From an uncultured Bacilli bacterium (GTDB taxonomy: Bacteria > Bacillota_I > Bacilli_A > RF39 > UBA660), in assembly GCA_934096275.1 (NCBI GenBank), contig CAKOLK010000001.1, positions 15,876 through 79,875 of the forward strand: a stretch of DNA of 64,000 nt. The letters run 5' to 3'. Positions 1 to 64,000 of the stretch are shown in pieces. The position numbers and the translations under genes are program-made. The notes below the pieces were generated by a model that searched no databases, was not told the origin of the DNA, and saw only the letters and a program-made list of their open reading frames with translations. Positions within the stretch are counted from its first letter, which is position 1; each line of letters begins with the position of its first letter.

Positions 1-449
1 TCGATGAAATATATACAAATAAAGTACATATTTACAATATTTACTTGCCAAACATAAGAAAAAAAGATTATAATAGTCTTGAGGATTATGAAAAACTATT
101 ATTAATCTTTAATGAAGAGGATGATGAAGTCCTTGATATGTTAAGTAAGGGTGATGATATCATGAAAGAATACATTGAAGATTCTAAAAATGCAAGTGAG
201 CAGGACGAAATAATTGGAATGTATGACAAAGAGTTAAATGATGAAATGTTAAAAAGAGCAGAGATAAGAGAAAACAGAGAAGAAGCATATAATGAAGGGC
301 TTGAATCTGGTCGAAAAGAAGGTTCTTTAGAAAGTAAAAGAGAAACTGCTCTTAAGATGATTCAGAATAACTTGTCATTTGATCTTATTGCAGAGTGTAC
401 TGGACTATCACTTGAAGAACTTGATGTATTAAAAAAGGAAATAGAATAA
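1..449 (+). CDS. C-terminal part of an Rpn-family (PD-(D/E)XK) recombination-promoting nuclease / putative transposase-like protein; the gene runs off the left edge
   Basis: The frame is open from base 3. The acidic/coiled-coil tail ends in ...ALKMIQNNLSFDLIAECTGLSLEELDVLKK, which resembles the helix-turn-helix-like tails of Rpn/YhgA-type proteins. Recognised from memory of the family only. Confidence 0.4.
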   Translation, partial: DEIYTNKVHIYNIYLPNIRKKDYNSLEDYEKLLLIFNEEDDEVLDMLSKGDDIMKEYIEDSKNASEQDEIIGMYDKELNDEMLKRAEIRENREEAYNEGLESGRKEGSLESKRETALKMIQNNLSFDLIAECTGLSLEELDVLKKEIE

Positions 450-499
450 TATCTATTCCTCTTTTTGTTTTTTAGTATGAAATAATAAAGTGTCTTTTA

Positions 500-1732
500 T
501 CACTTTATTATTTTATTTATTTTTTCATACACTTCTTTTAATGACTTTTCATATTTTGAAGTTTCTTTAGGATAGTAATAAATACTATCTTTTATTTTAT
601 CTGGCATATAATTTTGTTTAACCAAACTGTTTGGGTAATTATGAGGGTATAAATAGCCAATATTAGGACTTTTTATTATACTTGGTACTTCTCCAATAGC
701 ATGTTCTTTTATCTCGTTAATGGCTTTATCTATTGCAAGATAAGCACTATTGCTTTTTGGAGATAAACACATCTCAATAACTATATTAGAAAGAGGAATT
801 CTAGCTTCTGGTAAACCAACTCTTTCACAAGCATCAATAACAGCATTAAGTTTAGGACCAATCGAAGGATTACCAAGTCCTATATCTTCATAACATATAA
901 CAGAAAGACGTCTAAATATAATACTTAAATCTTCCATGATAAGAAGTTGTGCTAGATAATGTAGGGCAGCATTAACATCTGATCCTCTAATAGACTTTTG
1001 AAGTCCACTAAGAGAGTTATAATAGCTTTCTTCATTTTTATCACCAGTAATAACTGAAGTATTATTAATACTTTTAATGGTATCTACACTAACACTATGA
1101 TCTTTATTATAATAATAAGATACTTCAAGTAAGTTATAAGCAAATCTTAAGTCATATTTAGATATTTTAGCAATGTATTTTAATGCATCATTAGTTATTT
1201 TAATATCTTTTAAATATTCTGTTTTAATAGCTTTTTTAAGTCCTTTTAATATATCTTCTTCACTAAGAGGCTCTAGTTTGAATATTTGACATCTACTTCT
1301 TATCGCAGGATTTATTGCATGGTATGGATTAGAAGTAGTAAGACCAATTAAAGTAATAAGACCACTTTCTAAGCATGGAAGAAGTATATCTTGTTTATCT
1401 TTATTTAATCTATGAATTTCATCTACAATTAAAATCATTCCATCATACATTTTAGCTTCTTCAATTACTATATCAAAGTCTTGTTTTTTATGAATAACGG
1501 CATTTAAAAAACGATAATTCATACCCAAATCATTTACAATCGCAGTAGCTATACTAGTCTTACCAATACCTGGTTCTCCATATAAAATCATTGAAAATAT
1601 TTTTTTATTTTTAACCATATTAGATATAATCTTGTCTTTACCAATTAATGTTTCTTGTCCTAAAACATCTTTTAAAGTTTTAGGTTTTAGTTTTATTGCT
1701 AATGGTTCATTCATACTAACACTTCCATTCAT
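500..1732 (-). CDS. rarA: replication-associated recombination protein A (RarA/MgsA AAA+ ATPase)
   Basis: Walker A GEPGIGKTS, Walker B LIVDEIHRLNK, and a MgsA-type C-terminal domain (GSDVNAALHYLAQLL..EDIGLGNP). Confidence 0.9.
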   Translation of the reverse strand: MNGSVSMNEPLAIKLKPKTLKDVLGQETLIGKDKIISNMVKNKKIFSMILYGEPGIGKTSIATAIVNDLGMNYRFLNAVIHKKQDFDIVIEEAKMYDGMILIVDEIHRLNKDKQDILLPCLESGLITLIGLTTSNPYHAINPAIRSRCQIFKLEPLSEEDILKGLKKAIKTEYLKDIKITNDALKYIAKISKYDLRFAYNLLEVSYYYNKDHSVSVDTIKSINNTSVITGDKNEESYYNSLSGLQKSIRGSDVNAALHYLAQLLIMEDLSIIFRRLSVICYEDIGLGNPSIGPKLNAVIDACERVGLPEARIPLSNIVIEMCLSPKSNSAYLAIDKAINEIKEHAIGEVPSIIKSPNIGYLYPHNYPNSLVKQNYMPDKIKDSIYYYPKETSKYEKSLKEVYEKINKIIK

Positions 1733-1869
1733 ATATATTTTATCAAATATATTTATATATTACAAACAATTATTCTTAAAATGTTTCTTTTTTAATCTTT
1801 TCTTTATTTTTATCGTTGTTTTTGTTATAATATATTCAAAATTATTTAACTGAAAGGAAGAGTTTATAT

Positions 1870-2697
1870 ATGAGACATGCTGATACTTATGTTTTTGAAA
1901 TTAATCATGAAAAACCAGTAACTAAAACTGAAATCTTAAAAGAAATACGAAATGTATTACTCTCTGAACCTAACAAAGATGATGATTGTATTTCTTTATA
2001 TGATGTTGCTCAATTAATAAAAAGAAAACGAGAACATTACGAGAATGTTATAGAATCATATGAGAGACGACTTACGTCGATATCAAAACGTAATGGTTTA
2101 GGTTATACAAATATAGTTGTTGATAATGATTTTAAGGATGAAAATAAGATAAAAATAGATTTTAATACTAAATATAATAATAAACTTGATAATGCACTAT
2201 TCTTTAAAGAAGATGATGATTTATGTATTATATGTCCTTTGATATATGTTTCACAAGGAAAACAAATATTACTGATTTTAGGAAATACAATTTCACAACT
2301 TTATGATGCGGTACTTCAATATAACAGAATTTTTGATTATTATGTTCGTGATATTAAGTCAATGAATTCAGATGTTTCAGTTGATATTATTGGTGACTCT
2401 ATTTATATATCTTTTGCACATGATTCTGAAGAAGAATTTAAATTAGAACTAAATAATAGGTCTGATCAATACGAATGGAGGACTAACTCATATAAAATTG
2501 CAAGTACAATTTCAGAAAGTGAACACGAAATATTTAAAAAAGTATTTATTAAAATTGAAGACTGTCCTGAATGGAGTAGAGATGATTTATATAAAATTAG
2601 AAAAAATCAATTAGAAGGAAAAGATACATATTTTGAAGAAACACAACCTGAAAAAACAGGAATAAAAAGAAAAATACTTTCATTTTTAAAAAGATAA
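1870..2697 (+). CDS. hypothetical protein (275 aa)
   Basis: Long ORF with GGAAG upstream of the ATG, followed by a hairpin terminator. No family recognised. Confidence 0.55.
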   Translation: MRHADTYVFEINHEKPVTKTEILKEIRNVLLSEPNKDDDCISLYDVAQLIKRKREHYENVIESYERRLTSISKRNGLGYTNIVVDNDFKDENKIKIDFNTKYNNKLDNALFFKEDDDLCIICPLIYVSQGKQILLILGNTISQLYDAVLQYNRIFDYYVRDIKSMNSDVSVDIIGDSIYISFAHDSEEEFKLELNNRSDQYEWRTNSYKIASTISESEHEIFKKVFIKIEDCPEWSRDDLYKIRKNQLEGKDTYFEETQPEKTGIKRKILSFLKR

Positions 2698-2720
2698 AGC
2701 CATTAGGCTTTTTTTGTTTT
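2696..2720 (+). terminator. rho-independent terminator
   Basis: AAGCC-atta-GGCTT stem followed by TTTTTGTTTT, immediately after the stop at 2697. Confidence 0.6.
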
Positions 2721-2785
2721 ATAAAGTTTAATGGTTATATTGCGAATAAAGCCTTTTATATGCTATAATTATGTTGAGGTATAAT

Positions 2786-3676
2786 ATGGAAGATAAGTAT
2801 GAAGTTAATACATTTATTTTAGATTATATTGATTATTTAAAATATGAAAAGAACCTAAGTTCTAGAACAATAGAAAAATACAAATATAGTCTAATTGTTT
2901 TTGAAAAGTATATGTTAAATAAGAATATTAATTTATTTGATGTAACACAATACAATATAATAGACTTTCTTACTAATTATTTTAAAGATAAGGGTGTTAG
3001 TTCTAAGACAAATAGTATTACTTCGATTAATAACTTTTATATATATCTAGTAAAGGATAAAAGGATTGATATTAATCCCTGCGAGAATATTGATAGACCA
3101 AAGATGAAGAAAAGGTTACCTGATGTATTGACTGTAAATGAAGTTGATAAATTATTAGATATTCCACTTCATACTAAAGAAGATTATAGAGATAAAGCAA
3201 TACTTGAGGTTTTATATGCTACTGGTATAAGAATTAGTGAACTTACTAATTTAAAAATGCAAGATGTAGATTTTACTAATAAAGTAGTTAGAGTCTTTGG
3301 TAAGGGTTCTAAAGAAAGAATTGTTCCTATTAATAAGTATGCTTTAAAGTATTTAGGAATGTATTTAGATATAAGAGGATCTTTCTTAAAAGGTAAACTT
3401 ACTGATTATATATTTTTAAATAATAAAGGAAATGCTATTAGTAGAGAAAGCTTTGGACTAGAACTTAATAAAATAGTAAAAAAACAAGGATTAAATAAAA
3501 GGGTTACACCTCATATGCTTAGACATTCATTTGCTACTCATATGTTAAATCAAGGTGCAGACTTAAGAAGCATACAAGAATTACTTGGACATTCTGATAT
3601 TAGTACTACTACTATATATACACATGTAAGTAATGAAAAGGTAAAAAATGATTATTTAAAATACCACACAAGATAG
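2786..3676 (+). CDS. xerD: tyrosine site-specific recombinase, XerD-like
   Basis: C-terminal catalytic motifs ...TPHMLRHSFATHMLNQGADLRSIQELLGHSDISTTTIYTHV. The ATG at 2786 is preferred because GAGGT lies 5 nt upstream; the ORF-track ATG at 2771 abuts a TATAAT box. Confidence 0.8.
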   Translation: MEDKYEVNTFILDYIDYLKYEKNLSSRTIEKYKYSLIVFEKYMLNKNINLFDVTQYNIIDFLTNYFKDKGVSSKTNSITSINNFYIYLVKDKRIDINPCENIDRPKMKKRLPDVLTVNEVDKLLDIPLHTKEDYRDKAILEVLYATGIRISELTNLKMQDVDFTNKVVRVFGKGSKERIVPINKYALKYLGMYLDIRGSFLKGKLTDYIFLNNKGNAISRESFGLELNKIVKKQGLNKRVTPHMLRHSFATHMLNQGADLRSIQELLGHSDISTTTIYTHVSNEKVKNDYLKYHTR

Positions 3677-3687
3677 GGAGGATATTT

Positions 3688-4857
3688 ATGAGATTTAAAA
3701 GAGTATTTTTAATAGTTTGTGATTCACTTGGAGTAGGGGAAGCACAAGATGCAGTAAATTATGGGGATATAGGTGCTAATACGTTGAAGCATATTAATGA
3801 TAAGCATAATCTATTTATACCTAATCTAAAGAAATTAGGTTTCTTAGATACTATTAATATGAATGAAGATGATGAAGTTGAAGCATACTATACTATTGCA
3901 AGACCTAATAATAAAGGAAAAGACACATTAAATGGTCATTATGAAATAGTAGGCTTAAGAAATGAAGTGCCATTTAAAACATTTACTGAACATGGTTTTC
4001 CAGATGAATTAATCAAAGAAATAGAAACTCAAACAGGAAGAAAAGTTATTGGTAATTGTGCTGCTTCTGGTACTGAAATAATTAAAGAATTGGGAGAAGA
4101 GCATATAAAAACTGGTGCACTTATTATCTATACATCAGCAGATTCCGTTTTACAAGTAGCAGCACATGAAGCGGTTATTCCAGTAGATTTGTTGTATAAA
4201 TATTGTGAAATTATTAGAAATATAACCACTAGAGATGAATGGAAAGTGGGTAGAATTATTGCAAGACCATTTATTGGTAATAATAAAGATAATTTTAAAA
4301 GAACAGGAAATCGTAGAGATTTTGCTTTAAAACCACCTACTAAGTCTATTTTAAATAAATTAAGTGATAAGGGATTAAGTGTTATATCAGTTGGTAAAAT
4401 ATATGATATATTTGATGGAGAAGGAATAACTAAAAAACTTACTTCTCATTCAAACAAAGAAGCTGTAGATAAAGTGCTCGAAGTAATGAATAAAAACTTC
4501 ACTGGTTTATGTTTTGCTAATTTAAATGACTTTGATACATTGTATGGTCATAGAAGAGATTCTTTAGGATATGCTAATGCTATTGAGGAACTTGATGTAG
4601 AAATACCAATGATGTTAAATAACTTAAATAATGATGATTTACTTATTATAACAGCAGATCATGGTAATGATCCAACATATTCAGGAACAGATCATACAAG
4701 AGAAAATACTCCAGTAATTATTTATAGTAGAGTATTTAGAAACCCTAAAAGCTTACCAATTATGTCAACATTTGCAGATATTGGTGCTACTATAGCGGAT
4801 AACTTTGAAGTAGATCCTCCAATGATTGGGGAATCATATTTAGATAAACTAATATAA
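3688..4857 (+). CDS. deoB: phosphopentomutase
   Basis: N-terminal MRFKRVFLIVCDSLGVGE and C-terminal ...ITADHGNDPTYSGTDHTRE metal-site motifs typical of DeoB. GGAGG precedes the ATG. Confidence 0.9.
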   Translation: MRFKRVFLIVCDSLGVGEAQDAVNYGDIGANTLKHINDKHNLFIPNLKKLGFLDTINMNEDDEVEAYYTIARPNNKGKDTLNGHYEIVGLRNEVPFKTFTEHGFPDELIKEIETQTGRKVIGNCAASGTEIIKELGEEHIKTGALIIYTSADSVLQVAAHEAVIPVDLLYKYCEIIRNITTRDEWKVGRIIARPFIGNNKDNFKRTGNRRDFALKPPTKSILNKLSDKGLSVISVGKIYDIFDGEGITKKLTSHSNKEAVDKVLEVMNKNFTGLCFANLNDFDTLYGHRRDSLGYANAIEELDVEIPMMLNNLNNDDLLIITADHGNDPTYSGTDHTRENTPVIIYSRVFRNPKSLPIMSTFADIGATIADNFEVDPPMIGESYLDKLI

Positions 4858-4875
4858 TAGGGAAGGGGAAGTGAT

Positions 4876-5322
4876 ATTATAAAAAGAATATTTAGTTTAC
4901 TAATTATCGTACTTTTAACATTTACAATAGTTGGATGTTCTAATAAGATTCCAATTAAACCAGAATATGGTGTAAATGAACAAGCAATTGCAGATGATAT
5001 TGAATTACTTGTAAATGAAGTTATTTATAATGAAACACATCAAACGTTGAAAATTAAAGTTAAAATGACTAATAAGAGAGATAATACTGTTACAATTAAA
5101 TCAGATGAAATGTTTAAGCTATATGATATAAATAAGGTTCAAATACCTAATAGTTATAATAATAGTACTAATATAATCAAAAAAGATGAAACTATTACTT
5201 ATATATTAGAATATAGTGTTGCTAAGAAGGAAATATATGAATTGTATTTTTATTCAGGTGTTGTAGAAAACAATATAAGATTTAATATAACTAGTAAGGA
5301 TATTATTAATGCTATTGAATAA
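4876..5322 (+). CDS. putative lipoprotein; the upstream in-frame extension has no canonical start codon
   Basis: The ORF-track call is 5047..5322. The same frame is open from 4861 and encodes ..IKRIFSLLIIVLLTFTIVGC|SNK, a signal peptide plus lipobox. Only ATT (4876) or ATA (4879) follow the GGAAGGGGAAG purine run. Confidence 0.4.
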   Translation: MIKRIFSLLIIVLLTFTIVGCSNKIPIKPEYGVNEQAIADDIELLVNEVIYNETHQTLKIKVKMTNKRDNTVTIKSDEMFKLYDINKVQIPNSYNNSTNIIKKDETITYILEYSVAKKEIYELYFYSGVVENNIRFNITSKDIINAIE

Positions 5323-5373
5323 AATAATCTTAAAAATGTCATAATATCAATTATCGGAAGTTGTATATTTATT

Positions 5374-5403
5374 AAAAAGATGAGGTTTAATCCTCATTTT
5401 TAT
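5374..5403 (+). terminator. hairpin terminator, possibly bidirectional
   Basis: ATGAGG-tttaat-CCTCAT flanked by an A-run and a T-run. Confidence 0.5.
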
Positions 5404-5596
5404 TATGATTTATATTGATATTATGTTCTCTTAATTCCTTTAATTCTGCTTCTTTTTCTAGATATCTATCATTAATTTTCATTTCATTATGTGTTTTTAC
5501 ATCTTCAACAATACAAAAAATAAAAAATCTAAAAGCAAATATAATTAATAAAACACAAAAACCAATAAAAATTATTACAGATAAATCTGAATCCAT
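5387..5596 (-). CDS. small single-pass membrane protein, hypothetical
   Basis: 69-aa ORF with one TM helix (VIIFIGFCVLLIIFAFRFFIFCIV) and a charged tail. Confidence 0.35.
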   Translation of the reverse strand: MDSDLSVIIFIGFCVLLIIFAFRFFIFCIVEDVKTHNEMKINDRYLEKEAELKELREHNININHNKNED

Positions 5597-5749
5597 TAAA
5601 ATACGACTCCTTTATACTATATTTATAACTCTATTATAACATACTCTCCTACTACTTTTCAATCAAATTCAAAAATGTGGTTATGATTTAAATCGACAAA
5701 TAAAAAGATGGATAGTTATCCACCTCGATTTAAAATAGGAAATATATAA

Positions 5750-6526
5750 TTAAAGCTTTCTAGACATAATTTCTGCTATTTTTTCAAATACTTCTTTACC
5801 ATTAGATTCATTTATAGAACTATAACCAAGTTCTTGTAATGCTTGTTTTCTTAATGTAAATAATTCTTCAGTTCTACTTAGTTTTTCTTCATTTTTTTGA
5901 GCAATTTCCATTTCAAGTTTTTTATGTTGTTCTGCAACTTTACTACGTGATGCTCCCCTGCTTGAATATAAGTTCATAGCAGAGTAGACAATGCCTTCAA
6001 AAATATATTGTTTATCTTCATCATATATATATTCATTTACATTAGTGATACAATTTATCTTTGCAACATATGCAAGAACATATTTTAATTCTTCAAATTG
6101 TTCCATTGATTGAAGATAATTTTGTAAGTATTTTAATGTTTTATAGTTAGTATCATCTGATGTATCTAGATCTGTTAATAGTTTTTCTTTTAATAAAACA
6201 AATATTTCTGTAAGAAGTGTTTGTTCTTTCTTACCAAGTCCTTTAAAATCAGTCATTTGTTCTTTAACATCGTCAACCATACCATCATTTATTTTAGATT
6301 CTAAAGTTGCAATATATTTTTCATTTACTTTAATATTTTTTAATTCAGATTCATTTTCTACTCCTAAAAGAAGTAATAATTTATTTTGTTTATCCTTTGG
6401 TAATTCATCAGTACTACTTAATGCCAAGTAATTGTAAAGCATTTGACGTGATACTCCTAAAAACTTTGCAACATTAACTTTTGAAATACCACTTTCATTT
6501 ATAATTCTGTTTACTTCATTCATCAT
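5750..6526 (-). CDS. HTH (XRE-like) domain protein with a long helical C-terminal region
   Basis: The N-terminus ISKVNVAKFLGVSRQMLYNYL is HTH-like. The start is set at the ATGATG 6 nt after AGAGGAGGG. Confidence 0.6.
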   Translation of the reverse strand: MMNEVNRIINESGISKVNVAKFLGVSRQMLYNYLALSSTDELPKDKQNKLLLLLGVENESELKNIKVNEKYIATLESKINDGMVDDVKEQMTDFKGLGKKEQTLLTEIFVLLKEKLLTDLDTSDDTNYKTLKYLQNYLQSMEQFEELKYVLAYVAKINCITNVNEYIYDEDKQYIFEGIVYSAMNLYSSRGASRSKVAEQHKKLEMEIAQKNEEKLSRTEELFTLRKQALQELGYSSINESNGKEVFEKIAEIMSRKL

Positions 6527-6602
6527 AAAGTACCCTCCTCTATCGTTCATAATTTAATTTTAGCACTAGTGTAAAGAAATGTCAAGTAAATGATACAAAA
6601 TA

Positions 6603-6640
6603 AAGAACAAACTAGCTCAGAGTTTGAGTCATTTGTTCTT
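6603..6640 (-). terminator. rho-independent terminator downstream of polC
   Basis: 9-bp stem AAGAACAAA/TTTGTTCTT, followed on the minus strand by ATTTTGT. Confidence 0.55.
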
Positions 6641-6641
6641 T

Positions 6642-9600
6642 CTACATCATATCAAATAGTGATAATTGACTAGATTCTGGTAAATCTTTTAATATTCCCA
6701 TTAGTCTCATTTTTTCTATTAAAGTAGAAGATAGTTTTCCTCTTTTTTGAAGGTCTTCGATGCTTAAGAATTCACCTTTTTCTCTTTCAGTAATTATATT
6801 ATTTGCTACTGTTCCACCTAACCCATCTAGTGCTCTAAATGGAGGAATAAGAGTTTTTCTATCTTCATCTATCATGAAGTTCATTGAGTGTGATTTCAAT
6901 AGATCAACTGGACCAAATTTATATCCTCTTGCAGTCATTTCAAGTGCTACTTCAAGAGTAGATAATAAATCTTGTTCTTTTACAGAAAGTCCAAACTTAT
7001 TTACATTCATTTCATCGTATTTTTCTTTTATTGCATCGTATCCTGCTTCCATTACTTCTAGATCGAAGGCAAAGCATTTTACTGAGAAGAATGTTGCATA
7101 GTATTCGATGGCTCTATTAATTTTGTACCAAGCTATTCTCCATGCTGCTGATACATAAGCTGTTGCATGGGCTTTTGGGAACATGTATTTTATTTTATCA
7201 CATGAATCTATATACCAATCAGCAATACCTGTTTCTTTAAGTAAAACTTTATAATTATCCCATTTTTCTTTTTCTTTTTTTTGTTTTCCTTTACGAACTA
7301 ATTCCATTATTTTGAAGGCATCAATTGGTTTTACACCATGATTACTTAGATAAACCATAATATCATCACGACATCCAATTACTTGACTGAATGGACAAAT
7401 ATTATTTCTTACTAGTTCTTGAGCATTACCATTCCATACGTCTGTACCATGTGAAAGTCCTGATATTTTTACTAGTTCTGCGAATGTTTTTGGTTTTGTC
7501 TCTAAAACTATTCCTATTACGAATCTAGTAAATTCTGGAAGTCCTACACAACCTACTTCACATTCTATCTGTTCTGGTGTTACTCCGAGTGCTTTTGTTG
7601 ATGAAAATAAACTCATTACTTCTTTATCATCCATTGGTATTGTTGTAGGATCTATTCCTGTAAGATCATATAACATCTTAAATATAGTGGGGTTATCGTG
7701 TCCTAGTATATCTAGTTTTAATAAGCATGATTCAATATCATGATAATTAAAGTGTGTTGTAAACCATTCAGAGTCATCAGAATCAGCAGGATATTGAAAT
7801 GGAGTAAAGTCATAGATATCTTTATAGTCTGGGACTACTACTATACCACCTGGATGTTGTCCTGTTGTTCTTTTAATACCTGTAACTCCTTTTGCTAAAC
7901 GTTCTACTTCAAGCATTTTTATATCAGTAATACCTCTATCTTCATAATATCCTTTTACAAAACCAAATGCTGTTTTTTCCGCAACTGTACCAATTGTTCC
8001 AGCACGAAATACGTGATCCTCACCAAAAAGTACTTTAGTATAATTATGAGCAACTGGTTGATAGTCTCCGGAGAAGTTAAGGTCTATATCTGGTACTTTA
8101 TCAGCATTAAATCCTAAGAATGTTGCAAATGGCATATCTTGTCCTTCTTTTTTAAACAATGCACCACATTCACATTTTCTATCTGGAAGATCATATCCTG
8201 ATGGATAATCCTTTCCATATGGTATTCCCTCATCATTATTAAATATAGTCTTTTTACAATTAGGACAAACATAATGAGCAGGAAGTGGATTTACTTCAGT
8301 TACCCCAAGCATTGTAGCGACAAAAGATGATCCTACTGAACCACGGGAACCTACTTGATACCCATCTGAGTTTGATTTTTCTACTAGTTTTTGAGCAATT
8401 AAGTAGATAGTATCGAATCCCCCATTTATGATACCATTAAGTTCTTGGTCTAGTCTTGTTTGAATTAATTCAGGAAGTGGATCTCCATATATAGAATGTG
8501 CTTTATTATAACAAATACTTTTTATAGTTTCTTGACTATTTTCAAATCTTGGAGAGAATGGTATACCATGTGTATCTGGTATTATTTCTACTTCTTCGAC
8601 TAGGTCTGCTACTTTATTGGTATTTGTAACTACTATTTCATAAGCTTTATCTTCTCCTAGAAAAGAGAAATCATTTAACATTTCATTAGTAGTCCTAAAG
8701 TACATACTAGGAATATCTTTTATATCCTTTTTATTAAGAGGATGTCTTCCTCCACCTGGAACTTTTTGATTTACTATTATTTTTCTATAAATAGTATCTT
8801 CTTTATCTAATTGATGCACATCTCCAGTTGCTACGACCATTTTATTTTTAGTTTCTGCTACTTCAATTATCTTTTTAATATTTAATAGTACTTCTTCATT
8901 GTTTTTGAAGTCATCTAAATCAATTAAATAGCTATATACATCAGGAGGTTGTACTTCAACATAATCATAAAAGTTCATTAAGTCTCCAAGTTCTTCTTCA
9001 CTTTTACTTCTTGCTTGTCTAAATATTTCTCCATTTGCACAACTACTACCAATAAGAAGTCCTTCACGAAGTCTTTCTATTTCAGAACGTAGTATTCTAG
9101 GTGTTTTATATAAGTATTTAGTATTTGCAAGAGATACTATTTTAAATAGATTTTTTAATCCAGTTTGATTTTTTACTAAGATATTTATATGAAATAATTC
9201 ACCAAACTTATGGATATCTTCTTTGGATACTAAATCATCTATTTGATTCATTTTATAGATTTGCTTAGCATTTAGTTTAACCATCATTTTATGAAATATT
9301 AATGCGGTTGCCTCAGCATCGTAGTCTGCTCTATGGTGGGCATCTTCATCCCAAGGAATATCATATCTTTTAACAAGTGCAGAAAGTGAATGACGGGAAG
9401 CACCAGAGTCTAAAGCACGAGAAAGTTGAAGTGTATCTAAAAGAACGTTTTTGTATTCACCAAGATTGTATTTTTGATAAGCCATTTCTAAGAATGATGA
9501 ATCAAACTTAGCATTATGAGCAACCATTGGCAAATCTCCATACCATTCAATAAACTCTTTTACAGCTTCTTCTTCATTAGGACAGTCCACTAACATTTCA

Positions 9601-11000
9601 TCTGTTATATTAGTTAGTTTTATAATATGTGGTTGTAATTTAACACCAGGATTAATTAATCTATCAAATCTATCTATTATTTCACCATTTTTAATTTTTA
9701 CTGCTCCGATTTCAATGATTGAGTCTCCCCCACCAGCATTAAATCCTGTTGTTTCAAAGTCGAATACTACATAAGTATTATCCATTAAAACACTCTCATC
9801 TGGTCTTTTAACTAAATCAATATCATCATCTATCATAGATAGTTCTACACCATATAATATTTTAATTTCATTCTTATGATGGAATGCTTCAGGGAATGTT
9901 GGAATACCATTATGATCTGTTATAGCTAGTGCTTTATGTCCCCATTTAATTGCACGTTTTATAAGATTTTTTACATCTACTACTCCATCCATTTGACTCA
10001 TCATAGTATGAGCATGCAACTCTACTCTTTTAACTTCAGCATCATCCATTTTTATTTTTTCTTCTTTTTCAATGAATTCAATAGTTCTGGCATTTAGTAC
10101 AAAGTCATTATAAAAAGTATTATTTTTTACATAACCATTTATTCTAACCCACATTCCTTCCTTAAACTTAGCAAGTGTTTCTTCATATTCTTCAAAAGAA
10201 TTAAGGAATAATCTTACATACATACTACTTTTAAAATCAGTAACTTTTAATGTAAACGAATTAAAACCTTTCTTAGTACTAGGACTAATTCCAAATATTT
10301 GCACTTCAACATTTATATCATTTACTTCATATGTAATAGCACTAAGAGGGGTAATATCTCCTTTTACTTCACCAAAAAGACCAGTTTTTCTACGATAATT
10401 TGCTCTTTCATATTTAGGTTTAAACTCATTATTATAAGTTGGTTTATCATTAGTACTTTCATTACTATTTTTTTCTACATATGAAACATTATTAAAATCA
10501 TTTTTAATACTATTTTTTATCTCATCTGCTTTTTCTTCATTTAATCTATATTCTAATTCATTAAAACCATAATTTTTTAAATATTCATTCATTTCACTAA
10601 ACTTATTATTTAATATATCTATTTCACTTTTATTATAGACCTCAATATAATAAGCATCTCCATCATTTACTAATCTATCACTAAATAAATTGTAATAAAA
10701 ATTATTGTTATTAGAAAGGATTAATATGTTTTTATAGTACTCATTAAGCAATTTATAATCTATTTCATCAACACTTATATATAGATTATATTTATAATTA
10801 TTCTTAGTATATTCTTTTAAACATGATAAAAAGCAATTGATTGCTTCATATCTAAAATTGGTATTATTTTTCATATAAATATCCCATTGTTTTTTTGAAT
10901 CAATGACTACTATTTTATTTATTGAGGTATTATTAAAGTCTTCATACATAGACTCTGGATAATTAATTTTATCAAGTAGATTCTTTATTTTTTCACTCAT
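6642..11000 (-). CDS. polC: DNA polymerase III, PolC-type alpha subunit
   Basis: 1452 aa with a PHP domain (ELHAHTMMSQMDG), an inserted DEDD exonuclease (VVFDFETTG..., HNAKFDSSFL, HRADYDA), a zinc module (CPNC...CEC) and the polymerase core. Confidence 0.97.
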   Translation of the reverse strand: MSEKIKNLLDKINYPESMYEDFNNTSINKIVVIDSKKQWDIYMKNNTNFRYEAINCFLSCLKEYTKNNYKYNLYISVDEIDYKLLNEYYKNILILSNNNNFYYNLFSDRLVNDGDAYYIEVYNKSEIDILNNKFSEMNEYLKNYGFNELEYRLNEEKADEIKNSIKNDFNNVSYVEKNSNESTNDKPTYNNEFKPKYERANYRRKTGLFGEVKGDITPLSAITYEVNDINVEVQIFGISPSTKKGFNSFTLKVTDFKSSMYVRLFLNSFEEYEETLAKFKEGMWVRINGYVKNNTFYNDFVLNARTIEFIEKEEKIKMDDAEVKRVELHAHTMMSQMDGVVDVKNLIKRAIKWGHKALAITDHNGIPTFPEAFHHKNEIKILYGVELSMIDDDIDLVKRPDESVLMDNTYVVFDFETTGFNAGGGDSIIEIGAVKIKNGEIIDRFDRLINPGVKLQPHIIKLTNITDEMLVDCPNEEEAVKEFIEWYGDLPMVAHNAKFDSSFLEMAYQKYNLGEYKNVLLDTLQLSRALDSGASRHSLSALVKRYDIPWDEDAHHRADYDAEATALIFHKMMVKLNAKQIYKMNQIDDLVSKEDIHKFGELFHINILVKNQTGLKNLFKIVSLANTKYLYKTPRILRSEIERLREGLLIGSSCANGEIFRQARSKSEEELGDLMNFYDYVEVQPPDVYSYLIDLDDFKNNEEVLLNIKKIIEVAETKNKMVVATGDVHQLDKEDTIYRKIIVNQKVPGGGRHPLNKKDIKDIPSMYFRTTNEMLNDFSFLGEDKAYEIVVTNTNKVADLVEEVEIIPDTHGIPFSPRFENSQETIKSICYNKAHSIYGDPLPELIQTRLDQELNGIINGGFDTIYLIAQKLVEKSNSDGYQVGSRGSVGSSFVATMLGVTEVNPLPAHYVCPNCKKTIFNNDEGIPYGKDYPSGYDLPDRKCECGALFKKEGQDMPFATFLGFNADKVPDIDLNFSGDYQPVAHNYTKVLFGEDHVFRAGTIGTVAEKTAFGFVKGYYEDRGITDIKMLEVERLAKGVTGIKRTTGQHPGGIVVVPDYKDIYDFTPFQYPADSDDSEWFTTHFNYHDIESCLLKLDILGHDNPTIFKMLYDLTGIDPTTIPMDDKEVMSLFSSTKALGVTPEQIECEVGCVGLPEFTRFVIGIVLETKPKTFAELVKISGLSHGTDVWNGNAQELVRNNICPFSQVIGCRDDIMVYLSNHGVKPIDAFKIMELVRKGKQKKEKEKWDNYKVLLKETGIADWYIDSCDKIKYMFPKAHATAYVSAAWRIAWYKINRAIEYYATFFSVKCFAFDLEVMEAGYDAIKEKYDEMNVNKFGLSVKEQDLLSTLEVALEMTARGYKFGPVDLLKSHSMNFMIDEDRKTLIPPFRALDGLGGTVANNIITEREKGEFLSIEDLQKRGKLSSTLIEKMRLMGILKDLPESSQLSLFDMM

Positions 11001-11023
11001 AATAATACCTCCCTAAAAAAGAA

Positions 11024-11869
11024 CTATAATACTTCGATATCTTCGATTTGAACAGTTCTTATTCTTAAAACTTTTCTTTTATTTTTTATTATAAAACCTA
11101 TAAAAGTAACTAAATCAACATAACTAAGATGATTATCATATGTATAATCGTTTACATTGAAAAAGATATTGTCTCTTATCATATATTTTTGCATATCTTC
11201 TTGTTTGACTCCTAAATACATTAACCAGTAAGGATAGATTTTTTCCTTTAAAGAACGTAAGTTTTTCTTACCCATTGAGTATTTAGATTCTTCTGTTACT
11301 CTTGTATATAATTCATTAGTAAGAGCTAGTTCCGCTACTGCATCAACTATATTTCTTTCACTTGTTTTAATATTATTTAAATCGTTTTTTATTATTTTGT
11401 ACATTAAATAAGTTAGAAAATTATCTTTATCACGCATACTAACTTTTTTACCAATAGTGATTATATTAGTATCAAAGTCCGTTTCTATAACATCCAAACT
11501 AGGATGAACAACGCATATTTTATAACTATCACGTGTATCATATCTTAATATATTATTTAAATGTCTCATGTATTTTCTTCTATTTTCATCCCATATTTGA
11601 AGCAATGTATAACGATATTGACTTGTTTCTTTTTTAATTTTTTTAAATATTTGAGATGTTTCAACCATATTATAAATAGTATCATCATCAGGAATAAAGT
11701 CATCAAGTTCTTTTAAAATAATTTCTTTATCTTTATGAACTAAAGTATATTCTTTTTTATGATCCATCCACAGTTTTTGTTTTAATTTATGCACTTCCAT
11801 AGACACTGAAGACTGATACAGTAAATGCCATATAAGTAAGTGCTTATTTATTATAATATCTAACTTCAT
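11024..11869 (-). CDS. hypothetical protein (281 aa)
   Basis: Long ORF directly downstream of polC. No family recognised. Confidence 0.5.
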   Translation of the reverse strand: MKLDIIINKHLLIWHLLYQSSVSMEVHKLKQKLWMDHKKEYTLVHKDKEIILKELDDFIPDDDTIYNMVETSQIFKKIKKETSQYRYTLLQIWDENRRKYMRHLNNILRYDTRDSYKICVVHPSLDVIETDFDTNIITIGKKVSMRDKDNFLTYLMYKIIKNDLNNIKTSERNIVDAVAELALTNELYTRVTEESKYSMGKKNLRSLKEKIYPYWLMYLGVKQEDMQKYMIRDNIFFNVNDYTYDNHLSYVDLVTFIGFIIKNKRKVLRIRTVQIEDIEVL

Positions 11870-11910
11870 ACAAAATCACCTTATATATATAATATCATAA
11901 TATGAAATAT

Positions 11911-12171
11911 TTAGGAATAAAAAATAAAAAAAATACGAAAAATGTCGTATTGCTTTTTAATAATCTTTTTATAAATACCTTTATCACTAAAATCAATCAT
12001 ATCATTCAATTTCTTAATATTTATTTTAGATAACTCTTTTTTAATTTTTTCAAGTATTTTAACATCATTTAAATCTTTTGTGTATACATTAGGAATAGCT
12101 AACGTTTTATACTCAAATGGTTTATTTTCATATTTGTTAGTACATTTATTAATTACTAATAAAGCTTTCAA
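11911..12171 (-). CDS. doubtful small ORF (86 aa, TTG start only)
   Basis: ORF-track entry only. Lys-rich, with no SD seen. Confidence 0.15.
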   Translation of the reverse strand: MKALLVINKCTNKYENKPFEYKTLAIPNVYTKDLNDVKILEKIKKELSKINIKKLNDMIDFSDKGIYKKIIKKQYDIFRIFFIFYS

Positions 12172-12180
12172 GACTGTCCG

Positions 12181-13243
12181 TCAATCAGTAAGTTGATATG
12201 GTTGTTCCGAAGATCCATTTCCACTTGAAATCTTCACGTTAAATGAAAGACTTAGGACTGGGCGCACGGCATACTCGTTGTATTCGACGTTGCCGAAGTA
12301 GACGCTACCGTCATCATTAACAAGGAAAGCGAGGCGATCAGCTTCCGAAACCTGTGGAAGTAACCATGTAGTTACACTTTTATCTAACCAATTATTTGCT
12401 GTTTTACAATTTACAGAAGAAATATACTTATATAAACTGTTTGTACATTCTTTTGAAGCCGCATATCCATAGTCACTCGCATACATTAATGCTATTTTTT
12501 TATTTGCATCATTTTGTATTATTGGATTTGTTACATAATAATATCCTGTTCTATTTGCTTCATTTTTTCTTTCGTATTGCCACATTACATCCGATATCAC
12601 ACTTGCTTCTTTGTATCCTCCAAGATAATATTTTGTTGTTCCAATCATGTTTTTTGCATCACTTGTTAATGTATTATAATAATCATTATTTAAATATGTA
12701 TTTAATGTTCCTGTTACCCAATTGTTATACGTTTCAGTTGTTGTATCTTCTGTTTTATTCCAATATTTATTTCCTATTGAAGTATCTTTTATTATTTTAA
12801 TTCTATTTTCTACATTGCCATCTGTATCCTCGGTTGGTATTATTCCTATTATTCTCCATACTTCATTATTAAAAGTTACATAATTGTTTACATTTCCTCC
12901 ACGATATCTATACTCTGTTGCAAATCTTTCATCCACTTGAAGTGTATCATCTATTTCATGGGTTACTTTTTCTAATCCTCCTGTTCCTACATTAGATTCC
13001 GCAAAGTATAAGGCATTGTCTTTAGCTTTAACATATATTTTGATAGTATTCTTTGATTCTATACTACTACTCCATTTTGCATATGATGTATTTGTATAAT
13101 TATAAGAAATAATACCCGTTAATAAAAGTACAAAAATACCTATTAATGATAATAGATATTTATTATACTCTTTTACATCTTTAAATAAAGGGTTTATCTT
13201 ATAAGTATTTTGCCCCCCCCCCATACGAATATTTGTTTTCCAT
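12181..13243 (-). CDS. poly-G-gated surface-protein family, member 1 (short class); phase-OFF from the SD-proximal start in this assembly
   Basis: Signal anchor YLLSLIGIFVLLLTGIISYNY+TNTSYAKWSSS, then a ~280-aa domain shared with members 2-4 (TEYRYRGG..NNYVTFNNE.WRIIGIIPTEDT; KKIALMYASDYGYAAS; VRPVLSLS). GGAGG (13251-13255) lies 7 nt before the ATG at 13243. From that ATG the G10 tract reads MENKYSYGGGAKYL-stop. The long ORF is in frame only with ATG 13257 (inside the SD) or with the TATG at the tract edge. Confidence 0.8.
13213..13222 (-). repeat. homopolymeric G10 tract (C10 on the plus strand) in codons 8+ of member 1
   Basis: Counted by hand: tg-cccccccccc-atacg. Confidence 0.85.
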
Positions 13244-13273
13244 AATTTTACCTCCATAGTTTCTTATAAGTTA

Positions 13274-13367
13274 ATTCTATAACAAAAAAAGCACTTTTTC
13301 AAGTACTATTTTTCTCATTGATTCTTCTACTCAACAAACTTGACACGCAAACAATTATTGCTATATT
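13274..13367. promoter_or_regulatory. back-to-back divergent promoters (member 1 on minus; small-ORF cassette A on plus)
   Basis: Minus strand: TTGAAA (13297-13302), 17 nt, TAGAAT (13274-13279), with the near-palindrome GTACTTGAAAAAGTGC (13291-13306) over the -35. Plus strand: TTGACA (13340-13345), 16 nt, TATATT (13362-13367). Confidence 0.6.
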
Positions 13368-13373
13368 TATATT

Positions 13374-13606
13374 GCATGTTCGTTATGGGCGTCGGCTTCG
13401 CTACTTTTTCAAGAAAGCGAGGTGATGTATAATGAGTAGAAAGAACGACTTGATTTGCATCTTGCTTATTATCATCCTTTTCTTATTAATTATCATCTAT
13501 AGATTAATCTAAGTGTTTTAATTAATAAAAAATGCGACGTCTCTCTAATATGGGAAACGTCGCTTCAAAACACAATTGAAGCTGACGTTCATAGCAAACG
13601 TGCTTC
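13374..13606 (+). other. predicted structured small mRNA, type I toxin-like (cassette A)
   Basis: The 5' element (13374-13399) starts at the predicted +1. It can pair with the 3' element (13578-13606) over 26 positions: 20 Watson-Crick, 5 G-U, 1 mismatch. CUUCGCU (13396-13402) pairs with AGCGAGG (13416-13422), covering the SD. A central hairpin lies at 13534-13563. Confidence 0.55.
13432..13512 (+). CDS. 26-aa hydrophobic peptide MSRKNDLICILLIIILFLLIIIYRLI (candidate type I toxin)
   Basis: GAGGTGA lies 6 nt before the ATG. The peptide has a charged N-terminus plus one TM-length hydrophobic run. It is conserved with cassette B. Confidence 0.55.
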   Translation: MSRKNDLICILLIIILFLLIIIYRLI

Positions 13607-13609
13607 GTT
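13522..13609 (-). ncRNA. predicted antisense sRNA (candidate antitoxin), cassette A
   Basis: Minus-strand promoter TTGTAT (13639-13644), 17 nt, TATATT (13616-13621), conserved in cassettes A-C. The transcript would cover the 3' element and end at hairpin GCGACGTTTCCC..GAGAGACGTCGC followed by AUUUUUUAUU. Confidence 0.45.
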
Positions 13610-13664
13610 ATATATAATATACTACTTTTTGTAGTTTTATACAAGTGTTTTACTTGTTTTTTTG

Positions 13665-15305
13665 TTATCTTCCTCCAGAAGAACCTCCACCACCGAAGGA
13701 ACCTCCTCCTCCGCCACCTGAAGAGAAGCCACCTCCTCCAGATGAGTATGACTCTGCAGCACTTCTAGCGGAGTTTGCACTTGATATTCCTGAAGTATAG
13801 ATTGTATTCATAAGTAGAATATCATTATATGTATCATCTGTAATAACATCTGGATATAAGTTTTTAAACTCTTTTGCAACTTTATCTGCCATACCAAATA
13901 GTTGAGCAAATATTAAGTAATCTTGCCATAAGTGTACTTCAATTGGCATCTTTTCATACATTCTAGCAAAGTCTTTGAAGTATTTTTTAAGTCCTTTTAG
14001 ATATATTACATCAGTATATATACTATCATCAAAAACATAATAAGTTTTTGTAAATAGGAACTTCTTTTGTTTAAATGTTGTAATATTATTATTACTAACT
14101 AAATTATTTTCTTCATTATTTAACACTTTATCAAAATGTCCTAGAACTTTTTCATAATGTTTACTACAATAAGATTTAAACTCATTCTTTTCTAGAATAC
14201 CATCTTTACTTGCTTCATACATCATATTAAACATACTTAACTCATCTAAATCAGTTGGTCTTTTTGCAGGATCAAATACAATTACACTATTCTTACCATT
14301 TTTATTAGTAGTAACTATTTCCTCTTTTATCCATTTAAGAAGATAACAACCTAAAAGATCAGTATTTCTTTTTAATAAATAGTTCTTACTAGCTAAGTAA
14401 TATGCTTTTTTAAGATCTTTATTACATGGTATATCCCTAAAATAATTTACATCTTTTGGTATTGTTTTATTATCTTTGAATATGTATTTTTTACCACCAA
14501 AGATAGCTACTAGAATAGGAATAAGTATTACTAAAATCATTACTATAAAGATTATGAAGTCATAAACCCAAGAAAGATCTATAGAATCATCATCGTCATA
14601 ATCATATTCAAATGAACCTTCTTTTGCTTTTCCTGATACATCATCAAATGATGTGAAGTAATCATAACTATTAGTGGTATTAAATGTATTAAGTGGGAAC
14701 TTAACTAGTGCTACTACATATTGATTACTAAGTCCGTATTCTGTAGTAAGTTCTATGTACCCATCTTTTACATAAGCATAACCTTTATAACCATAACCCC
14801 ATACTGCTAAATCATTTGGAAAATTATAATAACTTTTTATTTTAATATCAAAGTAATCAGCGCTAGTTTTTGGTATAAATGTATTATATAATACTTGAGC
14901 ATCTGATACATTGAATATAATATTATTTATATTATATGTCACAGTAAACTTATGTCTTTTAAAGTCTCCTTTTCCAAAACATAGTTCTAATCCATCCTCA
15001 AGATAATTTATACCATACTTACCACTTTTTTGACTTAGACTAGCACTTACATCCCAGTGACTCAAACTAGTCATTTCTTTACCATCCATTAGTACTTTAT
15101 AATTACTAATAGTGGTATTTCCCATATTTTTAAATGTAGTGTACCATTCACTACCAGAGTCTGCTTTTACATCCCATGTTTCAGTAACATTAGCAGTCCC
15201 TTCTTTTGTGATATAAATATCCATATTTCTACTATAAATATTATCTGCATAAACAGAAAGTGGAAATAAGAATAAAACAAGTAACAAATATTTTAATTTT
15301 TTCAT
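13665..15305 (-). CDS. DUF2207-family membrane protein with a Gly/Ser-rich C-terminal tail
   Basis: Signal peptide, extracellular N-domain (DIYITKEGTANVTETWDV), TM segments, and the tail SSGGGGFSSGGGGGGSFGGGGSSGGR. It is adjacent to LemA, the usual pairing. Confidence 0.75.
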   Translation of the reverse strand: MKKLKYLLLVLFLFPLSVYADNIYSRNMDIYITKEGTANVTETWDVKADSGSEWYTTFKNMGNTTISNYKVLMDGKEMTSLSHWDVSASLSQKSGKYGINYLEDGLELCFGKGDFKRHKFTVTYNINNIIFNVSDAQVLYNTFIPKTSADYFDIKIKSYYNFPNDLAVWGYGYKGYAYVKDGYIELTTEYGLSNQYVVALVKFPLNTFNTTNSYDYFTSFDDVSGKAKEGSFEYDYDDDDSIDLSWVYDFIIFIVMILVILIPILVAIFGGKKYIFKDNKTIPKDVNYFRDIPCNKDLKKAYYLASKNYLLKRNTDLLGCYLLKWIKEEIVTTNKNGKNSVIVFDPAKRPTDLDELSMFNMMYEASKDGILEKNEFKSYCSKHYEKVLGHFDKVLNNEENNLVSNNNITTFKQKKFLFTKTYYVFDDSIYTDVIYLKGLKKYFKDFARMYEKMPIEVHLWQDYLIFAQLFGMADKVAKEFKNLYPDVITDDTYNDILLMNTIYTSGISSANSARSAAESYSSGGGGFSSGGGGGGSFGGGGSSGGR

Positions 15306-15316
15306 AAAACTCCTCC

Positions 15317-16993
15317 TTATCTTGAACCACCAGAGCCGCTTCCAAATGATCCTGTTCCTCCCCCACCTGAGGAGTGAGAACTTGATGAATTATTGAATAC
15401 AGCATCTGATAAGTCTTTTAATATACTACCACTAGTCTTTGTTACATTATCATTATACTCTATATCGAATAATGAATCTAGTATTATTTCAAATATATCG
15501 ATACTTTTAAACATATTTTCTGTATCTAAATTAGGATATAAAAATTTAAATTCTTTCTTAACCTTATCTGCAAGACCAAATATTTGTGCAATTATTAAGT
15601 ATTCCTTCCATAGATGTACTTCAATTGGCATTTTCTCATACATCCTAGAAAAGTCATTTAAATAATTATATAAACCCCTTAATTTATCTATATCACAGGC
15701 TAAATAGTTATTTGTCATTAGATTTAATTGTTCTAATGAATTGATATTTGGATATGCTTTCTTTACATAGTAAGATATTTTATCTTTTTCTTTATTATAT
15801 ATTGAAGTAAGTATATAGTTACTATTTCTATAATTGAATTTATACCATTTCTTTAGTTCTTTAAGTGATAAAGTATTACCATTTATTCTATTAAACATAT
15901 CATATAGATCACTTTCATATTGATTTATTATATTATTTTTATTATTAAATATTATACTTTCCTTAGTAATTGTTATATTATTATAAAGAATCCATTTTAA
16001 CATAATTGCACCAAGTAAGTTATTGCCTCTTGTTCTTAAGTATCTATAAGATATGTAATATATTTTATATAAATCATTATTACAAGGTATATCTCTATAG
16101 TATTTAAATTTTGGTTCATGTACTATATCTAATTCTTTATTATAATAACTATTATTTTTCTTTTCTTTTATAATTAATACTACTAGAATTGTTATAATTA
16201 CTATAAAAAATAAGTATATATTAGCTATTATAAATGTATCACTAGAAGTTATCTTTTTAATTTTTTCTATCACTTTATTTTCTTTTTTTGTTTCATACTT
16301 TATCGCACCATCTTCAGCCATATTATAATAAGTATTAAAGTCTTCATCTAGTTTAGCTTTTGCTTTGAAAGTATCTTTATTGAATCTAGCTAACAAAACC
16401 ATATATTCATTAGTTTTTAGTCCTTTTGAATTACTAAGTATTATTTTTCCATCTTTTAGATTAATTAGTCCTCCATAGTTACCATATCCTCTTAAAAAGA
16501 TGTCTTTATATTTAAAATCACTATAAATAGTAATTTGATAACTATTAAAGCTTTGATGAAGAAGATCCCAATATATCATTTGATAATCAGTAGTATTTAC
16601 AACAAAATTAGTTATATCATAAGTAAACGTATAAGTATTATTACCATATTCTGATATCCCAAAACATAACTCTACTCCAGTATCTGTTTTATTAATACCA
16701 CTTTTGTATTTCTTTTCATCAAATGTTTTCTTAGTATTCCACCAAGTATTTTTAAACTCTTTACCATTCATAGATACTTTTAAGTTCTTTATTTTTGATT
16801 TACCTAAGTTATTATACGCTTTATAAAGCTCAGTATTTGAATCAAAATAACCAGTCCATACCTCAGTAACATGAGCATTACCTGTATTATCAATATAAAT
16901 ATCCATAGTATTTTTATCAAATGTTTCTGCATTTACATTTAGTATTAGAAAAAAGAATATAAAAGTAAATAGTATGTATTTTAGTTTTTTCAT
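15317..16993 (-). CDS. DUF2207-family membrane protein (paralog)
   Basis: Same architecture as 13665-15305 (DIYIDNTGNAHVTEVWTG...; shared FSRMYEKMPIEVHLW..YLI.AQ.FG.ADKV; Gly/Ser tail). Confidence 0.75.
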   Translation of the reverse strand: MKKLKYILFTFIFFFLILNVNAETFDKNTMDIYIDNTGNAHVTEVWTGYFDSNTELYKAYNNLGKSKIKNLKVSMNGKEFKNTWWNTKKTFDEKKYKSGINKTDTGVELCFGISEYGNNTYTFTYDITNFVVNTTDYQMIYWDLLHQSFNSYQITIYSDFKYKDIFLRGYGNYGGLINLKDGKIILSNSKGLKTNEYMVLLARFNKDTFKAKAKLDEDFNTYYNMAEDGAIKYETKKENKVIEKIKKITSSDTFIIANIYLFFIVIITILVVLIIKEKKNNSYYNKELDIVHEPKFKYYRDIPCNNDLYKIYYISYRYLRTRGNNLLGAIMLKWILYNNITITKESIIFNNKNNIINQYESDLYDMFNRINGNTLSLKELKKWYKFNYRNSNYILTSIYNKEKDKISYYVKKAYPNINSLEQLNLMTNNYLACDIDKLRGLYNYLNDFSRMYEKMPIEVHLWKEYLIIAQIFGLADKVKKEFKFLYPNLDTENMFKSIDIFEIILDSLFDIEYNDNVTKTSGSILKDLSDAVFNNSSSSHSSGGGGTGSFGSGSGGSR

Positions 16994-17028
16994 ATTTTTT
17001 CCTCCAAAAAAAGACTTACAATGTAAGT

Positions 17029-17583
17029 CTAAAAACTTATTTTTGGTGCTTCTTTATCAGAATCAGATACTTCAAAGAAAGTAGCTTTAGTAAAGTTAAA
17101 CATTCCCGCGATTATGTTAGATGGAAACATTTGCACTTTATTGTTATAAGTAAGCACTGAATCATTATAAAATTGTCTTGCATAAGATATTTTATCTTCA
17201 GTATCAGACACATCTTGTTGAAGTCCTAAGAAGTTTTGATTAGCTTTAAGTTCTGGATAAGCTTCACTAAGAGCAAGTAATTTATTTAATGCTTGAGTAA
17301 CTTCTCCACTTGCTTTCATTTCATCTTCAGGTGTTTTTGCAGTCATATAAGTATTTCTTGCTTCGATAACTTTTTCTAAAGTTTCACTTTCATGTTTTGC
17401 ATATCCTTTTACTATTTCAACTAAATTAGGTATTAAATCAGCCCTTCTTTTTAATTGAACATCAATTTGTGCCCATTGGTCATCTTTTTTGTTTCTTAAT
17501 GATACTAATCCATTGTAAGTACTAATTACATAAAGAATTAATAAAACTAATACCACAATTATTGCAATAACTATATAATTCAT
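17029..17583 (-). CDS. lemA: LemA family protein
   Basis: N-terminal TM helix plus ..YNGLV.LRN....W.QIDVQLKRRADLIPNLVE.VKGYA.HE, characteristic of LemA. Confidence 0.85.
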   Translation of the reverse strand: MNYIVIAIIVVLVLLILYVISTYNGLVSLRNKKDDQWAQIDVQLKRRADLIPNLVEIVKGYAKHESETLEKVIEARNTYMTAKTPEDEMKASGEVTQALNKLLALSEAYPELKANQNFLGLQQDVSDTEDKISYARQFYNDSVLTYNNKVQMFPSNIIAGMFNFTKATFFEVSDSDKEAPKISF

Positions 17584-17689
17584 ATTATCCCTCCTAGGAT
17601 AATTATATAAGTAAAATATAATTTATTCAACATAAATCTTAAAAAAGTATAAAAAACTTTACATAGTACATAATATAAATGGTGATATT

Positions 17690-17902
17690 ATGGATTTAAG
17701 TATTAGAAAAAATGTAATTGAAAACATTAAAAGTGATAATTATGAGGATATAATTACTACGATTAATGAATCTGTTACCACTGGTGATGAAATTATTTTA
17801 CCAGGACTCGGTGTTATATTAGAGTTGTTTTGGAATGATTTAAAACTTGAAGATAAAGAATATATTGCAAAAATAATCAAAAAAAATATTACGAATAAGT
17901 AA
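17690..17902 (+). CDS. sspI: small acid-soluble spore protein I-like
   Basis: MDLSIRKNVIENI......GDEIILPGLGVILELFW matches my recollection of Bacillus SspI (MDLNLRHAVI...GEEKMLPGLGVLFEVIW). Confidence 0.6.
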   Translation: MDLSIRKNVIENIKSDNYEDIITTINESVTTGDEIILPGLGVILELFWNDLKLEDKEYIAKIIKKNITNK

Positions 17903-17909
17903 TATTTTT

Positions 17910-18707
17910 TTATCTATAATCTTTTATATATGAAGCATAATTTCTAATTTTTTTCATCCCACATCTTGTTACCTGACCTACTGATGCTTTATTTATATTG
18001 TATAGTTTTCCAACTTCTTTATAGTTTTTTGGTACATCATCAAAGAAACCAAATATACTTTTTATATATTTCTTTTCAATATCAGTTAGTTTTTTATCAC
18101 TCAGAATGTCTTCTCTCAGCTTTTTATAACCTAGTTTAGAACATACTATATCTTCAGCACTTATCTCATCAGTAATGCTCTCTTTTCTTTTTATATCTTC
18201 ATCTAAATAGCAAAGATTTTTATCATTATTTAATACATATAATACTATCTCTACCGATAAACCAAGTTCTGCTGCTATGTAACATTTATCAGGCTTGCGT
18301 CCATATATACTTTCATATTGTTCTATATATTTGTTAATTTTATTTAATATTTTATTTTCTCCAGTACTCAGCAAAGAATTATACTGAGCTCTTTCTACCA
18401 AATTTGAAACAGCAGTATTTAAGTAAATCATTAATTTAGACAGTTTCTTAGTATTGGATAAATCAATATTATCTATTAAATCAATTAAATAAATACTAGC
18501 ATCTTGAATTAAGTCCTCAACTGATATATCTAAATCTTTATATCTTAAAACTATTTTTCTTAAGCTATTTAAGTAACTTTCTATAAGTTTATTTCTAGCT
18601 TCATGATCTCCATTTTTACATTTAATAAATAATTCTTTTCTTTCTTTAGGTGATATGTCTTCGATTGTTTTTAAATCTTCTTCATATAATTTTAAGTTTT
18701 CAATCAT
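17910..18707 (-). CDS. divergent sigma-70 family factor (downstream paralog)
   Basis: Region 2-like GDHEARNKLIESYLNSLRKIVLRYKDLDISVEDLIQDA and region 4-like YKEVGKLYNINKASVGQVTRCGMKKIR. The start is set at ATG 18707, 8 nt after AAGGGGA. Confidence 0.65.
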   Translation of the reverse strand: MIENLKLYEEDLKTIEDISPKERKELFIKCKNGDHEARNKLIESYLNSLRKIVLRYKDLDISVEDLIQDASIYLIDLIDNIDLSNTKKLSKLMIYLNTAVSNLVERAQYNSLLSTGENKILNKINKYIEQYESIYGRKPDKCYIAAELGLSVEIVLYVLNNDKNLCYLDEDIKRKESITDEISAEDIVCSKLGYKKLREDILSDKKLTDIEKKYIKSIFGFFDDVPKNYKEVGKLYNINKASVGQVTRCGMKKIRNYASYIKDYR

Positions 18708-18723
18708 AATACTTATCCCCTTT

Positions 18724-19587
18724 CTATTTAAACTCATCAATATTTTTAATTTTTCTAATTTTTTTCATTCCGTTTCTTACCGATACTTCGATTGCAGAAC
18801 CGCTTACATCATATTTTTTTCCAACTTCTCTATAAGTTTTAGCTTCTCCATCAAAGAAACCATACATGCTACTTATATTTCTTTTTTCAGTGTCAGTCAA
18901 TTTGTTATTTGACAATATTAGTTCTTTTAAAGCAATATATTTAAGTCTTGAGCATACTTCTTCTTCTGGATTACTATTATCCGGTATATAGTTACTTTTT
19001 CTATAGATATCTACATTTTCAAAATCATCTTGTTCCATTGTTTCCCAATAATTATCATCAATTAGACCATTTAGTGATATGCAACAGTTTGAAATATTAA
19101 ATAAATAAGTAATTCTTTTTTCAGAAAAGTTAGTATTTTTAGAAATCGTTTCAATATCTGGAAAATTACCATTCTTATTAGCATAACTATAATAAAACTT
19201 ATTTATTATATTAAATTCAATTCTATCTTTTTTAGTAAGTAATGGATTTTTTATTTGTTTATCTAAATACTCTATCATTTTGAATTCTAGACATTTTTGA
19301 GCGTATGTTGATAGTTTACATCCTTTAGATGAATCAAAATTATCTATTATATTGAATAAATATAGACTAAGATCTTGAATTAAATCATCAAGTGAAATAT
19401 TTAAGTTTTTATACTTTGAAACTAGTTTTCTAATTAATCTTAAATTAGACTCAATTAATCTGTTTCTTGCTTTTATATCCCCATTATGATATCTAGTAAA
19501 TAGTTCTTGTTCTTCTTCTTTTGATAATAATTCAATATCTTCGATATCCTCACAATAAAGTTCATAATTATTTAAATCTTTGTCCAT
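18724..19587 (-). CDS. divergent sigma-70 family factor (upstream paralog)
   Basis: GDIKARNRLIESNLRLIRKLVSKYKNLNISLDDLIQD...KLSTYAQKCL (regions 2.1-2.4) and YREVGKKYDVSGSAIEVSVRNGMKKIRK (region 4). Confidence 0.7.
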   Translation of the reverse strand: MDKDLNNYELYCEDIEDIELLSKEEEQELFTRYHNGDIKARNRLIESNLRLIRKLVSKYKNLNISLDDLIQDLSLYLFNIIDNFDSSKGCKLSTYAQKCLEFKMIEYLDKQIKNPLLTKKDRIEFNIINKFYYSYANKNGNFPDIETISKNTNFSEKRITYLFNISNCCISLNGLIDDNYWETMEQDDFENVDIYRKSNYIPDNSNPEEEVCSRLKYIALKELILSNNKLTDTEKRNISSMYGFFDGEAKTYREVGKKYDVSGSAIEVSVRNGMKKIRKIKNIDEFK

Positions 19588-19658
19588 ATTACCAACCCCT
19601 TAAAAGTAGTCTAATTATAGCATAAAGCGAACAAAAAGTCAAGAAAAAAGAACTAAGT

Positions 19659-21017
19659 CTAAAACTTAATTCTATCATTAACATATGAAATAACTTCATC
19701 AATACTCATTTTTACTTGTTCCATTGTATCTCTATCTCTAAGGGTTACAGTACCATTATTTATAGTATCATCATCAATAGTAATTGCATATGGAGTACCA
19801 ATTGCATCACTTCTTCTGTATCTTTTTCCAATTGATCCAGTATCATCATAAGTAGTCATGAACTCTTTTTGTAATCTTTCGTATATTTCGCTTGCTTTAT
19901 CACTATGATATTTTTTCACAAGTGGCAATACACATACTTTATATGGTGCAAGATATGGTGTAAGATGTAGAACTTCTCTTGTATCATTTTCTAATTCTTG
20001 TTCTTCGTATGCTTCGAAAAGAATTGCAAGAATAGTTCTATCAAGTCCATAAGTTGATTCAATTACATATGGTACAAACTTTTCATTTGTTTCAGGGTCA
20101 AGATATTCTTGTTTTACCTTGGAATATTCTTGGTGATTAGACAAATCAAAATTAGTACGATTATGAGTACCATTTATTTCTCCCCATCCAAATGGAAACT
20201 TATATTCTATGTCACATGCTTCTTTGGCATAATGTGCAAGCTTTTCATGATCATGAAATCTTAAATGTTCTTCTTTTAAACCTAAGTCCATATAGAACTT
20301 TTTACCATATTCTTTGAAATAGTTATATATTTCACTATCGGTTCCTTCTTTACAGAAAGTTTGATATTCCATTTGTTCAAACTCAATAGTCCTAAAAGTA
20401 AAGTTACCTGGAGTTATTTCATTTCTGAATGCTTTACCTATTTGACCAATTGAGAATGGTAATTTAGCACGCATACTTCTTTGAACATTTAAGAAGTTTA
20501 CATATTCTCCTTGAGCATTTTCTGGCCTTAGATAAATAACACTTTTTGAATCATTAGTAACACCACGATATGTTTCAAACATAAGATTAAATTGACGTAC
20601 ATCAGTAAAGTTAGTTTTACCGCATTTAGGACAAGGTATTTTGTTATCCCTTATATATTTTATTAAGTCTTCTTCATTTAAAGTATCTCCGATAGATGAA
20701 TCAGTAAAATCATTTACTAAGTTATCTGCTCGAACTCTCATTTTACATTCTTTACAATCAATTAATGGATCTGAGAAACTAGAAACATGACCTGATGCTT
20801 CCCATACTTTTTTATGCATTAATATATCAGCATCAACTTCATAAGCATTTTTTCTTTCTTGAATAAATCTTTTTCTCCATGCATCTTTTACATTGTTTTT
20901 AAGTCTTGAACCAAGTGGACCATAATCCCAAGTATTAGCAAGACCACCATATATTTCACTTCCTTGAAATATAAAACCATAATTTTTACAAAAATTAACC
21001 ATTTTTTCCATTTCCAT
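19659..21017 (-). CDS. glyQS: glycine--tRNA ligase (homodimeric class II type)
   Basis: N-terminal CKNYGFIFQGSEIYGGLANTWDYGPLG, class II motifs, and a T-box leader upstream. Confidence 0.93.
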   Translation of the reverse strand: MEMEKMVNFCKNYGFIFQGSEIYGGLANTWDYGPLGSRLKNNVKDAWRKRFIQERKNAYEVDADILMHKKVWEASGHVSSFSDPLIDCKECKMRVRADNLVNDFTDSSIGDTLNEEDLIKYIRDNKIPCPKCGKTNFTDVRQFNLMFETYRGVTNDSKSVIYLRPENAQGEYVNFLNVQRSMRAKLPFSIGQIGKAFRNEITPGNFTFRTIEFEQMEYQTFCKEGTDSEIYNYFKEYGKKFYMDLGLKEEHLRFHDHEKLAHYAKEACDIEYKFPFGWGEINGTHNRTNFDLSNHQEYSKVKQEYLDPETNEKFVPYVIESTYGLDRTILAILFEAYEEQELENDTREVLHLTPYLAPYKVCVLPLVKKYHSDKASEIYERLQKEFMTTYDDTGSIGKRYRRSDAIGTPYAITIDDDTINNGTVTLRDRDTMEQVKMSIDEVISYVNDRIKF

Positions 21018-21039
21018 AATATTTTCCTCCCTTGTAATA

Positions 21040-21164
21040 AAAAAACTTAAAAAACATGTAAAGACGAATTAGATCCGCGGTTCCACTTTACTTATTCTTT
21101 AAGAATCTCTTTTATAACAGTGCTAAAGGTTTCCAAGCCTTATTTTCGCATCAATAAATAATAC
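21040..21164 (-). promoter_or_regulatory. T-box riboswitch leader of glyQS
   Basis: The minus strand carries AAAGTGGAACCGCGG (T-box core) embedded in terminator GTAAAG...CTTTAC+AUGUUUUUU. A GGC triplet is present in the upstream stem. Promoter is TTTACA-16-TGgTACAAT. Confidence 0.7.
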
Positions 21165-21229
21165 ATTTATATTGTACCACAAAAAATATATTTGTAAATA
21201 CTATTTTTTTGAAAAATCGAACTTTAGTG

Positions 21230-21258
21230 TTTACAAACGATTATTTGTAATGTATAAT
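21230..21258 (+). promoter_or_regulatory. lexA promoter
   Basis: TTTACA (21230-21235), 17 nt, extended -10 TGTATAAT (21251-21258). AGGAGG precedes the ATG at 21284. Confidence 0.5.
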
Positions 21259-21283
21259 AAAAATATAAAAAAGGAGGAATATT

Positions 21284-21901
21284 ATGGAACAATTAACTAA
21301 AAAACAAGAAGCAGTATTAACAGCATTAAAAAAATATATGGCAAGAAAAGGTTATCCGCCTACTGTAAGAGATTTATGTGAAGCGACTGGTCTTAGTAGT
21401 ACTGCAACTGTTCAAGTGCATTTAGATAATTTACAAAGTAAGGGTTATATTAATAAGGATAATAGAAAGAATAGAACTATTGAAATACTTGTACCTAATG
21501 AATATGACAAGAAGAATGAATCTATTATTTCAGTACCACTTTTAGGAAAAGCATCATGTGGTAACCCTATCGAAGCAATTGAACAACCAAATGAGTATTT
21601 TGATTTACCTGTTACTATGATTAATGGTAAAAGCGAAGTGTTTACTTTAAAGACAAGTGGAGATTCAATGATTAATGTTGGTATTTATGATGGAGATATC
21701 ATTGTTGTAGAAAAAAGAAATGATGCTAAAAATGGTGATACAGTAGTAGCTCTTACTGATGATAATGAAGTAACTGTAAAAACTTTCTACAAAGAAACTG
21801 ACCATTTTAGATTACTACCTGAAAATGATTATATGGAACCTATTATATTAGATAGTGTTACTATTCTTGGTAAAGTAATTGGACTATATAGAAAATTCTA
21901 G
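21284..21901 (+). CDS. lexA: LexA repressor
   Basis: N-terminal winged HTH (LT.KQ..VL..L..Y....GYPPTVRDLCEA.GL.STATV..HL..L..KGYI) and an S24 peptidase domain (GDSM...GI.DGD..VV). Confidence 0.93.
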   Translation: MEQLTKKQEAVLTALKKYMARKGYPPTVRDLCEATGLSSTATVQVHLDNLQSKGYINKDNRKNRTIEILVPNEYDKKNESIISVPLLGKASCGNPIEAIEQPNEYFDLPVTMINGKSEVFTLKTSGDSMINVGIYDGDIIVVEKRNDAKNGDTVVALTDDNEVTVKTFYKETDHFRLLPENDYMEPIILDSVTILGKVIGLYRKF

Positions 21902-21906
21902 TACTT

Positions 21907-21929
21907 AAAAAGAGGCCTAGCCTCTTTTT
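21907..21929. terminator. bidirectional hairpin terminator between lexA and the MATE gene
   Basis: AGAGGC-cta-GCCTCT flanked by an A-run and a T-run. Confidence 0.6.
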
Positions 21930-23899
21930 GTTATGGAATTGATTATTATTTGTACAGTTTTTTCTATAGTAAAGAAATCAACATTAATTGCCAAGTCATA
22001 ATTTTCTAAATCATTCCATTTTTTATCAGTATAATACTTACAATATTTTGCTCTTTCTTTGTTTATTTTTTCTATTTGTTTCGATGCATTATCTTTACTA
22101 ATACCATAATATTTTACTACTCTATTTATCTTTGAGTTTAAATCACTATATAAAAATATATTTGTTGTATTAATATCAGTGTCTTTTAAAATATAATTTG
22201 CGCATCTTCCAACAATTACGCATGATTCTTTACTTGCTATATCTTTGATTACTTTTGACTCTGCTAAGAAAAGTTCATCATCGTTTTGATAACCAATTCC
22301 ATTTTTCTTTTCTTCGTTTTTAATTATATAGTCATTACTAAATCCAAGCTCTTTTGCAGTTAAATTGATTATTTCTTTATCATAAAAATTAATATTTAAT
22401 TGTTGTGCTAATAACTTGGCAACATATCTTCCACCAGATCCATATTCTCTTGCTATAGTTATTACTATCTTATTGTTTTTGTTATGTTTATTATTATATT
22501 CATCTATTATCACTTCAGTGTTATTCATGTTAGTTAAAACTTTTTTAATAAATATAATTGTAATAATTAGAGTTATAATATCTACGATTATTGGTGAATA
22601 TAAGATTGTTACAGCAGACTTACTATATATTCCTATTATTAGTATTGTTGGTACAAATATTATAACATCTCTTGCTATAGATATCACCATTGCTTTTAAG
22701 GATTCTCCGATTGATTGAAAGAATATAGTTGTAGCCTTTACAATGCATGTAATCATAATAGTAGATAAATAAAGTTTCATACAATAATGAGCATATTTTA
22801 TATAAATATCACTATTTCCTTTTCCGAAAATATTTATTATAAGATCTGGTATAAACTCAAATATTAAAGTAGCAATTAAACCTATTATACCGCATGAAAT
22901 TATTATTTTTTTATATGTTTCTTTTACTCTTTCTATATTTCCTGCACCATAATTGTATCCAACTATTGGTTGACCACCGAGTGCTATACCAATACATATT
23001 GATATAACAATACCAAATACTTTCATGGTTATTCCTATTACCGCTAAAGGTATATCTACTCCATATATTGGATCATTAATATAGTTAATTAAGTTATTAC
23101 AAACAGTAATAATTATAACTATTGCTAGTTGTGTAATAAATGATGAGATACCCAAAGAACTTATTTTCTTTATAATATTTAAATCAAGCTTTATAGAATC
23201 TTTATTTATTTTGAAAGTTTTACCCTTAAAAAGATAAATAATAGTTAATAAAAATGTAAAGTATTGACCAATTATTGTTGCTATTGCTGCTCCTCTTATA
23301 CCCATATCAAGTGTAAAGATAAAGATTGGATCAAGTATAATATTTATAATAGCGCCAAGTGTTGTTGCAAGCATAGCATATTTTGGACTTTTATCTGCTC
23401 TTATTATTGAATTAAAACCTTGACCAAACATATAAGCAGGTATTCCTAATAATATAATATTATAATAATCTAATGCATATTTATAGTTACCAGTAGTAGC
23501 ACCAAATAGATGTAATATATTATCTTTAAATAAGAATGCAATTATAAATATTATTATAATGCTTATAATTTGAATTATTAAGCTATTTCCAATTGCCTTA
23601 TTAGCACTTTTTTCATCTTTTTTACCACTATAAAGACTAAATAATGCAGAAGTACCATCTCCGATTAATAAACATATTGCAAGGGCAATTAAAGTAAATG
23701 GAAAAACAACATTAGTTGCTCCATTACATAAAATACTTAATGCTTGACCAGTATTATCTACTCCACTTATATGACCAATGTATATTTGATCCACTATATT
23801 ATAAAGTGAAGCAACAAGCATTGAGATAACACATGGTATAGAAAACTTTAATAATAATTTATTTATGCTTTCAATTCCTAAATCTAATTGTTTGTTCAT
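21917..23899 (-). CDS. MATE-family efflux transporter fused to a C-terminal cytidylate-kinase-like (P-loop) domain
   Basis: About 450 aa of 12-TM MATE-like sequence, then IVITIAREYGSGGRYVAKLLAQQLNINFYDKEII... typical of the cytidylate kinase-like family. The start is at the ATG 6 nt after AGGAGGG (MNKQLD...). Confidence 0.7.
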   Translation of the reverse strand: MNKQLDLGIESINKLLLKFSIPCVISMLVASLYNIVDQIYIGHISGVDNTGQALSILCNGATNVVFPFTLIALAICLLIGDGTSALFSLYSGKKDEKSANKAIGNSLIIQIISIIIIFIIAFLFKDNILHLFGATTGNYKYALDYYNIILLGIPAYMFGQGFNSIIRADKSPKYAMLATTLGAIINIILDPIFIFTLDMGIRGAAIATIIGQYFTFLLTIIYLFKGKTFKINKDSIKLDLNIIKKISSLGISSFITQLAIVIIITVCNNLINYINDPIYGVDIPLAVIGITMKVFGIVISICIGIALGGQPIVGYNYGAGNIERVKETYKKIIISCGIIGLIATLIFEFIPDLIINIFGKGNSDIYIKYAHYCMKLYLSTIMITCIVKATTIFFQSIGESLKAMVISIARDVIIFVPTILIIGIYSKSAVTILYSPIIVDIITLIITIIFIKKVLTNMNNTEVIIDEYNNKHNKNNKIVITIAREYGSGGRYVAKLLAQQLNINFYDKEIINLTAKELGFSNDYIIKNEEKKNGIGYQNDDELFLAESKVIKDIASKESCVIVGRCANYILKDTDINTTNIFLYSDLNSKINRVVKYYGISKDNASKQIEKINKERAKYCKYYTDKKWNDLENYDLAINVDFFTIEKTVQIIINSITKRG

Positions 23900-24110
23900 T
23901 GTATCCCTCCTAAATAAAAAACGTGAACCCAATGTCTGGATTTACGTTTCAAACAACACGACTAGATAATTATAACACTTTATTTTTCTTTTTGTAAGAA
24001 AAAATTTTACCATTTCACAAAAAAGTTTTATCACTTTACACTTACAAAACAAAATATTGTTACTAATTGCTATTATGTTATAAGTTTGATATATTAATAT
24101 TGGTGATAAT

Positions 24111-24764
24111 ATGAATTTATACGATAATTTAAATAACAACAACAATAATAGTAATAATAACAATAATCAAAACGGGTTTGATATTTATAAACAAAATAAT
24201 TATAATAATCAATATAATAACCAACAATTCTATCAAGTATATAATGATAGTTTTAAAAATACTAAGTATAAAAAAAGACCTAGTGCAGGAATGGTAGTAC
24301 TTATTGTTATACTTTGCTGTGTAGGAATTGGGCTTGTTCAAGGACTTCTTTCACTTAAGCCAACTTTAGATATGGTAAATACTGCTAAAGTTGGAAGATT
24401 TCAAGATAAAGCATCTGATCTTGTTACTACTGCTAGATCATATATTGTTTCTAATAACATACAAGAAAGTGGAAACTTTGTATTTACGATTGGTAATAAA
24501 AATGCTACTTGGTATCCAAAAAATGGTTCATCAAAAACAATAACATTGTATGAAGATTTAATAGAAAGTCCATTTGGTAATAAGTATAAAACTGCTTTTG
24601 TAAAAGTAGAATATAATCACTCTACTTATTATGCAGAATACTACTTATACTTAAGTGATGGAAAATATTGCTTTAATGGTATAAAGGATGATAAATTAAA
24701 TAAGGAAGAAAGTTTATCTAAAGATTGCAAAAACTTTATATCTAACCCATCAACTGGGTATTAA
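24111..24764 (+). CDS. membrane-anchored protein with an Asn/Gln-rich N-terminus, hypothetical
   Basis: Low-complexity N-rich head, one TM helix (GMVVLIVILCCVGIGLVQGLL), then a ~130-aa extracytoplasmic domain. Confidence 0.55.
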   Translation: MNLYDNLNNNNNNSNNNNNQNGFDIYKQNNYNNQYNNQQFYQVYNDSFKNTKYKKRPSAGMVVLIVILCCVGIGLVQGLLSLKPTLDMVNTAKVGRFQDKASDLVTTARSYIVSNNIQESGNFVFTIGNKNATWYPKNGSSKTITLYEDLIESPFGNKYKTAFVKVEYNHSTYYAEYYLYLSDGKYCFNGIKDDKLNKEESLSKDCKNFISNPSTGY

Positions 24765-24776
24765 AAATAAAATAAA

Positions 24777-24797
24777 AAGGACTTCGGTCCTTATTTT
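24777..24797. terminator. bidirectional terminator
   Basis: AAGGAC-TTCG-GTCCTT with an A-run and T-run either side. Confidence 0.6.
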
Positions 24798-25039
24798 GTT
24801 ACAACACTTTTAATATCTTGAAGTTCAAACCTATATTGTTGCTTTACTTCAGGATATTTTTCTTTATCAACTTCACTAAAAAACATATCAAATGGTCTAA
24901 TATATAGTTCATTATTTCCATATAAACCACGATATACTACATATTTTTCTTTTGTTTCACTATGTATTGCTATATCTATTAATAAATAATAATCCCCTTT
25001 AAAATGTCTATAAACACCATTAATTTTTAATCTATCCAT
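24791..25039 (-). CDS. DUF1653 domain protein
   Basis: YRHFKGDYYLLIDIAIHSETKEKYVVYRGLYG...IRPFDMF matches my recollection of the DUF1653 signature. Confidence 0.65.
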   Translation of the reverse strand: MDRLKINGVYRHFKGDYYLLIDIAIHSETKEKYVVYRGLYGNNELYIRPFDMFFSEVDKEKYPEVKQQYRFELQDIKSVVTK

Positions 25040-25215
25040 AATTCCTCCTTAATACTTTATAAGTTAATTATAGCATAAATAAAAACAAAAAAATAGATAT
25101 TTCTATCTATTAATATATTTTATAAATGTTTTACTTGCGAAAGTCAAACAAACAGATTTATTAGTAGCCAAATATATATCTATATTTGGTGTGTTTTTAT
25201 TAATTTCTTTTGATT

Positions 25216-25839
25216 TTATAATTTTCTATACTCATCTTCTGCCATATCAGCATCACATCTTAAGAAACAAGCTGCTTGTCTATAATCATCATAGCATTTG
25301 CCTGTTTTTTCTTCTAATTCATCTGCTTTTGCTTCTAACTTTTCTCCTTTTTCAAATAAATATAATGCTCTCAATGATTTAAATCCTCGCATATTTCTAT
25401 TTAATCTCATAGCATCTTCTAAATATTCTTTAATATATTCTGGTCTATCAGTTTCTTCTATTTGATAATCTTTTGCCTTTAGTTCAGGAACTTTTACACC
25501 TAATAATATTTCAAACCATGTTGCAACAATATGCCTATGACAAAATTCAGTATTAGGTTCATAACAAAGTAGAACAGAATAGTCAAGGTCTCTAAATACT
25601 TTTTCAGGATCTAGTTTTGATAAAACTTGATTCCAATATTCCTGTACATAATATCTATTATTTTCTTCTTCAGAAATTTTACCAATATTATTATGCCATA
25701 CTTTCCAAAAAGATAATTTCGGTGCTAATTCTGGATAACATTTCCCTTGATAATTAGCATCTTTTCCACGATTACCAGAGATAGAATAGGTTCTATATTT
25801 ATCTGACTGCCAATCATTATGACTGCTTGTACTAATCAT
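25216..25839 (-). CDS. DUF488-like protein
   Basis: ...LAPKLSFW......Y..EYWNQVLSKLDPEKV...L...VLLCYE....FCHRHIVA.WF pattern. Confidence 0.55.
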   Translation of the reverse strand: MISTSSHNDWQSDKYRTYSISGNRGKDANYQGKCYPELAPKLSFWKVWHNNIGKISEEENNRYYVQEYWNQVLSKLDPEKVFRDLDYSVLLCYEPNTEFCHRHIVATWFEILLGVKVPELKAKDYQIEETDRPEYIKEYLEDAMRLNRNMRGFKSLRALYLFEKGEKLEAKADELEEKTGKCYDDYRQAACFLRCDADMAEDEYRKL

Positions 25840-25969
25840 ATTTTTTCTCCTCCTAATAAATATTCACCTTTTTATCTCTTTACCTGTCAAATATTATAAC
25901 ATATTTTTACAGTGTTTTTAATACATTTTTACTTAAAAGTCACATCCCTGATTATGGTATAAATAGTAT

Positions 25970-26242
25970 TTAGATAGTTTTTAAATAATCTTCTAATTCA
26001 GATAATTTGATTTTATTAGATAAATTTTCAATAAAGACTTCGTTAGAATAATTAAATATTAAAAAAGTTTTATTTTTTATAATAATTCTATTTGGCTCAA
26101 TATAAGTTAAATTAATTCTATCTATCTTCCTTATATTTCCATTAATAATTGTCGGTGTTGTTTTAGCAAACTCACATATCAGTTCTAATTTCTTTCTTAA
26201 TGATTCTTCAATAGGCAATTCTTCTTTAATAATATTTACCAT
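25970..26242 (-). CDS. hypothetical protein (~90 aa)
   Basis: The start is set at the ATG after AAAGGATGG (MVNIIKEEL...). Confidence 0.4.
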   Translation of the reverse strand: MVNIIKEELPIEESLRKKLELICEFAKTTPTIINGNIRKIDRINLTYIEPNRIIIKNKTFLIFNYSNEVFIENLSNKIKLSELEDYLKTI

Positions 26243-26352
26243 AATACCATCCTTTCTTTTAGGATAGTTTTTAATAACAAAAAAACTAATCCGTATCACG
26301 AATTAGTTATTTATCAAACTCGAAACTATAAAAGTTCAAGTATATTTACTTA

Positions 26353-26429
26353 TGGTAGCGACGGAGGGGATCGAACCCCCGACCTTCCGGGTATGAACCG
26401 GACGCTCTAGCCAGCTGAGCTACATCGCC
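26353..26429 (-). tRNA. tRNA-Met (anticodon CAT), elongator-like; tRNA-Ile2 (lysidine) not excluded
   Basis: Reverse complement GGCGATGTAGCTCAGCTGGCTAGAGCGTCCGGTTCATACCCGGAAGGTCGGGGGTTCGATCCCCTCCGTCGCTACCA. It folds as a cloverleaf (D stem GCTC/GAGC, anticodon stem TCCGG/CCGGA, T loop TTCGATC) with an encoded CCA. It lacks the three G:C pairs of initiator tRNA. Confidence 0.9.
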
Positions 26430-26487
26430 ATGAAAAGTAAGCAATATAAATATAGCATATTTTTTTTACTTTTTCAATATCTTTTTG

Positions 26488-35757: not shown

Positions 35758-36462
35758 TTAACTAAGTAGTTTAATTAACATTGGTCCAAGTAACAGTAAT
35801 AGTAATAATGGTATAAAAAATATTACTGATACTATACTTATTTTTACTGGCATTTTACTAATTATTGCTTTAGTCTCTAATACTCTTTTTTCTCTTAAAT
35901 AGTCTATTTGGTTATACATAGTTTCCACTATATCATTACCAAAAGTATTAGCTTGTTGAATATTTAATATTATATTATTTACTGTATCACTAGGTATTCT
36001 TTTTCTTAAATCCTCTAAAGAACTATTTAGATCTTTTCCAAGTGTTATATCTTTTAATACTTTTTGAATCTCTAGTGATAAAGATGAATCTATATTTCTT
36101 GAAGTTATTTCTAGTGATGTTTTAATAGTCCTTCCTGCCTCAAGAGAAAGCGCAAACACTTCAAAGAAATAAAGAGCATCTTGTTCTAGTACTTTTCTTT
36201 TTTCATTTATTTTAGTATCTAGTACAATTGGTATAAATAATACATATACTAAAAATGCAATAATTGGTGCGAGTAAGTAACCAAAACTCAAGAAATATAA
36301 TATCACAAAAAAGACTAAAATAGAAGACACTAATCTAATATTTAATAATTTTATTGCATCATATTTAGAGTCTATTCCTAAATATGAAACTTTTTCTTGC
36401 ATCTTTTTAATTTGTTTTGCACTATATATTTTATATTCTATAATATTTTTTTTATTTCTCAT
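35758..36462 (-). CDS. tadC: Tad/type II secretion F-family inner-membrane protein (TadC-like)
   Basis: Polytopic GspF-like protein at the distal end of the Tad operon. Confidence 0.65.
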   Translation of the reverse strand: MRNKKNIIEYKIYSAKQIKKMQEKVSYLGIDSKYDAIKLLNIRLVSSILVFFVILYFLSFGYLLAPIIAFLVYVLFIPIVLDTKINEKRKVLEQDALYFFEVFALSLEAGRTIKTSLEITSRNIDSSLSLEIQKVLKDITLGKDLNSSLEDLRKRIPSDTVNNIILNIQQANTFGNDIVETMYNQIDYLREKRVLETKAIISKMPVKISIVSVIFFIPLLLLLLLGPMLIKLLS

Positions 36463-36463
36463 G

Positions 36464-37465
36464 TTACCACTCTCTTATCTTTACTATTTTCTTTACTAGT
36501 ACTATGTATATTATATATATTAGAATTATTAAAACTAATATTATATTACCAAGTGGCTCTTTAATAAGGGGTATAAAGTAAGTAGGATCCATAAAATAAA
36601 TAAGTACAAATATTATAAATGGAATAGCAACAAGTACTTTAAATACAAAATTAGATAGTGCAAGGGTTGAGTTCATTTCATCTTTTATTCTTTTTCTTTC
36701 TATAAAGCTTCTTTCAATCGAAGAAAATATCTTAGTAATTTTACCACCAGTTTCATTTAGTATTATTAAAGATGATGCCATATATTTTACTTCTTCTAAT
36801 TTAACACGAGAAGCAAATCTATCAAACACTACCTCTAATTCCAAACCATAAGTTAAATCAATTAATATTTTTTTAAATTCATTACTAATTGGACCTTCTA
36901 ATTCTGTTGATACTAACTCTACTGCTTGCATTATACTTCTTCCAGATTTAAAAGCATTATTCATAATAATAACTGCTTTTAAAAAATCTTGTTCTATTCT
37001 TTTTTCTTCTTTCTTTTCTCTTATTTTTAAAAACACATCAAGAATAAAGAAACCAAATAAGAATGATATTAGTATTTGAAAAAACGAAAACATTTTAAAC
37101 TTTAATATGTTAGATATTATACTTAAAAGTACTGCAAGTATTGAGAATAATATCTTTTTAGATATAAAATCCATACTAGTTTGTTTATGGGTATCGTCTA
37201 CCACTACGAATTTTTCATATTTTTTGCTATAGTCATTACAAACTTTACTTTTACTAATAGTTTTACTAATTGATTTAATAACTGAGTAATATAAGTTTTG
37301 TAGTTTTTCTATAAATGATATTGGTTTATCTGATAAAGCTGTAATAGAAAAACTAGATATTCTTTTTTCTTTTGATATTGAATTAAGTATTTTTAAAGCA
37401 AGTAAAAAGACAATAATTATTACTAAAATTATTATAAATTGTAAGGTAATATATAATTTTTCCAT
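36464..37465 (-). CDS. tadB: Tad/type II secretion F-family inner-membrane protein (TadB-like)
   Basis: GspF-like cytoplasmic domain (AFKSGRSIMQAVELVSTELEGPISNEFKKIL) between TM segments. Confidence 0.7.
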   Translation of the reverse strand: MEKLYITLQFIIILVIIIVFLLALKILNSISKEKRISSFSITALSDKPISFIEKLQNLYYSVIKSISKTISKSKVCNDYSKKYEKFVVVDDTHKQTSMDFISKKILFSILAVLLSIISNILKFKMFSFFQILISFLFGFFILDVFLKIREKKEEKRIEQDFLKAVIIMNNAFKSGRSIMQAVELVSTELEGPISNEFKKILIDLTYGLELEVVFDRFASRVKLEEVKYMASSLIILNETGGKITKIFSSIERSFIERKRIKDEMNSTLALSNFVFKVLVAIPFIIFVLIYFMDPTYFIPLIKEPLGNIILVLIILIYIIYIVLVKKIVKIREW

Positions 37466-37484
37466 AGTTATTGTCTCCTTTCTA

Positions 37485-38822
37485 TTACATTAATTTTTCA
37501 AATATATCATCTACATCTGTTATACCTTTGCTTTTGATCTTACTATATACTTTAGGAACATACTTGTATAAAACAAATGAACCATTTACTTCACCACTTT
37601 CAGTAAGACCTTTTTGTTTGAATGTAAATATTTCTTTTAAATTAATTCTATCATCTTTTAGTCCACATACTTCACATATTGAAGTAATCTTTCTTTTACC
37701 ATCTGATAATCTTTCTATATTAACTACTATATCAATAGCATTTTCTATATATTCTCTTATTGCTAGTACTGGTATTTGAATACCTGCCATAAGTACCATT
37801 GTTTCAAGTCTATTTAATGCATCTGATGCTCCATTAGCATGTAGTGTTGATAAAGAACCTTCATGTCCTGTATTCATTGCTTGTAACATGTCAAATGCTT
37901 CTTTACCACGTACTTCTCCGACGATTATACGATCAGGTCTCATACGAAGAGAATTTATTACTAAATCTCTTATTGTTACTTCTCCTTCTTTTTCATAATT
38001 CATTGTTCTAGTCTCTAAAGAAATAACATGATTTTGTTTTAGTTTTAACTCTGCTGCATCTTCAATTGTAATAATTCTTTCGTCTCCCGGTATGAATGAT
38101 GATAAAACATTAAGTACTGTAGTTTTACCAGAACCAGTTCCACCACATACTAATATATTAAGTTTAGCTCTTACACAAGCATCTAAGAATCTTGCCATAT
38201 ATGGTGTAAATGTACCATTTCTAATTAAGTCATCCGCAGTAGATAAGTTTTCTTTAAACTTTCTTATAGTAAGCACTGGCCCATTAAGAGCAAGCGGTGG
38301 TATTACAGCATTAATTCTAGATCCATCACTAAGTCTTGAGTCAACCATAGGATTAGCTATATCTATAGTTCTTCCAAGTGGTTGAATCATTCTTTGAATT
38401 GTTCTTATAATATGTTCATCATTTATAAAAGATACTGATTCATCCTTAATAATCTTACCATCTATTTCAATATAGATTTCATCCGGTGCATTAACCATTA
38501 TTTCAGTAATACTTTTATCATCTAATAATTCAGTAATTGGACCATATCCATTTATTTCATTTTCAATTAAATTAAATATATGGTTTCTTTCTAAATTAGT
38601 TAAATCATAACCTTCGAGTGATGTATTAATCTCATCATTAATGTATTCTTCAAGATACTTACTATCTGATAAGTCATTATCTATTATATTTTGTATTATT
38701 TTATTTCTTAAAGAATCTAATAAGTTTTTATCTTTAAAAACACTGTAATCACTAACTTCAGAATTAATGTAATTACTTTTTTTATTTTCTATTTCAAATA
38801 AATCAGAAAGTGTTTTTCTCAT
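37485..38822 (-). CDS. cpaF: CpaF/TadA family pilus-assembly ATPase
   Basis: Walker A VCGGTGSGKTT, Asp box ERIITIEDAAEL, His box ...TGHEGSLSTLHAN. Confidence 0.9.
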   Translation of the reverse strand: MRKTLSDLFEIENKKSNYINSEVSDYSVFKDKNLLDSLRNKIIQNIIDNDLSDSKYLEEYINDEINTSLEGYDLTNLERNHIFNLIENEINGYGPITELLDDKSITEIMVNAPDEIYIEIDGKIIKDESVSFINDEHIIRTIQRMIQPLGRTIDIANPMVDSRLSDGSRINAVIPPLALNGPVLTIRKFKENLSTADDLIRNGTFTPYMARFLDACVRAKLNILVCGGTGSGKTTVLNVLSSFIPGDERIITIEDAAELKLKQNHVISLETRTMNYEKEGEVTIRDLVINSLRMRPDRIIVGEVRGKEAFDMLQAMNTGHEGSLSTLHANGASDALNRLETMVLMAGIQIPVLAIREYIENAIDIVVNIERLSDGKRKITSICEVCGLKDDRINLKEIFTFKQKGLTESGEVNGSFVLYKYVPKVYSKIKSKGITDVDDIFEKLM

Positions 38823-39565
38823 TTAGACACCTCCTCAATAAGTTTTTTTGCAATCAATTCATAATGTTTATTATCTTTTCTATTATTTAATAAAATAGGT
38901 ATTTGTCCTGATGATATTATTTTATCTATTTTACTAATATGAAGTGTTTTAGGTATAGTAAAATCTATATTAGATTTAATAATAGTTCTCATGTCATAAG
39001 AATTATAATAGTTTCTACCTAGTATTGATTCATTTAATACAGTAGAATAATTAGTATAATTAGCATCTTTTAATATTGACACAAAAGTTCTAGTATTTTT
39101 AAGTGAATATAAATCATTACTAAATAGGACTAATATACTATCAGAATTATCAAATAAAATAACATTAGTTTCATTTAAAACATGAGTAGTATCTATAAGA
39201 ATAGCATCATATTTATATAAAACACTATCTAAGATTAAAGGAATATATTTAGAATCAATCTTATTAGCTTGTCTAGGATCTTTTGGAGCAGAAATTATAT
39301 CAATATTATCATTATATTTATAGATATAGTCTTCAACTTTTTCATACCTATTATTAGATAAATCAAGTACTAAATTAAAAACTGTTTTATCACATTTTAA
39401 GTTTAAAGAAAGAGCAATATCTCCCCCAAATAAGTCAAAATCAATAATTAAAACTTTATATCCAAGTAAATGGTAAGATCCTGCTAAATTAAGAGTAGTA
39501 ATAGTTTTTCCTGCACCACCCGTTGTGGAAGTAATCGATATAATTTTTCCTTTATCCTTTTTCAT
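38819..39565 (-). CDS. ParA/MinD-like ATPase of Tad loci (TadZ/CpaE-like)
   Basis: Deviant Walker A ISITSTTGGAGKTITTLNLA. It lies directly upstream of cpaF with a 4-nt overlap. Confidence 0.7.
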   Translation of the reverse strand: MKKDKGKIISITSTTGGAGKTITTLNLAGSYHLLGYKVLIIDFDLFGGDIALSLNLKCDKTVFNLVLDLSNNRYEKVEDYIYKYNDNIDIISAPKDPRQANKIDSKYIPLILDSVLYKYDAILIDTTHVLNETNVILFDNSDSILVLFSNDLYSLKNTRTFVSILKDANYTNYSTVLNESILGRNYYNSYDMRTIIKSNIDFTIPKTLHISKIDKIISSGQIPILLNNRKDNKHYELIAKKLIEEVSK

Positions 39566-39567
39566 AA

Positions 39568-39927
39568 TTAACCCTTCTTTATTCTTATTTTATTGTTTGA
39601 ATCAACATATCCTGTATAAACAGAATCTAAGTTGTATTTTTTAATTCCTATAATAGAACCAAATATTGAATCCACTTCTTTTTTTAGATGTACTTCACTA
39701 TTTGTAATATTTATTATTTTAATATCGGCATCATTATCTAATATTAGTTGTTCTATTTCTATTTTGTCTTTATTCATTAAAACATAATTCATTGCAATTG
39801 AGCTAAGATTATCAAGTTTATTATCATTTATTTTAATATAACAAGTATCAAATACATAAGCAAATATTGCAATAAATACTGGTATTAAAAAGACAAATAA
39901 TACTAATGACTGACCTTTATTGTTCAT
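39568..39927 (-). CDS. TadE/TadG-like pseudopilin
   Basis: MNNKGQSLVLFVFLIPVFIAIFAYVFD: a Flp-type leader ending in G, then a hydrophobic helix. Confidence 0.6.
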   Translation of the reverse strand: MNNKGQSLVLFVFLIPVFIAIFAYVFDTCYIKINDNKLDNLSSIAMNYVLMNKDKIEIEQLILDNDADIKIINITNSEVHLKKEVDSIFGSIIGIKKYNLDSVYTGYVDSNNKIRIKKG

Positions 39928-40264
39928 TAAATAACACCCTCTTGGTAGTTATCTTATATGGATTTTCAAAAAATGATGATGCGAATGGTGTAATAAGATT
40001 TACTTTTTTAGTAAGTACTATTTCAAGTTTATCTCCTTGATAATTATACTTCATCGTAGTATCAGAATCTAATAATTTATTTATCTCATCATAACTTTTT
40101 CCATTTTGTTGATAAATAGATACCTCATCCATTACTCCCTCAAGACTGTTTTTGTTATAAAAAACAAAAGCAAAGTCTATTACTATGAATAGTATCATAA
40201 TAATAATTGGAAGTATAATTACAAATTCCACCAAAGCTTGACCTTTATTATTTTTTTTCAACAC
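39917..40264 (-). CDS. TadE-like pseudopilin
   Basis: ..KKNNKGQALVEFVIILPIIIMILFIVIDFAFVF. The start is placed at GTG/TTG after GGAGAAGG, which gives a leader like its neighbours. The ORF-track ATG at 40306 would overlap flp by 59 nt. Confidence 0.6.
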   Translation of the reverse strand: MLKKNNKGQALVEFVIILPIIIMILFIVIDFAFVFYNKNSLEGVMDEVSIYQQNGKSYDEINKLLDSDTTMKYNYQGDKLEIVLTKKVNLITPFASSFFENPYKITTKRVLFNEQ

Positions 40265-40451
40265 AATAGCCTTCTCCAGCTTTAGCACCTTTTTGATACT
40301 CTTCACCCACTAAAGCACAAGATGATTTAGTAATAGAATCTTTTAAATAACCTCCTAAAAATGTTACTAAAGATATAGCAAGTACACTTATTAATGCAAT
40401 TATTAAAACATATTCTACTAAAGCTTGACCTTTATTATTTAGTCTCATCAT
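40248..40451 (-). CDS. flp: Flp-family type IVb pilin
   Basis: MMRLNNKG|QALVEYVLIIALISVLAI: the G/xxxxEY Flp processing motif. 67 aa. Confidence 0.8.
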   Translation of the reverse strand: MMRLNNKGQALVEYVLIIALISVLAISLVTFLGGYLKDSITKSSCALVGEEYQKGAKAGEGYCVEKK

Positions 40452-40540
40452 ACATCACCTATTTTCCTACATTAATTTTATTATTTTTTTAGGCTATTGT
40501 CAAGATGTAAAAAATGATATAGAATAAAAATGGTGATAAG

Positions 40541-40849
40541 ATGTACTTAGTAAATAACAATAATAAGTTAAAGATAAATAAAATAAATAAATTAATTGGT
40601 TTAATGTTCAGAAAAGAACCTATTAAAGAAGGATATATACTTTATAATTGCAATGCCATTCATACTTTTTTTATGAGACAAAATATTGATGTAATTATGA
40701 TTGATAAAAATAATAAAATAGTTTTAATAAAAGAAAATGTTAAAAAAAATAAAATAATAATTAAAAAAGAAGGAATACATACTTTAGAATTACCATTAGG
40801 TATATCTAAAGAATATAAAGTTAATGACATAATAAAAATAATAGATTAG
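40541..40849 (+). CDS. DUF192 domain protein
   Basis: ...GLMFRKEP..EGYIL..CNAIHTFFMRQNIDVIMIDKNNKIV.......HTLELPLG pattern. Confidence 0.6.
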   Translation: MYLVNNNNKLKINKINKLIGLMFRKEPIKEGYILYNCNAIHTFFMRQNIDVIMIDKNNKIVLIKENVKKNKIIIKKEGIHTLELPLGISKEYKVNDIIKIID

Positions 40850-40866
40850 CGTCTATTATTTTTAGT

Positions 40867-41959
40867 TTAAATCGATAGTTGATATGGATCTTCATATGTT
40901 CCAATGCCTGAAGATATTCTTACATTTGAAAAGAGAGTTAGAACTGGTAAAATGGCAAGTTCTCTTTTTCTGACATCGCCCCCATTACCAATACCACCAG
41001 TAGGACCCAAGTGAAAAACAACTCCATTACCACCGGCACATGGTGAAAGCATCCATGTAACCTGGCTCTTATCTAACCAATTATTTGGTGTTTTACAATT
41101 AATAGAAGTATCGTAGCCACTTAAACTGCCTGAGCATTCTTTTGATGCAGCATATCCATAATCACTTACATACATTATTGCTATTTTCTTACTTGCATCA
41201 TTTTGCATTATTGGGTTTGGTTTATAATAATACGCGCTTTCATATGCATTATTCTTTCTTTCATATTGCCACATCTCATTTGCATTTGCATATATATTTA
41301 TATATCCACCAAGATAATATTTTGTTGTTCCTATCATGTTTTTAGCATCATTAGTTAATGTATTATAATAATCGTTGTTTAAATATGTGTTTAATGTTGC
41401 TCCTGTCCAGTCGTTAAATTTTTTACCACTGTCATCACATTTTTCATAATCACTAGTTGTGCAATTGTTCCAAAAATATTCTCCAAGTGAATTATTTCTT
41501 ATTATTTTAAATCTATTTTCTACATTACCATTTGTGTCTTCAGTTGGTATTATTCCTATTATTCTCCATAATTCATTATTAAATGTCACGTAGTTATTTA
41601 CTACTGAGTCTCCTCCACGATATCTATATTCTGTTTTAAATCTTTCATCTACTTGTAATGTACTATCTATTTCATGTGTAATTTCTTCAAGCCCACCAAT
41701 TCCTACATTATCTTTTGCAAACGCTAAAGCATCTTTTTCAGTCTTGACACTAAGTTTTAATATATTTTTTGATTCCACACTACTACTCCATTTTGCATAT
41801 GATGTGTTTGTATAATTATAAGAAATAATACCACTAAGTAATAGCACAAAAATACCTATTAATGATAATAGATATTTATTATATTCCTTTATATCTTTAA
41901 ATAAGGGGTTTATCTTTCTAGTATTTTGCCCCCCCCCCATACGAATATTTGTTTTTCAT
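40867..41959 (-). CDS. poly-G-gated surface-protein family, member 3 (short class); phase-OFF from the SD-proximal start
   Basis: GGAGG (41967-41971), 7 nt, ATG at 41959, then MKNKYSY plus G10 gives ...GGGAKY-stop. The ORF-track protein starts at the TATG on the tract edge (41940). Confidence 0.8.
41929..41938 (-). repeat. homopolymeric G10 tract of member 3
   Basis: Hand count: gcc + cccccccc + at gives 10 C. Confidence 0.85.
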
Positions 41960-41989
41960 AGTCTTACCTCCATAGTTTCTTATAAGTTA

Positions 41990-42185
41990 ATTCTATAACA
42001 AATATATTTCTTTTTCAAGTAAAATTTTTTCAATTTTTTGCATTTTTATATAAACAAGACTTTTGATACAAGTTTTCTTATTCAAAAATAAAAATTGCCC
42101 TAAGGCAAATCTTATTTTTGTAATCATTTTCTCTTTCAAAACTTAAAATTGGTCGTTTGACAAGTATTTTTCTTTAGTTTATAGT
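41990..42185. promoter_or_regulatory. divergent promoters (member 3 / cassette C) separated by an extra ~140-bp AT-rich spacer
   Basis: Minus strand: TTGAAA (42013-42018), 17 nt, TAGAAT (41990-41995); the palindrome is degenerate here. Plus strand: TTGACA (42157-42162), 17 nt, TATAGT (42180-42185). Confidence 0.55.
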
Positions 42186-42192
42186 GGTATTA

Positions 42193-42400
42193 GCACGTAT
42201 CTTTGGGCGCCGACTTCATTATCTTTTTAAAAGAAATGGGGTGATAGTTATGAAAGATAAGATTTTCTAATTTTAGCACTGCTTGTGATTATTTATTTAT
42301 TATTAAAGTAATTTAAAATAAATGCGACGTCTCTCTGATATAGGGAAACGTCGCATCGCTGAAAATAAACATCGAAGTCGGCGTTCAAGGAACGTGCTTC
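42193..42400 (+). other. predicted structured RNA, cassette C (the ORF has decayed)
   Basis: 5' element at 42193-42217 and 3' element at 42374-42400, with ends perfectly complementary (GCACGU.../...CGCCGACUUC). SD-region stem CUUCAUU (42214-42220) / AAUGGGG (42235-42241). Central hairpin at 42324-42354. Confidence 0.5.
42250..42270 (+). pseudogene. truncated remnant of the small hydrophobic ORF (MKDKIF-stop)
   Basis: The ATG after GGGGTGA is at the homologous position to cassettes A and B, but a stop follows six codons later. Other frames give no TM-like peptide. Confidence 0.5.
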
Positions 42401-42403
42401 TTT
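42312..42403 (-). ncRNA. predicted antisense sRNA, cassette C
   Basis: Minus-strand promoter TTGTAT (42433-42438), 17 nt, TATATT (42410-42415). The hairpin is followed by AUUUAUUUU on the minus strand. Confidence 0.4.
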
Positions 42404-42448
42404 ATATATAATATACTACTTTTAGTAGTTTTATACAAGTAATTTATA

Positions 42449-43603
42449 CTATTTATTTAACTTAGTACCTTTTAAGTTATCAAATCTTTCAAGTAAGTTA
42501 CCAGGTATAGCTTTTTGTATTTGTTCATCATCTTTTTTGTTATCTACTGCGATTGCTATTAAATCATCAAATAATTCAGTTTGATTCTTTTTCTTAGCTT
42601 TCCATAAGTATGAAGATAATGATCCTGGTATTGTATTTATTTCATTTACATAAATCTTTTTAGTCTTATCATTAATTAAAAAATCAATTCTTGCAACTCC
42701 ATTTCCATCTAATGCTTTAAATGTATTTATAGCATATTCTTTCATATCTTCGATCATTTCTTTTGATATAATTGGTTTAGTTTTGTTATCTTTTTCTTGT
42801 GTTTTAGAAAAATTGTTTATATATTTTTCTTTAAATGAATAAAAATCATCATTAGAGTTTATCTCTTCAATTTCAGATACTTCAACTTTTTTATAGTTAC
42901 CAAGTACACTTATATTTATTTCCTTTACGTCATTTACTTTTTCTTCCACTAAAATCTTCTTATCATATTTAATAGTATTTTTTACCTTTTTAAAGAAATC
43001 TTTTTCATCTTCCGCAATTTCTATTCCAATACTAGAACCTAGACTAGATGGTTTAATAAATACTGGGAACTTTAATTTAGATAATCTTTCTTGAACTAAT
43101 TTTTTATCACTTAATTCATAATTATAAAACCAAGTATAATTAACAACAGGTATATTATTAACACTCAATAATTCCTTTTGAATAACTTTATCTTGTCCTA
43201 AAGCTGCTCCAAGAACACTAGGTCCAGCATATGGTACTCCAAGCATATTTAAATATCCTTGTAAAGAACCATCTTCTAAGTATGCTCCATGTCCGATTGG
43301 TACAACTATATCAATTACACATAAGTTCTTCTTAAACATACCTAGTTTTTGTAACACAAACGATCTATCTACTTTAACTAATGCAACCTTTTTAGCATAT
43401 CTTTTTACTAAGTCAATATCTCTAAAGTTAATTATACTTTTTAAGTGTTCTCCAGTATACCAAGTATTATCTTTATCTATATAGATTGGTACTATTTTAT
43501 ACTTATTTTCATCAGCATATCCCATTGCCTCAATAGCAGAAATAATGCTTATTTCATGTTCAACACTTTTTCCTCCGAATATTACTCCTATATTTAATCT
43601 CAT
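42449..43603 (-). CDS. ddl: D-alanine--D-alanine ligase
   Basis: MRLNIGVIFGGKSVEHEISIISA, ...GEDGSLQG-like EDGSLQGYLNMLGVPY, and a C-terminal ATP-grasp (ARIDFL....K.YVNEINTIPG). Confidence 0.9.
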   Translation of the reverse strand: MRLNIGVIFGGKSVEHEISIISAIEAMGYADENKYKIVPIYIDKDNTWYTGEHLKSIINFRDIDLVKRYAKKVALVKVDRSFVLQKLGMFKKNLCVIDIVVPIGHGAYLEDGSLQGYLNMLGVPYAGPSVLGAALGQDKVIQKELLSVNNIPVVNYTWFYNYELSDKKLVQERLSKLKFPVFIKPSSLGSSIGIEIAEDEKDFFKKVKNTIKYDKKILVEEKVNDVKEINISVLGNYKKVEVSEIEEINSNDDFYSFKEKYINNFSKTQEKDNKTKPIISKEMIEDMKEYAINTFKALDGNGVARIDFLINDKTKKIYVNEINTIPGSLSSYLWKAKKKNQTELFDDLIAIAVDNKKDDEQIQKAIPGNLLERFDNLKGTKLNK

Positions 43604-43691
43604 ATTATTACTTCCTTCCTTCTTTTAGTATACCAAATTATATAGAATATAACAAATATTTTTTGAAAAAAAGTGTAAAGAAAAAGACAAG

Positions 43692-44423
43692 TTAATTTTC
43701 TACTTGTCCTCCTTTTAGCTTAACTTTAAATTGATAACTTGCACTTGATGAAGATTCAGCCTTATGAGAACTACCCCATACTCCACCATTCGCTTCACAT
43801 GTATCTTTTGTTGTATAAGTAGTATTACTACATACATTATTCTTATCAGAAAGTGCTAATTTAATTTCATCATCAGTACCTGTAACCCATGCTTTTAGTA
43901 CATAAGATACACTTCCTGTAGTGGTAAAATATCCATTGTCCAAGACAAATTCATTAAAGTATTTATTGCTAGATGTTCTTGACTGCAAGCTAGATACTAA
44001 TTCACCAGTTGTAGCAGTACCAATTATATATTCTTCTTTAGCTACTCCATCTAAAACATATTTTTTAAGTAAATTAATTTTTACATCATCATTTGTGATT
44101 CCTTCATTTGAAACAAGTTCAAAAGCTAAATCATAATTAATTTGTGCATCTCCATCAATAGTTGAGTTAACATCAAAAGTATATGCTTTATCTTCTGCAA
44201 TTGAAGTTCCAACTGCATCAGAAACAGGTTTTTGATCGGTTAAAGTCATAGCATTTTCTTTATCAAAGTTTATTTCTAGTTTTCCAGAGATTATATTGTT
44301 TTCTCTTGTACCAATAAAATTAGCATAGTAATATGCAAAAGCAGAACCTGCGATTAATATAAGTAGTACAATAGTAGATATAGTAACTATTAATTTTTCT
44401 TTTTTTGTTTCATTATTATTCAT
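43692..44423 (-). CDS. signal-anchored secreted protein, hypothetical
   Basis: TM helix LIVTISTIVLLILIAGSAFAYYY, then ..NNIISGKLEINFDKENAMTL... The opening resembles the post-anchor region of member 2 (..CELDINFKESDELML..). Confidence 0.5.
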   Translation of the reverse strand: MNNNETKKEKLIVTISTIVLLILIAGSAFAYYYANFIGTRENNIISGKLEINFDKENAMTLTDQKPVSDAVGTSIAEDKAYTFDVNSTIDGDAQINYDLAFELVSNEGITNDDVKINLLKKYVLDGVAKEEYIIGTATTGELVSSLQSRTSSNKYFNEFVLDNGYFTTTGSVSYVLKAWVTGTDDEIKLALSDKNNVCSNTTYTTKDTCEANGGVWGSSHKAESSSSASYQFKVKLKGGQVEN

Positions 44424-44534
44424 AATAACACCCTACCTTCTTACTATTAAATAGTACTAAAAATATCAAAAAAAGTCAATAGACCTAAATAATTATTTTT
44501 TATTATTAATGATAATATTGCATTTTATTGTGTA

Positions 44535-45597
44535 TTAATCTATTGATAATTGGTATGGTTCAGAACTTGTTCCTACTCCTCCAGATATTTTTGCATTTGA
44601 TGATAAAGTTAATGTTGGGCGTATTGCATACTTATAGACACCAACATCAAAATTACTGACATTACCTGTTGAAGAAATATAAAACGCATAAATTGAATAA
44701 CTTGAATACTGTGAAAGCAACCACGTATCTTCACTTTTGTCTATCCAATTGTTTGGTGTTTTACAATTTGTATCTTGATTATATTCAGATATGTCGCTTG
44801 TACATTTCTTTGATGCAGCATATCCATAATCACTTATATACATTAGTGCTATCTTTTTAGAAGCTTCATTTTGCATTACTGGATTTGTATCATAATAGTA
44901 ATTACTTTTATTTGCCTCATTTTTTCTTTCATATTGCCACATTACATCTGATGTCATTTTTGAATCTTTATATCCTCCGAGATAGTATTTTGTTGTTCCT
45001 ATCATACTTTTTGCATTACTTGATAAGGTATTATAATATGTAGTATTTAAATATGTATTTAGTGTTGCTATTAACCAGTTATTAGAATTATCAGTGTTAT
45101 TACGTGTGCTATTCCAATAAAAATTTCCAATAGATTCATCTTTTATTATTTTAAATCTATATTCTACATTATCAGATGTATCTTCAGTTGGTATTATTCC
45201 TACCATTCTCCATAACTCATTATTAAATGTCACGTAGTTATTTACATTCCCTCCGCGATATCTATATTCTGTTTTAAATTTTTCATCTACTTGTAATGTA
45301 TTATCTATTTCATGTGTAATTTCTTCAAGTCCACCAATTCCTACATTATCTTTTGTAAACTCTAAAGCACTCTTCCCAGTTTTAATATGTATTTTGATAA
45401 TATTTTTTGATTCAGTACTGCTACTCCATTTTGCATATGATGTATTTGTATAATTATAAGATATTATTCCTGAAAGTAATAACACAAAAATACCTATTAA
45501 TGATAATAGATATTTATTATACTCTTTTATATCTTTAAATAAGGGGTTTATCTTATAAGTATTTTGCCCCCCCCCCATACGAATATTTGTTTTCCAT
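44535..45597 (-). CDS. poly-G-gated surface-protein family, member 4 (short class); phase-OFF from the SD-proximal start
   Basis: GGAGG (45605-45609), 7 nt, ATG at 45597, then MENKYSY plus G10 gives ...GGGAKYL-stop. The long ORF is in frame only with ATG 45611 (inside the SD) or the TATG. Confidence 0.8.
45567..45576 (-). repeat. homopolymeric G10 tract of member 4
   Basis: Hand count: gcccc + cccccc gives 10 C. Confidence 0.85.
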
Positions 45598-45626
45598 AGT
45601 TTTACCTCCATACTTTCTATAATCTC

Positions 45627-45659
45627 ATTTTACAACAAAAAAAGCACTTTTTCAAGTAC
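45627..45659 (-). promoter_or_regulatory. member 4 promoter with the conserved near-palindrome; no small-ORF cassette at this locus
   Basis: TTGAAA (45650-45655), 17 nt, TAAAAT (45627-45632). GTACTTGAAAAAGTGC lies at 45644-45659. The mnmA stop follows 10 nt away. Confidence 0.55.
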
Positions 45660-45668
45660 CTTTACATT

Positions 45669-46772
45669 TTATAAATACCAAAGTTTTTCGTTATTCTTTC
45701 TAACTTCTTTTATGATTCCACTTCCAATACATCTATCATCAATGTATAAAGCACATACTTGTCCAGGTGTTACTGATTTAACTTTATCATATGATACTAA
45801 TAACTCATCATCATTTAATTTAGTAATCTTTACTTTTACATCACTGCTTCTATATCTAAACTTTGCACTACATTCTTTTAATTCTTCTTCATAATTGATT
45901 ACTAAACTATCTATTACACAGCTATCTGAATATAAATATTCATTATCATCACCAATTGCAACATATAAAACATTCTTGTCCAAATCTTTTCCTACAACAA
46001 ACATTCTATCTTCAGTACCACCAACATTAAGACCTCTTCTTTGTCCAATTGTATAATGCATAAGTCCTACATGTTCACCCATTACTTCATTTGTTTCTAT
46101 ATTAATAATCTTACCAGGTTGATTAGGTAAATAATTACTTAAAAACTCTCTAAAGTGTCTTTCTCCAATAAAACATATTCCTGTTGAGTCTTTCTTTTTA
46201 GCAGTCACCAATCCATACTCACTAGCTATTTTTCTTACTTCACTTTTTTCCAAGTCTCCTACTGGAAATAATACATTTTCTAATTGTTCATTTGTAAGTT
46301 GTGCCAAAAAATAAGTTTGATCTTTATTAGAATCTAATCCTTTATATAAATTACCATCAATAAGTCTAGCATAGTGTCCAGTTGCTATATAATCTGCACC
46401 AAGCTTTAGCGCTTCTTTTTTGAATAAATCAAATTTTATGTATTTATTACACATAACATCAGGATTAGGAGTCCTCCCCTTTTTTAATTCATCTAAAAAA
46501 TAAGTAAATACATAGTCCCAATATTCTTTTACAAAGTCTACTCTATGTAGTTCTATTCCTAAATCCTCACATACTTTCTTAGCATCATTATAATCTTGTT
46601 CTTGAGTACATATATTCTCATTTAAAGTAGGATTTCCTTTTATATCATGATTAATTAAACTATCCCAGTTTCTCATGAAAAGTCCCACTACTTCATATCC
46701 CATATTCTTTAAAATAATTGCACTTACTGATGAATCAACTCCACCAGACATACCTACTACTACACGTTTCAT
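45669..46772 (-). CDS. mnmA: tRNA 2-thiouridine(34) synthase
   Basis: MKRVVVGMSGGVDSSVSA PP-loop and ...DSTGICFIGER.... Confidence 0.93.
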   Translation of the reverse strand: MKRVVVGMSGGVDSSVSAIILKNMGYEVVGLFMRNWDSLINHDIKGNPTLNENICTQEQDYNDAKKVCEDLGIELHRVDFVKEYWDYVFTYFLDELKKGRTPNPDVMCNKYIKFDLFKKEALKLGADYIATGHYARLIDGNLYKGLDSNKDQTYFLAQLTNEQLENVLFPVGDLEKSEVRKIASEYGLVTAKKKDSTGICFIGERHFREFLSNYLPNQPGKIINIETNEVMGEHVGLMHYTIGQRRGLNVGGTEDRMFVVGKDLDKNVLYVAIGDDNEYLYSDSCVIDSLVINYEEELKECSAKFRYRSSDVKVKITKLNDDELLVSYDKVKSVTPGQVCALYIDDRCIGSGIIKEVRKNNEKLWYL

Positions 46773-46956
46773 TCATATCACCGACTAAATTATACTACAA
46801 AATAAATAAAAAGTAAAAGATTATTGCTTCTTTATACTTTTTATGACAAATTGCTATGTGCACATTACTTTTACATAAGTGGCTAGAATATCCTGAAGAT
46901 TCTATATCGTATATTGCAAGAAATGTAACAAATAGCTTCGAATTTTTATTTTTTTA

Positions 46957-47511
46957 TCAAACATTTTGTATTTCTCTCTTAAAATCTTCTTTTAATATTT
47001 GCATATATATACTATCATGATAGATTCCTTCAAGATAGTGAGATTGTTTTCTTACTCCTAGTTCTTTGAAACCACATTTTAGATAGCATTTTTTAGCACG
47101 TTCATTGGTATCTAACAGTTCAAGCATGATGTTATTAAGATTTAAATGATTAAATGCATAATCAAGTAATAGATTGATTGCTTCAGTTCCATAGTCTTTT
47201 TCTCTTTCATCATTTTTACCTATCATAATACCAAGTGTTGCAGTTTTATTTATATGATCAATATTCATAAGTGATATATTACCTATTAGTTCATCATTTG
47301 ATAGTTTAACTATAGAAAGGTATACTTTATCATCTTTTCTTGCTCTTTCTACAAAGTCTTTTTCATCTTCAAGAGTAAATATTTTACTATATTGATCTAA
47401 GTATTTAGATGTTTCATAGTCATTGATCCATTCAGTAAATGAAATATAATCATCTTCACTAAATGGTGATAAGTAAATACTTTTTCCTATTATTTTTTTA
47501 TAATGTTTCAT
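46957..47511 (-). CDS. GNAT family N-acetyltransferase (RimJ/RimL-like)
   Basis: ...GYGTEAINLLLDYAFNHLNLNNIMLELLDTNERAKKCYLKCGFKE. Confidence 0.75.
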   Translation of the reverse strand: MKHYKKIIGKSIYLSPFSEDDYISFTEWINDYETSKYLDQYSKIFTLEDEKDFVERARKDDKVYLSIVKLSNDELIGNISLMNIDHINKTATLGIMIGKNDEREKDYGTEAINLLLDYAFNHLNLNNIMLELLDTNERAKKCYLKCGFKELGVRKQSHYLEGIYHDSIYMQILKEDFKREIQNV

Positions 47512-49241
47512 TATTTTACCTCTTTTATATATAAATCTTTTAATTGATTTTCATCAACATAATTTGGAGCATCAGTCATTAAACAACTAGCACTAGTAGT
47601 CTTAGGAAATGCAATAACATCACGAATATTTTCTGTATTTGTAAGTAGCATTGTTAATCTATCTAAACCTAGCGCAAGTCCTCCATGTGGTGGTGTTCCA
47701 TATTTGAATGCTTCAAGTAGGAAGCCAAACTTTTCATTTTTTTCTTCTTCAGTTAACCCAATTGTTTCAAATATTTTACTTTGTAGATTCTTATCATGAA
47801 TTCTTATTGATCCTCCACCTGCTTCATACCCATTTATTACTATATCATAAGCATCTGATAAGCATTTTAATGGATCAGTATTTAATAGATTTATATCACT
47901 ATCTTTTACTTTAGTAAATGGATGATGAAGTGCAACATATCTTTTTTCTTCTTCATCATATTCAAACATTGGAAAATCTACTACCCAAAGTAATTTATAA
48001 TCATCTTTATTAATCAAATTAAGATCATTTGCAAGCTTTAATCTTAAAGCACCAAGTGATTGTTTCACTACATCATAAGATCCTCCGGATAATAAAACAA
48101 GATCATTTTCTTCTAAAGAAAGGAGGTTGATTAAATTATTTTGAACATCTTCATTCATAAACTTAATTATACTTCCATTTAATGTTTCATTATATTTTAA
48201 GTAAACTACTCCAGTACTTTTATATTTTTTTACAAATTCACTCAAACTATCTAAATCTTTTCTTGAAAACTTATCACTAGCATTTTTAACTACTAAACAG
48301 TTTACTATTTCTTTATCCTTAAACATAGGAAATTCTGTATCTTTGAATATACTAGTAACATCATTTATTTTCATATCAAATCTTAAATCTGGTTTATCAC
48401 TTCCATATAAATCCATAGCCTTTTTATATGGCATTCTATCAAGTGGTAGTTTGATATCTATTCCTTTTATTTCTTTGAATAGTTTTTGTAGTAGTCCTTC
48501 GGTTATACTAATAACATCATCTTGGTTTACAAAACTCATTTCCATATCTATTTGAGTAAATTCTGGTTGACGATCAGCACGTAAATCTTCATCTCTAAAG
48601 CATTTTGCTATTTGGAAATATCTTTCAAAGCCTGATACCATAAGTAATTGTTTAAATATTTGAGGAGATTGAGGTAGTGCATAAAACTTATTTTTGTTTA
48701 CACGAGATGGCACTAAATAGTCTCTTGCTCCTTCAGGAGTCGATTTACATAGTATTGGTGTTTCTACTTCAAGAAAATGATTATCTGATAAGTAGTTTCT
48801 TGCTATCATACATATTTTATGTCTTGTGATAAACTTACTAGATAAATCTTCTCTTCTAAGATCTAGATAACGATATTTTAGACGTGTTTCTTCATTAGCA
48901 TTAGTGTTGTTATTAACCTCAAAAGGTGTATCGAGTGATTCATTTAAGACTTCTAAAGATGAAACTTCTACTTCAATATCTCCGGTTAATAAATTAGGAT
49001 TTTTACTAGTTCTTTCTATTACTTTACCAAACACCTTAATTACACTTTCATTTTTTAATGATGATAACTCTTCGAAAAATGTTTTTTCTGGAGATACCAC
49101 TAATTGTATAATTCCACTGCGGTCACGAAGATCGATAAATAGCATTCCTCCAAGGTTTCTTTTTTTACTAATCCATCCATATAATTCTACTTCTTGATTA
49201 ATATTTTTGATACTTAAATCAGTATTAAATATTTTTTTCAT
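47511..49241 (-). CDS. aspS: aspartate--tRNA ligase
   Basis: OB-fold N-terminus (V.L.GW....[14 protein letters not shown]), class II motifs ([16 protein letters not shown]; GGGSIRIH; GLALGLDR). The start is at the ATG after AAAGGAA (MKKIFNT...). Confidence 0.93.
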
Positions 49242-49261
49242 TTTATCATTCCTTTCAATAA

Positions 49262-49455
49262 AAAAACAGTTATATCCCAAAGGGACGAATAACTGTTAAA
49301 TCCGCGGTACCACCCAATTTATTATATAAAATATAATCTCTTTATTTATAACGGCAATCAACCGGCTTGTTCTACTTAATTCCTCAAGCACTCATGGTGT
49401 CTTTCATATTTAATTTTATACTAGTTCTCACCAAACACTAACTCTCTTAAATAAA
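49262..49455 (-). promoter_or_regulatory. T-box riboswitch leader of aspS (specifier GAC)
   Basis: The minus strand carries AGAGAG/GGUGAGA stem I elements and GAAAGACAC, which contains the GAC (Asp) specifier followed by A. The T-box core is AAUUGGGUGGUACCGCGG, and the terminator is AACAGUUAU...AUAACUGUU+UUUU. Confidence 0.8.
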
Positions 49456-49506
49456 CTTAAATATTACTTTTCCAATCAACGTTTATGTATAGATTATAGA
49501 ATATTT

Positions 49507-51838
49507 TTAGTTTGTTGTCAAGACTGCACGAGTTGAGTAGTCACTGTGCGCTTCACCATCGCTGGTGTTGAAGAAGAACGCGCCGGCGTAATCACCATTG
49601 TAATAGATCCCACCACGGAAGAGCCAAGGGATGAAATTGTTAGAGAAAACAGCTTGATCTGAATACCATGATTTAGTGGTTGAAGATGTTGGTGACATTT
49701 CAATTGTGGCGTCTCCTAACTTTCCTCTTGTATATTCTGTTTTACTTGTTCCATAACTATATTTATCATAATATTTCTTGTTTGGGAATGCATATGTTCC
49801 TGTAAATGATGTTTTATCATTTCCTAAATATCCTGTAAATGCTGAATTTTTATTACTAGATGTTGAATATCCACTCATCTGTTGTCCATTACTATGTACC
49901 ATATTACCCATCACGTATTCACATGTTCCACCACTCATGTCATATACTCCATATACATTTCCTGTTGTTGATGCGCTTTGTCCTAAAGTTGTTGTGTATC
50001 CATTACATGTTGAACCCCTACTTGCTGAACCTTCACTTTGTGGTCCACATCCTGTTGTATTTGTATTTGCACTATTTATTGCTATTTCTTTATTTATTCC
50101 ATATTTACTATGTGATAGATATGTTACTGCTCCCCATTCCATATTCTTCATCATATGAGTTTCAGCGGTTGTTGCAATACCATATTGGTTGCCACTTTCT
50201 CTCATCTTTTGGATTCCATTAAAGAATGTTCCTACTTGTGCTCCTCTCCATGATGTTACGTTTGGTTTTATTTGAGGTCTTATTGTTTGTAGGTTGCAGT
50301 CTGTACCTATTGCTACATAGTTAGTAGGTGTACATGTAGTATCACTTGATACTTCAAACTTTCCTACCCATATTCCTGTTAATCCTTCCCCTGTTTCTCT
50401 TACATTGTTATCATTTTTATCCCACCAGAATGCTGGATGCGTATAGGTTGATGTTCCTGCTTTTAATGATCCATTTGTACTATCTGTACATGTTTCTGAT
50501 GTACTACTAGTTCCAGTTACTGCGTCTACACATTTTATTGTACCACTACTATTTGTACCGCTTTCAAATTTTATTTTGATTTCTTCTGGTGTATTAGTGT
50601 TTAAATATGTATATGTATATCTTGGTATCCACACCCACATTGTATTGATACTTAGCATTGGTATCTCTGTTCCCGCATCTGCACTTACTATATCACTTCT
50701 TTTGCATACTGAACTACTGCAATTTTTTGTAGTTCCATCTTTTAGAGTTAACTTAGTCACAGGCACACCTTCTTTAGTATATTTATCAGCACTTGTTACG
50801 CTATGATTGCTAACTGAATTAATTTTATACATGGTACTACAAGTAGTGTTGTCTGTACAATGATATTTATCAATAACATCAGTATCAACATCATCATAAG
50901 ATGTATTTGTGAGTGTGTATAATCCTGTATCTTCATTAAATGTGTAAGATTTTCCAAACATGTAATTAGGTGGATAGAATTGTCCTATGGAATACATAGT
51001 ATAATCACTACCATCATAAGAATCTATAAAAAATGCTTTGTTAGAGCCAAATATATTAAACATGATTATGGCATATCCATATTCATCAATGTAATCGCTT
51101 AGTTTCATGCCATTGTTATCATATAAGTCTGAAAGAGATCCTTCTATTACTCCACTGCTGAAATCATAGTCTTCTTCCCATGTGTAATCATCATAGGACA
51201 ATAAGTTTACTTGACCATCCAATTGAGCCTCAGTTATGATAAGAGAACCGCTTGGACTTGATATATTATATATTCCAAATGCCATGTTATCAGTTTTATA
51301 ATATACCATTAAATTAACATAATCATATTCTGTGTTATTTATTGTAACTGGAGCATTCCAACCAAATTCAAGACTTGAAGATAAATTAAGCGAAATATTT
51401 TTATCAACTTTTTCTTTATACTTACTACTTAGCGCATCTGTTACTGTTACTGCGTTAGCCCACATTTTATTATTGTAATCATACCACTTATTAGACGCGT
51501 TTGAATTGGTTGCGTCTGCTTTTCTCCATACATTGTTATTACTATCATAATATACTGGTATCATATTACTTGTTAATACTGGTTTATTTGCACCGCTTGT
51601 ATCAAGGTTTACGTTGTTGCTTTTTACATAAAGTTTCAATACATTTTTAGATTCTACACTACTACTCCACTTTGCATATGATGTATTTGTATAATTGTAA
51701 GATATTATTCCCGAAAGTAATAGCACAAAAATACCTATTAATGATAATAGATATTTATTATACTCTTTTACGTCTTTAAATAAGGGATTTATTTTATAAG
51801 ATTTTTGCCCCCCCCCCGAACGAATTATTGTTTGTCAT
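49507..51838 (-). CDS. poly-G-gated surface-protein family, member 5 (long class); unambiguously phase-OFF in this assembly
   Basis: GGAGG (51846-51850), 7 nt, ATG at 51838, then MTNNNSF plus G10 gives ...GGGAKIL-stop. The main frame (..QKSYKINPLFKDVKEYNKYLLSLIGIFVLLLSGIIS..) is closed upstream by TGA and has no ATG/GTG/TTG before the anchor. The tract edge here is TTC-G, so no TATG exists. Confidence 0.8.
51808..51817 (-). repeat. homopolymeric G10 tract of member 5
   Basis: Hand count: gccc + ccccccc + g gives 10 C. Confidence 0.85.
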
Positions 51839-51874
51839 AGTTTTGCCTCCGTTTTGACTATTTTGTCTGGTTTT

Positions 51875-51957
51875 ATTTTACAACAAAAAAAGCACTTTTT
51901 CAAGTACTATTTCTTCTACTCAATAAACTTAACACATAAACAATTATTTGTTATTAT
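51875..51957. promoter_or_regulatory. back-to-back divergent promoters (member 5 / cassette D)
   Basis: Minus strand: TTGAAA (51898-51903), 17 nt, TAAAAT (51875-51880), with GTACTTGAAAAAGTGC at 51892-51907. Plus strand: TTAACA (51929-51934), 17 nt, TATTAT (51952-51957). Confidence 0.55.
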
Positions 51958-51964
51958 TATTTTA

Positions 51965-52222
51965 GGAGATGTGTTAATTGTTGGTACTCCTCTGTTCTAC
52001 TGTTTCTTAAGGGGGCAAGTAAACGGGAGTGATGTCTATGGTGAAAGGATTTAATTATGTACAGTTTGATTGCATTTTGTGTAGTTTTATTGTTACTAAT
52101 TTTGTCAATAAAACATAATGACTAGAAAAGAAGTACCAACTCAACATGAGTAGGTACTTCTTTTCTTAAAATATTCACAACATAGAACAGAGACAGTACT
52201 AATCGTCAAATTAGCATATCTC
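51965..52222 (+). other. predicted structured small mRNA, type I toxin-like (cassette D, divergent version)
   Basis: The 5' element (51965-51996) can pair with the 3' element (52186-52222) in three helices of 14, 9 and 7 bp. All 4 non-Watson-Crick pairs are G-U in the plus sense. Hairpin GAAAAGAAGUACC...GGUACUUCUUUUC lies at 52125-52165. Confidence 0.5.
52057..52125 (+). CDS. 22-aa hydrophobic peptide MYSLIAFCVVLLLLILSIKHND (candidate type I toxin, divergent)
   Basis: AAAGGA lies 7 nt before the ATG. TTGATTGCATTTTG aligns with TTGATTTGCATCTTG of cassette A apart from a 1-nt indel. An alternative 26-aa frame from ATG 52038 is much less hydrophobic. Confidence 0.4.
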   Translation: MYSLIAFCVVLLLLILSIKHND

Positions 52223-52444
52223 TTTTTTTAGTATATTCTTTTTTATATACTAAATGTGTTCGTGAATAAATTATATCTTATTTTTAATAAAATATCAATA
52301 TCACTTCAGTGATTTGTGGTATTTTACTTCAGTATTTTGTGATAATTTATTATTTCAGAAAATATATTAATTATTACACTTCTCTGTTTTGTTATTTTTT
52401 CCTTTAACAAAACTAATGAAATTATTGCATTTATCATTAGTTTT

Positions 52445-53040
52445 GTCAACAACCCTGCACTCAAAGTGCAGGGCTTGTGTTTACTGCTGAAAGCAGTTTA
52501 TATGACTAAAAGTCAATTTGTTATTTTAAATGTTTTTTCTATATCATCTGTTTGATCTTCTATATATGCCTTTATTATTTCTTGTGTCACTGTTCCTACA
52601 CTTCTACAAAAATACCCTGGACTCCATAAATATTGTCCCCAATACTTTCTTTTTAATACATTGAACTCTTCTTGCAATATCTTTGAACTTCTTCCCTTTA
52701 GATATTGAACCAGTTTTGATGGCGCTATTGTCGGCGGACAACTTACTAACAAATGCACATGATTTCTTGTTATATTTCCTCGTATAATAGTTATCCCTCG
52801 GGCAACACATCCCTGCATTAATAATACTCTTAATCTTTGTGCTACTTTACCATTTAATACTTCATATCTATATTTTGTTGTCCAAACTATATGATATTGT
52901 ATATCATATTGTGTATGACTTCCTTTTCTCATCCAAATCCCCTGCCCTTGGCTAACTATTATACTACAAGACAATTAATTTGTCAGCCAGTTCTAAAAGA
53001 ATTTACGCGCTAAATCACGTGGCCTGGTACCAGGGGTTTA
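52445..53040 (-). mobile_element. IS200/IS605-family element (tnpA only), boundaries approximate
   Basis: A Y1/HUH transposase gene flanked by subterminal hairpins: CCCTGCACT-caa-AGTGCAGGG (52453-52473), ACTGCT-gaa-AGCAGT (52483-52497), and palindrome CCTGGTACCAGG (53023-53034). It is locally GC-richer than its surroundings. Confidence 0.6.
52513..52932 (-). CDS. tnpA: IS200/IS605 family transposase TnpA (Y1 HUH)
   Basis: YDIQYHIVWTTKYRY, HUH motif NHVHLLV, and catalytic-Tyr region WSPGYFCRSVG. The start is at MRKGSHT.... Confidence 0.88.
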   Translation of the reverse strand: MRKGSHTQYDIQYHIVWTTKYRYEVLNGKVAQRLRVLLMQGCVARGITIIRGNITRNHVHLLVSCPPTIAPSKLVQYLKGRSSKILQEEFNVLKRKYWGQYLWSPGYFCRSVGTVTQEIIKAYIEDQTDDIEKTFKITN

Positions 53041-53065
53041 ACATAGTCAAGAAAGTATTGGAATA

Positions 53066-53104
53066 TATAAAAAGTACCAGTTTAACATGGGCTGGCACTT
53101 ATTT
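53066..53104 (-). terminator. rho-independent terminator of dnaE
   Basis: On the minus strand: AAGUGCCAG-cccauguuaaa-CUGGUACUU + UUUAUAUAUU. Confidence 0.55.
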
Positions 53105-53127
53105 TAGTAAAATATCAATATTTTATG

Positions 53128-56049
53128 TTATAAAACTTCAATATTATTAGCAATAATTTGATACTCATCAAATCTTCTTTCTACTCTACCAAATACTTTT
53201 ATTATATCGTTTCTTTTTATTCTAGTGTTTTTATACATATCAGGAAATAAAGTAATACTTAAAGTACCAGTATTATCACTACCACTTATAAAAGCCATAT
53301 TATCTCCTTTTTTAGTAAGAGTTTCTTTTATTCTATCTACATTTACTATAATAGTAATATTTTTATTATGATTTTCTTTTATATTTGATAAATCTATTAT
53401 ATTAGAATAATTAAGTTTATATTTTTCAGTCTTATGAGAAGTAATATACATACCAAACAGTTCTTTTTCTTTTTCTAGGATTATGTCACTATCAAGTTCT
53501 TCATATACATCTATATTTGGTTTAGGTATGATAGATTCATCTATTTCTTTAGTTAGTTCAATATAATTAATAATGCTATCTATATTATTTAGTAAAGTAT
53601 TAATATTATAACCAAAGCATTCTAGTGAGTGAGAATATATCAAAGATTCAATGACTTTTTTATTATTTATTTTAGATATTGTTCTTTTTACAAAATCAAA
53701 TATATCTATAAAACCATCTTTTCTTACTTCGACTATATAGTTAGATATGACTCCTCCAAGGTTTCTAATACTTGCAATTGGAAACATTATTCCTTCATTT
53801 AGTACTCTAAACTTATAGTCATAGCTTAAGTTAACTGATGGTGGCAAGATCTTTATGCCTAGTTTTTTTATTTCGTTAGTATACTCTTTAATCTTTATTT
53901 CACTACCAATTACTCCCTTTAAAAGATTAGCATAGAAATACTTAGGAAAGTAATACTTTAAATATGCCATTTTATAGGCTACCAAAGTATAAGATACAGA
54001 ATGACTCTTATTAAAACCATAGTTAGCAAACTTAAGTATTAAATTAAATACTTCTTGTGATGTTTCTTTACTATATCCATTATTAATAGACTTATCTATA
54101 AACTTATTTTCTTCTTGTTTTAGTACATCGTATTTTTTCTTACTCATTGCTCTTCTTAGGATGTCTGCTTCTCCAAGAGTATAATTAGCTAGTTTTTGGG
54201 CAATTAGCATTATTTGTTCTTGATATATAATTATTCCATAAGTATCTTTTAATATTTCATATAATGACTCATCTATATAATCAATCTTTTCTTTACCTTC
54301 TTTTCTTTTTATATATGATGGAATATTTTCAGCAGGGCCTGGTCTAAATAAAGCAATCGCAGCACATAAATCATTAAAGTTTTTAGGTTTTAAGTCTTTT
54401 AAGAACTTTCTCATTCCATCACTTTCAAATTGAAATATACCAGTAGTATCTCCATTATAGAACAAAGACATAACCTTAGGATCATCAAGAGGTATTTTAT
54501 TAAAATTAATATTAAGATTTAGTTCTTTATTTATATCATTAATAACATTATCAATAATAGAAAGGTTTTTAATACCCAAAAAGTCCATTTTAATAAGTCC
54601 AATATCTTCGAGATATTCCATAGTATACTCTGTTAAATACAAATCATCACTATTATTCTTAATAATAGGAAGTATTTCATATAATGGTTTATAACTAATT
54701 ACAATACCTGCAGCATGTATACTAGTATGTCTTTTGTTTCCTTCAATTCTATTTACTATGTTATATAAAAGTTTAAATCTATCAGAACTATCAATTAGTT
54801 TATATATTTCTTTATCTCTTTTTACTAGTTCTTTTAGACTTTCTTTAAAGTTTAATCTTTTACATATATAATCTATATCTTTAATATCAATATTTAAAAC
54901 ACGACCAATGTCTCTTACTGCTTGACGTCCTCCGAGTGTACCAAAGGTAATAATTCCTGCGACATTAGTCTCTTTATATTTACTTTTTACGTAGTCTATT
55001 ACTTGTTCCCTTTTAGTATCAGGAAAATCAGTATCAATATCAGGCATAGTAATTCTTTCTGGATTTAAAAATCTTTCAAATAGTAAATTATATTTAATAG
55101 GATCTACTTCAGTAATACCAAGACAATAAGAAACAAGAGAACCTGCTGCTGAACCTCTTCCTGGACCCACTAAAATATTATTTTGTTTTGCATATTTAAT
55201 ATAATCATATACTACTAGAAAGTAATCTTCAAAATGCATATTTAATATTATATCTAATTCATAGTTTAATCTATTTAGATATATATCAGTTACATTACCA
55301 TTCAATCTTTTATATAGACCTTTTAATGATAAGTTTTTTAAGTATTCTTTAGAGTCAGGAACATCATATTTAGGCATATATAATTCTTTAGTAAAAACAA
55401 TATTACATAAATCACTTATTTTATTAGTATTATTTAAAGTATTAAAAGATAATCTATTTACTAAATCATCATAATTATATAAATAATTATTTTGATAGTT
55501 AAACTCTATTCCATCAGAAATAGTTTTACCTGATTTAATCATATATACATATGGAAGATATTTATATTCATATTCTTCTAGAAAAAGAGTTTTAGATACA
55601 TATACTAAGTTATCTTTATATGAGTTAAAATTAGATTCTTCACTTTGAGATACTCCGATAAATATATGGTTAAAGTATTGTTTTAAAGATTCAAATAAAG
55701 ATGAAGTAAATACTATACATACTAAGTTATTGCTATAAGTAATTAAATCATTTAAAGTTAGTTCTCTATCATTTTTAATATTTTCTATTCTTACAATATT
55801 ATGGTATCCTATTTCATTTTCTGCATATAAAAGAATATGATTATTATCAAGTATAATATCTAGACCAATTATTGGTTTTATATCATTTTTATTCATTTTA
55901 TTAATGAACTCCATAGTACCATATAGGTTATCATCACATATTGCACAAGAAGTAATATTAAGTTTTTTTAATTTTTTAATTAGATCATCGATTTTAATAA
56001 GACTATTAAGTAGACTATAATCTGTTTTAATATATAATGGTGTATACAT
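53128..56049 (-). CDS. dnaE: DNA polymerase III alpha subunit, DnaE-type
   Basis: PHP N-terminus (YTPLYIKTDYSLLNS), polymerase core (PGRGSAAGSLVSYCLGIT.VDP; MPDIDTDF), and a C-terminal OB fold. The start is at the ATG after AAAGGAGG. Confidence 0.93.
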   Translation of the reverse strand: MYTPLYIKTDYSLLNSLIKIDDLIKKLKKLNITSCAICDDNLYGTMEFINKMNKNDIKPIIGLDIILDNNHILLYAENEIGYHNIVRIENIKNDRELTLNDLITYSNNLVCIVFTSSLFESLKQYFNHIFIGVSQSEESNFNSYKDNLVYVSKTLFLEEYEYKYLPYVYMIKSGKTISDGIEFNYQNNYLYNYDDLVNRLSFNTLNNTNKISDLCNIVFTKELYMPKYDVPDSKEYLKNLSLKGLYKRLNGNVTDIYLNRLNYELDIILNMHFEDYFLVVYDYIKYAKQNNILVGPGRGSAAGSLVSYCLGITEVDPIKYNLLFERFLNPERITMPDIDTDFPDTKREQVIDYVKSKYKETNVAGIITFGTLGGRQAVRDIGRVLNIDIKDIDYICKRLNFKESLKELVKRDKEIYKLIDSSDRFKLLYNIVNRIEGNKRHTSIHAAGIVISYKPLYEILPIIKNNSDDLYLTEYTMEYLEDIGLIKMDFLGIKNLSIIDNVINDINKELNLNINFNKIPLDDPKVMSLFYNGDTTGIFQFESDGMRKFLKDLKPKNFNDLCAAIALFRPGPAENIPSYIKRKEGKEKIDYIDESLYEILKDTYGIIIYQEQIMLIAQKLANYTLGEADILRRAMSKKKYDVLKQEENKFIDKSINNGYSKETSQEVFNLILKFANYGFNKSHSVSYTLVAYKMAYLKYYFPKYFYANLLKGVIGSEIKIKEYTNEIKKLGIKILPPSVNLSYDYKFRVLNEGIMFPIASIRNLGGVISNYIVEVRKDGFIDIFDFVKRTISKINNKKVIESLIYSHSLECFGYNINTLLNNIDSIINYIELTKEIDESIIPKPNIDVYEELDSDIILEKEKELFGMYITSHKTEKYKLNYSNIIDLSNIKENHNKNITIIVNVDRIKETLTKKGDNMAFISGSDNTGTLSITLFPDMYKNTRIKRNDIIKVFGRVERRFDEYQIIANNIEVL

Positions 56050-56148
56050 AAATATTACCTCCTTTAATATATATTTTATCATAAAAAGTTGACTTATTGG
56101 AATAAAATATGATAGAATTATAGTGCTTATTAAAAAGGAGGGATTAAT

Positions 56149-56319
56149 GTGGCTAAAAATTTATCAAATAGAAAACCTAATATGAAGAATCTTCGTCCAA
56201 ATTGTTTAAAAAAGACTATTAAAAAACAAGGACTAAATTTACAAGTAGTAACTTTAGATAACGGAGAAAAAGTAAGAGTTTCAGTAAAAGAAGCTAGAAC
56301 AATGAAGAAAGCTATTTAA
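56149..56319 (+). CDS. 56-aa basic protein, possibly ribosomal protein L28-like (not in the ORF track)
   Basis: GGAGGG lies 6 nt before the GTG. Sequence (M)AKNLSNRKPNMKNLRPNCLKKTIKKQGLNLQVVTLDNGEKVRVSVKEARTMKKAI. The ..NLQ.V.....G..VRVSVK.ART.KK portion resembles bL28. A terminator follows. Confidence 0.4.
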   Translation: MAKNLSNRKPNMKNLRPNCLKKTIKKQGLNLQVVTLDNGEKVRVSVKEARTMKKAI

Positions 56320-56326
56320 TTAGTAA

Positions 56327-56364
56327 AGAGATATCAAGTTGCAAATGATATCTCTTTTATTTTA
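56327..56364. terminator. bidirectional terminator
   Basis: AGAGATATC-aagttgcaaat-GATATCTCT + TTTTATTTT. Confidence 0.6.
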
Positions 56365-56373
56365 TTATTTTTA

Positions 56374-57969
56374 TTATTTTAACATTGATAATACTGAACG
56401 TGAAGCACGAGTGCTAATTGAAGAACCATCGCTAAAGTAAAAAGCGAATATACCGGCATAAGTTGTATGGCTATAAAGACCACCACGAACAAAAAATGAA
56501 TAAGTATCATATGGATAATATGTATAATCTTTATACCAACCACCATTTGAAAGTGAATTATTTTCTTGAATTTCTTGCGTTGAATCTCCAATTAGCCCTG
56601 AGCCATTTGTTGTTTTTTCTGAGTAATAATTATAATGATTATAATACTTTGATAGTGGATAGGTAGAAGTCCAGTTTTCAGCTTTACCAACTCCGAAACT
56701 ACTTGAACTTCCACTGCTCATTGTATAGTCCCATGCTCCTCCACTCATATCGTATATTCCTGTAATATTACCTGTTGTTGATGCAATTTTGTTCATATCT
56801 CTTGTTGTGCTTTTTGTGTTTGTATTATACTCAAGCAAATATCCATCGTATGTATAAAAACCATATGTATTATATTGTGTTGTTGATGTTTGATCTTCAT
56901 ATGTCTTATTTATTTCTGTTGATCCTCCAACATCTCCTCCACTTCTTCCAGTATAACATCCTCTTGAATTATTGATATTTATTTCTTTATTTATTCCGTA
57001 TTTAGAATGTGATAAATATGCTATTGCTCCCCATTCTATATTTTTGATCATGTGTATATCTATATCGTTTGTGTCTCCTGTTAGACTTCCATTCCAATTA
57101 AATGTTGTGCTATTGCTTTGTTCAAACCCATATATATTATTTGAGGCCTCCATTTGTCTTATGTCTTTAAACATGTATGATATTGTTTTATATCTTAGGG
57201 ATTGTACATCTGGTTTTATTATTATTATTGAATCTTCTGTAGAAGTTTTTGTTGGTATTGTTGTTGCACTATTTTCAAACTTGCCTACCCATATTCCTGT
57301 TAGTTCTTGGTCTCCAAAAGTAAATGCTGGATGAGTGCAAGTAGTAGAATTAGCTTCTAAATTAGCATTATTAACATATGTATTGAAACATTTTGCTGTA
57401 CCAGTGCTTTCTGTGCCACTTTCAAACTTTATATTTATATCTTGAGGTTTTATTGACGGAAAGATAGTATATTTATATCTTGGTATCCATACCCACATTG
57501 TATTTATATCATCCATTTTTATTTCTGTTCCTATATCTGCATTCAGATATTTTGTTCTGTTAGTAGAGCTTACTGTTACGGCGTTTGCCCACATCTTATT
57601 ATCATAATCGTACCATTGATACTTTTTACTGCTATTACTAACATCAGCTTTCTTCCATGATGAGCTTTCAGTGTCATAATATATTGGTATCATATTACTT
57701 GCAAGAAATGGCTTATTGGCTCCACTTGTATCTAAATTTGATTTTATATATAATCTTATAGTTTTGTTTGATTCAATACTACTACTCCATTTTGCATATG
57801 AGGTGTTCGTGTAATTATAAGAAATAATACCACTAAGTAATAACACAAAAATACCTATTAGTGATAATAGATATTTATTACAATCCTTTATGTCTTTAAA
57901 TAGGAGGGCTACTTTGCTAGTATCCCTTCCAAGCGAATATTTGTTTATTATATTTTTCACAGTCATCAA
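56374..57969 (-). CDS. surface-protein family member 6 (long class) with no poly-G tract and no shared promoter cassette
   Basis: MMTVKNIINKYSLGRDTSKVALLFKDIKDCNKYLLSLIGIFVLLLSGIISYNYTNTSYAKWSSS.... CTT GGA AGG GAT ACT AGC occupies the place of the tract. The body is homologous to member 5 (ANKP.L.SNMIP.YYD; MWVWIPRY.YT; THPAF; LTGIWVGKFE; MKN.EWGA..YLSHSKYGINKEI). Confidence 0.85.
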   Translation of the reverse strand: MMTVKNIINKYSLGRDTSKVALLFKDIKDCNKYLLSLIGIFVLLLSGIISYNYTNTSYAKWSSSIESNKTIRLYIKSNLDTSGANKPFLASNMIPIYYDTESSSWKKADVSNSSKKYQWYDYDNKMWANAVTVSSTNRTKYLNADIGTEIKMDDINTMWVWIPRYKYTIFPSIKPQDINIKFESGTESTGTAKCFNTYVNNANLEANSTTCTHPAFTFGDQELTGIWVGKFENSATTIPTKTSTEDSIIIIKPDVQSLRYKTISYMFKDIRQMEASNNIYGFEQSNSTTFNWNGSLTGDTNDIDIHMIKNIEWGAIAYLSHSKYGINKEININNSRGCYTGRSGGDVGGSTEINKTYEDQTSTTQYNTYGFYTYDGYLLEYNTNTKSTTRDMNKIASTTGNITGIYDMSGGAWDYTMSSGSSSSFGVGKAENWTSTYPLSKYYNHYNYYSEKTTNGSGLIGDSTQEIQENNSLSNGGWYKDYTYYPYDTYSFFVRGGLYSHTTYAGIFAFYFSDGSSISTRASRSVLSMLK

Positions 57970-58119
57970 ATCCTTAACTATATTTAATAATTTTACATAT
58001 TATTATAGGAAAGATACAATACAATGATTAGGTATTTTAAATATATGTTAACAACATATTAATATACTTACGTAATTGTTCATTCAAGAAAATATTATAT
58101 CTATCCCAATTACACTATA

Positions 58120-58743
58120 CTATGTATTTTTAATTTTATCAATATTCTTATAATTATTTAAAATATACGATGCACTTACTACTATATCAACATTGGTTAG
58201 TTTGTCAATATTGTTATCATTTACTCCACCATCTATTTCTATTTTAGTAGAAAGGTTTCTTCTTATTATTTCTTTTTTTAATTCATTTACTTTTTCAATA
58301 GAATCTTCAATAAAAGTTTGTCCACTTTCACCAGGTTCTACACTCATTATTAAAACCATATTAATTTTATCTAAGTATTTATATATTTCTTTTACATCTG
58401 TATTAGGTTTTAATGATACACCAACTTTTAGACCATATTCTTTTATTTTATCAATTACTTTATCTAAGTTTTTTATTTCATAATGAATAGTTACATAGTC
58501 TATGTTGTATAAATAAATCTTTTCTATATATTTTAATGGATCATTAACCATAAAATGAATATCATTTTTTTTAGTAGATAAATCTAAGTATGTAGTTAAT
58601 TCTTTTATAGAAAGATTTTTATTGTCTACAAACTTCCCATCCATTACATCAAAATGTATATAGTCAGTATTTGTTTTATTAAGTTCTAAAATAGTTTTTT
58701 TATAGTCTTTATCACTTAGAAATGATGTTGATACTTCTTTCAT
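58120..58743 (-). CDS. rpe: ribulose-phosphate 3-epimerase
   Basis: ...IHFDVMDGKFV.N......M.V.PG..GQ.F......K........I.IDGG. Confidence 0.85.
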   Translation of the reverse strand: MKEVSTSFLSDKDYKKTILELNKTNTDYIHFDVMDGKFVDNKNLSIKELTTYLDLSTKKNDIHFMVNDPLKYIEKIYLYNIDYVTIHYEIKNLDKVIDKIKEYGLKVGVSLKPNTDVKEIYKYLDKINMVLIMSVEPGESGQTFIEDSIEKVNELKKEIIRRNLSTKIEIDGGVNDNNIDKLTNVDIVVSASYILNNYKNIDKIKNT

Positions 58744-58745
58744 GA

Positions 58746-59564
58746 TTACCTCTTTTCTATGAACTTTTTATAATTATCATATCTTGATTTTAATATTTTT
58801 TTATTATTTTTTATTACACATTCTTTTTCATTAATGTGCATGCAATCTTTATAAGGACAATTATAACTATTAAATTCTATGAATGAATCTCTTATTTGTT
58901 TATCAGTATAACTACTTAAGTCAATAGCAGAAAATCCTGGAGTATCTAATACTTTACCACCAAATAGTTGTACAAGAGTTACATATCTAGTTGTATGTTT
59001 ACCTCTTCCTAAAGCCTCTGATATTTCATTTGTTTCAAAGTTTAGGCTTTTATCTAACCTATTCATAAGAGAAGATTTTCCTGCGCCTGTTTGACCAGTA
59101 AAGACTGTTGTTTTATTTTTGAATAGTCTTTTTATTTTAAATAGTTCTGTATTATATACTACTTTATATCCAATATGTTTGTAATATTTTATTACTTTTT
59201 TTATTTCTTTTAATTCTTTGTTATTTAGTAAATCTTTTTTTGTTAAACATATTACTGGGTCTATATTATTTATATGGCATATTACAAGTAGTTTATCTAA
59301 TAAGTTAGTAGAAAAGTCTGGTTTTTTTAAACTAGTTATAATAAATGCTTGATCTATATTAGCAACACTTGGTCTTAATAGATTATTTTTTCTAGGTAAT
59401 ATATTTAATATATAATTATTGTCTATATCGAATAAAACATAATCCCCAACTTGGGGAGTTATGTTTTCATTCTTAAACTTACCTCTTGCTTTACACACAT
59501 ATTCTTTATCATTATGTAATACAAAGTAATCATTACTTATTATTTTTATAATTTGTCCTTGCAT
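58746..59564 (-). CDS. rsgA: ribosome small-subunit-dependent GTPase A
   Basis: N-terminal OB fold, circularly permuted GTPase (FTGQTGAGKSSLMNRL; DTPGF), and a Zn-finger C-terminus (C..C.H..E..C). Confidence 0.88.
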   Translation of the reverse strand: MQGQIIKIISNDYFVLHNDKEYVCKARGKFKNENITPQVGDYVLFDIDNNYILNILPRKNNLLRPSVANIDQAFIITSLKKPDFSTNLLDKLLVICHINNIDPVICLTKKDLLNNKELKEIKKVIKYYKHIGYKVVYNTELFKIKRLFKNKTTVFTGQTGAGKSSLMNRLDKSLNFETNEISEALGRGKHTTRYVTLVQLFGGKVLDTPGFSAIDLSSYTDKQIRDSFIEFNSYNCPYKDCMHINEKECVIKNNKKILKSRYDNYKKFIEKR

Positions 59565-59573
59565 AATTGCTCC

Positions 59574-61331
59574 TTATTCTGTTTTATTATCTGTATTTGT
59601 TTCATCTTTTTTACTGTCATCTGTTTTTGTATCTGTTTTATTATCAGTACTTGGAGTATCTACTCTTTTCTTAGCAATAGTTATTTTAAGCGTAGCTCCT
59701 TTAGTAATAACTGTATCTTTTGCTCTACTTTGATCAATTATTGTACCTTCATCGTAGTCATTAGTTTCTTGATATTCCTTCTTTAGAGTTATTCCTTTTT
59801 CTTTAGCCCATTTTTCAGTTTCTTCGACTGTCCAACCTTCTTTTACTATATCAGGATATTTTTCTAATACTCTAGGTATGTAAAGAATTATTTTATCATC
59901 TTCGGTTAGTTCTTCTCCGGCCTTTACAGATTGATCAATTATTTCTTGTTCATCATATTTTTTATTATCACTAACATCTTTTTCTTCGACAGTTACTGTT
60001 ATACCAGATAGTTCTAGTTTTGTTTTTATTTCAATATAGTTTTTACCGGTATAGTCTTCCACAACTACTTTAGAAGCACCACTTGATACTATAAGTGTTA
60101 TTTTAGTACCTTCTTTTATAAATCTACCAATTGATGGACTAGTATTTATTACTTTACCTTCTTCAATTTCTTTTGATGGTTCTTGCTTTAATTCAACATC
60201 TACTTCAAAACCTAAGTCTTTTAATTTTTTTTCAGCTTCAGCAACTGTATAATTAGAAACATCAGGTATTTTTACATCATCAGGCTCAGTAAGTTTTGGT
60301 AAAAGGATAAATACAAATGCTAGTATTAGTAATAAAGCACCAAATACTATACCAAGTATTATTATCTTTTTGTTTTTCTTTTCTTCAGTATCATCTTTTA
60401 TTTGACTTACTAAACTATTGTCTATATCACTTGAATTAGTAACAACAGAATTATCTTCAAGTATACCTTCATTATATTTTAGTTTTCTTACTGGTTCATT
60501 TAATCTATCTTTATCTAAACATGTAGCTAGGTCATCATGCATTTCATTAGCATTAGCATACCTATTCTTAGGATTTTTAGCAGTAGCAGTTTTTAATATG
60601 TTTTCAATACTTTGAGGTATTTCAGGATATTCATCTCTTATATTTGGAAATGGTTCTTTTAAATGTTTTAATGCTATTTCTACAGCATTATCACCACGAA
60701 ATGGAAGAACTCCAGTAAGTAGTTCATACATCATTATACCAAGTGAATAAACATCACTTTTTAAAGTAGCACCTTTTCCGTTAGCTTGTTCTGGTGGAAA
60801 ATAATGAACAGAACCCATCGCAGAGTTTGTTTGGGTAAGTTGTGTAGCATTAAGTGCCATAGCAATACCAAAGTCTGTTATTTTTATTTCTCCATCGTCT
60901 TTTATTAATATATTTTGTGGTTTTAAATCTCTATGAATAATTAAATTATCATGAGCAGCACCCATAGCACTAGTAATTTGTAGCATAATATCTACTACTT
61001 CATGAACAGTAAGCTTTTCTCTTTTCTTCAATAGTTGTTTTAAGTTCTTACCAGGAACATATTCCATAACGATATAATAATCGCCATCGTCTTCTCCTAC
61101 TCCATAGATTTGTACTATATTATGATGAGAAAGTGATGAAGCAGAAAGTGCTTCTCTTTGAAATCTTCTTACAAATTTTTCATCAGTTGCAAGATCACCA
61201 CGTAATACTTTTATTGCAACTTGTCTTTTTAATATATTATCAAAAGCAAGATATACATTAGCCATCCCGCCTTCTCCGATTGTTTTTAATATTTCATATC
61301 TATCATCTACTAATTGTCCTTTTACTATCAT
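59574..61331 (-). CDS. prkC: Ser/Thr protein kinase with PASTA repeats (PrkC/PknB-like)
   Basis: Hanks kinase motifs (GEGGMANVY; HRDLKPQNIL; DFGIA), a TM segment, and three PASTA-like repeats. Confidence 0.9.
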   Translation of the reverse strand: MIVKGQLVDDRYEILKTIGEGGMANVYLAFDNILKRQVAIKVLRGDLATDEKFVRRFQREALSASSLSHHNIVQIYGVGEDDGDYYIVMEYVPGKNLKQLLKKREKLTVHEVVDIMLQITSAMGAAHDNLIIHRDLKPQNILIKDDGEIKITDFGIAMALNATQLTQTNSAMGSVHYFPPEQANGKGATLKSDVYSLGIMMYELLTGVLPFRGDNAVEIALKHLKEPFPNIRDEYPEIPQSIENILKTATAKNPKNRYANANEMHDDLATCLDKDRLNEPVRKLKYNEGILEDNSVVTNSSDIDNSLVSQIKDDTEEKKNKKIIILGIVFGALLLILAFVFILLPKLTEPDDVKIPDVSNYTVAEAEKKLKDLGFEVDVELKQEPSKEIEEGKVINTSPSIGRFIKEGTKITLIVSSGASKVVVEDYTGKNYIEIKTKLELSGITVTVEEKDVSDNKKYDEQEIIDQSVKAGEELTEDDKIILYIPRVLEKYPDIVKEGWTVEETEKWAKEKGITLKKEYQETNDYDEGTIIDQSRAKDTVITKGATLKITIAKKRVDTPSTDNKTDTKTDDSKKDETNTDNKTE

Positions 61332-61347
61332 TTTATCAACACCCTTC

Positions 61348-62073
61348 TTATCTTACCATATAAGCAACTGATATATTATCATTGCCACCCCTGTTATTAG
61401 CTTTTTTAATTAGTTTAATAACTTTTTCTTCAATTGAAAGATCTTCAAGCAAAACATGTTCTATTTGTTCTTCAGTAAGCATTGTAGTAAGTCCATCAGA
61501 TGATAAAACTATTCCTTCAATTTCCATATTACAATCAAAGATATCTATTTCAACTGGATCATTTATCCCAAGTGCATTCATCAAAATGTTTTTACGAGGA
61601 TGATTTCTTGCTTCTTCTTTAGTAAGTTCTCCTGCACTAACAAGTAAATTTACTAAAGTATGATCATATGTTACTTTATGTAATTTATTATCTTTCATAA
61701 CAAACCCTGATGAGTCTCCGATATTACCAAATAATATATAATCACTTGTAACAATACAAAGTACTAAAGTAGTACCCATTCCCTTACTTTCTTGGTGTTC
61801 ATCTGTATATTTAAATATTAAACTATTTATTTCATTAACACTATTTCTTATCCATTCAACAGCATCTTGCTTAGTCATTTTAAAGAAACTCTCACTGAAT
61901 CTTTTTCCTAAATAACTAATTGCTATTGATGATGCAACTTCTCCGGCAGAATGTCCACCCATTCCATCCGCTACTGCCATAAGAGTAGCACTATCACTAT
62001 TTGTAAGAATAATCACACTATCTTCATTATGATCTCTTACCAAACCAGTATCAGTTAAATAAAATGTTTCCAT
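61348..62073 (-). CDS. prpC: PP2C-family Ser/Thr phosphatase (PrpC/Stp)
   Basis: RDHNEDS, ADGMGGH, ...SDGL..., GG.DN.S motifs. Confidence 0.9.
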   Translation of the reverse strand: METFYLTDTGLVRDHNEDSVIILTNSDSATLMAVADGMGGHSAGEVASSIAISYLGKRFSESFFKMTKQDAVEWIRNSVNEINSLIFKYTDEHQESKGMGTTLVLCIVTSDYILFGNIGDSSGFVMKDNKLHKVTYDHTLVNLLVSAGELTKEEARNHPRKNILMNALGINDPVEIDIFDCNMEIEGIVLSSDGLTTMLTEEQIEHVLLEDLSIEEKVIKLIKKANNRGGNDNISVAYMVR

Positions 62074-62074
62074 T

Positions 62075-63094
62075 CTATTCCTCCTTTTTTGATCTTAATT
62101 GACCACATGCAGCAGAAATATTACTACCAAATTCTCTTCTTATAGTAACATTTATACCTTCCTTTTTTATTATATCATAAAATTTCATAATTGTATCTTT
62201 TTTACTTCTTTTATATAAAATATTACTGTTTTCATTGTAAGGAATTAAGTTAATATAACAGTTTATTCCTTTGATTAGCCTACATAACTGTCTAGCATGT
62301 TCTTCTTTATCATTTATATCCTTTAGTAATATATATTCAAAAGTAACACGACGATTAGTGTTTGATACATAGTCTTTTACTGCCTTAATTAATTCATCAA
62401 GTGGATACGCTTTATTAATAGGCATTAAAAAGTTTCTTAATTCATAATTTGGGGCATGTAAACTAATTGCTAGATTAACTTGATATGGAAGTTTACTAAA
62501 CTCATATATCTTAGGAACTATTCCACAAGTAGACACAGTAATATGACGTGATCCAATATTAAGTGCTTTATGATGATTGGCTATTTTAATAAATTTTACT
62601 AAGTTATCAAAATTATCAAATGGTTCACCAATACCCATGATTACTATATGAGTAATTCTTTCTTTAATTAGCTCTTCAATCATCATAATCTGAAGAATCA
62701 TTTCATATGCATTTAAATTACGTACTTTTTTTCTTCTTCCACTTTCACAGAAACTACAACTCATATTGCATCCTACTTGACTAGATATACATAAGCTAAG
62801 TCCATAGTTATGTCTCATTAATACACTTTCTATATGCTCTTTGTCTTTTAGTTTAAATAAAAACTTAGAAACATCTGTATCAATTTCTTGGCTTACTATC
62901 TCTAACTTTTCTATAGAAAAAGAATTTTTAAGTAATAAAATAAGATCTTTACTTAAATTAGTCATTTCATCATATGATGATACTCTTTTATCATATAACC
63001 ATTCAAATATTTGAGAAGTACGATATTTTTTTTGATTATTATCTATTAAAAAGTTTTCTAACTCTTCATAAGTTAAGTTATATATATTTTCCAT
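62075..63094 (-). CDS. rlmN: 23S rRNA/tRNA adenine-C2 methyltransferase (radical SAM)
   Basis: CISSQVGCNMSCSFCESG radical-SAM cluster motif and a C-terminal ...ISAACGQL. Confidence 0.9.
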   Translation of the reverse strand: MENIYNLTYEELENFLIDNNQKKYRTSQIFEWLYDKRVSSYDEMTNLSKDLILLLKNSFSIEKLEIVSQEIDTDVSKFLFKLKDKEHIESVLMRHNYGLSLCISSQVGCNMSCSFCESGRRKKVRNLNAYEMILQIMMIEELIKERITHIVIMGIGEPFDNFDNLVKFIKIANHHKALNIGSRHITVSTCGIVPKIYEFSKLPYQVNLAISLHAPNYELRNFLMPINKAYPLDELIKAVKDYVSNTNRRVTFEYILLKDINDKEEHARQLCRLIKGINCYINLIPYNENSNILYKRSKKDTIMKFYDIIKKEGINVTIRREFGSNISAACGQLRSKKEE

Positions 63095-63145
63095 ATTTTT
63101 CCCTCAAGATAATTATATAAAAAAAAACACACTAAATCAAGTGTC

Positions 63146-63868
63146 TTATTTCCCATTTTTTGCAAGATTGTACAGTCTTTTTACTTCTTTAGGCGTTAAC
63201 ATTCTATATTCTTTAGAAGATAATCCCTCAAGTGTTAAGAAAGCAATTTGTTCTCTTTTTAGTTTTAATACTTCATGATTAACCGCTTCGAACATCTTTT
63301 TAACTTGATGGTTTCTTCCTTCATGAATTATTATCTCTACAATCGATGTATTTGTTTTCTTATCATATTTTTTTACTCTTACTTTAGCACGCGATGTTTT
63401 AACACCATCAATTAAAACACCCTTAGTAAGTTGTTCTATTTCATTTTTAAAAAGTATTCCTTTTATTTTAGCAATATATAATTTATCAATCTTATTTTTA
63501 GGATGCATCATTAAATTAGCAAATTCACCATCATTAGTAAGAAGTAAAATACCAGTAGTATCATAATCTAGTCTTCCTACAGGGTATATTCTTAAAGTAG
63601 TATTAATTAAATCAGTAACTACTTTTCTTCCCTTATCATCTTCGGTTGATGAAACATATCCTCTTGGTTTATTAAGTAAATAATATACTTTATTCTCTTT
63701 AGTAATATGAGTACCCTCGACTACTACATCATCATTTGTATCCACTTTATAACCCAACTCTGTAATAAGCTTACCATTTACTAATACTTTCCCATCTTTT
63801 ATTAACTCTTCAGCCTTACGACGTGATGTATAACCAGAGTTAGCTATTACTTTTTGTAATCTTTCCAT
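63146..63868 (-). CDS. rluB: pseudouridine synthase, RsuA/RluB family
   Basis: S4 domain (MERLQKVIANSGYTSRRKAEELI..G.V.VNG) and catalytic GRLDYDTTGILLLTNDG. Confidence 0.85.
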   Translation of the reverse strand: MERLQKVIANSGYTSRRKAEELIKDGKVLVNGKLITELGYKVDTNDDVVVEGTHITKENKVYYLLNKPRGYVSSTEDDKGRKVVTDLINTTLRIYPVGRLDYDTTGILLLTNDGEFANLMMHPKNKIDKLYIAKIKGILFKNEIEQLTKGVLIDGVKTSRAKVRVKKYDKKTNTSIVEIIIHEGRNHQVKKMFEAVNHEVLKLKREQIAFLTLEGLSSKEYRMLTPKEVKRLYNLAKNGK

Positions 63869-63903
63869 AAAATCACCAAGTTAATTATACATATTTTTCA
63901 TCA

Positions 63904-64000
63904 ATTAGTCAAAAAGTTTTGAAAAGAAACTTTTAATCTTAGAAAATAAACTCACCTTTTCACTAGTTTTATATATTTTTTCTTGATGTATTAAATCTTT
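63904..64000 (-). CDS. 3' end of a gene running off the right edge (unknown product)
   Basis: Open minus-strand frame ...KDLIHQEKIYKTSEKVSLFSKIKSFFSKLFD-stop (TAA at 63904-63906). Confidence 0.3.

Follow-up and report, generated by a model that had tools for sequence, protein, structure and literature searches.

The window analysed here is a stretch of 64,000 nucleotides from an uncultured gut Bacilli bacterium, with a G+C content of 26.8%. Its only G/C homopolymers of 7 or more nucleotides are five G-runs, all at least 10 long; the window holds 11 matches to G9 against 0.02 expected, a count reached by 0/100 shuffles. The five tracts all occupy the same position of paralogous genes, which we number members 1 to 5 (Table 1). 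Their lengths, in that order 10, 11, 10, 10 and 10, agree with those given in a preliminary description of this DNA. A sixth paralog has no tract, and its leader continues directly into the same anchor module; it is a putatively fixed ON version of the gene, with an ectodomain that resembles that of member 5. In member 2 the anchor differs and is followed by dockerin-like and DUF6273-like parts.

On the minus strand, the switch region of member 5 reads acGGAGGcaaaactATGACAAACAATAATTCGTTC-G10-CAAAAATCTTATAAAATAAAT. The tract starts 21 nt from the start codon, that is, after 18 nt of leader following the ATG, and the spacing GGAGG-7 nt-ATG is identical in 5/5 members of the window. Further upstream, a 33-nt cassette, GTACTTGAAAAAGTGCTTTTTTTGTTGTAAAAT, includes the promoter-like site of member 5 and is common to members 1, 2, 4 and 5: it is found only at 13274-13306, 33916-33948, 45627-45659 and 51875-51907, with a chance expectation of 0. 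The hairpin that overlaps the −35 hexamer looks like a terminator for upstream transcription; the terminator scan made no call there, the stem having too few G-C pairs. Rfam contains no known RNA matching the member 5 leader or the upstream cassette, and elsewhere it identified only a T-box and tRNA.

Table 1 Features of the member 5 switch region and paralogous genes of the window.
Feature	Position	Strand	Basis or remark
Promoter-like TTGAAA, 17 nt, TAAAAT of member 5	51875..51903	-	Promoter scan, 10/12 positions match
Hairpin AGTACTT-GAAA-AAGTGCT followed by T7	51884..51908	-	Sequence; overlaps the −35 hexamer; stem present in RNA fold
Shine-Dalgarno GGAGG	51846..51850	-	Sequence; 7 nt before leader ATG
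Leader ATG and six codons (MTNNNSF)	51818..51838	-	ATG at 51838-51836; last codon TTC
TGA closing the main frame upstream	51835..51837	-	Frame translation; overlaps leader ATG
Poly-G tract G10, proposed hypermutable switch of member 5	51808..51817	-	Sequence; same G10 in independent assembly L077
TAA ending the 14-aa OFF peptide MTNNNSFGGGAKIL at G10	51794..51796	-	Sequence and translation
GTG, first canonical main-frame start in the OFF state	51724..51726	-	Within hydrophobic anchor, without Shine-Dalgarno site; chosen by gene caller and ORF list
Member 5 main ORF, 766 codons and stop after the tract	49507..51807	-	Anchor/signal region LLSLIGIFVLLLSGIISY, then large ectodomain
Member 1 (tract 13213-13222, G10)	12181..13243	-	OFF from Shine-Dalgarno-preceded ATG 13243; tract-edge ATG in frame
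Member 2 (tract 33839-33849, G11)	32177..33870	-	OFF in both possible start frames
Member 3 (tract 41929-41938, G10)	40867..41959	-	Adjoins Tad-like pilus gene set
Member 4 (tract 45567-45576, G10)	44535..45597	-	Sequence and translation
Sixth paralog, tract-less	56374..57969	-	Leader ..AACAAATATTCG CTT GGA AGG GAT.. runs straight into the anchor module

Conceptual translation from the leader ATG of member 5 gives the 14-aa peptide at G10, and peptides of 15-16 aa at G8 and G11. At G9 the same start opens a product of 776 aa, beginning MTNNNSFGGGQKSYKINPLFKDVKEYNKYLLSLIG, and at G12 one of 777 aa. In the main frame, the only codons between the upstream TGA and the tract are CAA ACA ATA ATT CGT TCG, and no ATG, GTG or TTG occurs before the GTG at 51726; the next ATG lies at 51564. 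The stretch preceding this GTG, TATCATTAATAGGTATTTTT, contains no Shine-Dalgarno site. In members 1-4 the tract is preceded by TAT, which creates an ATG at its edge; in member 5 it is preceded by TTC, which creates none. The preliminary description had singled out member 5 as the case without an alternative start, with an ATG at 51838 placed 7 nt after GGAGG, a leader ending in TTC, a long product at G9 or G12 only, and a main frame shut by TGA and startless until a GTG inside the anchor. Sequence and translations agree with it on each of these points: the Shine-Dalgarno-preceded ATG yields nothing at G10 other than the 14-aa peptide, and no other canonical start is available. The reading of member 5 at G10 as OFF in the consensus DNA is thereby supported. 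OFF is here a statement on that DNA, not on expression, and the assembly represents a population consensus at a site that differs between samples. We also considered that TGA could be a sense codon (genetic code 4), reopening the main frame, and rejected it: read with table 11, PolC (1452 aa) and DnaE (984 aa) show no interruption, TGA terminates 5/38 long ORFs, and tryptophan is encoded by TGG.

The frame rule extends to the whole family, which we assembled as 37 distinct loci from at least 6 genomes. In 35/37 of them, G9 and G12 are the sole tract lengths that place the leader ATG in frame with the long ORF. Tract-less or interrupted paralogs (the sixth paralog of the window, P0015 and P0130) read through in the register of the leader. 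Together with natural ON alleles, this upholds the earlier proposal that a gene is ON only at tract lengths divisible by 3. Of the 82 gene calls that include a tract, 24 are in frame (22 at G9 and 2 at G12, all ON), 38 are at G10 and 20 are truncated. Lengths from 9 to 13 are seen among orthologs and paralogs, the commonest being G10 (25/37 DNA loci). The codon before the tract varies across the family (TAT, TCT, CTA, ATT, TTC), and G10 is equally common with and without a tract-edge ATG (12/17 and 13/20 loci, respectively; Fisher p = 1); we thus discarded such an ATG as the cause of the G10 excess. As a separate observation, this mode lies everywhere one step from ON, which could mean more than mutational bias. 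The family is large: the two ectodomain types have 2030 and 4627 database relatives, and related genomes hold dozens of copies. A metagenome DNA scan with GGGGGGGGCAAAATAC matched at least 120 loci; among the 120 listed, 5 belong to the family.

Several genes of the window have natural alleles that differ from them in tract length. For member 1, the alignment with another assembly (L078) spans 6062 nt without a mismatch, its 1 gap reflecting G9 (ON) against G10 in the window; for member 2 (L079) it spans 6674 nt with 9 mismatches and 1 gap, G10 against G11. The positional ortholog of member 5, which is likewise followed by aspS, carries G9 in one sibling sample, G8+TG (G8-like) in a second and G11 in a third; outside the tract, the three share an identity of 99.75% or more. 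At the protein level, P0005 matches the conceptual translation of member 1 at G9 with 100% identity. Members 2, 3 and 4 have G9 alleles as well: P0251 is the ON allele of member 2, and P0010 and P0250 are ON alleles of member 3. The ON allele of member 4 (P0241) occurs on 7 contigs, and a locus with 93% identity to this member (L001) carries G9. G12 alleles exist for other paralogs. When proteins are clustered at 90% identity, each of the clusters of members 1-4 mixes leader-start ON alleles with OFF or G10 alleles.

One alternative is homopolymer miscalling: if the real tracts were 9 or 12 long, the genes would be ON and the G10 calls an artefact of sequencing or assembly. Illumina chemistry indeed handles G-runs poorly, annotated lengths differ from the real majority in Bifidobacterium breve (PMC9187656), and a length of exactly 10 in 4/5 window tracts and in 25/37 loci could look systematic. 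However, the compared assemblies have contigs named NODE_, k141_ or scaffold_, which suggests different pipelines behind them, and assemblies named differently (the window and L077) give the same G10 for member 5. They share the G10 mode, yet there is no uniform bias towards one number, because they also give 9, 11, 12 and 13 at other loci and samples; nor would a systematic +1 error yield both G9 and G11 alleles of one gene. We give miscalling a very slim chance of explaining the G10 calls.

Member 5 itself has been seen only OFF. The same GTG-start call is made on three contigs, one of which was read at the DNA level and has G10; the corresponding protein, P0121, begins MLLLSGIISY and is 100% identical to member 5 from the GTG start. 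Among proteins of the collection with at least 90% identity, none is an ON allele of member 5. These truncated calls are what a decaying pseudogene, frameshifted by chance in its G-run, would also give, but this explanation is barely credible. All 766 codons after the tract are open in a genome of 27% G+C. Comparison with the positional ortholog (L200) gives a dN/dS of 0.132/0.417 = 0.32, which shows purifying selection on the member 5 ORF as estimated from this pair, and one sample has this ortholog in the ON state (G9). Member 5 also retains an intact promoter, Shine-Dalgarno site and leader cassette, identical to those of other members.

Residues 5-73 are the only part common to the two ectodomain families. 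Member 5 has no match in Pfam and none by sequence in the PDB. For the family proteins, Pfam and NCBIfam return only sub-threshold matches (DUF6273, dockerin, pilin-like N-terminus), and PDB sequence searches return none, even at E = 10. Member 1 scores 23.2 bits against PF19789 (DUF6273), whose gathering cut-off is 23.5, and many close homologs have a precomputed PF19789 match. The predicted models are of low confidence, with a mean pLDDT of 46.6 for member 5 and 58 for the AlphaFold model of member 4. The sole Foldseek match of the latter is an IgA peptidase of Thomasclavelia ramosa (9qa6, E = 1.3e-4, query-normalised TM-score 0.32), a likeness that we take as a lead only. No lipobox is present in the family proteins.

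The preliminary description had further classed the five tracts of this assembly as OFF without exception. This holds for the Shine-Dalgarno-preceded start; at G10, members 1, 3 and 4 keep a tract-edge ATG (TAT + G) in frame with the main ORF. It is possible, on that account, that these three genes have a three-level switch, with full expression at G9 or G12, weak expression at G10 from the tract-edge ATG and none at G11, in which case not all five genes would be OFF. The ORF list and public gene callers do start members 1, 3 and 4 either at the tract edge or at an ATG that lies within the Shine-Dalgarno site, and the lic loci of Haemophilus influenzae illustrate that a gene can have two usable start frames. 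Against it, the stretch upstream of the tract-edge ATG, AACAAATATTCGT, lacks a Shine-Dalgarno site, and the TAT codon is not conserved, G10 being equally common where TCT, CTA, ATT or TTC replaces it. We consider a three-level switch unlikely; members 5 and 2 (G11) are unaffected either way.

A different way of obtaining protein from G10 would be recoding, by +1 ribosomal frameshifting on rare GGG codons or by RNA polymerase slippage, so that G10 is a low-expression state. GGG is rare here (2.8 per 1000 codons), three such codons follow one another in the run, and some ribosomal slippage is conceivable. On a G-run, a P-site tRNA-Gly can shift by one base and still pair perfectly; G10 is, moreover, the mode with or without an alternative start. 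A programmed frameshift site, though, would be fixed and conserved, with in-frame versions rare. Here tract length is not conserved among orthologs, spanning 9-13, and in-frame alleles (G9, G12) are frequent, accounting for 24 of the 82 calls. No stimulatory RNA structure is evident, the fold having a z-score of 0.12 against shuffled controls in a simple folding analysis. Transcriptional slippage is reportedly likelier on A/T than on G/C runs (Wagner 1990, as quoted in PMC5084427), and the G9-G10 mode in Campylobacter jejuni has been attributed to mutational bias alone (PMC3401435). Recoding as the main explanation is very unlikely. We find it only slightly less doubtful that low-level +1 slippage, on the GGG codons or on the template G-run, lets G10 be faintly expressed in every OFF paralog and explains the prevalence of G10 across species. 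If it did, the switch would tune the expression level of dozens of surface proteins instead of turning them fully ON or OFF.

Altogether, the tract at 51808-51817 is very probably the switch of a translational phase-variable (contingency) gene of the classical slipped-strand type, because in DNA from other samples, otherwise identical or nearly so, the same run comprises 9, 10, 11 or 12 G's. Several of the features that characterize contingency loci are found here: a repeat of hypermutable length in the 5′ coding part, where a change by a single unit toggles between the ORF and an early stop, with repeat numbers that differ between close samples while the flanks stay constant and the ORF is kept functional. 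Expression would start from a conserved cassette made of the promoter-like TTGAAA/TAAAAT pair, GGAGG and ATG, which drives a short leader, M-x-N-x-x-S-x. Poly-G stands directly behind the leader and is followed by the predicted membrane anchor or signal region, then by the ectodomain. During replication, slipped-strand mispairing would add or remove single G's, presumably reversibly and at a high rate. A tract of G9 or G12 puts the leader in frame and would yield a protein that is probably surface-anchored or secreted. At G8, G10 or G11 translation should end after 13-17 codons, ahead of the anchor, leaving the gene silent. Member 5 at G10 would represent the silent state, without an alternative start codon. 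Each paralog would switch independently; the window has five of them, and related uncultured gut Bacilli have dozens in each genome. A clonal population may thus become a mosaic of cells with different subsets of surface proteins.

As far as sequence can tell, the family is built on a modular cassette (promoter, leader, tract and anchor) fused to different ectodomains. The novelty lies in a very large new gene family; the type of on/off switch is itself ordinary. Phase variation by simple repeats is textbook knowledge for the pathogens Campylobacter, Neisseria and Haemophilus, and to our knowledge it is barely documented in commensal gut Firmicutes or Bacilli. A small uncultured clade of gut Bacilli, with genomes from Hadza and other gut metagenomes, would here have a large surface-protein family in which a common poly-G switch cassette is fused to every protein. 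Such an arrangement suggests a gut lifestyle based on stochastic diversification of the surface, for which host antibody, phage and niche adhesion are candidate selective agents. Public gene calls for the family have artefactual starts or are truncated (MEVKLWKTNIRMGGGQ..., MGGGQ..., MLLLSG...); as a result, these genes are misread by annotation pipelines and in pangenome counts. The leader of member 5 offers a clean construct to gauge how tightly G10 silences a gene in a Gram-positive host. Peptides that span MTNNNSFGGGQK, or that come from the ectodomain, would give a protein-level readout to set against the fraction of G9 reads.

Among known systems, the vlp and vsa genes of Mycoplasma belong to A+T-rich, small-genome relatives within the Bacilli/Mollicutes, and form multigene families in which simple repeats switch each surface-protein gene on its own. 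For the most part they rely on promoter repeats, poly-A or other, or on site-specific inversion, and their products are lipoproteins. The family described here differs from them in having no lipobox, and its genome uses genetic code 11.

In the opa genes of Neisseria, the repeat sits in the 5′ part of the coding sequence, ahead of or inside the portion for the signal peptide. As in our family, these are dispersed paralogous genes for surface proteins, each with its own repeat, switching independently and mostly OFF at once. The repertoire comprises about 11 genes with stochastic switching (PMC3745409). The opa repeats are CTCTT pentamers, in contrast to the homopolymer seen here, and Opa proteins are outer-membrane β-barrels of a Gram-negative pathogen, to which the present ectodomains are unrelated.

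C. jejuni NCTC11168 has about 29 poly-G/C contingency loci, whose tracts cluster at G9-G10 through a length-dependent bias between insertion and deletion, with switching at 1e-4 to 4e-3 per division (PMC3401435). Both there and here, G-runs (8-11 in C. jejuni) lie inside reading frames of a low-G+C genome, and single-base indels toggle surface-related genes. The C. jejuni tracts are scattered over unrelated genes with a mode of G9, whereas those of this uncultured, Gram-positive-type gut Bacilli bacterium have a mode of G10 and are fixed at codon 8 of one paralogous family with a common promoter and leader cassette.

In the pilus genes of B. breve, the portion for the signal peptide is followed by a G-tract and then by the remainder of the coding sequence, and published tract lengths may differ from the real majority length (PMC9187656). 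Like the present family, the bifidobacterial sortase-pilus tracts belong to a gut commensal with Gram-positive architecture, where an intragenic run of G10-G12 separates the export signal from the body of the protein. The annotated state is OFF in B. breve, with an ON minority enriched in vivo (PMC9187656), and it is likewise OFF here. Contrary to bifidobacteria, which are high-G+C actinobacteria with one or two pilus operons, the genome studied here, with 27% G+C, would hold dozens of monocistronic genes, and the tract precedes the anchor instead of following the signal peptide.

The window has a G+C content of 26.8% and contains exactly five G/C homopolymers of at least seven bases, all of them poly-G on the minus strand. 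G9 is matched 11 times, against 0.02 in shuffled sequence. All five tracts begin 21 nt after an ATG that is itself preceded, 7 nt upstream, by GGAGG, and the five members share the conserved leader ATG-N6-AA(C/T)-AA(A/T)-(T/A)AT-TCG-NNN.

Positions of the poly-G tracts, family members and neighbouring features in the window
Feature	Position	Strand	Remark
Member 1 tract	13213-13222	-	G10
Member 2 tract	33839-33849	-	G11
Member 3 tract	41929-41938	-	G10
Member 4 tract	45567-45576	-	G10
Member 5 tract	51808-51817	-	G10
Member 4	44535-45597		
Sixth paralog	56374-57969	-	no tract
Upstream element (..AAATAATTGTTTGCGTGTCAAGTTTATTGAGTAGA)	13326-13360, 33968-34002, 51915-51949	-	members 1, 2, 5
Tad/Flp-like pilus set	35758-40306	-	directly adjoins member 3
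243-aa protein between members 3 and 4	43692-44423	-	N-terminal membrane anchor, no tract; weak DUF7359 match
T-box leader of aspS	49278-49488	-	130 bits; starts 19 nt past member 5 stop codon
G+C-rich hairpin	52453-52473		adjoins Y1 transposase gene upstream of member 5
IS200/IS605-type Y1 transposase gene	52513-52974	-	directly upstream of member 5

On the minus strand, member 5 reads GGAGG (51850-51846), caaaact, ATG (51838), ACA AAC AAT AAT TCG TTC, G10 and CAAAAATCTTATAAAATAAAT. Translated from the leader ATG, G10 gives MTNNNSFGGGAKIL followed by a stop. G8 and G11 yield peptides of 15-16 aa only; G9 and G12 open products of 776 and 777 aa, respectively, with the N-terminus MTNNNSFGGG(G)QKSYKINPLFKDVKEYNKYLLSLIG. 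The main frame is shut upstream by TGA at 51837-51835, and no ATG, GTG or TTG was found in it between this codon and the GTG at 51726, which lies within the hydrophobic anchor and lacks a Shine-Dalgarno site; beyond it, an ATG follows only at 51564. TGA is a genuine stop codon here: translation with table 11 leaves PolC and DnaE intact, TGA terminates 5 of 38 long ORFs, and Trp is encoded by TGG. We rechecked the layout, the translations and the closed main frame, and all that the preliminary description had stated about the sequence of member 5 and the tracts is correct. Its choice of member 5 as a clean test case is sound, but calling the gene 'unambiguously' OFF, with an early stop after the leader, goes too far, as this state is read from a consensus sequence.

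Past the tract, the frame runs on for 766 codons in a genome that soon interrupts random frames, and comparison with the ortholog gives a dN of 0.132 and a dS of 0.417, a ratio of 0.32. On these values member 5 is not a pseudogene but a working gene that the consensus sequence happens to show out of frame.

The ON state, with the leader ATG in frame with the main ORF, had been proposed to require a tract length divisible by 3. We assembled 37 distinct family loci with tracts of at least 7 G's from the window, related genomes and further contigs. In 35 of them, G9 and G12 are the only lengths at which a long ORF starts from the leader ATG; one exception carries a 1-nt downstream deletion and the other has no ON state. 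In the tract-less sixth paralog, which has a member 5-type ectodomain, CTT GGA AGG GAT occupies the tract position and the leader frame runs directly into the anchor (..NKYS LGRDTSKVA LLFKDIKD..); this copy would appear to be permanently ON. Where the tract of a database paralog is interrupted, the leader frame likewise continues into the anchor, e.g. MNKYSIGGEKNTYK and MKNKYSYGGGDSSK. Natural ON alleles occur among database gene calls: the G9 product predicted for member 1 is matched by P0005 at 100% identity over 353 aa, and ON forms are known as P0251 for member 2, P0010 and P0250 for member 3, and P0241 (7 contigs) for member 4; P0008 and P0050 represent other paralogs at G12. Altogether, the loci, the tract-less and interrupted paralogs and the natural ON alleles support well both the proposed rule and the ATG downstream of the Shine-Dalgarno site as the true start. 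A weak second start may exist at the tract-edge ATG of members 1, 3 and 4; this codon has no Shine-Dalgarno site, is not conserved across the family and is irrelevant to member 5.

The family tracts vary in length between samples. In contig k141_480215 of ERZ27287251, which runs collinear with the window, the member 1 region aligns over 6062 nt with 0 mismatches and a single gap, G9 versus G10, and the member 2 region over 6674 nt with 9 mismatches and one gap, G10 versus G11. A positional ortholog of member 5 (76% amino-acid identity, aspS also next downstream) is found in three sibling samples; its tracts are G9 (ON, 804 aa), G8 then TG (OFF) and G11 (OFF), the sequences being elsewhere at least 99.75% identical. 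At 557-566 of L201, a contig with this ortholog, G8-TG-CAATACT stands in place of G9-CAAAATACT, either a real interrupted allele or homopolymer assembly noise. For member 5 itself, an independent 111-kb scaffold that matches the window at 100% identity over 5.2 kb also has G10, and no ON allele of this gene was seen in the protein collection.

Miscalling of homopolymers could also produce differing tract lengths, and G-tracts are known to be annotated unreliably (PMC9187656). We regard it as very improbable, since contigs named in the NODE_, k141_ and scaffold_ styles, which suggest different pipelines, share the G10 mode and also report 9, 11, 12 and 13. Low-level recoding, through ribosomal +1 slippage on three GGG codons, rare at 2.8 per 1000 codons, or through polymerase slippage, is improbable: the shift site varies in length and in-frame alleles are common. 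A simple fold of the leader region reveals no evident stimulatory structure. Transcriptional slippage is reported (PMC5084427) as lower for G/C than for A/T runs.

Tract lengths at the 37 DNA loci are G9 in 5, G10 in 25, G11 in 6, G12 in 0 and G13 in 1. The 82 tract-bearing gene calls comprise 22 at G9 and 2 at G12, which are ON, 38 at G10, and 20 truncated calls (G11, G8, or G10 lacking a tract-edge ATG). Fewer of the genome loci are ON than expected (5/37, binomial p = 0.006 versus one third); the protein census, which favours full-length calls, shows no such deficit (24/82, p = 0.26). The tract-edge ATG made by TAT was rejected as the cause of the G10 mode: G10 is equally common at loci with pre-tract TCT, CTA, ATT or TTC (13/20) and at those with TAT (12/17; Fisher p = 1). 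The poly-G tracts of C. jejuni are concentrated at G9-G10, G8/G9 tracts mostly gaining a base and G10/G11 tracts mostly losing one (PMC3401435). By analogy, a mutational pull towards G10 would be the simplest explanation of the mode, to which selection against expression may add.

The promoter-like TTGAAA, 17 nt, TAAAAT lies within a 33-nt cassette that overlaps a hairpin and T-run. In the window this cassette occurs only at members 1, 2, 4 and 5, with a diverged copy at member 3. An N-terminal module, NPLFKD(I/V)KEYNKYLLSLIGIFVLLL(S/T)GIISYNYTNTSYAKWSSS, is common to members 1, 3, 4, 5 and the sixth paralog; member 2 has the leader and tract of the others and a different anchor. By profile comparison, residues 5-73 are the sole part common to the DUF6273-like family (members 1-4) and the large member 5/6 ectodomain family. 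Because only this N-terminal module is common to the ectodomain families, the switch consists of promoter, leader, tract and anchor module, set on different extracellular parts. Directly upstream of the promoter cassette, members 1, 2 and 5 only carry an element of ~35-70 nt (chance expectation 0), which may delimit the cassette that was duplicated. In the CAKOMW and CAKOJO genomes (L004, L006, L010, L014, L023, L024 and other loci), ACACCTAA(T/C)AAGTAATATG precedes leader and tract, with no GGAGG. As GGAGG is missing in these related species, the cassette differs between species in its translation start signal, even though they retain the leader nucleotides AACAAATATTCG.

The family genes are single units between housekeeping genes. 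Member 5 is flanked upstream by the DnaE gene and the transposase gene, and downstream by the T-box leader and aspS; mnmA, ddl, polC, DUF2207 genes and the Tad-like pilus set lie near other members. This set holds two TadE-like genes, a CpaE/TadZ-like ATPase, a CpaF/TadA-like ATPase and two T2SSF-type membrane proteins. In another species (L200), an AbiEii gene replaces the Y1 transposase gene upstream of the member 5 positional ortholog.

A single 160,333-nt contig, present in both NCBI and ENA, carries the exact gene calls for the five members. Relatives are almost confined to four 'uncultured Bacilli bacterium' genomes from Hadza gut metagenomes and one other Bacilli metagenome-assembled genome, with dozens of copies per related genome; in the protein collection they number 2030 for the member 4 type and 4627 for the member 5 type, almost all of them from metagenome assemblies. 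Public gene-call starts vary with tract length: the callers choose an ATG within the Shine-Dalgarno site, the tract-edge ATG or a codon in the anchor, and variant N-termini include MEVKLWKTNIRMGGGQ... (P0001, P0242, P0244, P0245), MGGGQ... (P0003 and others) and MLLLSG... (P0121 and others). A single gene is therefore filed in databases under several N-termini and lengths.

The N-terminus combines a basic start, an 18-residue hydrophobic stretch and a possible cleavage site between SYA and K, features that suggest export or surface anchoring. In P0080, P0089 and P0110, the usual anchor is replaced by a type IV pilin-like N-terminus, KGFALAEIL, ahead of the same ectodomain. Against the Pfam family DUF6273, member 1 scores slightly below the cut-off; member 2 shows a dockerin-like stretch below threshold, and member 5 has no Pfam match; no PDB sequence match was found for the family proteins. 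Structure models are of low confidence. That of member 4 has a single significant Foldseek match, the Thomasclavelia ramosa IgA peptidase cryo-EM structure 9qa6 (E = 1.3e-4, query-normalised TM-score 0.32), a modelled likeness that is only a lead; inspection of the family sequences by eye revealed no HEXXH motif.

At the sequence level, the member 5 locus has the features of a contingency locus; the conserved shift site that defines programmed frameshifting is absent here. Closest in logic are Neisseria opa, the C. jejuni poly-G contingency genes, the Bifidobacterium pilus G-tracts and the Mycoplasma variable surface-protein families. The opa genes are dispersed paralogs, each carrying a repeat in its 5' coding region, and the Mycoplasma families follow a like logic with other repeats. 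The Bifidobacterium pilus genes carry their G-tracts in gut commensals (PMC9187656). The switch mechanism is ordinary; new here are the host lineage, the family size and the modular cassette.

Follow-up and report, generated by a model that had tools for sequence, protein, structure and literature searches.

A probable type I toxin-antitoxin-like cassette with an end-to-end mRNA clamp, an overlapping leader frame and a convergent antisense gene in an uncultured gut Bacilli bacterium

Cassette D, a module of 370 bases in all, combines the mRNA of a 22-residue hydrophobic peptide with a predicted antisense gene that faces it and is, with a probability that we put at roughly three in four, an intact representative of a so far undescribed family of type I toxin-antitoxin-like cassettes. 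The module lies within a 64,000-nucleotide stretch of contig CAKOLK010000001.1 from an uncultured Bacilli bacterium (the window), whose low-GC DNA (26-29% GC) belongs to a MAG of 856 kb in 22 contigs; the sister genomes originate from Hadza gut metagenomes. As read from the sequence, its design appears to join the Gram-positive layout, an antisense RNA at the 3' end, to hok-like features, namely an end-to-end clamp of the mRNA and a mok-like leader frame. The fold-back clamp and overlapping leader, so far features of Gram-negative systems, and the 3' antisense RNA of Gram-positive ones would thereby meet in one cassette family, which would also widen the range of type I toxin-antitoxin-like systems to take in a bacterial family of uncultured gut Bacilli with small (~1 Mb), low-GC genomes. 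The cassettes are dense, with 11 in the 0.86 Mb of the own assembly, and were missed by gene callers and by all curated libraries.

The sense promoter is of the sigma-70 type and occupies 51929-51957 on the plus strand. It consists of a -35 element TTAACA (51929-51934; TTGACA in most paralogues), a 17-nt spacer with an extended -10 TG at 51949-51950, and a -10 element TATTAT (51952-51957), together matching the consensus at 10 of 12 positions. A previous reading of the same DNA, made from the letters without database searches (the sequence-only reading), had described this promoter and an element beginning at the predicted +1, and both are present. Transcription is predicted to start at 51964/51965 and to yield a plus-strand RNA of ~265 nt (51964-52229). 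The minimum free energy of 51965-52229 is -89.4 kcal/mol versus -52.0 +/- 4.3 for shuffled sequences (z = -8.7), with 0 of 200 shuffles folding as well; the minus strand of the cassette folds less well, at -64 (z = -5.7).

Within this RNA, the peptide gene (52043-52125, plus strand) comprises a GAAAGGA Shine-Dalgarno (SD) sequence at 52043-52049, a gap of 7 nt, ATG 52057 and the stop codon TAG at 52123-52125. The SD, the ORF and the strong hairpin behind it (52125-52165) had all been named in the earlier reading, and all are found. The ORF, 52057-52125, encodes MYSLIAFCVVLLLLILSIKHND, a peptide of 22 aa with a mean hydropathy of +1.67, which places it among the small (<60 aa) hydrophobic ORFs of type I systems. 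Every full-length D-type copy encodes MY[SDGN]LIAFCVVLLLLI[LI][SA][IT]KH..., with 19-22 residues. Among 12 distinct ORF sequences, the ATG-52057 frame collects 274 synonymous versus 257 non-synonymous codon differences, and the other two frames of the same sequences 106/431 and 37/485. The conserved frame and its synonymous excess agree with the proposal that ATG 52057 serves the hydrophobic frame, and show this frame to be the one under purifying selection. The start codon of the peptide sits in an intra-ORF hairpin, where columns 109/121 switch from UA to AU in five sequences; with such compensatory synonymous changes, coding constraint and RNA structure are both visible. Across the family the peptide measures 20-26 aa and consists of a single hydrophobic helix, and relatives follow the pattern M-E/Y-x-L-I-(hydrophobic)12-15-K-x-K-N/D. 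From its size and hydrophobicity, the peptide would be toxic.

Directly after the stop codon, the palindromic hairpin GAAAAGAAGUACC-N15-GGUACUUCUUUUC (52125-52165) forms a perfect 13-bp stem, visible in the fold and in compensatory changes. Being bidirectional in form, it is proposed as the terminator of the antisense RNA, and it could also stop a large part of the sense transcripts short of the 3' arm of the clamp. The 3' arm contains a weak local hairpin abutting the U run, at -5.8 kcal/mol in cassette D and present in all 18 full-length copies scored (-2.3 to -11.6 kcal/mol). Together with the U run, this local hairpin would be a plausible sense terminator, later yielding to the clamp. A related hairpin stands in terminator position right after the dnaE stop (53128), on the same strand as the antisense gene (minus), which favours the view that the cassette hairpin, read on the minus strand, is a terminator. 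The dnaE terminator and its upstream flank ATATTGATATTTTACTAAAATAAG (53072-53120, minus) also resemble the central hairpin and the antisense -35 region, and by this resemblance the dnaE terminator would seem to be either a copy with an internal deletion or the origin of the antisense gene.

The predicted antisense gene has a convergent promoter on the minus strand (52270-52298), with a -35 element TTGATA at 52298-52293, 17 nt and a -10 element TATAAT at 52275-52270, matching the consensus at 11 of 12 positions. The sequence-only reading had found no convincing antisense promoter here, a statement that this near-consensus element overturns. The promoter points inward from 40 nt past the sense U run, with a predicted +1 at ~52263, and in silico the arrangement is the 3' convergent layout of Gram-positive systems. 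It occupies the same place in 18 of 20 full-length copies and is also kept in three copies that retain the 3' half alone; it is lost in the D/B hybrids L072 and L096, both with an intact peptide ORF. The predicted antisense RNA of ~150 nt (predicted ends 52112 and 52263, minus strand) folds into three stem-loops (MFE -49.4, z = -7.2) and is complementary along its whole length to the hairpin, spacer and 3' arm of the sense RNA. In three orphans (L067, L071, L078), the promoter, 5' arm and start codons are lost and the hairpin, 3' arm, U run and convergent promoter are kept. The retention of exactly that 3' unit delimits the antisense gene and indicates that it can persist alone; antitoxins left without their partner are well known from type I systems. 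All seven genomes of the genus encode RNase III.

Nine A-type and two D-type cassettes occur in the own genome, and the second D-type copy, cassette E (contig C10, position 13449), is 74% identical to D. When the 7 species of the genus, the species-genome collection and metagenomes are taken together, the D-type numbers ~20 copies, which fall into three subtypes. Some are decayed: L073 is promoter-less and frame-fused, L075 carries an internal deletion, and L061 consists of the 5' half alone. The metagenome pattern scan returned ten matches, five of which are real cassettes and the others chance matches inside genes. At L057/L063 (G402:C24:9671-10389), two D-type cassettes stand in direct tandem, 455 bp from start to start and ~92-95% identical. 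In L072 (G402:C6:16438-16703) and L096, the antisense promoter region is swapped for the 3' half of a B-type (A-family) ORF plus hairpin, a hybrid structure that points to recombination between the two cassette families.

The distribution of these copies bears on an alternative that we regard as unlikely, in which cassette D is an antisense-tuned gene for a small membrane protein and not a toxin-antitoxin system, with a benign role such as membrane-protein regulator or surface-gene partner. About half of the D-type copies (10/20) adjoin the promoter of a poly-G switched surface-protein gene, back-to-back, and the hybrids keep the ORF intact without an antisense promoter. Homology to known toxins is likewise absent: searches of Pfam and NCBIfam with six peptides at E up to 10 returned nothing relevant, Hok, Fst/Ldr, TxpA/BsrG, SprA/SprG and YonT included. 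[quoted passage not shown] Silencing in several layers, here by the clamp, SD sequestration and a start codon within a hairpin, is typical for toxic peptides (PMC8167048). For a toxin-antitoxin-like cassette, the frequent back-to-back pairing with poly-G phase-variable genes raises the testable idea that the cassettes stabilise or accompany hypervariable loci.

A leader frame, mok-like in position, occupies 52025-52118 on the plus strand. It begins at ATG 52038 behind the SD GGGAGTGAT (52025-52033), runs for 26 codons to a stop at 52116-52118 and overlaps the peptide ORF in the -1 register. ATG 52038 has a stronger SD than ATG 52057, GGGAGTGAT being part of an extended anti-16S match. The leader ATG precedes the peptide ATG by 19 nt in 14 of 20 D-type copies and by 18 nt, in frame with the peptide, in L073, a decayed copy; in the E subtype the whole leader start is deleted. 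The leader product is not conserved, with 8, 26, 35 or 54 residues among the copies (8 codons in L060). In 11 of 13 out-of-genus matches, the strong SD stands before an overlapping frame and not before the hydrophobic ORF; these frames have 34-59 codons and are unrelated in sequence, and the leader peptides of other genera cross the central hairpin in different registers.

Leader-to-peptide spacings of 4, 13, 16, 22, 31 and 34 nt occur outside the genus and 19 nt within it, and the value is always 1 mod 3 (full-leader copies of the own genus and 11 other genera). For seven spacings to differ by multiples of three, the chance is ~(1/3)^6, which suggests selection on the leader register. From this regularity, the register selected would be the one that carries the leader across the peptide ORF; in the third register, that of UNN codons, a stop is met immediately. 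A frame that reads NUN codons one base early is bound to stay open, which accounts for the open leader across the hydrophobic stretch. Past the peptide stop, its openness does not exceed that of the other frames (13, 13 and 11 stops per frame), so the leader length itself is not selected. The spacer was also considered as an N-terminal extension of the peptide, a candidate that is rejected since peptide-frame stops fall within the spacer in most relatives. In L104 and L106, from other genera, the leader start and a peptide-frame ATG follow each other at a distance of 4 nt (ATGAATG). Both frames could there be served by a single SD, and these loci represent a possible intermediate between single-ORF and dual-ORF forms.

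The properties of the two frames also make it highly unlikely that the functional product is RNA only (an sRNA or sRNA pair), or else the longer leader frame, with the hydrophobic ORF incidental. The strongest SD does serve the leader and not the peptide frame, leader frames do attain their 34-59 codons in other genera, and both strands fold far better than shuffles. Synonymous substitutions, however, concentrate in the peptide frame, and the peptide pattern is kept across 12 genera, whereas the leader peptides are unrelated. The openness of the leader, automatic over the hydrophobic stretch and without excess past the peptide stop, and the deletion of the leader in the E subtype speak equally against such a product.

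The two ends of the sense RNA are joined by the clamp. Its 5' arm (51965-51999, plus strand) makes 34 pairs to 52183-52223 and is 99% paired in 13 copies; the 3' arm runs straight into the U7 at 52223-52229, so that the 3' element as a whole, defined by fold and comparison, spans 52183-52229 on the plus strand. The first 35 nt pair with the last ~41 nt of the RNA in helices of 15, 9 and 10 bp, that is 34 bp with 5 G·U pairs. The pairing of the two ends stands as described in the earlier reading; the sizes given there (14, 9 and 7 bp with four G·U) do not. A CUCC/CCUC anti-SD tract is located in the 5' arm at 51987-51992. With the covarying 34-bp clamp, the start codon in a conserved hairpin and the CUCC anti-SD, the mRNA carries the restraints of a type I toxin mRNA.

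The consensus fold of 13 D-type RNAs contains 70 pairs. In the 13 paralogues and orthologues, 97.6% of cells are paired versus 37-53% when the partners are slid. Changes in the clamp within the D-type set are largely one-sided, from GC to GU or from AU to GU, and the wobbles are strongly asymmetric: in the plus sense, G·U and A·C stand at 55:4, with all four A·C cells in the decaying copy L073, and at 51:4. Such an excess of G·U over A·C fits selection on a plus-sense RNA and not on DNA inverted repeats. It is on this asymmetry, which DNA repeats would lack, that we reject the reading of the arms as terminal inverted repeats of a non-autonomous MITE-like DNA element: the multi-copy, dispersed unit of ~265 bp with ~35-bp inverted ends and the adjoining IS200-type transposase gene would suit it, but compensatory changes preserve pairing across genera, the helix begins at the predicted +1 and finishes at the U run, and the IS200 copy is an insertion absent at the orthologous locus of a sister species (L055/L042), leaving this reading hardly any chance. 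Since the clamp is selected in the plus sense, some sense transcription must pass the central hairpin and reach the U run.

BLASTN at the family level finds D-type copies in the own genus alone, and a covariance model is therefore needed to see the wider family. Model R1, built on the D-type RNA, matches over its full length in 12 further genera of the family, whereas the order's other families give no match among the 401 genomes of each sample. Under the strict filters applied, with four candidates scored per genome, this distribution is a lower bound. Every match is headed by a promoter of its own, and its 5' (U)AGAGAUA... segment pairs with a ...UAUCUCU that precedes a U run; a CCUC tract opposite a GGAGG SD, a central hairpin and a 21-26-aa ORF of the pattern M-E-x-L-I-(hydrophobic)-K-x-K-N/D are likewise present. 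In 23 model-aligned matches, 92.6% of cells pair versus 68.9% in shuffled and 39-49% in slid alignments. With the alignment fitted to the model, changes on both sides occur in 62 of the 70 pairs, including 31 of the 34 clamp pairs. The closing helix thus covaries across 13 genera, which upholds the earlier view that the architecture is conserved as the primary sequence diverges. By a simple rule, a convergent promoter is found 15-55 nt past the 3' end in 12 of 17 members versus 25% of shuffles, and in most other members it falls just past the 90 nt that were scanned. Covariation is recorded cleanly enough to guide mutational tests, and model R1 is usable for annotating such loci in gut metagenomes.

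Compared with known systems, cassette D appears by sequence and fold to be a member of no named family, and would represent a new family of a known kind, type I toxin-antitoxin-like. Rfam gives sub-threshold chance matches alone, the best being sau-5971 at 26 bits versus a gathering score of 90. Hok/Sok (PF01848; Rfam Sok) matches neither the peptide nor the RNA, and the antisense promoter here lies on the 3' side. Literature searches found no described type I system in this lineage. In par (fst RNA I/RNA II, E. faecalis pAD1), a 5' 'upstream helix' between the extreme 5' end and a downstream segment stabilises the toxin mRNA, and the convergent RNA I and RNA II share a terminator. The par interaction proceeds through direct repeats outside the overlap (PMC8594479), and cassette D has no match to the Fst/Ldr models.

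In Gram-positive families, 3' convergent antisense RNAs are the rule (PMC8594479). The B. subtilis systems bsrG/SR4 and txpA/RatA share with cassette D a small hydrophobic peptide, a 3' convergent antisense gene, predicted in cassette D, with ~100+ nt of perfect complementarity (PMC8594479) and a duplex expected to be a substrate of RNase III; txpA likewise has an unusually strong SD. SR4 binds the bsrG 3' end and alters the structure around the SD (PMC8167048), and a similar restructuring of the SD on 3'-end binding is predicted in D's own subtype too. Their peptides, however, are 38-59 aa long versus 20-26 aa here, with no sequence or profile similarity in peptide or RNA. Unlike in bsrG and txpA, the predicted antisense target here is one strand of a 34-bp end-to-end clamp, and an overlapping leader frame is present.

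The Gram-negative systems resemble cassette D in the other half of its design. In hok, the mRNA ends fold back and expression is coupled to mok, and in aapA1 there is a long-distance interaction (PMC8167048). The hok/mok/Sok systems (R1, enterobacterial chromosomes; also ldrD/ldrX) share the 5'/3' fold-back of the mRNA, an overlapping leader with its own SD in another frame that starts just upstream of the toxin start (PMC8167048), and multiple chromosomal copies with decayed members. They differ in that Sok acts at the leader initiation region, on the 5' side and inside the mRNA, whereas the predicted antisense RNA here lies at the 3' end. The host here is Gram-positive, Hok peptide homology is absent, and an RNA deprived of its 3' arm is predicted to refold so that the SD tends to be shut, not opened. 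In aapA1/IsoA1 of Helicobacter pylori, the full-length mRNA is locked by a 5'-3' interaction, as in cassette D, and the SD is sequestered by successive alternative structures (PMC8167048, PMC6733600); IsoA1, however, overlaps the 5' UTR and ORF, a leader frame is missing, and peptide and phylum are unrelated.

By analogy with txpA/RatA, bsrG/SR4, hok/mok/Sok and aapA1/IsoA1 (PMC8167048, PMC8594479), the clamp, starting within a base of the +1, would protect and silence the mRNA, and the CUCC tract next to or within the 5' arm could sequester the strong SD. The ~150-nt antisense RNA would pair with the 3' arm, spacer and hairpin in a duplex of at least 100 bp, which RNase III would destroy. The peptide would be made only once the unstable antisense RNA is depleted, and would then insert into the membrane and inhibit growth. 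Leader translation may modulate that of the peptide: the two could be coupled, as in mok and hok, or could compete for ribosomes.

A fuller scheme of hybrid control, which would be without precedent, is tentative, and we rather doubt that it holds as a whole. In this scheme, the clamp and the mok-like leader would act together with a 3' antisense RNA that targets a clamp strand: displacement would free the 5' arm, whose CUCC would close the leader SD, leader translation would open the hairpin at the peptide start, and the strict 1-mod-3 register, kept across 12 genera, would be selected for coupling. When the 3' arm is masked, the unpaired probability of the SD falls from 0.30-0.74 to 0.01-0.20 in D's own subtype. 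In other subtypes and genera this closure is inconsistent, a clear drop elsewhere being seen in two distant relatives alone, and a universal switch in which the antisense RNA flips the anti-SD is rejected on that ground.

The cassette A family resembles D in its promoter module, clamp, SD hairpin, hydrophobic ORF, central hairpin and convergent promoter, and in its genomic niche beside poly-G surface-protein genes. Homology to cassette A is clear for the promoter and the upstream 85 nt alone, the sense promoter region being homologous to the cassette A/B promoters (family D13, 83%). The homology of the ORF region claimed in the sequence-only reading has marginal support, and the pairwise local alignment of the transcribed parts stays inside the shuffle range. 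Within the window, significant D/A similarity is confined to the promoter. The quoted 14-15-nt similarity is at chance level, with 2 matches versus 2.2 expected. Searches of the D-type RNAs with the A-type profile (nhmmer) give marginal matches (E 2e-4 to 5e-3 in a 5-kb database, with high bias), in which the A-type start codon falls on the D-type upstream ATG. Given the chance-level 15-mer, the shuffle-range alignment and the marginal, biased nhmmer matches, homology of the transcribed parts is not claimed.

The two families differ in their coding plan. The A-type cassettes, like L113 and L121, have a single ORF whose strong SD directly serves a K-rich N-terminus and hydrophobic helix, whereas the D-type has a leader and a +1-frame peptide. 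A 1-nt indel had been proposed to move the hydrophobic frame away from that of A. The marginal start alignment and the single-ORF relatives L113 and L121 make such a shift from an A-like single-ORF ancestor plausible; against it, the transcribed parts are not significantly alike. The arms, hairpins and antisense promoters differ between A and D, which makes cross-regulation unlikely. In cassette C (42250-42312), the A-type ORF is frameshifted (MKDKIF-stop) and the hydrophobic part LILALLVIIYLLLK lies in another frame; the RNA elements and both promoters are kept, and intact versions are found at C4:15223 and C10:9016.

In the neighbourhood of cassette D, the sense promoter stands back-to-back with that of a surface-protein gene (TTGAAA-17-TAAAAT). 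This gene starts at 51838 (51801-51855, minus) with an SD-ATG and a 7-codon leader, followed by a run of 10 G that breaks its frame; 9 or 12 G would fuse the frame to the ORF 49507-51726. The G-run at the gene start is a slipped-strand phase-variation switch, and paralogous large surface-protein genes with G-run starts lie at 13206, 33833, 41922 and 45560. On the other side, an IS200-type insertion sits between dnaE and cassette D (region 52445-53040); its tnpA (52513-52974, minus) encodes a Y1 transposase (Pfam PF01797, E = 7e-41), and the orthologous locus in the sister genome G291 is free of it. A T-box leader (49278-49488, minus; Rfam RF00230, 130 bits) is located upstream of the aspartyl-tRNA synthetase gene at 47511-49280.
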